From assembly GCA_034670305.1 (NCBI GenBank), contig JAXMNT010000072.1:1-33143 (forward strand): a stretch of 33,143 nucleotides of DNA. The letters are read 5' to 3'. Made by a program: the position numbers and the translations under genes. Under the pieces are notes generated by a model. The model was not told the DNA's origin and did not search any database. It was given only the letters and a program-made list of their open reading frames with translations. The number at the start of each line of letters is the position of its first letter. The first letter of the stretch is position 1. Source of the stretch: Deltaproteobacteria bacterium (lineage in GTDB: Bacteria > Myxococcota_A > Polyangia > Polyangiales > Houyiibacteriaceae). Below, piece by piece: positions 1-33,143 of this stretch.

Positions 1-45
1 CGCGATGCTCGTCGCGCTGATCAAGCGATCTGACCGCTGATCCGC

Positions 46-82
46 GGGCAAGGGCAAAGGCAAGGGCAGGGGCAAGGGGCAG
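46..82. repeat. Short degenerate GGGCAA/GGGCAG hexamer repeat
   Basis: gggcaagggcaaaggcaagggcaggggcaaggggcagg; similar units occur near 16497-16548. Confidence 0.6.
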
Positions 83-124
83 GCTGCGAGAACGCCCTGC
101 GGGCGTTCTTCAGCAACCTGCTAG
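79..124. repeat. Imperfect inverted repeat, REP/MITE-like, ending in CTAG
   Basis: GCAGGCTGCGAGAACGCCC-TGC-GGGCGTTCTTCAGCAACCTGC-TAG; the reverse complement of 102-124 matches 18004-18026 at 19/23 positions. Confidence 0.55.
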
Positions 125-179
125 ACGAAGCGCCCGCTTCCACGGTTGCACTGGACGCCCATCCGAAGGAAGAGGAAGC

Positions 180-899
180 ATGAAGTTGTTCGTGGCAGGT
201 GCGACGGGGCTGACGGGACGACACGTCGTGGCCGCGCTTCGCGAGGAGGCGCCCGACGCCGACGTGATCGCGCATGTGAGGCCGGACTCGTCTCGGCTCG
301 ATCACTGGCAGACGCACTTCGAAGCGCTGGGGGCTTCGGTCGACGTCACCCCCTGGTCGCCCCCGTCGATGAACGAGACGATGCAGACACTGCAGCCGAC
401 CCATGTGTTCGCGCTGCTCGGCACCACCAAGAAGCGGGGCCGGGAAGCGAAGGCATCGGGCAGCGAGGAGACCTACGAGACGATCGACTACGGGCTCTCG
501 AAGATGGCGCTCGACGCCGCCGTGCACGCGGGCTCGAATCCGAGGTTCCTCTACCTCTCCTCGATGGGTGTGGGTCCGGGCGCCTCCGGTGCCTACCTGA
601 AAGTGCGCCACCGGCTCGAGACCGAAGTGCGTGCGTCGGGGTTGCCGTGGGTCATCGCGCGGCCGTCGTTCATCATCGGCGAACGCGACCAAGATCGTCC
701 GATGGAGCATGTGGGCAGTGTGCTGGGCGACGGAGCGCTGGCGCTCGTCGGGGTGTTCGGCGGCAAGAAGATCCGCGAGAAGTACCGCTCGCAGACCGGT
801 GCGGAACTCGGGCGCGCGCTCGCACGCTTGGCGCTCGATCCCGCCGCGACCGAGTTGCTCGCGGAGAGCGACGAGTTGCGGTCGAGGGCGAAGTCGTGA
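180..899 (+). CDS. NAD(P)-binding Rossmann-fold protein (atypical SDR family)
   Basis: N-terminal MKLFVAGATGLTG glycine-rich motif, LGTT, IDYG, YLSSMG, YLKVR (degenerate YxxxK) and ARPS; GAGG upstream of ATG. Confidence 0.85.
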   Translation: MKLFVAGATGLTGRHVVAALREEAPDADVIAHVRPDSSRLDHWQTHFEALGASVDVTPWSPPSMNETMQTLQPTHVFALLGTTKKRGREAKASGSEETYETIDYGLSKMALDAAVHAGSNPRFLYLSSMGVGPGASGAYLKVRHRLETEVRASGLPWVIARPSFIIGERDQDRPMEHVGSVLGDGALALVGVFGGKKIREKYRSQTGAELGRALARLALDPAATELLAESDELRSRAKS

Positions 900-1447
900 G
901 GGTGCGTTCGGTCGAGGGTCTGGCGGCACGAAGCGAAGCGGGCGATCTGTTCTCGTACGTCTTCTTCTGGGGCCACAAGAAGAACGCCGAAGGTCTCGTC
1001 ACCAAGTCGTGTCTCAGCAACTGGTGGCCCGCACAGTTCGAGCTCGAGGGCGAACGCTGGAGCACGACCGAGCAGTACATGATGTTCGCCAAAGCGCGGC
1101 TCTTCGGGGACGAAGCGCGCATGGCGGCCATTCGGGGCGCAACCGATCCCAAGGACGTCAAGTCACTCGGTCGGGCGGTCCGACCGTACGGCGACCTCAG
1201 CTGGGCGGCGCATCGGTACGGCGCGGTGGTCCGAGCGAACCACGCGAAGTTCGAGCAACACCCGGACCTTCGAGCGTTCCTGCACGGCACGGGCGACGCG
1301 GTGTTGGTCGAGGCCAGTCCGATGGACAAGGTCTGGGGCATCGGGCTCGCGGAGGGCCACGCGGACGCGAAGGACCCGAGCCGTTGGCAGGGCGCCAACC
1401 TGCTCGGGTTCGCGCTCATGGACGTGCGGGACGCGCTCGCGGACTGA
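896..1447 (+). CDS. NADAR family protein (YbiA/RibX-like N-glycosidase)
   Basis: FFWGH, LSNWW, EQYMMFAKARLFGD, AKFEQ, LVEASPMDKVWGIG and GANLLGFALM motifs; GTG start overlaps the upstream TGA (GTGA at 896-899). The real gene is the 3' part of ORF 146..1447. Confidence 0.9.
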   Translation: MRVRSVEGLAARSEAGDLFSYVFFWGHKKNAEGLVTKSCLSNWWPAQFELEGERWSTTEQYMMFAKARLFGDEARMAAIRGATDPKDVKSLGRAVRPYGDLSWAAHRYGAVVRANHAKFEQHPDLRAFLHGTGDAVLVEASPMDKVWGIGLAEGHADAKDPSRWQGANLLGFALMDVRDALAD

Positions 1448-1495
1448 ACACGTGGTGCGACTTGACCGGCGCGGGTGGGGGCGACAACGTCCGGC

Positions 1496-3016
1496 ATGAC
1501 CCAGCCGCTCTTCGAGAAGGTCCTCGTCGCGAACCGTGGAGAGATCGCGTGCCGCATCATGCGGACGCTGCGCGAGATGGGCATTCGATCGGTGGCGGTG
1601 TACTCCGAAGCCGACCGCGACGCGCTCCACGTCCGCATGGCGGACGAAGCGGTGTCCGTCGGACCGGCCGCGTCGGCGCAGAGTTACCTGGTCGAGAAAC
1701 ACATCCTCGAAGCGTGCAAGGAGACGGGCGCCCAAGCCGTGCACCCGGGCTATGGCTTCCTGAGCGAGAGCGCGTCGTTCGTGCGTGCGTGCGAATCGGC
1801 CGGCATCGTCTTCATCGGTCCCGATGCGTCGGCGATGGAAGCGATGGGCAGCAAGACCGCCGCGCGCGCGAAGATGATCGCCGCCGATGTGCCCGTGGTG
1901 CCGGGCGCCGAAGCCGGAGATGCCAAGGCGCTCGCCGCCTCCGCGAAGGAACTCGGCTACCCGGTGATGCTCAAGGCGTCGGCCGGCGGCGGCGGCAAAG
2001 GCATGCGGCTCGTGACGCGTCCCGAGGACCTCGAAGAAGCCTTCGAGCGCGCGCGCAGCGAAGCGAAGAATGCGTTCGGCGACGACACGGTCTACGTCGA
2101 GAAGGCGATCCTCCAGCCGCGCCACATCGAGATCCAGGTGCTCGCGGACAGTCACGGGAACTGCGTGCATCTCTTCGAACGCGATTGTTCGATCCAGCGC
2201 CGACATCAGAAGGTCGTCGAGGAGTCGCCCTCGCCCTCCCCGCTTGCCGACGCCGACCTCGTCGCCCGCATGGGCGAGGTCGCGGTGCAAGCCGCCCGCG
2301 CGGTGGACTACCGCGGCGCAGGGACAATCGAGTTCCTCCTCGGTGCCGACGGTTCGTTCTACTTCCTGGAGATGAACACACGGCTGCAGGTCGAACACCC
2401 GATCACCGAACTCGTCACCGGCTTCGATCTCGTCCGCGAGCAAGTCCGGGTCGCCGCTGGGCAGGAGCTCGGGTTCGGACAAGACGACGTCACGCGGCGC
2501 GGCCACGCGATCGAGTGCCGCATCTACGCGGAGGATCCGGCGACCGGCTTCTTGCCGAGCCCGGGACGCATCGAAGTGTTGCGGGTCCCAGGTGGACCCG
2601 GCGTGCGCGACGACTCGGGCGTGTACGAAGGCGCCGAGATCTCGAGCCACTACGACCCGCTCGTCAGCAAGCTCTGCGTGTGGGCACCGACGCGGGAGTT
2701 GGCGGTACAGCGCATGCGGCGCGCGCTCACCGAGTACGTGGCGCTCGGCATCAAGACGAACCTGCCGTTCCATCTTCGATTGATGGAACACCCTGAGTTC
2801 GTCAGCGGCGCGTACGACACCGGGTTCATCGGTCGACACGAAGACGCGCTGCTGCGGGGCGAAGGCTCCGGAGAACACCGGAAGACACTGGCCGTGGCGG
2901 CAGCCGTCGTTCAGTCGCTGCGCGACCAGGCGGCGGTGAAGCGCGCGCGCGGCTCGAATGGTTCGAGCAGCAACGCTCCGTCCGCGTGGCGACTCGGCAC
3001 CCTCGCCCGCATGTAG
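1496..3016 (+). CDS. accC: Acetyl/propionyl-CoA carboxylase biotin carboxylase subunit (no fused biotin carrier domain)
   Basis: KVLVANRGEIA, HPGYGFLSE, GGGGKGMR, ERDCSIQRRHQK, FLEMNTRLQVEHP and GPGVRDDSG; ATG at 1496 preferred over GTG at 1475. Substrate class is uncertain. Confidence 0.9.
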   Translation: MTQPLFEKVLVANRGEIACRIMRTLREMGIRSVAVYSEADRDALHVRMADEAVSVGPAASAQSYLVEKHILEACKETGAQAVHPGYGFLSESASFVRACESAGIVFIGPDASAMEAMGSKTAARAKMIAADVPVVPGAEAGDAKALAASAKELGYPVMLKASAGGGGKGMRLVTRPEDLEEAFERARSEAKNAFGDDTVYVEKAILQPRHIEIQVLADSHGNCVHLFERDCSIQRRHQKVVEESPSPSPLADADLVARMGEVAVQAARAVDYRGAGTIEFLLGADGSFYFLEMNTRLQVEHPITELVTGFDLVREQVRVAAGQELGFGQDDVTRRGHAIECRIYAEDPATGFLPSPGRIEVLRVPGGPGVRDDSGVYEGAEISSHYDPLVSKLCVWAPTRELAVQRMRRALTEYVALGIKTNLPFHLRLMEHPEFVSGAYDTGFIGRHEDALLRGEGSGEHRKTLAVAAAVVQSLRDQAAVKRARGSNGSSSNAPSAWRLGTLARM

Positions 3017-3034
3017 GATTCGGGCCTCGGCGCT

Positions 3035-3472
3035 CTAGCGCCGGGCGAGTTGCTCGGGCAGCGGTCGCAGGGCACCGCGCACTGCGGCTCGAAGCACGGA
3101 GTCGGTGAGCTGTTCGACGCGGACCCCTCGGCCAGCGGCGCGACCGCGCAGCATCAAGCGGACGTTGCCGCCGCGCCGCTCAGACAACAGCAACGAGACT
3201 TCGCACTCGATGCGGTTGCGATCCCCGTCGCGCACGACGTCGAGTCGGGTGACCGATCCGTGCAGCACGTAGCGTGCGCTCGCATGCGACGTGACGCGCA
3301 CGTTGCCAAGCACCGACAGCTCGTCGTTGAGTGCCGTGTTCAAATCGGAATCGTTCGCGTCGGCGATCGCCAACGCGGTCCCGCGCTGTGCACCAGCGAC
3401 GTGGATGGAACCCACGACCCCGACCAACACCACCACGCCCACGGCGGTCCACGATTGAGTGGAACGTTTCAT
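3035..3472 (-). CDS. Hypothetical exported protein
   Basis: GAGGAGG Shine-Dalgarno upstream; signal-peptide-like N-terminus (VGVVVLVGVV...AGA); globular alpha/beta-looking body. Confidence 0.7.
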   Translation of the reverse strand: MKRSTQSWTAVGVVVLVGVVGSIHVAGAQRGTALAIADANDSDLNTALNDELSVLGNVRVTSHASARYVLHGSVTRLDVVRDGDRNRIECEVSLLLSERRGGNVRLMLRGRAAGRGVRVEQLTDSVLRAAVRGALRPLPEQLARR

Positions 3473-3582
3473 CGTCTTGCCTCCTCGTGGGTACCAAACT
3501 TCGCCCGCTCAGCACCCACCTCAGGGGTATCTGGTTGGGCCCGGAACGGTCAAAAAAGGCGGCGGTTGCTTATTGAAGTCGA

Positions 3583-3951
3583 TCGGCTTCGGCGTCGGCG
3601 TCGACGTCGGCGTCGGCGTCGGTGTCGGACGCGTCGGCGTCGGCGTCGGGCGTCGGCGTCGGCGTCGGATTCGGGTCGGATTCGGCGTCGGCTTCGGCGT
3701 CGGCGTCGGTGTCGGCGTCGGTGTCGGCTTCGGATTCGGCTTCGGCGTCGGCTTCGGCCTCGGCTTCGGCTTCGGCGTCGGCTTCGGCCTCGGATTCGGC
3801 GTCGGCCTCGGCGTCGGATTCGGATTCGGCTTCGGCTCCGGCTTCCGCTTCGGCTTCGGCTTCCGCTTCCGCTTCCGCTTCCGCTTCCGCGTCCGCTTCC
3901 GCTTCCGCTTCCGCTTCCGCTTCCGCTTCCGCTTCCGCTTCCGCGTCCGCG
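3583..3951. repeat. Period-6 tract 1: (TCGG-NN)n followed by (TCCGCT)n
   Basis: ggcttc/ggcgtc/ggattc/ggcctc units up to about 3860, then a near-pure cgcttc run; ends 10 bp from the RCC1 gene stop. Confidence 0.95.
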
Positions 3952-3960
3952 CCTAGCGCA

Positions 3961-5082
3961 TCACCACGGCAAGGGCTGCGGGGTCTCGATCATCGAGGCG
4001 TTGGAACCGACGCCGGTGGCGCCGTTCTGGTTGCGGCCCCAACACGACCAACGTCCCGTGGTGTGGCGGACGCATTGGGCGAACCAGCCGAGGGCGACTT
4101 CGGTCGCGTCCGACACGCCGGGCACCGCGCTCGGATGGATGACGATCAGACCGGCCTCCGTGGTGGGCACGTGCAGTTGGTGCATGCGGTTGACGCCCCA
4201 GCAGTACACTCGGCCGCCCGCCACCGCGCATTGGTTCTCGGAACGCACGCTGATGGACTGGACGTCGCTCAACTCCGGCAGGGTCATGGGGGTGGAGTAG
4301 AAAGACGCGACGCCCTCTTCGGCGCCGTAGAGGTTCTGTCCCCAACACTGCATCTGGCCACCGGTGGTGCGCGCACAGGACTGGCCGTCTCCAAGACTGA
4401 TCTCCGCGATGTCCCCGATGCCGCGCACCCGGGTGGGGGGCGCGCGCCGGGTGCGTCGCCGCGTGCCGGACTGTCCGTGCGCGCTGGCGCCCCAGCACTT
4501 GAGCTGGCCGCGGCGGACGAGGGCACACGCATGGTACGCGCCCGACCAGAGCTGCGTGGCGTTGGCGATGCCGCGGATCGGTCCGGGCGTTGCGCGGTTC
4601 TCGACCGACTCGGGCGCGCGCAAGACGCCCTGAGAGTTGCTGCCCCAGCACGAGACGCGTCCGGTCTCGAGGCGCACGCAGACGTGGAACGCACCGACGG
4701 CGAGTTGGGCGACATTCGAGACTCCTGGGACGGCCATCGCTTGGACCCGGTCGTCGCCCTCGACGCCGAGTTGCCCGTGGTCGTTGTCGCCCCAGCACCA
4801 CACGCTGCCGTCTTCGCGGCGCGCGCAGGCGAACCCATAACCGACGCCCATCTCTTGAACGGCGTCGAGACCGGTGACGGGGCGCGGCGTGCGGGCGTCC
4901 GGTCCTTCGCTTCCGCACTGACCGGAGCCGTTGCGGCCCCAGCAGCGCACGGTGCCATCTTCGGCCAGTCCACATCCGAATCCAGAGCCGAGCGATACGT
5001 GCGTCGGTCCCTGAGCCATGGCTTGGGATACCGACGTTCCGAACACCACGATCGCCAGCCCGGCGACGGCCACGGCCCTCAT
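3961..5082 (-). CDS. Secreted RCC1/BLIP-II repeat beta-propeller protein
   Basis: Signal peptide plus seven repeats of C-x(5-6)-G-x-V-x-CWG-x-N-x-x-GQ (CWGRN, CWGDN, CWGSN, CWGAS, CWGQN, CWGVN, CWGRN); ATGA overlap with the upstream gene. Confidence 0.9.
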   Translation of the reverse strand: MRAVAVAGLAIVVFGTSVSQAMAQGPTHVSLGSGFGCGLAEDGTVRCWGRNGSGQCGSEGPDARTPRPVTGLDAVQEMGVGYGFACARREDGSVWCWGDNDHGQLGVEGDDRVQAMAVPGVSNVAQLAVGAFHVCVRLETGRVSCWGSNSQGVLRAPESVENRATPGPIRGIANATQLWSGAYHACALVRRGQLKCWGASAHGQSGTRRRTRRAPPTRVRGIGDIAEISLGDGQSCARTTGGQMQCWGQNLYGAEEGVASFYSTPMTLPELSDVQSISVRSENQCAVAGGRVYCWGVNRMHQLHVPTTEAGLIVIHPSAVPGVSDATEVALGWFAQCVRHTTGRWSCWGRNQNGATGVGSNASMIETPQPLPW

Positions 5083-6542
5083 CGAAGCAAGGTCGTGATT
5101 CGGATGGCGGGCGGAACGCTTGGCGTGGACCGAAGCCCATCGGGCAGGGACGCTGCGCCATCGGTTCGAAGCAGGATGCAGCCCGCACCACCACCACCGC
5201 CGCCGCCGTTGCCGGACTCGGCCGCGTTGGTCCCACCCGGTGCGCCACGCAACATCGTGGAGCCGCCGCTGTCGCCGCCCGCCGCGGAGAGACGTCCGTT
5301 GTCCTCTCCGCCCGATGCGCGGCCTTCGGTCTCCGCGCCGTTGCCGCCGTCGCCGCCGTTGCCGGAATCGCCCGCCCCGGCGCCACCGCCGCCGCCCGCG
5401 ACGTTCAAGAACGCACTGTCCATGGTCAGGCTGGGTGCTTCGATCAGGATCGAACCGCCGGCGCCGCCGCCGCCGCCGGAACCCCAGTTGATGTCGCCGC
5501 TCAGAGCGCGTTGCCCACCCTGTCCGCCGCCGCCACCGGCGAGGATGGCGCCGCTGATCTCAATGCGTCGCACCGCGGAGATCTGGAGCGCGCCGCCGCC
5601 CGCTCCGCCTGGACCCGGCGTGTAGACCGCCGAAAGCTGAGTGCCGTTTCCGCGTCCACCCCCGCTCCCGCCGACGAGGGGTCGGAGGTCGCCGTCGGCC
5701 AAGTGTGCGTCGCCGCCGCCGCCCGCCGCAGCCGATCCTCCACGACCACCGGGTCCGCCGCCGCCGCACGCGCCGGCACCGCCGCCGCCGCCGTCCGCAT
5801 AGGTGTCGACATGCTGGCCGCCGCCACCGCCCCCGTCGCCGCCGCCGTCTCCGTCGCGCCCTTCAAGCCCTCCGCGGAAACCGGCGGGACCTGGTTCGGT
5901 GGCGTACGCGGAGACGTCGATCACGCCGTCGATCCGGGCTTCGTTGCCGACCATGACGATGAGCGGCAGGTCTCCGTCGACCCGCAGCCGTCCGCTCTCT
6001 TCGATGATCAGTCGGTCCACCGAGACCACGCATGCGCGCCCGCCATCCTCCATCGGCGTGATCAACGCTGCGCCGCCGCCCGGTGGGGCCGGGCAGGTGG
6101 TCGTCACGTAGAGCTGGCTGTCGCGCACCCGGAACTCGCCGCGGTCGGGCTGCCAAAAGGACGCGGCGACGTTGGAGGGGCGGTACCCCTCGATGGGCGG
6201 CATGTCGTTGCACGTGGCCGGTGGCGTCGGGTCGCAGCCGAACTCGCAGGGTTCACGCACGAGCATCGGATCGCAGTAGAGCAACGTGGACCCGTCGCAG
6301 GTCGGCGGGATGGGGCAAGGATCGCCCGGTCCGGTGTCCACGCCAGGGCCGACATCGACACCGGGTCCCACATCCACGCCCGGGGCATCGATGCCCGGGG
6401 CGTCGGCGCCCGGACCAGCGTCGACGCCGCCCCCGCCGCCGAGTTGATTCGAGTCCGGGTCGATCAGCGCGCTGCAGCCGAGGCCCAGAAGAAGGACGCC
6501 GGTCGCTGTCGCGGCCGGGAACTGGAAGTGAAAGAAGCCCAC
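5079..6542 (-). CDS. Glycine-rich lipoprotein
   Basis: GTG start at 6542 gives a lipobox (LLLGLG-C), a DAG/DVG linker, a Cys-rich module and repeated GGGGAGG..I.I.A glycine-rich blocks. The upstream part of ORF 5079..7676 is the antisense shadow of gpmI. Confidence 0.8.
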   Translation of the reverse strand: MGFFHFQFPAATATGVLLLGLGCSALIDPDSNQLGGGGGVDAGPGADAPGIDAPGVDVGPGVDVGPGVDTGPGDPCPIPPTCDGSTLLYCDPMLVREPCEFGCDPTPPATCNDMPPIEGYRPSNVAASFWQPDRGEFRVRDSQLYVTTTCPAPPGGGAALITPMEDGGRACVVSVDRLIIEESGRLRVDGDLPLIVMVGNEARIDGVIDVSAYATEPGPAGFRGGLEGRDGDGGGDGGGGGGQHVDTYADGGGGGAGACGGGGPGGRGGSAAAGGGGDAHLADGDLRPLVGGSGGGRGNGTQLSAVYTPGPGGAGGGALQISAVRRIEISGAILAGGGGGQGGQRALSGDINWGSGGGGGAGGSILIEAPSLTMDSAFLNVAGGGGGAGAGDSGNGGDGGNGAETEGRASGGEDNGRLSAAGGDSGGSTMLRGAPGGTNAAESGNGGGGGGGAGCILLRTDGAASLPDGLRSTPSVPPAIRITTLLR

Positions 6543-6674
6543 GCGACCATGGTACCAGGAACCCACCGCCCAGCACGCCCCGGCCCACACTGCCGTTCTC
6601 GGCCAACCCCATGCACGTGGGGCCCGGATCCGGTTCGGCTCGAAGGAACCAGACGGGCGCGGTAGGTTCGGGTC

Positions 6675-8307
<1,633 letters not shown>

Positions 8308-8321
<14 letters not shown>

Positions 8322-9057
8322 TGCGCAGACCGTAGGTGCCGAGATCGGCGTTGTCGAAACCGCTCGGGACCACCGTGATCGACGCGCCGGGCGCCACCGG
8401 CACCGAGTCGACGAGCGAGCCGTTGCCAGTGTTGCCGTCGTCGTCTCCGTCGAGGCACATGAGTTCGTCGGCGGGGATCATCGCCCCGGCGTAGATCACG
8501 AGGTACGGATCGCTCAGCGTGTAGCTGCCCGGTTCGCCGGAGCCGTCGAGCGCGATCTCGAAGTTGCCCGCCGCGCCCATGTTGCAGAGCACGAAGGTGT
8601 CGTACCCAGCGGCGGTCCCCACCGAAGAACGGCCGGAGGCGGGGCAACTCGTCGCCAGAGGTCGCTCCCACGTCGGGTCGGATCCGTCGAGGGTGCCGGT
8701 CAGCATCAGCGTGCCGGACGTGGGCAACGGCGTACAGCCGCCAGGCGGGGGGCCTGCGTCGGTGCCGATCGCGGCGTCGCTGCCTGCGTCGGTCCCTGCG
8801 TCGGTCCCTGCGTCGGTCCCTGCGTCGGTCCCTGCGTCGGTGCTGGGAACGAACGCGTCGGGCGCGAACATGGCATCCATGGGCGTGAACCCATCTGCGG
8901 GCGCGGCGTCGAGGGCTGGCGCGTCGACGCCCGGACCACTGTCCTGCACGGGGGCATCCGGTCTCGGCCCGGAGTCGGTGGAGCCGGCTCGACGGGGGGT
9001 CGGCTCACATGCGCCTACACCACACACCAGAGAAACTGCGATCAACGAGCGAAGCAT
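8308..9057 (-). CDS. Lipoprotein with TDAG-repeat linker and C-terminal PPC-like beta-sandwich domain
   Basis: Lipobox VGA-C; (TDAG)x5; C-terminal DPYLVIY...DDDG...G.S...G.Y.L pattern resembling pre-peptidase C-terminal domains; 3' end overlaps gpmI by 14 bp. Confidence 0.75.
8783..8841. repeat. 12-bp coding tandem repeat CCTGCGTCGGTC, five copies
   Basis: Directly visible; encodes TDAG on the minus strand. Confidence 0.9.
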
Positions 9058-9229
9058 CGGGCGACGCTAGCCCGGATCCGCGATCGCTCAACTCCGTCGG
9101 CTCGACGGAGGTTCAACCCAGGAGGGTCAGAGCCACCATCGGAGGATGTGCGCCCACCAGGGCGCGGGCTTTTTGGGGGGCGACCAGGGTCGCGGCTCGG
9201 TGGTGGAGGGGGTGGTGTGCATGGGGGCT

Positions 9230-9252
9230 CGTGTTTCGAACGTGTTTCGAAC
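9230..9252. promoter_or_regulatory. Tandem 11-bp direct repeat CGTGTTTCGAA x2, candidate operator
   Basis: Exact repeat at 9230-9240 and 9241-9251, in the AT-richer divergent intergenic region between the lipoprotein and ECF sigma genes. Confidence 0.4.
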
Positions 9253-9410
9253 AGGTATCAAATGGACGTCCACCCACAGAATGCCATTCACTTCCGAGGT
9301 GTACAAGAATTTCACAATCGGCGGCGACCCGCCCGTCCGTTGAAATCATTGAGATTTCCCGTTTCAGCACCCGACGCCCGTGAGAAATCCTCTTTCCACC
9401 GAAAACTATC

Positions 9411-9437
9411 TGAACCCGCAGTTGGGCCTGTTGCGTT
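9411..9437 (+). promoter_or_regulatory. Candidate ECF-type autoregulatory promoter (TGAACC-N17-CGTT)
   Basis: AAC-containing -35 and CGT-containing -10 elements typical of ECF promoters, ending 15 bp upstream of the ECF sigma ATG. Confidence 0.45.
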
Positions 9438-9452
9438 CTCTTCTGTGAACCC

Positions 9453-10100
9453 ATGACGCACCCTCTGCCCGTGCTCGAGGCAGATCCACAGACGCCGCTT
9501 GCGCCGGTGGATCCATCTCTCGGCACCGACGCGTTGCGCTCGATCCTCGAGCAACACCGCGCTGGTGATGCGCAGGCGTTCGCGAAACTCGTGACCCAAC
9601 TCTCCCGACCCATCTACGGCTACCTCGCACGCACCGGCATTCCGGCGGCGGAGCGGGACGACCTCTTTCAGGAGGTCTTCCTCAAGGTCCACCGTGCACC
9701 GAACCCGCCCCAAGGACCGGTGCGGGCGTGGGTGCTTCGAATCACCGTCAACACGGTCCGCGACTACTTCCGGCGGACGAAGGTCCGATCGATCGTCCAG
9801 CCGCAGCCCTCGGCCACCCCCGCGCCAGAAACGACCGCCCAGGCAACCGACCCGGCCGCGGACGAAACGGTCCGCGCCAAAGAGACGGCCGCGTTTCTCG
9901 AACGCCAGATCCGGGCGCTGCCGTTGGTGCAGCGCGAAGCCCTCGTCCTGGCGGCGATTCAGGGGCTGGGGGTGCACGGAGCGGCAGCGGTGATCGACGA
10001 ACCGGTGGAGACCATCAAGACGCGGCTGCGACGGGCCCGCGCCCAGCTCGCCATGGCGATGAAGCGGCGCGAACTCGCCGCACCCAAGGAGTCCGCATGA
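9453..10100 (+). CDS. ECF RNA polymerase sigma factor
   Basis: Region 2 (DDLFQEVFLKV...AWVLRITVNTVRDYFRR) and region 4 (LPLVQREALVL...VETIKTRLRRAR). Confidence 0.92.
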   Translation: MTHPLPVLEADPQTPLAPVDPSLGTDALRSILEQHRAGDAQAFAKLVTQLSRPIYGYLARTGIPAAERDDLFQEVFLKVHRAPNPPQGPVRAWVLRITVNTVRDYFRRTKVRSIVQPQPSATPAPETTAQATDPAADETVRAKETAAFLERQIRALPLVQREALVLAAIQGLGVHGAAAVIDEPVETIKTRLRRARAQLAMAMKRRELAAPKESA

Positions 10101-12751
10101 CCGATCGCGACGATCTCCTGGAAGACGCGGAGCTGTCGGACGACCTGCGCGCATTCCTCACGGACACGGACGAGCCCGAGTTCGAAGCACGCCTCGGCGC
10201 GCTCGACGACGCGCTTGGAGCGCTGCCAGACATCGAAGTCCCAGCTGGGCTCGTCGAACGCACCCTCGAGCGGGCCGCGGATGACACGGATGAGGGCAAG
10301 GACGACGCTGGTCTCTTTGGAAGCCTGGTCGGCGGGCTCGCCTCGGGGCTGGGGACCCTGGTGCTGCTGCCGCTCGGACTCGCGCGAACCGCGCAGGCCA
10401 AACGACGCGTGTCGACGGAGGCCACGAAAGCCGACGGCGCCACCGATCCGGCCGGACCGGCAGCCGACGCAGGTCCAAAGCCGACCCGAGCAGCAAGCGA
10501 ACTCCCCATCGGCGAGGTTCCCATCGCGACCCCGGAGGCTGCGTCCTCCGGATCCCAGGACGCTGCGCCCTCGGTGAAGCATCCGGTCCCGATGCGCCCG
10601 CGCCGCATCGCGAAAGCCGCGCCCTGGGTCGCCGGCGCGTTCTCCGTGGCGGCGGCGGGCCTGCTCGCGTTCAACTCGTTGGGCAGCGCGGTGCGGTCGA
10701 ACATCTCGGTCTCGAGCACCCACATCGAGAGCCTGGGCGGCGACGGAGACTATCGCCAGAACGGTCCGGCGTCCCCACCGGCGAGTTTCATGATCCCGGA
10801 CCGCGCCTCCCGGCTGGAGGTCGAACAAGAGGCCACCCACGGCGCATTCGACCGCTGGATCCCAGACCCTTCCTCGTCCGACGAGGCCGAGAACACGGCC
10901 GCGATCGACAACGGCCTCTTCGCCCAAGGGGACCTCGGCGGGGTCTACGACAACCGCCGCGGCTGGGCCTTCGAAGACGACTCCGAGCGTTCGCGCGCGC
11001 AGGGGCCTGATCGGGACGGCGACGACCTCGTGTTCGACGGTCCCGAGGACGGTCGAGCGGCTGAAGGCGAGCGCGACCAGACCACCGTGCGGGGCGAAGA
11101 AGCGTTCCGCACCATGGCGCCTTCCGACTCGACGCGACTCGACGAGCGAAACGCGGAGACGTCGAGCACCGGGCGGGTCGACAGGAACGTCGCGAGCGGA
11201 CAGCACGAGCTGCGGATCCAAGTCGCGGACCAAGAAGCGGATCGGGAAGAAGCCGAACCAACGTTCCGTCCGAGCCACGGCGCTTGGGCCAACACGTACA
11301 TCCCAGGCGACCCGCGTTGGCGGTTCCTCGAGCGCGGCCTCGACGCCTCACCCGCCGAACTGGCGCTCGCCCGCAGCGCTCGCGCCATGGATCACCCGCT
11401 CCCGGCGCCCCGGTCGGGCGCGCTCGCGCTCTCGGTCCGCGCCGACCATCGCCGCATCGAAGGACGCACCCGCGTGCTCGCCCAGGTCGGACTGCGCGGC
11501 GCCGACGTGCGGCAGGGCCGCCGCCCGAAGCTGCGTGCGATGGTGGTGCTGGACCTGAGGCACCCCCTGCAAGCGGCGCATCGCGAAGAGGTGGAATCGC
11601 TTCTGATGGCACTCAGCGAAGCCCGCACCGGCAACGACCAGGTGGGATGCCTGGTGGCTGGGCCGGCCGGTGGGGCGCTCATCCCGCTCGGCCGTCTGCG
11701 CCGCGGAGAAGTCACCGTCGCACTCCGCCGGGCCTTTGGCACGCCCGCCGCCGGCGCCACCCCGCTCACGCTCGACCGGGCGGTACAGGACGCACTCGCC
11801 ACCGTCACCGGAGCGGAAGACGGTCCGCTCGGAAGCAACATCGTGTGGGTCGTCACCCCGAACTTCGACGACACCGACGCCGCCGCACTCGAAGCATCCG
11901 CCCACGTGGGCGCGCTGGCCGGAGTCACCACCAGTGTGGTCGGGCTGAGTGGCGCGAACGTCGACCGTCTCGAGCGCGTCGCGTTGCATGGGCACGGACG
12001 CCGATGGGCGCTGACGCGCGGCAACGAGACCGTCGCCTTGGCCGCGGAGCGGGTGGTCGCTCAGGAGATCCGAGCCGCCAGCCAGACGGTCGCACGCGGC
12101 ATCCGGCTGGAGGTTCGTTTGGCCGCCGGCACGCACCTGGTGAACGTGCTCGGATCGCGCCCCCTCTCGGAAGTCGAAGCCACCCGGACCCGCCAGGCCG
12201 AGCAGGCGCTCGACCAGACCCTCGCACGCCGGCTGGGCATCGTCTCCAACCGCGACGACGACGCCGAAGGCATCCAGATCTTCGTGCCTGCCTTCCAGGG
12301 CGGCGACACCCACACCATCCTGTTCGACCTCGTGGTCGACGCGCCCGGCCCGGTGCTCGACGTGCGGGCCCAGTTCAAGGATCTGCTGCGTCTCGGCAAT
12401 GGAGAAGCGAGCGAGCGCCTCGTGTTGCCGCGCGGACGCAACACCACGGGTCCGATGGAACGCGCGGTCCAGTTGGACCGTCTGGTCCAGGACCTCGCCG
12501 AGACCATGAGGCAGGCCAGCCGCAGCCCGGACGCAGCGCGACTCGTCGAGAACGCCCGCCGCCGGTTGGTCCGCGCACAGGCCGACGCCGCGCTTCGACA
12601 CGACGAGACGCTGCAAGCACAGGTCGCCCTCTGCGACCGCGTGCTCGAGCGCCTCTCGGGCGGACACCCTTCCCCGCCGCTGCAGCAAGCCCTTCGCCTT
12701 GCGAGCCACCGGCTCGTCTTTGGAGCCCCCTCGGAGTTCGGCACGCCCTAG
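10097..12751 (+). CDS. Putative membrane-anchored anti-sigma factor with degenerate vWA-like extracytoplasmic domain
   Basis: ATGA overlap with the sigma gene; short helical N-terminus; hydrophobic segment WVAGAFSVAAAGLLAF; vWA-like pattern MVVLD / IVWVVT / GVTTSVVGL / LERVALHGHG / TVARGIRLEV. Confidence 0.65.
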   Translation: MTDRDDLLEDAELSDDLRAFLTDTDEPEFEARLGALDDALGALPDIEVPAGLVERTLERAADDTDEGKDDAGLFGSLVGGLASGLGTLVLLPLGLARTAQAKRRVSTEATKADGATDPAGPAADAGPKPTRAASELPIGEVPIATPEAASSGSQDAAPSVKHPVPMRPRRIAKAAPWVAGAFSVAAAGLLAFNSLGSAVRSNISVSSTHIESLGGDGDYRQNGPASPPASFMIPDRASRLEVEQEATHGAFDRWIPDPSSSDEAENTAAIDNGLFAQGDLGGVYDNRRGWAFEDDSERSRAQGPDRDGDDLVFDGPEDGRAAEGERDQTTVRGEEAFRTMAPSDSTRLDERNAETSSTGRVDRNVASGQHELRIQVADQEADREEAEPTFRPSHGAWANTYIPGDPRWRFLERGLDASPAELALARSARAMDHPLPAPRSGALALSVRADHRRIEGRTRVLAQVGLRGADVRQGRRPKLRAMVVLDLRHPLQAAHREEVESLLMALSEARTGNDQVGCLVAGPAGGALIPLGRLRRGEVTVALRRAFGTPAAGATPLTLDRAVQDALATVTGAEDGPLGSNIVWVVTPNFDDTDAAALEASAHVGALAGVTTSVVGLSGANVDRLERVALHGHGRRWALTRGNETVALAAERVVAQEIRAASQTVARGIRLEVRLAAGTHLVNVLGSRPLSEVEATRTRQAEQALDQTLARRLGIVSNRDDDAEGIQIFVPAFQGGDTHTILFDLVVDAPGPVLDVRAQFKDLLRLGNGEASERLVLPRGRNTTGPMERAVQLDRLVQDLAETMRQASRSPDAARLVENARRRLVRAQADAALRHDETLQAQVALCDRVLERLSGGHPSPPLQQALRLASHRLVFGAPSEFGTP

Positions 12752-12890
12752 CACCGAACCCCACGCCTGAATCCCACCCGTCCTTCACCGGACGAACGCG
12801 CTGCTCGAAGACGCACCCACCCGGGTGCGGCGGGTGGCGTGTGTCCTCCGCCCGTTCTTCGTTCCCACGTCAGCCCACCCAGGAAACCCC

Positions 12891-15800
12891 ATGCCCTCCC
12901 AAACCGCACTCCCCAAGGCCTGGATCGTCCTCGTCTGCTTCCTGCTCGCCGCGCCCACCGCCGCCCAGCCCAACGAAGGCACCGTGCAGCTGCCGCTCTC
13001 GCAGTACCAGTCGTTGACGGGTGGCGGCGGCTCGGAACGGGGAGACTCGGGCCACGCCTTCTCCGGCGTTCGCACGGTGGTCGCGGTCGAGGATCACGAC
13101 GGCCATCCACGCGCGCGCGTCACCGTCTCGGCAACCGTGCGTACGTTCGGCGAGGGGTGGAGCCTCGTGCCTCTTCCGGCCGCCGGGCCGATCGAAGGCG
13201 CGCGCCAAGGCAGCACCGCGCTCGAGTTGATCGATCGCGGGGGACAGGTCGCGTGGGCGGCGCCGAGCGCGGGCAGCCACGCCATCGAATGGACGTACGC
13301 GATGGACGCGACCCGCTACGAAGCCGCCGGCATCGGTGGTCAGAGCACCGGGTGGTCGCTCGGCCTGCAGAACCCGGGCGCCGGCGGGCGGCTCGAAGTG
13401 CGCTTCGCCGATCAAGAGGTGACTCCGATCGTCGTGCCGGCGTCGACCGCGAGCACCACGCGCAACGGCAACGACACCGTGCTCACCGCGACGGTGCCGA
13501 GCGGCCCTGGCGTCCAGATCTCGTGGAGCACCGACGCGGCGGGGAGCCAAACCCTGAGCCGCGCGCGCTACACCGGCGAGGTCGTGGGCGAGAGCCTGCG
13601 GGTGCGCGCCGAGCTGAGCGTGGACATCGATGGCAGCGGCCGGGTCTTCGTGCCGCTTTTGCCCGCGACGGTCGCGCTGCAGTCGGTGACCGTGGACCGC
13701 GCCGACGCCCCGATCGCGGTGCGTGAGGATCGGTTCGTGGTGCCGGTTCGTGGTCGAGGCCGGCACCGGATCGTGCTCGAGTTCCTCGTTCCGATCGGAC
13801 GCGACGAAGGGCTGCCCCACGTGGACCTGCACATCGCGCGCACCCCGGTCAGCGCCTTCGAGGTCACGCTGCCAGGCGACCGAGAAGTTCAGGTCGAACC
13901 CGGCGCCGGGGTGACGAACACCCGCCGCAACGGCACGACGGTCGCGCGCTTCAACGTGCCGATGACCGAACACGTCCGCATCCATTGGAGCGAAGCGGTG
14001 CCTGAGACCGACCACGAGATCGAGACCCGCTCCAACGCGAACATCGTGCACGTGGTTCAGCCCGGCGAAGGCGTGCTCGACGTGCGGGCATTCGTCGACT
14101 TCGAGATCTCGCGCGGCACCATGCGGCGCGCGGAGCTCGTGGTCCCCGCCGGCGTACAGATCAACTCGGTCGAGTCTGCCTCCGGGGTGGTCAACGACTG
14201 GCGTGTTTCCACCGAGGGCGCGCGCACGCTGACGGTGTTCCTCGACCGCGAGGTCGAGACCGCGCTGGCGCTCGAGGTGAAGTACGAGCTCGCATGGCCT
14301 GCCGCCACCCGCACCACCGCGCCTTTCGACGTGCCGCTCTTGCGCGCCGCGGTGGGCACCGAAGGCGTGCACCGGCAGCGCGGCATGGTGGCGCTGCTGT
14401 CCATGGGCGAACTGACGCTCGAACCGCGCGAGAGCGACAACATCACGGGCGTCGGCGACAACGCGCTGCCGGCCGCGATCCGCGACGTGCTCGAAGCGAC
14501 CGTCGCGCACACCTACCGCTACCAGGACGAAGCGCCGGAGCTCTCCGCCATCGGTGCGATCCGTGAAGCGGAGGCGGCGCGCTTCGACGCGCAGGTCGAC
14601 ACGCTGGTGTCGCTCGGCGATGTGAGCACCACCGTCGCCACGCGGATCGAAGTCGATGTGAAGAGCGGCTCGGTCACCGAGTTGTTGCTGCACGTGCCCG
14701 AGGGTCTGAGCTTGCTGGAGGTGTCCGCGCCTTCGCTTCGCCGGTACGTCATGGAAGAGGACCGGTCGCTCCGGATCGAACTGACGCAGCCCATGGAAGG
14801 CCGCTTCACCGTCGAGCTGCTCTCCGACCGGGTCACCGGCCAGGAAGACGAGCTCGACATGCCGCTCATCGGTGTCGCTGGCGCGGAGGTCGAACGCGGA
14901 CGCGTTGGCGTCGAGGCGCTGGCACCGTTCCAGGTCGACATGGCGAGCGCCGAACACCTGTCGCCCATCGACCCGAGCGAACTCCCGGAGCAACTCATGC
15001 TTCGGACGGACAACCCCATTCTGCACGCCTACCGATACGCGCAGGCGACCGAAGCTCCGCGGTTTCGAGTGCGCATCACCCGACACGAAGAAGTGCAGAC
15101 CCGTCAGGCCACCGTGGACGAAGCGTGGTTCGAGACGCTCTACACCCGCGACGGTGTGGCGGTGACGTCCGCGCGCTTCGTGGTTCGCAACCGGCGCCAG
15201 CAATTCCTGCGCGTCACGCTGCCCGAGGACTCGGAAGTCTGGTCGGCAGCGGTCGACGGCCGTCCCCAGACCCCCGCGCTCGAGACTGGCTCGGACGCGC
15301 CGACGGTGCTCCTCAACATCGTCAGCGCGGCGGACGCGTTCGAAGTCACGATGGTCTACGCGACCGAGACCTCCCCGCTCGGCACGCTCGGACGCGTGGA
15401 CGTCGAGTTGGCGACGCTCGACATCGTCGCTGCGCAGACGACCTGGAGCCTGGTGCTGCCAGGCGGCGTCTCCTACGCCGCGCCGGACAGCTCGCTCACG
15501 CCGCTGCACGGGGTCGACATGAGTGCGTTCGCGAGTGGCCGGGCGCTGCTCGGTGAACGCGTGGCCATGCCCGCCGATGGGGTGCGCTACGTATTCCGCC
15601 GCATGTACGCCACCCGGGCCGAAGCGCCGGCATCCATCTCGGTCGCCTACGTGTCGGGGGCGGCGGGCGTCGCAGCCCACGCGGCCAGTGGCCTCGGCGC
15701 GCTTCTCTTCTGGCTCGGACTTCTGGCGATGGCGATGTTGAAGTTCGACATCGGGTTGCCGGGCGGCATGTCGGCCCTGCGGTTCTCATTGCCGGGCTAC

Positions 15801-16211
15801 CGCGCGAACGAAGAAGGCGTCGCCCGCGCCCGCCGGGTGCGCCCCTGGGCGTCCGCTGCCCTGGTGACCCTGTTCGGGGTGCTCCTGTGCGCGTTCACGC
15901 TCGGCTACCTCGCGGTGCCCATGGGGCTCGCCACCGGGGTGACGATCGTGATCGCACTGGCCGTGGTCGGGGTCGTCGTTCGAAACCGGCTGCCCGCCTG
16001 GCGGGCCCGCGTCCAAGACACCCTGCGTGCCACCGGCGCCACCGGCCCGCACCCGGCGCCCGCCGGCGCGCCGTCCCCAGCCGGCAACGGACCGGAGGCC
16101 GCACCCCACTTCGACCGGGCCCCCTTCGTGGTGATGACCCCGGTCGATTCGGATCCGGACCCGCTCCCGATCGCCGACGTCGAGGTCGACGAAGAGAAGA
16201 AGCAAGACTGA
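12891..16211 (+). CDS. Large exported/membrane protein with repeated beta-rich modules and C-terminal TM helices
   Basis: Signal peptide ([15 protein letters not shown]); about four similar beta-rich modules; three hydrophobic helices near the C-terminus; ATG at 12891. Confidence 0.8.
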
Positions 16212-16494
16212 TTCGGCGTCGGCGTCGGCGTCGCGGACAAACCACGGCACGGGCACGGACACGGGCACCGCGCGCATCCTCTCGGAGTCGGCTTCGGGTT
16301 CGGCCTCGGCGTCGGCTTCGGCGTCGGCTTCGGCGTCGGATTCGGCTTCGGGGTCGGCTTCGGCTTCGGCGTCGGCGTCGGCTTCGGATTCGGCTTCGGC
16401 TTCGGCGTCGGATTCGGCTTCGGCTTCGGCTTCGGATTCGGATTCGGCTTCGGCTTCGGCTTCGGATTCGGATTCGGCTTCGGCTTCGGCTTCG
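16212..16494. repeat. Period-6 tract 2: (TCGG-NN)n with an internal ACGGGC block
   Basis: Starts immediately after the TGA at 16209-16211; ggcgtc, then acgggc/acggac units, then ggcttc/ggattc units. Confidence 0.95.
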
Positions 16495-16591
16495 AACAAG
16501 CAAGGGCAAGGTGACGACGCAGGCCTGGGCAAGGGCACAAGGGCAAGGTGGCCGACGCGACAGGGGCGGAGTTCGCGGTAGACTCCCCCCC

Positions 16592-18007
16592 ATGACCACC
16601 GAACCCGCGTCGAGCCGGTCCGCTTCGGACTCTTCTTCCAGCATCCCGGAAACAGTCGCTCAGCTGCGGCAGCGCTTCGAGACCGGGGTGACCCGGTCCC
16701 GGGAATGGCGTCTGCGCCAGCTCGATGGGTTGGCGAAGTTCATGACCGAGCGCGAGGGGGAGATCCTCGAAGCGCTCCATGCGGATCTCGGCAAACCACC
16801 GCTCGAAGCGCTCGCCGCCGAAGTGGCGTTCTCGCTCGGGGAGATCCGCGAGTTCAAGAAGCACCTCAAGGACTGGATGAAGCCGGAGAAGGTCTCCACC
16901 CCGCTGCTCACCCAGCCGGGCAAGAGTTTCATCGTGCGCGAGCCGCTCGGGGTGGTGCTGGTCATCGCGCCCTGGAACTACCCGTTCCAGCTCGCCATCG
17001 CGCCCGCCATCGCGGCGATCGCCGCCGGCAACACCGTCCTGCTCAAACCCTCTGAGGTCGCGCCGCACACCTCCGCGCTCATCGCGCGCTGGTTGCCGCG
17101 CTACGTCGACGCGAGCTGCATCCGGGTCATCGAAGGCGGCGTCGCCGAGACCACCAAGATCCTCGAACAGCGCTTCGACCACATCTTCTACACGGGCAAC
17201 GGGGTGGTCGGCCGCATCGTGATGACGGCGGCCGCCAAACACCTCACGCCGGTGACGCTCGAACTGGGCGGCAAGAGTCCGTGCATCGTGGACCGCACCG
17301 CCGACCTCGACGTGGCCGCCCGCCGCATCGTGTGGGGCAAGTTCTACAACGCCGGTCAGACCTGCGTGGCACCCGACCATGTGCTCGTCGAGGAGTCGGT
17401 CCACGACGCGCTGCTCAACCGGATGGTCGCCACGCTTCGTTCCTTCTACGGAGACGACCCGCAAGCGAGCGCGGACTACGGCCGCGTCATCAACGGGCGC
17501 CACCACGCGCGGCTGCTCCGCTTGCTCGAACAGTCCGGCACCGTCGTGTGCGGCGCGGAACACGACGCCTCGGACCGCTACATCGCGCCCACGATCCTCA
17601 AGGACGTGCCGCTCGACTCCGCGGTGATGGGCGAAGAGATCTTCGGCCCGATCCTGCCCGTCCTCAGCGTGCCCAACGTGGACGCCGCGATCCGGATCAT
17701 CAACGACCGACCGAAACCGCTCGCGCTCTATATCTTCAGCAGCGACGAACGGACCCAGCAGCGGGTCATCGATCGCACGAGCAGCGGCGGCATGGCGATC
17801 AACCACGTCTGGCTCCACCTCGCGGTGCCGGGGCTTCCCTTCGGGGGCGTCGGCGAGAGCGGCATGGGCGCCTACCACGGGCGCCATGGGTTCGAGACGT
17901 TCTCGCACCGCCGCGGCGTGCTCAAGAAGCCGACGATGGTCGACCCCGATCTGCTCTACCCGCCCTACACCGCCACGAAGTCGAAGTGGATCAAACGCCT
18001 CCTCTAG
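16592..18007 (+). CDS. Aldehyde dehydrogenase, ALDH3/fatty aldehyde-type
   Basis: [41 protein letters not shown] (catalytic Cys), EEIFGP, KPLALY and [18 protein letters not shown] at 16592. Confidence 0.95.
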
Positions 18008-18131
18008 CAGGCTGCTGCAAAACTCCTCGGCGCTACGCTCGCCGATGCAGCCCCCCTTCCGCCATCCCCTCACCTCAACAATGCCCCAGCCACGGCTGGC
18101 GCCCGGCCGCGAATGGCCCAAGGGTGAGCAC

Positions 18132-18935
18132 GTGAGCGAGACGTACGACGACGACGAGGTCCGGGAGATCCTCCACCGGGCGTTGACCGAAGAAGACGAC
18201 GCGGGGCTGACCCACGCGGAGCTCGCCGACATCGCCGCCGAGGTCGGCGTGTCCACCGCCGACCTGGAAGCCGCGGCCGCATCCGTGCGCAGCGAACGCG
18301 AAGAGCGGAGCGAAGAAGACGAAGCGCGCGCGGTACTGGCCAAGAAGACCAGCCGCCGGCGCCGCGGGTTCTTGCGACACGCGTTGACCTGGGCCGTCGT
18401 GAGCACCGGCTTGTTTCTCTTGGACTCGGTGGTGCCGGGTTCCTCGTGGTGGTTCTTCCCGGCGATCGGCTGGGGCATCGCGGTCGCGCTGCAAGGGGTC
18501 GGCGTATTCCTTCGCGACGAGGACGCGGATCTCGATCGCGAGATCAAACGGCTGCGGCGGAAGAAGATTCGGCTGGAACGCGAAGCGGCACAGCGCGCCA
18601 AAGCGGCGAAGCGCAAGAAGCGCAAAAAGGGCGGCGACGTCTTGGCGGTCGCCGAGGCCGCATTCGAAGACGCCATCGATCGAGGCCTCGCGCTGCTGCT
18701 TCAGAAGGCGGCCGAGAAACTCCAAATCGCGACCGAAGGCGGCGCGCTTCCGGACACCGAACTCGGCCGATTCATCGCGCGCAAGAAGGGCTCGAAAGTC
18801 CGGGTGGGCGAATCCCCGGAGAGCCCGCGTGGCACCCGCCGGGCCCAAGCGCGGGTGGATGCGTCCACGGGCGAAGACCACGAAGTCGAAGCAGACGCAC
18901 CCCGCCGGCGCCGCGAACGCACCGCCTCCGAATGA
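18132..18935 (+). CDS. 2TM domain-containing protein
   Basis: N-terminal [14 protein letters not shown]...[15 protein letters not shown], then [11 protein letters not shown]...[16 protein letters not shown] two-helix hairpin; GTG at 18132. Confidence 0.8.
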
Positions 18936-18942
18936 GCCCCCT

Positions 18943-19277
18943 GGCCGCCAGTCTCGCGAAGCGAGCCAGGCCCGCGAGGAGCCAAGCGATCGCCGACAAG
19001 TGCACCTGCGCAGGCCGCAGGCCGAGCAACTGGTGCACCTCCAATCGATCCCCGCGAGCGCCTCGAGGAGCGCCTGGACGCGCGCAGCCGCCAGATGCCT
19101 CCGATCGCTTCTTCATCGCACACATGGATGGGGCGGCGAGCACGTGCAGGTGCGACGGGCTCGTGACCGACAGGGCGCAGTCGAGCGAAGCGAGCAAGCC
19201 GTGTCACCGGGACGGGGTTTGGGGGCCGTGCCCCCAAGAAAATAGGGCCGCCAGTCTCGCGAAGCGAGCCAGGCCCG
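18943..19277. repeat. REP/MITE-like element bounded by perfect 32-bp direct repeats
   Basis: GGCCGCCAGTCTCGCGAAGCGAGCCAGGCCCG at 18943-18974 and 19246-19277, each containing a CTCGC-GAA-GCGAG hairpin; internal TTGGGGGC-CGT-GCCCCCAA hairpin. Confidence 0.8.
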
Positions 19278-19295
19278 TAGCGGCAGGAAAATAGC

Positions 19296-20249
19296 GTGGG
19301 CTGGCACGAACGCGTGGATCATGGATTCGCCCGGGTGATGCTGCCGCAGCACCGCCTCTACCGGGACGGGTTCGGGGATCCGCGCGTCTTGGATCGCTGC
19401 GTGCGCGGGGTGCGAGACGTGTCGGTGGAGCAAGTCGCGCCGCTCGCCATCGACTGGACGCGGGCGAAGTCCGTCCGCGGCGTCGACGTCCGAAGAGGCA
19501 CGTTCACCTCCCCGGCACCCGAGCTGCCCACCGACGCGCGACGTGCGGTGGTGGAGCAATGGATGCCCGGCCGACCGGGTTACTTGTTGCTGGCGACCAC
19601 CGGCGAAGAGGGGTTCTTTCGGCGCCGCTTGCTCGCGCGTTTCTTGGCTGCGCATGGCCTCGGCGCCGTGATGCTCGAGAACCCGTTCTACGGCGAGCGA
19701 CGACCGAGCGGTCAACGCGGCCCGGCGCTCCGCACGGTCGCGGACCAGTTCGCGATGAACCTCGCGACGGTGCTCGAAGCACGCGCGCTCTTGTGCACAC
19801 TGCCGGAGCTGCGCGGGGTCACCGGCTTCAGCCAGGGCGGCTTCATGGCGGCGTTCGCCTCGGTGGTCACGCCGCTCGAACTCGCGTCGGTGCCGCGCGG
19901 TGCCGGGTGCGGGGTCGAGGCCGTGTTCACCTCGCTCGCGTTGCGGCACACGATGCGGTGGGATGTGCTCGCCGCGCAGGCCGGCGGCCTCGAAGCGGCG
20001 CGATCCACGTTCGCCGAAGCGCTCGAACCGGTGCGGCTCGATCGATTCCCGCCGCCCCGTGCGCCACACCGCGCCACGCTCGTGGCAGGGCGTGACGATG
20101 GCTTCGTGCCGCGCGAGGAGGCCGAACGCCTTCATGCGCACTGGCCCGGCTCCACACTCACGTGGCTCCCGGGCGGACACGTCACGAGCGTCGTGGTGTA
20201 CGGCCGCGCCCAGCGCCGGGCGCTGCTCGACACGTTCCATCGAGCCTAG
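19296..20249 (+). CDS. Alpha/beta hydrolase, DUF2048/ABHD18-like
   Basis: LENPFYGERRP family-like motif, GFSQGG nucleophile elbow, DDGFVP (Asp) and GGHV (His). Confidence 0.8.
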   Translation: MGWHERVDHGFARVMLPQHRLYRDGFGDPRVLDRCVRGVRDVSVEQVAPLAIDWTRAKSVRGVDVRRGTFTSPAPELPTDARRAVVEQWMPGRPGYLLLATTGEEGFFRRRLLARFLAAHGLGAVMLENPFYGERRPSGQRGPALRTVADQFAMNLATVLEARALLCTLPELRGVTGFSQGGFMAAFASVVTPLELASVPRGAGCGVEAVFTSLALRHTMRWDVLAAQAGGLEAARSTFAEALEPVRLDRFPPPRAPHRATLVAGRDDGFVPREEAERLHAHWPGSTLTWLPGGHVTSVVVYGRAQRRALLDTFHRA

Positions 20250-20415
20250 CCGCCCCACGTCCGCGATCGTCTCGCCCGCGAGGCGCTGGGGAGGCGCATG
20301 AGCGACGCGCGAGTGGTCTGGGGACGACCGGCGTCCGCAGTTCGGGACCGCTGCGAGAGACCGACAACTACGGGAAGGCCTGGGTTCCCGCGCGGAGGCC
20401 GCGTACCCTGGGGCA

Positions 20416-23400
20416 TTGCCGGCGGACGATGTCATCGACGGGCGCTATCAGATCCTCTCTCCTTTGGGCCGCGGCGGCATGGGAGAGGTGCTTCGTGTAC
20501 TGGACCTGACCACCGACCGAGAGCTCGCGCTCAAGCGCATGATCTTGCCCGACGGCGACCGGCGGCGACGCTCGGCGGCCCGCGCCATCCTGCGTTTCGA
20601 ACGCGAGTTCCACACCCTCGCTTCGCTGAGCCATCCCCGCATCGTGCGCGCCTTCGACTACGGGCGGACCGACATCGGCCCGTACTACACGATGGAGCTG
20701 CTCGAGGGCGAAGACCTGCGCGAGGTGGTGCGGTCCCGCGGACCGCTGGGCGCGGCTGAGACCTGCCGCATCGTTCGGGACATCGCCTCCGCGCTCGCGC
20801 TCGTGCATGCCCGAGGTCTGGTACACCGGGATCTGAGCCCGCGGAACGTGAGGCTCGTGGACGGCCGGGCGGTGCTGTTCGACTTCGGTGTGCTCGTGAA
20901 CGCCGGCGCCGCGCCCAATGTGGCCGGCACGCCGTCCTACGTGGCGCCCGAGATGGTGCACCGCCAACCGATCGATGGCCGCACGGATCTGTATTCGCTC
21001 GGCGTGCTCACCTACTTCGCCCTGACCGGCGTCGTGCCCTTCCGCGCGCGACGGCTCTCGGACCTCGAAGCGTTGTGGGCCCATCCTGCGCGGCCGCTCT
21101 CCGAACACGCCGACGTCCCCGAAGCGCTCGAGGATCTGGTGCTCGACCTCCTGTGCCCGTCGCCGCTCGGACGACCACCGTCGGCGGCCGTCCTCATCGA
21201 CAAGCTCACGTCGATCGGAGAGCTGCCGCGCGATGCCGAACTCGAGATCCAGGCGGGCTTCAACCTCACCGCTGCCCTCGTCGGGCGAGACGACGAACTG
21301 CTGATCTTGGAGCAGAAGATCGACGAGATCACCGGCGGCACCAAACCCAAGTTCGGCAGCGCGCCGGTCGGCCGCAAGAGTGGCGGGGTCGCCATCGAAG
21401 CACCGTCCGGCGTCGGCAAGTCGCGCCTGCTCGGCGAGGTCAAACTGCGCGGGGTGCTCAAAGGCGCGCGCACCCTTCACGTGGCGTGCGAACGGTCCGC
21501 CGGGGAACCTTTTGCGGCCATGGGCGCACTGTTCGAAGAGCTCTTTCGCACCGCGCCCGAAGTCGCTCAGGTCGCGGTGGAACCGCACGCGCCGGTGCTC
21601 GCACGCGCGTTCGACATCGTGCGGCAGCAATTTCCGATGGTGGACCTCGCGCCTTCGAGCGGCGACCCCGCCGAAGAACGCATGCGGTTGCAGCAGGGCG
21701 TGATGGGTGCCCTCTCCGCAGCGGCCAGCCTGGCGCCCTTGATGCTGCTCGTCGACGACGTGCAGCGATGCGACGAAGCGAGCGCCGCGGCGATCGCAGG
21801 ACTCGCGCGCGCGATCACGCCGGGCATGCTGGTCGTCACAGCGCGCCGGATGGGCGAGCCGGTGCAGGCGCCGGCGGCGGTCGCCGCGCTCGGCGCTGTG
21901 CGCCCCAAGATCCTCCTCGGCGGGCTCAGCCGTGAAGGGGTCGAGGCGCTGTTGGAGTCGCTCTTCGGCAGAGCCACCCACATCGGGCGCCTCGCGCACT
22001 GGATGCACCGCAAGACCGGGGGCTCCCCGCTCCACTGCACGGAGCTGACGCGGCGTCTGATCGAAGACGGGATCATCCGGTACGCCGAAGGCAGCTGGGT
22101 GATCCCGCGGGCGTTCGATCTCGATGTGCCGCCCACCGTCGCCGCGGCGATGACCCGGCGGGTCGGCCTGCTCTCCGCCGAGGCGCGCATGCTGGGCGAG
22201 CTCCTCGCGGTCGTCGGTCGGGAAGTCGAGCTGGACCGGGTCGTCGAGCTGGTGGGCACCGCGGGGCCCAACGAGTCGGACCAGGGCAGCGTCGGAACGT
22301 TCGCTTCGCTCGCCGAACTTCAGCACCAAGGGGTGCTCGTCGATCGCGGCGACGAGTTTCATTTTCGCCACGACAGCCTCCAGGAAGCCCTGCTCGCGGG
22401 ACTGAGTCCCGAGCGCGCCCGTTCGCTTCACGGGCGCGTGGCCTCCGTACTGCTCGGGGACGACGAGATCGACGAGGGGGTCGTCGGATGGCACCTGCTG
22501 GAAGCCGGCGAAGACCTGCGCGGCGCCGAACTCCTGGAAGCAGCCGGCCGCCGATTGTACGAGTCGCAGGCGCTGGCGGATTGCATCCAACCTCTCGGTG
22601 CCGCGCTCGCGGTGCGTGCCCGCCACGGTGCGTCGGAGCTGGACCTCGCCGAACTTCACTTCTTTCTGCTGAGCGCCGGGTGGGTCTCCGACGAGTCGAC
22701 CGGGCGCAAACACGCAGAGCCGGCCCTGCGGGCGTGGTCGCGGATCTCAGGGCTGAGCGTGGCCAGGCGCGTCGCCCGCGTGCTCGGTGCCCGCCTGGGC
22801 ATGTTGGTCGGCGTGTGCTGGGCGAACCTGCGGTGGATGTTCCGGCTCTTTCGCGGACCCGGTCCCTTGCGGTCCATGACGCTCTTTGCGCTGGCGCTCG
22901 GGTACGGCTCCGCCCTCTCCTACGCCGCGAACCGCCGGCGCGAACTGGACGCGTTCATCGAACTCGGTCGCCCGTTCCGCGCGTTCCGAGGTCTGGCGCC
23001 CTACGCAGGCTACGCGTTCGTCCTGGCGCTGCGCCACATCCTCCACGGTCACCTCGGCCGGGCGGACACCGAGATCACCCAAGCGCTGCACCTCGTCCGC
23101 AAGCGGCTGTTCAATCCGATGAGTGCCGACGAGCGGCGGCTGGTCGAAGCCGGCGTGCTCTCGGTGCGCATCCTCATCGACGTCAACCAGGGCGAACACG
23201 CCCGGCTCGAACGCGACATCGCACGCATGCGCGAACTCGGGCTTCAGTACTACGACCTCGCCGCCGACACGACGCGCATCGTCGCCGACCGCTACGCGGG
23301 GTTCGAGGCCCGGGCGCGCGCCAAGGAACGCGAGATCGAACCGCGCGCACTACAGCTCGGTTCCTGGTCCACCGATCTCCAGCTCGTCTTGTTCGGCCAC

Positions 23401-24267
23401 CCCGCGCACGCCTTCTGCCACGACGTCGAGGGCCTCAAACAAGACCTCGCCGCGCTCGAGAGCTACGTCGAGCAGGGCTTCGAGTTCACCCCTCGGGTCC
23501 TCATGGCCAAAGGCGAGCTCGCCCGCGAGCGCGGCGATCACTCCGAAGCATCCCGCCTGCTACAAGCCGCGTTCGAACGCGACGAAACGGACCACCTCAT
23601 CCGGCAGTACAGCAGCTGCGCCCTGGCCCAGAATGCGCTCGAGTCCCACGACTACCAGGAAGCCATCCGCTGGGGCGAACGCACCCTCGAACTCGGCGCG
23701 CGGGCGGAAGAGCGGCTGTGGCAACCACGGCTGCGCGCCATCGCTGCGCTCGCCAGAGCGCTCGACGCGGTGGGCGAAAGCGAGCGCGCCGTCGAGTTGC
23801 TGCGTGGCGCGATCGAAAAGGCCGAGGCCATCCGGCACGCGTGCCTCGCGGGGCACCTGCACGTCGCCCGGGCCGTCATCGCGCTGGCCCACGAAGACCA
23901 GGTGCTGTTTCAGCACCACCTGAACCTGGCCGAGTCCTGGTTGCGCCCCACCGAGAACCCGGGCCTGATCGCGCTGGTGGAACGACTCACCGAAGCCTCG
24001 AGAGACGCGCAGCCCGTCGTCGCTCGGCGGCGGCGGATCGGGGCGCCCAGCAGCTCGTTCTCACTCGACCTGCCCAGCACCGTGGCGACCCAGAGTCACT
24101 CCGACGAGGAAGACCCGTCTTCGGAAGCCGACCAGACGGTCGTCACCAGCGGCGCCCGCTCGATGCGCCCGGAGGGTGCGGGCGACGACACCGAGACCGC
24201 GCGTCCCACCGCGCACTCGGAGCTCGACGCGGAACTCGACGCGGACCCGGACTCGGTGCCTGAATGA
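20416..24267 (+). CDS. Ser/Thr protein kinase fused to AAA/STAND-type ATPase and helical repeats
   Basis: GRGGMG, ALK, HRDLSPRN, DFG, GTPSYVAPE and DLYSLG; then LVGR, Walker A (APSGVGKS), Walker B (LLVDD) and TGGSP; the TTG start is uncertain. Confidence 0.92.
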   Translation: MPADDVIDGRYQILSPLGRGGMGEVLRVLDLTTDRELALKRMILPDGDRRRRSAARAILRFEREFHTLASLSHPRIVRAFDYGRTDIGPYYTMELLEGEDLREVVRSRGPLGAAETCRIVRDIASALALVHARGLVHRDLSPRNVRLVDGRAVLFDFGVLVNAGAAPNVAGTPSYVAPEMVHRQPIDGRTDLYSLGVLTYFALTGVVPFRARRLSDLEALWAHPARPLSEHADVPEALEDLVLDLLCPSPLGRPPSAAVLIDKLTSIGELPRDAELEIQAGFNLTAALVGRDDELLILEQKIDEITGGTKPKFGSAPVGRKSGGVAIEAPSGVGKSRLLGEVKLRGVLKGARTLHVACERSAGEPFAAMGALFEELFRTAPEVAQVAVEPHAPVLARAFDIVRQQFPMVDLAPSSGDPAEERMRLQQGVMGALSAAASLAPLMLLVDDVQRCDEASAAAIAGLARAITPGMLVVTARRMGEPVQAPAAVAALGAVRPKILLGGLSREGVEALLESLFGRATHIGRLAHWMHRKTGGSPLHCTELTRRLIEDGIIRYAEGSWVIPRAFDLDVPPTVAAAMTRRVGLLSAEARMLGELLAVVGREVELDRVVELVGTAGPNESDQGSVGTFASLAELQHQGVLVDRGDEFHFRHDSLQEALLAGLSPERARSLHGRVASVLLGDDEIDEGVVGWHLLEAGEDLRGAELLEAAGRRLYESQALADCIQPLGAALAVRARHGASELDLAELHFFLLSAGWVSDESTGRKHAEPALRAWSRISGLSVARRVARVLGARLGMLVGVCWANLRWMFRLFRGPGPLRSMTLFALALGYGSALSYAANRRRELDAFIELGRPFRAFRGLAPYAGYAFVLALRHILHGHLGRADTEITQALHLVRKRLFNPMSADERRLVEAGVLSVRILIDVNQGEHARLERDIARMRELGLQYYDLAADTTRIVADRYAGFEARARAKEREIEPRALQLGSWSTDLQLVLFGHPAHAFCHDVEGLKQDLAALESYVEQGFEFTPRVLMAKGELARERGDHSEASRLLQAAFERDETDHLIRQYSSCALAQNALESHDYQEAIRWGERTLELGARAEERLWQPRLRAIAALARALDAVGESERAVELLRGAIEKAEAIRHACLAGHLHVARAVIALAHEDQVLFQHHLNLAESWLRPTENPGLIALVERLTEASRDAQPVVARRRRIGAPSSSFSLDLPSTVATQSHSDEEDPSSEADQTVVTSGARSMRPEGAGDDTETARPTAHSELDAELDADPDSVPE

Positions 24268-25124
24268 TCTGGATCCGTGGGCTCCTGGTCGCCGGCGTCC
24301 TCGCGATCAGCTCGACCGCCTCGGCGGGGGCATGGACTCCGGCGCCCAACCACGGCTATTCGAAGTTCTGGGTCAAATGGCACTGGGGCTGGGGGTTCGT
24401 GGACGGCGACGGGGGCCGGCACCGCATCGGCAACTACCACGACGTCACCTTCGCGACGTACGGCGACCTCGGCATCGCGCCAGGGTTGGCGGTCTTCTGG
24501 CACTCGGACCTCGTGCGCTTCTACTCGCTGGAAGACAGCCGCGACGACTCCGCGAACCTGCACATCTCACCCGGGGATCCAGCCCTCGGTTTTCGCTGGC
24601 AGTTCGTGCGGGGCGACCGACTCGCCATGTCTTTGGAGCTCGGCGCCCGGGCCCCGATCGCGGACGCCGAGCCGGTTCAGGTCGTCTACGCACGCAACGA
24701 TCCCCACGAAGCGGTGGGTGCCCTTCAGGTCGGCGACGGGGCGTGGAGTGTGCGGCCCGTGCTCAGCTTCGGATACGCGTTCGACTCGGTCTACCTCGGG
24801 AGTTCCGTGAGCTACCAGTACCGCGCGCGCGGATACGACGACCGCCTGGCGTGGAGCGCGGAGGTGGGCATGACCTTCAACGAACGCTCCGGAGGCCGGC
24901 TTCGTGCGTCTGGCAGCTACTCGCTCTTCAACGGCACCGCCGAACGATCGAACAGCCCGAACGGTCGCGGCAACGGCTCGTCGTGGACGGGGCTCGCGGT
25001 CGAACTCGACTACCGCCTGACCGGCAAGTGGTACGCCGGCGTCACGATCGAAGGCGGCCTCGGAGCCATCCGCCGCTTGAGCGGCGGTCCGGTGATCAGC
25101 CTTTCCGTCGCGACTCAGTACTGA
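24264..25124 (+). CDS. Exported, probable outer-membrane beta-barrel protein
   Basis: Signal peptide (...STASA-GAW); amphipathic aromatic-rich strands; C-terminal aromatic residue (SLSVATQY); ATGA overlap with the kinase gene. Confidence 0.7.
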   Translation: MIWIRGLLVAGVLAISSTASAGAWTPAPNHGYSKFWVKWHWGWGFVDGDGGRHRIGNYHDVTFATYGDLGIAPGLAVFWHSDLVRFYSLEDSRDDSANLHISPGDPALGFRWQFVRGDRLAMSLELGARAPIADAEPVQVVYARNDPHEAVGALQVGDGAWSVRPVLSFGYAFDSVYLGSSVSYQYRARGYDDRLAWSAEVGMTFNERSGGRLRASGSYSLFNGTAERSNSPNGRGNGSSWTGLAVELDYRLTGKWYAGVTIEGGLGAIRRLSGGPVISLSVATQY

Positions 25125-25527
25125 GCCAGACTTCGAACACCCCGCCGCGATACGTCGCCGCGACTCCGGCCGCGAGTCGGTGACGCTCGCTGATGCCCGG
25201 CCATGCGCAGCCATCGCGTCGCCGCAACGGGGCCGCTCCGGCCCGAGGTGGGTAGCCCACCTGCCGAGCTGCCTCGGTGCAGGAGGCGGCACTCACACGA
25301 ACTCGAATCCGTTGCGCGATGCCGCGTTCGAAACGGATGGCGAGGCGACCTCCGTACCGGGTCCAACCCGCTTCTTCGCCGGTCGCAACAAGCGTGCGCT
25401 CGATGCGGGCTCGGCTTTGTCCAACGAGAGTCGACACGTTCACTGTGATGGATGGGTCCGGGGGCTGCGCGAGCAGGCCGCCCACACTGAAAGAGAGGCC
25501 GGCAAGGACCACCATGATGAACTTCAT
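25096..25527 (-). CDS. Small hypothetical exported protein
   Basis: ATG at 25527 gives signal-peptide-like MKFIMVVLAGLSFSVGGLLA; lies downstream of the phosphoesterase on the same strand. Confidence 0.6.
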   Translation of the reverse strand: MKFIMVVLAGLSFSVGGLLAQPPDPSITVNVSTLVGQSRARIERTLVATGEEAGWTRYGGRLAIRFERGIAQRIRVRVSAASCTEAARQVGYPPRAGAAPLRRRDGCAWPGISERHRLAAGVAATYRGGVFEVWLSTESRRKG

Positions 25528-25586
25528 GTCTCTGGTACGCACCGACCGCGGCAATCCTTGGACTCCTTGCCGCGGAAACCTGCCCA

Positions 25587-27668
25587 CTACGGGAACACGG
25601 GATGGACGTCGAGCGATCCCGCGTCGCCGGTCAGCACCGTCTCCGAAGCGACCTCGTCTCGAAGTTCCGCTGCGGTCCAGGCCGCGGCCACCCCGTCGTT
25701 CAGCACGAACGGAAGCAGCAGGTTGCGGTCGTCCGCTTCTGCGAGACCACCCTGATCGCCGCGGGTCGACGCGAGGTACGCGCGCGAGATGAACCGGCCG
25801 CGGCGCGTCAGGCTGTCGGCCGGCAGCCGCATGTCCTGCACCGTGAGGTAGATCGCGCCGAGGTTGCCGCCGACATGGACCACCTCGAAGAAGCGGCCCT
25901 GGTGGGGGAAGTCCACGGCGCCCGTCGTCGTGACCTCCCAGTAGCCGGTCTCGTCGTCGGCACCGGCGGCGCAACGGCCGTCGCCGGACCCATCGAGGAA
26001 CGTGCCGTTCGCACAGATCGCGCGGACCTGGTGGCGGTGGTTGTGCCCCGCAAGGTGCGCGACCACGACGCCGCTCGAAGCCAGCAGACGCCGGAACGCG
26101 GGCGCAGACATCGGCTCGTTCGGGGTCGGGACCCACTCGTTCCAGATCCCGATCAGCAGCTCGTTGTCCTCGATGAAGCTCCGGTACGAGTTCAGCGCGG
26201 GCTCGGTGACGATGTCCTGCGACGACTGGTGGCTCAGGACGATCACCCCGACGTTCTCACTGGCCGCGCGTTCGAGTTCGGTCTCGAGGAACGCGATCTG
26301 GTCGTAGCGGGGATCGTCCCGACACGGCTCGCCGCCGACCATGCAGCCGACCGGCGGACGCGAGAGAATGCCCTCCGCTCCACCTTCGACCGGACCGAGG
26401 GCGAGTGCGACGACGCGCAGCACCGGGGTGACATCCCAGGTGAACCAGCCCGCCGCGGGGGCGGTGGGGTCGTCGGCGATGCGGGCCTCGCACGCGCCCC
26501 CATCGTCCGGGAAGCCGTGGCCTGCCGGAAGCCCCGTGGCGTCGCGGTGCGCGGCGACGTAGCTGCAGAGGTCCACGGTGGCACGGGCCGGGTCGGCCTC
26601 GACCTCGGCGGCGGGGATGCCCCGGAACTCCGCCGCGCGGTACTGCATCTGGGACAGGTCGAACGCCTCGGTATCGACCGCGAACATCGCCCGGTTCTCC
26701 GGGACGAGGTAGCCGCGGTGTTCGGTCCCGGTGCTGTGGTTGGGAAGCGTCAGACCCACCACTCGGAGGAGCGGCGACAAGGCCGCGATCGCCTCCGGCG
26801 AGTCGTTGACCGCGGTGATCAAACCGGGCGGGAAGTTCCCGTTCACCAGCACGTCGTGGTTGCCAGCGATGTTCACCCACGGCACGCCGTCTGGGACCCC
26901 AGCAGCCACGAAGGGGTCGTATGCATCGTTGCCCGGTCCAGGCACGACGTCGTCGCGCGCGCCGCTGTCGGTCTGGATCTCGCCACCGTTCATCGAGGTC
27001 AGGAACCAGTCGAGTTCGTTCTCCTGCGCGTTCTCGATCGCGTCGCCGACCACGATGACCGCGTCGAGCGCGTACTGTTCGTGAAACGCGTTGGCCGCAC
27101 GCATCAGCGCGTCGCCCATCTGCGGAATGATCTCGCCCCAAGGCCGGTACGCGGGCAAACCACCGGCGTTGTTCTTCGGCTGAAGTGAGGGGCTGTCCAC
27201 GTCGACGATCTGCGGGTCTCCGAACACGAAGGTGTGCAGGGCCGAACGGGCGGCTTCCGGCAACGCACCCGGCGTCCAGTCGATCGCCACGCCGTCCGGC
27301 AACGCGAGCTGGTCGCGCACCAGGTGCGGCTCGCCGGGCTGCGGGTGGATCACACCATACTCGTCGAGCGGCACGCGAGGCAGGTTGCGCTCCACGTACA
27401 GCTCCCAGCCGTAGCGGGGCGCGTAGGTCTCGCTCAGCGTGGTGACGATGCGCTCGTCCCCCACGCCCGTGTACGCGTCGTCGAACGCGGGATCCTGCGG
27501 CAACGGATCGGGCGGCTCGACGAAGGCATCGACGCCCGCATCGGTCGCTGCGTCGTCCGCCACCACCGCATCGGCGCCCGCGTCCATCATCGCCATGGTG
27601 TCGTCGTCACCGCAGCCGAAGCCCACGCACAACGCACACACCCACCACCCACCAAGAAGCCGAGTCAT
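25587..27668 (-). CDS. Calcineurin-like metallophosphoesterase lipoprotein
   Basis: Lipobox VGFG-C; metal motifs GDPQ, GDAIEN, GNHD, LSH and AGHNH; resembles the extended TIGR03767/TIGR03768-type phosphoesterases. Confidence 0.85.
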
Positions 27669-27734
27669 GCTTCTGTGTAGGTCACAAACCGAGGCGTGAC
27701 CAGCGTGCCGCGGTCAGGAGTAGGTGCCGCGGTC

Positions 27735-28058
27735 CGGAGCGGAAGCGGGATCGGCAGCAGCTCGGCGTCGGGATCGGCTCGCAGCGGCTTCGGGAGCGGC
27801 TTCGGCTTTGGCTTCGGCTTCGGGGTCGGGGTCGGCGTCGGCTTCGGCTTCGGCGTCGGCTTCGGCTTCGGGGTCGGGGTCGGAGCCGGCTTCGGCTTCG
27901 GCGTCGGCTTCGGCTTCGGGACCCACAGAATCAGCGGCAGGATCAGCGGCAGGATCAGCGGCAGCATCAGCGGCAGCATCAGCGGCAGAATCAGCGGCAG
28001 AATCAGCGGCAGAATCAGCGGCAGGAACAGCAGGAACAGCGTCCGCGGCAGCAGGCAT
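27735..28058. repeat. Period-6 tract 3: (TCGG-NN)n, then 12-mer ATCAGCGGCAGN x8
   Basis: ggcttc/ggggtc/ggcgtc units up to 27920; eight 12-bp units at 27930-28025. Confidence 0.95.
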
Positions 28059-28068
28059 CCTGGCCCGC

Positions 28069-28980
28069 CTACGAAGTCGTCAGCCCGTCGACTGCGCCGA
28101 GCGCGTAGTCGTGGAACCGCGCCGCCGTCCCGCTGAGCTGCGCGGACGGCATGACCCAGGAGAACCGGCGGCGGATTGCCAAACCATCGACCGCAACCGC
28201 CCGCAGCCGGCCGTGGGAGAGGTCCTCGTCGATCGACCAGCGGGACAAGAAGGCGATGCCGAGCCGAAGCAGCGCGGCCTTTCGAATGGCGGCGGTGCTT
28301 CCGAGCTCCAAGTCGCGTTGTTCGGGTCGCCGGCCGACCTTCTTGAGCGCGCGCTCGACCACCGTGCGCGTGCCCGACCCGACCTCCCGCCAGAGCACGG
28401 GCAAGTCCAGCCCCGACTCGAGGCGCGGCCGCTCGGGTCCGTTCGCCGCGACCACCGGCAAGAGCGTGTCGTCCAGGAACCGCTTGAGGTGCAGCCCCGG
28501 TGCCCGCGACGGTCCCTCCGCCAGCCCGAGCGGAATCCGGCGCTCGCGCACGTCGGAGAGGATGCGGGTCGTATTGCCCACCACCAGACGAACCGACACC
28601 GCGCCTTCCGATTCACGGAACTGCGAGATGAGCCGCGGCATCAACCCAGACGCGATGGTGGTGCTCGCTCCGATGACCAGCGGCGCCAACTGCTCCCTGC
28701 GCTCGGTCACGTCCGCGACCGCTTCGTCGAGCAGCGCGTCCATGCGGCGCGCGTGGGCCGCGAGCTTGCGTCCAGCGTCGGTCGGCACGACCCCGCGGGC
28801 GTGCCGTTCGAAGAGCGCCACCCCGAGCGCACCCTCGAGCCGCTGAATCGTGGCCGTCACCGCGGGCTGCGAGATGTGGAGGGCCCGTGCAGCCTTCGTG
28901 AAGCTGCCCGCGTCCGCCACCACCCGGACCACCGCCAGGTGTCGAGAATCCACCGCATCGCGCGCCGCATCGGAAGTCAT
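28069..28980 (-). CDS. LysR family regulator (YeiE/CysL-like)
   Basis: HTH motif [51 protein letters not shown] and ELGSTAAI; divergent from yeiH; alternative GTG start at 28953. Confidence 0.93.
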
Positions 28981-28994
28981 AATCTGTAGTTATG
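28978..28994. promoter_or_regulatory. LysR-type binding box CATAA-N7-TTATG
   Basis: Perfect inverted repeat containing T-N11-A, between the divergent LysR and yeiH genes. Confidence 0.75.
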
Positions 28995-29040
28995 CTACAT
29001 CCGCACAAACGATTCGTCATGTCGATACCTACACCGCACC

Positions 29041-30093
29041 ATGCTTTCCGTGAGCACGCTGCCCATCCCGACGAACCTGACTCCGCTGCACGCCGTGCCG
29101 GCCGCCGCCGAGGCACCGGCTTCAAGTGCGGCGTCGTGGGCCCACAAGGCCATCGTGCCCGCGGCCGCCATCGCTTGCTGGGCGCTGGACCTGGGCTCCG
29201 CGACCGCGCTCTTGCTCGGTGTCGCCGTTGCCCTCTGCGGCGCGAACGCGTGGGAAGCGCAGACCGCGCGCTGGAGCAAGCGGTTGCTCGCGCTCTCGGT
29301 GGTCGGCCTCGGCGCGGGGCTCAACCTCTACGAAGTGTTCGACGTTGGCGTCTTTGGCGCGTCGTTCGCCGTGCTCAGCATCGGCTTCTGCCTCGCGACG
29401 GGCGCGCTGCTCGCGCGCTGCTTCCGAGTCGACGCGGTGACGGGGCTCCTGGTCGCCTGCGGCACCGCCATCTGCGGCGGGAGCGCCATCGCCGCTGTCG
29501 CCCCGACCGTGCGGGCCGAAGAACATCAGGTCACCGCCGCCCTCGGCACCGTCTTCCTCTTGAACGCCGTCGCCCTCGTGCTCTTTCCGCTGGTCGGCGA
29601 CGCGCTCGATCTCGACGCGCAGTCGTTCGGCCTGTGGTGCGCCATCGCCATCCACGACACGAGCTCCGTGGTCGGGGCCGCAATGACCCACGGCGAAGAA
29701 GCATTGGAAATCGCCACGACCGTGAAGCTCAGCCGCGCGCTCTGGATCATCCCGGTGACGTTGGTTCTTGCCTACCAGACCCGGAAGCGGATGCGCGCGT
29801 CGGCGACTGAAGGCGACGTGGGCGAAGCCGAGCCCAAGGCCGCGCGCCCTTGGTTCATCCTCGGGTTCGTCGTGGTCGCGGCGCTCGTGACCTTCATCCC
29901 GAGTTTCGCCCCGGTCGGCGAGACCATCGGCGCGGTCGCCCGCCGCCTTCTCGTCGTCACGCTCTTCCTCATCGGCGCCTCGCTCGGCCGCGCCGCGCTC
30001 AAGCGAGTCGGCGTGCGCCCCTTCCTCCAGGGCGTGACGCTGTGGGCCATCGTCTCCGCCGCATCACTCGCCGCCATCCTCGCCTTCGCCTGA
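29041..30093 (+). CDS. yeiH: YeiH family putative sulfate exporter
   Basis: [45 protein letters not shown] and PWFILGF; multiple TM helices. Confidence 0.9.
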
Positions 30094-30094
30094 G

Positions 30095-30462
30095 GCAGGC
30101 AGCGGCGGCGGCAGCGGCAGCGACAGTGGCAGTGGCAGCGACAGCGGCAGCGGCAGCGGCAGCGGGCAGCGGCAGCGGCAGCGGGCAGCGGCAGCGGCAG
30201 CGGCAGCGGCAGCGGGCAGCGTCGGCGGTCGGAGCCGGCGTCGGCATCGGCTTCGGCATCGGAGTCGGCTTCGGCATCGGCGTCGGCATCGGCATCGGCA
30301 TCGGCATCGGCGTCGGCTTCGGGGTCGGCATCGGCGTCGGCTTCGGAGTCGGCATCGGCATCGGCGTCGGCATCGGCATCGGCTTCGGCTTCGGCATCGG
30401 CATCGGCTTCGGCGTCGGCTTCGGGAGCGGGTTCCGCAGCGGCTTCAGCAGCGGCATCGGAG
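30095..30462. repeat. Period-6 tract 4: (CAGCGG)n then (TCGG-NN)n
   Basis: Starts right after the yeiH TGA; ggcagc/gacagt units, then ggcatc/ggcttc/ggcgtc units; lies between convergent genes. Confidence 0.95.
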
Positions 30463-30476
30463 ACCTCCGATTCGGA

Positions 30477-31187
30477 TCAACCGCCCCCTCTCTCCTCCCG
30501 CCAGTTCCACACCGCTGCCTCGCCCGAGTGATCCGGCAGCAGCACCCCATCCTCTTTTCCGGGCCGCACGAACTTCGCTACGTGCAACACCGTGCCTTCC
30601 CGTTCGAGCCGCCACACCGCGCCCTCCGCGACGTCCAGGGCGCCGTGGTGGCCGTGGGTGCCCAGCCGTTCGAGCGCCAGCTCCACCGAACACGCAGCGC
30701 CATGATGAAGCAGCGCAGGCAGGACGACCTCCGCCCGTTCTGCCCGCTCGGTCAGCTCTTCGGTCGACGCGCGTTCGCTGCCCCGCATCAGGTCGAACGC
30801 AACGAACGGCTCGTGGTGGAGCGCGTACCGGGTGGCATGCGCCAGCGCCAACCATTCTCCCACCAAGCGTTCGCCGGGTTCCAACACCGCGAGGAATCGG
30901 TCCGCGTGAGTATCGACCCACCGCGCGAACAAGCGACGGCCTTCGTTGCGCGACTCGGCCGCCAAGTCGCCGGCCCGGCCGAGCGCAACGATCGCGTCGT
31001 CGATGCGCGCGACTCCGACGCACGATCCATCGAGCTTCTCGCGCACCAACACCTCCTCGCCAGGTTTGGCCGCGTCGATCAAGCGGGCCGCGATGGAGAC
31101 GTCGATGTGGCGGTCGGACGGTCCGGTACGTGACCCCGGCAGGTGCGGGATCGATCCGTAGCAGCGGTGGCCAAGCGGCCGCTTCAC
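30477..31187 (-). CDS. RNA ligase family protein (stand-alone adenylyltransferase domain)
   Basis: Covalent nucleotidyltransferase motifs I EKLDG, III GEW, IIIa FVAFD, IV EGAV and V AKFV; N-terminal [14 protein letters not shown] overlap with the upstream gene. Confidence 0.85.
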
Positions 31188-31894
31188 AAGTCGCCACCAT
31201 CCCGGCCGAGGACTCGGACCAGGTAGGCGCGGAGCTCAGCGAGAACTTCGATGTGATCTTCGGGGGCTTCGGGGCGGCGACGGCGGAAGCTGCGCCATCG
31301 GCGGTGGCCGCCCCGGCTGTGGCCGAACTCGTCGGCGAAGAAGCGGGCGGTCGAGCTCTCGAAGTCGGTGCTTCGGGATCGAAACGCGGTGTCGATCGCA
31401 TGCGCCACGTGGGCCTCGTCGACGTGGCCCGCTCGGATCATCAGCACGCAGTCGTACAGGTCTTTGCCGCGCCAGATGCCGCGACCGCGCTCGAACAGGC
31501 CGTGCACTTTCCATGCGAAGAGCACTTCGGACGCGACCGCTTTGAGCTCGACACCGCTTGGGGTCTGCAGGGGCACGGGCGGGCGGGTCATCGGGTCGCC
31601 GAAACCAACGTCCACTTGCACCGGTCCGGTGTCGCTCGGCACCTCCCCGCGAAGACCGGGGAACTCGGTCTCTTCCCAAATGCCCTGCCAGGCGACCGGA
31701 CCAAAGACGTCGAGCAGAGGTCGGCAGTCTTCGAAGGCGTCCACCCGCAGAAGGAAGTCCACGTCGTCGACCGGTCGCGGTGCCGGCGCCACGAGGCCGC
31801 AGACGACGAGTCCCCCGCGCAGAACGAACAAGTCCTGCGCAGGGGCCTCCGCAACCATCGACGCCACGCGCCACAGCGATTCGATGCGGCTCAT
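31184..31894 (-). CDS. AbiEii/AbiGii-like nucleotidyltransferase
   Basis: FVLRGG...R..DDVDF (Pol-beta-type G-G/DxD signature), VQVDVGFGD, E.LFAWK and KDLYD. Confidence 0.8.
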   Translation of the reverse strand: MSRIESLWRVASMVAEAPAQDLFVLRGGLVVCGLVAPAPRPVDDVDFLLRVDAFEDCRPLLDVFGPVAWQGIWEETEFPGLRGEVPSDTGPVQVDVGFGDPMTRPPVPLQTPSGVELKAVASEVLFAWKVHGLFERGRGIWRGKDLYDCVLMIRAGHVDEAHVAHAIDTAFRSRSTDFESSTARFFADEFGHSRGGHRRWRSFRRRRPEAPEDHIEVLAELRAYLVRVLGRDGGDL

Positions 31895-31911
31895 GGCCCT
31901 ACGTTACTCCG

Positions 31912-32619
31912 TCAAGCGGCTTCGGTGAGCCAGCCTCGGTCGATGGCGACGTTCGAGTCGTACACGGTGTACTCGCGCAGCTGATGCGAGAGTCCCCGCA
32001 GGATCCCAGCTTTCGCCAGCACCGCGCGCAGGTCCGACACGAGCAGCTTCCAGCGGGCATCGGCGGTCAGCCGACCGGCGCCGTACACCCGCAGCGTGAC
32101 GAAGCGCTCCTGGATGTCCGAGGTCGTGCGCCGTGCATTCGACGAGAGATGGGCCCCGTGCGGGCGCACTGTCTCGAGGACGGACGGCAGCACCACCTCG
32201 GCGCGCGAAGTCGGCAGCCGCACCTTCACGTGGAACTCGAAGTAGTTGTCCGGGAACGGGAGCGCGTCTGCGTCCGAATGCGGCACACCCTCACCGGGCA
32301 CGATCGCCTCGAGCTTCACGCGCGAGACGCGAAACTCGGCCCCAAGCGCACGGGCCAGCCCGAACACCTCCGCACCTGCAGCCGCCATCGTTCCGCGGTG
32401 GTGGGTGCACGTCATCGGCTGGGAACGCACCGCGCCACGCGGCAGCTCGATCTGCACGAACTTCGCGCCGAGGCTTCGGCAACGCGCGGCAAAACGCGGC
32501 AACTCGTCGACACATGCATCGACGGTGACGTGCGCCTCGAAGACACCCGCGAACGGGAGCTTGGAGAAGTCGGTGTTGTCTTTCCGAAACGCAGGGTGGA
32601 ACAGAGGTGAAGGAGTCAT
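31912..32619 (-). CDS. Hypothetical protein with duplicated FExHV motif
   Basis: Strong SD (AAGGAGG at 32626-32632) 6 nt before ATG 32619; FEAHVTV and YFEFHVKV halves, QPM, HLSSNA, ERFVTLR and EYTVYDSN..ID.GW. Confidence 0.8.
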   Translation of the reverse strand: MTPSPLFHPAFRKDNTDFSKLPFAGVFEAHVTVDACVDELPRFAARCRSLGAKFVQIELPRGAVRSQPMTCTHHRGTMAAAGAEVFGLARALGAEFRVSRVKLEAIVPGEGVPHSDADALPFPDNYFEFHVKVRLPTSRAEVVLPSVLETVRPHGAHLSSNARRTTSDIQERFVTLRVYGAGRLTADARWKLLVSDLRAVLAKAGILRGLSHQLREYTVYDSNVAIDRGWLTEAA

Positions 32620-32694
32620 TGCCAACCTCCTTTCGTGGTCGTGCCGGCGGGAACCTAAGTCGCCGTCGCGGCCGCGCCACAGCCGAAGAGGGTC

Positions 32695-33012
32695 GCCCGT
32701 GCCCGTGCCCGTGTTCGTGCCCGTGTTCGTTGCGATCCGATCCCGATCCCGAAGCCGATCCCGATCCCGAAGCCGATCCCGATCCCGAATCCGAAGCCGA
32801 TCCCGAAGCCGATCCCGAAGCCGATCCCGAAGCCGATCCCGAAGCCGATCCCGAAGCCGATCCCGAAGCCGATCCCGATTCCGATTCCGATTCCGATTCC
32901 GCTTCCGCTTCCGCTTCCGATTCCGATTCCGCTTCCGCTTCCGATTCCGCTTCCGCTGCCGCTTCCGCTTCCGCTGCCGCTGCCGCTGCCGCTGTCACTG
33001 TCACTGCCGCTG
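32695..33012. repeat. Period-6 tract 5 (reverse orientation): GCCCGT block, (CCGA-NN)n, (TCCGCT/TCCGAT)n, (CCGCTG)n
   Basis: Directly visible; includes a run of 12-mer GATCCCGAAGCC units. Confidence 0.95.
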
Positions 33013-33086
33013 ATTCGTACGTCCTCTCCCCATCCCGTGGTGACGCGAGCGCCTAGCGATGGCCATCTCGGCGGCCGGAGGCCGAT

Positions 33087-33143
33087 ATGGACACTCAAGA
33101 TCTACGTGACGAGGTGGCGCGTGCAGGGACCGACGAAGGACGG
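33087..33143 (+). CDS. Possible gene start running off the window (MDTQDLRDEVARAG...)
   Basis: GGAGG at 33077-33081 followed by ATG at 33087, with an open frame to the window end. Confidence 0.45.
   Translation, partial: MDTQDLRDEVARAGTDEGR

Follow-up and report, generated by a model that had tools for sequence, protein, structure and literature searches.

A conserved pair of an unnamed protein family and an AbiEii-type nucleotidyltransferase, joined in some lineages by a minimal RNA ligase: a candidate RNA-end module in a deltaproteobacterial genome

DUF1814/AbiEii enzymes have been studied as tRNA-poisoning toxins. An operon in the 33,143-nt stretch of DNA analysed here (the window) raises the question of what such an enzyme does when it is encoded between a protein without a recognised family and an RNA ligase. 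The features of the operon are as follows:

g1, 31912-32619, minus strand: 235 aa counted from the ATG; unassigned in Pfam and NCBIfam
g2, 31184-31894, minus strand: 236 aa, DUF1814/AbiEii nucleotidyltransferase (PF08843)
g3, 30477-31187, minus strand: 236 aa with a GTG start, ATP-dependent RNA ligase (PF09414)
Shine-Dalgarno sequence AAGGAGG, 32626-32632, minus strand: 6 nt 5' of the g1 ATG, read from the sequence

The coordinates confirm the initial annotation of this DNA, which had described three co-oriented genes with a strong Shine-Dalgarno sequence, a 17-nt gap between the g1 stop and g2 (31895-31911) and a GTGA shared by the g2 stop and the g3 start (31184-31187), an overlap that implies translational coupling. 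An in-frame TTG of g1 can also be read at 32625. The surrounding genes had been called unrelated, and this holds: downstream are genes for a LysR regulator and for a membrane protein of PF03601, and the contig ends ~520 nt upstream of the operon. A promoter and terminator scan returned 0 sites on both sides, so the operon boundaries are drawn from gene spacing only. No recognised defence gene was seen around the operon, and the proximity to a defence island that the initial annotation had raised is not visible within the window. Paralogues of the three genes are absent elsewhere in the genome at E<=1e-3, and no synteny of the locus with relatives was found. Hexamer tandem arrays on either side of the operon form an imperfect inverted repeat; they were considered as the boundary of a mobile element and rejected, since 699 such arrays of at least 100 nt occur across the genome and the cassettes of relatives lack them, which makes the arrays a genome-wide feature. 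The stretch is present in four DNA sequencing runs of one study, with no RNA run listed.

The hallmarks of DUF1814/AbiEii nucleotidyltransferases are a Pol-beta motif, hG[GS]...DxD with a further carboxylate, and C-terminal Lys and Asp motifs. Gene g2 carries LRGG (25-28), DVDF (44-47) and KDLYD (144-148), and its product matches PF08843 at 53.2 bits (cut-off 22.5, E 5.1e-14) over profile positions 8-229 of 238, as well as the PADLOC AbiEii model PDLC02319 (E 3.4e-56). In an alignment of 28 orthologues (A2), D44, D46, D95, D100, K129, K144 and D148 are invariant and G27 is nearly so. Judged from its sequence, g2 is a DUF1814/AbiEii Pol-beta-type nucleotidyltransferase with intact catalytic residues, as had been read from its signature at the outset; for DUF1814 enzymes, four motifs are described in PMC7450476. 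AbiEii is the sole Pfam family of g2 at E<=1, with no match to PF10127 (RlaP), and the PDB sequence match is weak (AbiGII 9hlo, E 0.0056). The nearest relatives of g2 outside the g1-linked set belong to ordinary AbiE pairs: in all five genomes checked, the g2-like gene (A2 profile E 1e-47 to 1e-50) is directly preceded by one for a canonical winged-helix AbiEi_4, indicating that g1 occupies the antitoxin slot. A g2+g1 complex predicted from A2 and A1, the alignment of g1 described below, scored 0.14 and 0.13, where the mark is 0.32, and counts neither for nor against such a complex.

The product of g3 exceeds the PF09414 cut-off of 27 with 60.1 bits (E 3.9e-16) and contains KLDG (51-54), GEW (110-112), FDL (131-133), EG (188-189) and KxVRxxK (205-211), which we read as ligase motifs I (KxDG), III, IIIa, IV and V. 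The residues K51-L-D-G, G110-E-W, F131-D-L, E188-G, K205 and K211 are invariant among 22 aligned sequences (A3), as is an N-terminal IxHLPGSR segment, so that the five ligase motifs noticed at the outset are borne out. RNA ligases dominate the Foldseek list of the AF2 model (pLDDT 95.1), whose best PDB folds are Naegleria NgrRnl, Palaeococcus/Pyrococcus Rnl3, the Trl1 ligase domain, REL1 (1xdn) and T4 Rnl2; in PHROGs, g3 matches phrog_38169 (function unknown) and the RNA-ligase family phrog_548. Its motifs mark g3 as a minimal RNA ligase of the ATP-dependent, lysine-adenylate kind that comprises the adenylyltransferase domain only. KIR matches returned by a single-sequence search of solved structures were spurious.

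The product of g1 contains the motifs FEAHV (27-31) and FEFHV (127-131). Its AF2 model (pLDDT 91.3) consists of two beta-alpha-beta-beta-alpha-beta (ferredoxin-like) repeats and no winged helix, and a PDB fold search with this model gave no clear solved relative. A sequence search of solved structures with the g1 profile (A1) returned chance matches only (E>=0.11), the ESM Atlas unnamed clusters only, and PHROGs a weak match to a family of unknown function (E 0.0016). The family is large: 373 relatives are in the 90% clusters, and a threshold of E<=1e-3 yields 2240 clusters at 50% identity. Phages encode g1 by itself. In A1 (28 sequences at ~50% identity) 45 columns are invariant; the invariant residues include E28-x-H30-x-T32, R100-x-K102-x-E104, Y126-F-E128-x-H130-x-K132, S159, R177, E216 and D221. 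A set of 14 homologues drawn from bacteria, algae, phages and one giant-virus MAG retains the core residues in 12-14 of its members, and E28, H30, R100, K102, E104, Y126, E128, H130, R177, E216 and D221 in all 14. The invariant polar residues placed on beta-strands (ExHxT, RxKxE and ExHxK) look like the set of an enzyme.

Several assignments of g1 were tried. The PADLOC model PDLC02277, labelled AbiEi, matches g1 with an E-value of 5e-51; this label on the g1 family is apparently owed to its position beside AbiEii. A winged-helix AbiEi was rejected, because g1 has no Pfam AbiEi match at E<=1 and no such domain in its model. The initial annotation had seen no recognisable antitoxin in the operon; this stands in that g1 is not a winged-helix AbiEi, but it has to be qualified by the PADLOC match and by the AbiEi slot that g1 fills. 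DUF4031 (PF13223) was likewise discarded, its Pfam match (E 0.11) falling below the cut-off and hhalign of A1 against a DUF4031 protein giving a probability of 0.7%. A lead to 2H phosphoesterases (LigT/ThpR/CPDase) came from HVTV (30-33) and HLSS (157-160) and was rejected at the profile level: no 2H Pfam family matches at E<=1, and A1, compared by hhalign with 10 PF13563 proteins of relatives, gave a probability of 0.7%. No known end-healing family related to g1 was detected by Pfam at E<=1 or by hhalign against 2H and DUF4031 proteins, and no P-loop kinase, HD or metallophosphatase, or methyltransferase was matched in g1-g3 by Pfam or NCBIfam. The earlier statement that the operon lacks a known healing enzyme is thus upheld, with no Pnkp, Hen1 or 2H match among its products.

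Do these three genes belong together? A neighbourhood survey, proposed with the initial annotation, found that co-occurrence recurs. In 60 of 71 genome loci, g1 is followed on its strand by a g2 relative no more than 600 nt downstream; counting any g2 match raises this to 61, and three of the ten misses are loci that end less than 700 nt past g1. A g3-type ligase is found in 22 of the 71 loci, always upstream on the same strand (order g3-g1-g2), and the order g1-g2-g3 occurs in the window and in loci L104 and L132. The remaining 49 loci have no ligase, which suggests that the g1+g2 pair is self-sufficient and the ligase an add-on. Ham1 is present in 16 of the 71 loci, and a Ham1/ITPase domain is often fused to g1 where the ligase joins the pair. 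Unbiased clustering of the neighbouring ORFs gave no broadly shared neighbour beyond g2 and g3, and tblastn found no T4-Rnl1-like ligase beside g1 in the 71 loci. The pair is present in Myxococcota, Cyanobacteria, Planctomycetota and other groups. Within the phylum, g1 occurs in 10 of 401 sampled genomes and a strong g3 match (E<1e-99) in four of the 401, with g1+g2 adjoining in all four.

In the ligase tree, 56 in-group rows lie outside an orphan clade: 51 come with Ham1, g1 or g2, one is the window and four have too little flank to judge. The orphan sister clade, which sits behind the defence candidate PDC-M07A/B, holds 46 ligases, and the partners are absent from all 15 of its rows whose flanks reach 1500 nt. 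More distant g3 relatives of the same phylum adjoin HD and AAA_33 kinase-like proteins (three loci), to which locus L081 adds a methyltransferase. The survey supports a real, recurrent association of the three genes. The trio as a unit, as first annotated, needs revision: the conserved unit is the g1+g2 pair, and the ligase joins it in some lineages only, mostly in the order g3-g1-g2.

The same parts also occur within single proteins, with the limit that some of these fusions come from short contigs and may be gene-calling run-throughs. P0275 joins a g3-type ligase (hhalign probability 100, E 2.6e-55) to g1; P0307, P0340 and P0350 join g1 to AbiEii; and P0320 (1398 aa) combines AbiEii, Ham1, g1 and an RNA ligase. 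The Emiliania huxleyi protein XP_005786036.1 (P0366), named T4 RNA ligase 1-like in UniRef, consists of a g2-type nucleotidyltransferase (hhalign probability 100, E 3.3e-44), Ham1, g1 and a C-terminal part with EKLDGS. Haptophyte (Prymnesium) and metagenome relatives contain Ham1 and g1, with or without the nucleotidyltransferase or the ligase. The ligase domain of the algal fusions belongs to PF09511, another Pfam family than that of g3, which indicates that the ligase function was kept while the family was replaced. Ham1 (PF01725) is found in 38 of 120 among the g1 relatives listed and in 12 of 41 long ones (E<=1e-4). In one further fusion g1 is joined to an MBL hydrolase, the N-terminus of which is weakly of the tRNase Z type (E 3e-4).

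Conserved adjacency, order reshuffled without loss of partners, and gene fusions link g1, g2, g3 and Ham1. Because the parts recur together in other bacteria and as single-protein fusions in marine algae, we propose that they form one RNA-end machine, and we give an even chance to the reading that the operon is an AbiE-derived three-enzyme module that heals, extends and seals RNA ends, most likely those of tRNA. The g1 product, a predicted phosphoesterase or nuclease built on two pseudo-symmetric ExH strands, would prepare or trim the RNA end; g2 would extend the 3'-OH by one or a few nucleotides; and g3 would seal the 3'-OH/5'-phosphate nick. Without a kinase or a recognised phosphatase in the operon, breaks with a 5'-OH would not be sealable by these genes alone. 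Several observations run against this module: the nearest relatives of g2 are canonical AbiE pairs and PADLOC files g1 as AbiEi, while the ligase has a partnerless sister clade and is missing from 49 of 71 loci, and g1 shows no relation to a healing family. The initial annotation had offered a heal, tag and seal pathway or a toxin with a repair module, both of which are still plausible; the association and the lack of a known healing enzyme stand, whereas its points on the antitoxin, the unit and the defence island do not stand as first put. A bolder version, which we consider fairly unlikely, is that g1 represents a new class of RNA-end enzyme, based on the two pseudo-symmetric ExH strands, which, with the nucleotidyltransferase and the ligase, makes up a mobile RNA repair or editing machine for excising or healing, refilling and sealing, spread among bacteria, haptophyte algae and large viruses, in other words an excision repair of tRNA or other RNA that arose from an abortive-infection toxin system.

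The main alternative, which we consider somewhat unlikely, is an AbiE/MenAT-type toxin-antitoxin or abortive-infection pair, in which g2 would be a toxin that extends tRNA 3' ends, g1 a non-homologous replacement of AbiEi and the ligase an accessory or cargo. Here g1 would neutralise g2 by binding, or enzymatically, in a type VII-like manner or by removing what g2 has added, and the ligase would help to reset damaged RNA or be merely a linked cargo gene. The PADLOC matches of g1 (E 5e-51) and g2 (E 3e-56), the antitoxin-like position of g1 17 nt directly upstream of g2 and the canonical AbiEi_4 in that same slot in 5/5 genomes with g2-like enzymes all favour such a pair; so do the patchy distribution (10/401 phylum genomes) without synteny, the ligase sister clade behind PDC-M07A/B and the solitary g1 of phages, which could be counter-defence. 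According to PMC7450476, moreover, DUF1814 toxins have several unrelated antitoxins (MazE-like, COG4861 and COG5340), and the toxicity of MenT3 is eased by over-expression of RNase PH, so that an enzyme can undo the damage. What speaks against the pair is that g1 has no DNA-binding domain and is conserved far above usual antitoxins, and that its fusions to the nucleotidyltransferase, Ham1, the ligase and the MBL hydrolase, including the four-domain proteins of haptophytes, are more readily explained by a pathway than by antagonism. A plain pair offers the ligase no obvious role, although its lineage retains it tightly, and no defence gene is recognised beside the operon in the window.

The frequent fusion of g1 to Ham1/ITPase, an NTP pyrophosphatase (38/120 listed; 12/41 long), raises the quite unlikely alternative that the genes act on nucleotides or another non-RNA target, through a nucleotide signal, sanitising of the NTP pool, or nucleotidylylation of proteins or DNA ends, where g1 would be a hydrolase that binds nucleotides or pyrophosphate and works next to Ham1. 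Pyrophosphate release is common to all three known partner enzymes, and the strand-borne His, Lys, Arg and Glu of g1 would suit phosphate binding. Against it, the third partner is an RNA ligase drawn from two different families, which indicates polynucleotide ends, the MBL hydrolase fused to g1 has the weak tRNase Z-type N-terminus, and tRNA 3' ends are the target of the DUF1814 enzymes characterised so far (PMC7450476, PMC11375011). That the three genes are chance neighbours with unrelated functions is extremely improbable: the lack of a predicted promoter or terminator would allow it, but it is already contradicted by the counts of adjacency and fusion, since the adjacency recurs across phyla, the order shifts without partner loss, fusion proteins exist and stop and start codons overlap.

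In one DUF1814 lineage a conserved protein that looks like an enzyme has taken the place of the antitoxin, and recruitment of an RNA ligase and an NTP pyrophosphatase has happened repeatedly, up to single four-domain proteins of eukaryotic algae. If the RNA-end repair or remodelling that we favour is true, a repair enzyme has arisen from a toxin fold, or a toxin from a repair enzyme; a function would be gained for a family of over 2,000 clusters that lacks a Pfam or NCBIfam model and is found also in phages and giant viruses, and the RNA-repair toolkit would gain a new end-processing activity. Should the genes prove to be a toxin-antitoxin system, g1 would represent an antitoxin of a new type, probably an enzymatic one, and the ligase a built-in reset.

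The initial annotation knew of no characterised system with this composition, and we found no published description of one in the searchable literature either. Its parts resemble several known systems. As in AbiE/MenAT, g2 is a DUF1814/AbiEii member with intact motifs, its partner gene lies directly upstream and its closest relatives are canonical AbiEi-AbiEii pairs; with both PADLOC models matched and g1 in the AbiEi slot, a defence annotator would call g1+g2 an AbiE system. Unlike in AbiE/MenAT, g1, modelled as two ferredoxin-like repeats, is no winged-helix protein of COG5340, the operon adds an RNA ligase and its relatives Ham1, and eukaryotic proteins contain these domains in fused form. 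A second likeness is to RNA-ligase operons with RlaP (PF10127), which, according to a preprint (10.64898/2025.12.29.696909), extends the 3'-OH ends of RNA by 1-2 NMPs before or around ligation and prefers damaged RNA. As in RtcB-RlaP-RtcA of Pseudomonas, a Pol-beta-type nucleotidyltransferase is encoded alongside an RNA ligase, and we infer that the proposed route of healing, extending and sealing would be functionally analogous to the RlaP repair operons. The differences are that g2 is DUF1814/AbiEii and not PF10127, that the ligase is ATP-dependent (PF09414) and not RtcB, and that the present operon lacks RtcA, kinase and phosphatase and has g1, without a known family, in addition.

Among heal-and-seal systems are T4 Pnkp with Rnl1/Rnl2, bacterial Pnkp-Hen1 and fungal and plant Trl1. 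They share with this operon the coupling of an ATP-dependent RNA ligase with other end-processing activities; the operon differs in having no kinase, metallophosphatase, 2H or methyltransferase domain. In kinetoplastid U-insertion editing, an endonuclease, a terminal uridylyl transferase and the REL1 ligase act together. The likeness is one of logic only, in that an end is prepared, a Pol-beta nucleotidyltransferase adds to it and a ligase seals it, and the fold matches of g3 include REL1 (1xdn); unlike there, no guide RNA or editosome context is present and g1 is not a known editing nuclease. For the ligase itself, the best model matches are the Rnl5-type (NgrRnl) and Rnl3-type enzymes, at a TM of ~0.5 on the query and 15-20% identity. 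At just 236 aa, g3 is without their extra N- or C-terminal domains and has its own IxHLPGSR segment, while the nucleotidyltransferase motifs are common to both types and g3.

The operon lies at the right end of the window, one entire 33,143-nt contig of a 7.9-Mb, 96% complete genome, as three successive minus-strand ORFs:

31912-32619, minus strand: g1, conserved enzyme-like protein; AAGGAGG 6 nt ahead of the ATG
31184-31894, minus strand: g2, AbiEii/DUF1814 nucleotidyltransferase; start 17 nt past the g1 stop
30477-31187, minus strand: g3, RNA ligase; GTG start overlapping the g2 stop as GTGA

The sequence and ORF list agree with the layout described by the initial annotation (co-oriented genes, a strong Shine-Dalgarno sequence, a 17-bp gap and a GTGA overlap), and all motifs it cited for the three products are found in the sequence. 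The immediate neighbours encode a LysR regulator and a PF03601 membrane protein; farther away lie metabolic genes and a gene for a 1283-aa Ser/Thr protein kinase with an AAA_16 ATPase and TPR repeats (20416-24267, plus strand). The suggested proximity to a defence island found no support, none being recognised around the operon within the window, and promoter and terminator prediction returned 0 sites on either side of it. GC-rich hexamer tandem arrays (TCGGCT/GGCATC/GGCAGC types) occupy intergenic spacers of the window:

3583-3941: hexamer array
16288-16494: hexamer array
27746-28024: hexamer array
30098-30460: hexamer array
32695-33012: hexamer array

The arrays on either side of the operon are arranged as an imperfect inverted repeat (arms of ~225 nt, 73-78% complementarity). 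Arrays of this kind also give rise to long but spurious ORFs (GFGIG..., SGSGS...). Across the genome, 699 such arrays reach 100 nt or more; they add up to 145 kb, have a median length of 194 nt and in 32 cases lie near a contig end.

The AbiEii and RNA ligase identities were both upheld by Pfam (g2, PF08843, E 5e-14; g3, PF09414, E 4e-16). Alignment of 28 orthologues shows that g2 keeps G27, D44, D46, D95, D100, K129, K144 and D148, which correspond to the Pol-beta carboxylates and the C-terminal Lys/Asp of DUF1814 enzymes, a family for which a passage of PMC7450476 describes four motifs; g2 is, by sequence, an intact DUF1814 nucleotidyltransferase. Among 22 orthologues, g3 keeps K51 of KLDG, E111, D132, E188, K205 and K211, together with an N-terminal IxHLPGSR segment. 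The best structural matches of its AlphaFold model (pLDDT 95) are all RNA ligases: Naegleria NgrRnl, the Rnl3 enzymes of Palaeococcus and Pyrococcus, the ligase domain of Trl1, REL1 and T4 Rnl2. With 236 aa it comprises the adenylyltransferase domain without any other, and its sequence marks it as an intact minimal RNA ligase.

The product of g1 has 373 relatives among the 90% clusters, and at 50% identity 2,240 clusters match it (E<=1e-3). The earlier statement that no recognisable antitoxin is present stands in so far as searches of Pfam and NCBIfam gave no family for g1, but PADLOC files it under AbiEi (PDLC02277, E 5e-51). Its AlphaFold model (pLDDT 91) consists of two beta-alpha-beta-beta-alpha-beta repeats, for which Foldseek returned only ferredoxin-repeat proteins from the PDB, all at low TM. 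Forty-five columns are invariant among 28 sequences, and a core of E28-x-H30-x-T32, R100-x-K102-x-E104, Y126-F-E128-x-H130-x-K132, S159, R177, E216 and D221 is kept in 12-14 of 14 homologues, drawn from bacteria, algae, phages and a giant-virus MAG. Each repeat opens with one of the two ExH strands, which are therefore pseudo-symmetric; the conserved residues together resemble a catalytic or phosphate-binding site. Membership of the 2H phosphoesterases was rejected at the profile level (hhalign probability 0.7% against 10 PF13563 proteins), as was that of DUF4031 (0.7%). PF13563 (ThpR/LigT-type 2H) gave no match in the genome of the window (0 of 7 candidates), unlike in 10 of the 25 relatives searched.

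Stand-alone g1-like proteins occur in phages (8 Aeromonas records and Ralstonia RP13) and in several giant viruses (Fadolivirus, Yasminevirus, Klosneuvirus and Bodo saltans virus in BFVD), with BFVD matches of TM up to 0.82:

Aeromonas phage LAh_8 (locus L087), 5980-6606: g1-like gene, annotated hypothetical
Ralstonia phage RP13 (locus L088), 6001-6618: g1-like gene, annotated hypothetical; tRNA genes in the same region

L085 and L086 are also among these viral loci, with the protein likewise annotated hypothetical.

A g1 relative is encoded at 71 genome loci in Myxococcota, Nostocales-type cyanobacteria, Gemmataceae and a few other groups. At 61 of them there is a g2 match, in 60 cases co-oriented with g1 and no more than 600 nt downstream of it; three of the other ten loci end less than 700 nt past g1. 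The ligase is present at 22 of the 71, all myxobacterial and with the ligase upstream on the same strand, and an ITPase (Ham1, PF01725) lies ahead of or fused to g1 at 16; Ham1 was also found in 38 of 120 g1 relatives among the matches listed. Clustering of all ORFs near g1 gave no other widely common neighbour beyond g2 and the ligase, the leftover clusters being antisense shadow ORFs or local synteny between close relatives.

Seen from the ligase, a strong g3 match occurs in 4 of 401 sampled genomes of the phylum and adjoins g1 and g2 in all four. Metagenome loci with a g3-type ligase (n=80) carry g1 at 18, g2 at 15 and Ham1 at 22, and only 10 of the 32 having at least 900 nt on each flank contain both g1 and g2. 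This discrepancy is explained by a quick maximum-likelihood tree (106 rows, SH-aLRT support, midpoint root; rows with fewer than 170 query residues covered or with stop codons left out): the 15 in-group ligases that have no partners although each flank reaches 1500 nt or more all belong to a single 46-row clade (support 99; within L105-L171), no member of which is linked to g1, g2 or Ham1. Of the remaining 56 in-group rows, 51 have partners, 4 have short flanks and one is that of the window. The ligase lineage of the window is thus closely bound to g1, g2 and Ham1, and its sister lineage stands alone. Members of that sister clade are g3-type (43-55% identity) and have no other widely common neighbour either. 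A conserved trio order was found only in part: g3-g1-g2 prevails at most loci, but the window's g1-g2-g3 recurs at L104 and at L132, a close relative from another metagenome (g2 79% and g3 80% identical).

Several relatives join these domains in one chain.

Pfam families (E<=1e-4) in the 41 long proteins among the best 150 g1 profile matches; rows exceed 41 in sum because several proteins have more than one family
Ham1: 12 of 41
AbiEii: 5 of 41
RNA ligase: 2 of 41
Metallo-beta-lactamase hydrolase: 1 of 41
Lit (PF07314): 1 of 41
No Pfam family: 23 of 41

P0275 unites a g3-type ligase with g1 (hhalign probability 100, E 2.6e-55), P0307, P0340 and P0350 are g1-AbiEii fusions, and P0320 (1398 aa) carries AbiEii, Ham1, g1 and RNA ligase. 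The Emiliania huxleyi protein XP_005786036.1 (P0366) combines Ham1 and g1 with a g2-type nucleotidyltransferase (hhalign probability 100, E 3.3e-44); its C-terminal part, in which EKLDGS occurs, is named T4 RNA ligase 1-like by UniRef. The protein matches the same PADLOC sub-models as g2 and g1 of the window. One protein from Prymnesium and some from metagenomes have part of this architecture; P0366, P0339 (Prymnesium sp. KAL3899087.1), P0320 and P0390 are chains of 740-1400 aa built, in full or in part, from the AbiEii-type nucleotidyltransferase, Ham1, g1 and RNA ligase domains. Some bacterial fusions from short contigs may be products of run-through gene calling; fusions in algae recur in two genera, and the haptophyte chains imply that the module has passed between bacteria and algae. 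P0329 and P0389 combine a g1 domain with a metallo-beta-lactamase hydrolase whose N-terminus is weakly tRNase Z-type (E 3e-4).

Adjacency, order shuffling and fusions thus link g1, g2 and g3, and chance adjacency is hardly credible. A nucleotide-centred role for the module, in which Ham1 is a recurrent partner, appears improbable. We consider it about an even chance that the operon forms a route for RNA ends, in which g1 would heal or trim the end, g2 would extend it and g3 would seal it. Such a route parallels the operons of RlaP with RNA ligases, RlaP adding one or two NMPs onto damaged RNA 3' ends according to a passage of 10.64898/2025.12.29.696909. More distant PF09414 ligases of the same phylum follow HD+AAA_33 kinase-like proteins at three loci, resembling the classical heal-and-seal arrangement:

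L081, 4288-6904: HD+AAA_33 protein and ligase, with a methyltransferase
L084, 4965-6898: HD+AAA_33 protein and ligase
L080: HD+AAA_33 protein and ligase

The module is clearly of AbiE-type descent, and a tentative alternative is a toxin-antitoxin pair in which g1 is a new, probably enzymatic antitoxin and the ligase an accessory. Of 401 genomes of the phylum, 121 have a g2-like nucleotidyltransferase (E<=1e-8), which is thus common, and 10 have g1, which is rare; in six of these g2 is adjacent by coordinates. A canonical AbiEi_4 winged-helix gene lies directly upstream of the g2-like gene (E ~1e-47 to 1e-50) in all five genomes checked, and g1 has therefore displaced an antitoxin. In passages of PMC7450476, DUF1814 toxins are partnered by several unrelated antitoxins and MenT3 toxicity can be relieved by RNase PH, and unrelated MenA antitoxins are described in part of PMC11375011 as inducing auto-phosphorylation of the toxin. 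The next-nearest ligase relatives (31-34% identity to g3; L076-L079) come right after PDC-M07A (AAA_21/AAA_15 ATPase) and PDC-M07B (~150 aa), a pair that PADLOC lists as a defence candidate; the ligase itself is outside the PADLOC model. At L082 a ligase 28% identical to g3 follows a related HEC-01A-type AAA ATPase. The PADLOC label, the AbiEi_4 slot, the PDC-M07 ligases and the lone viral g1 proteins all count against healing, extension and sealing of RNA ends by the operon. The two readings overlap.

In searchable full text we found no described system combining AbiEii/DUF1814 with an RNA ligase, as the initial annotation had supposed; in the passages retrieved from PMC3632139 both are mentioned, separately and in unrelated contexts. 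The full-text search gave no co-mention of AbiEii and Ham1. Burroughs and Aravind reportedly outlined in 2016 an RNA-repair syntax of ligase, nucleotidyltransferase and end-modifier that spread between prokaryotes and microbial eukaryotes. The trio would fit this syntax, and an earlier mention there is possible. We therefore rate the trio as known enzyme kinds in a new combination around an uncharacterised core protein, g1.
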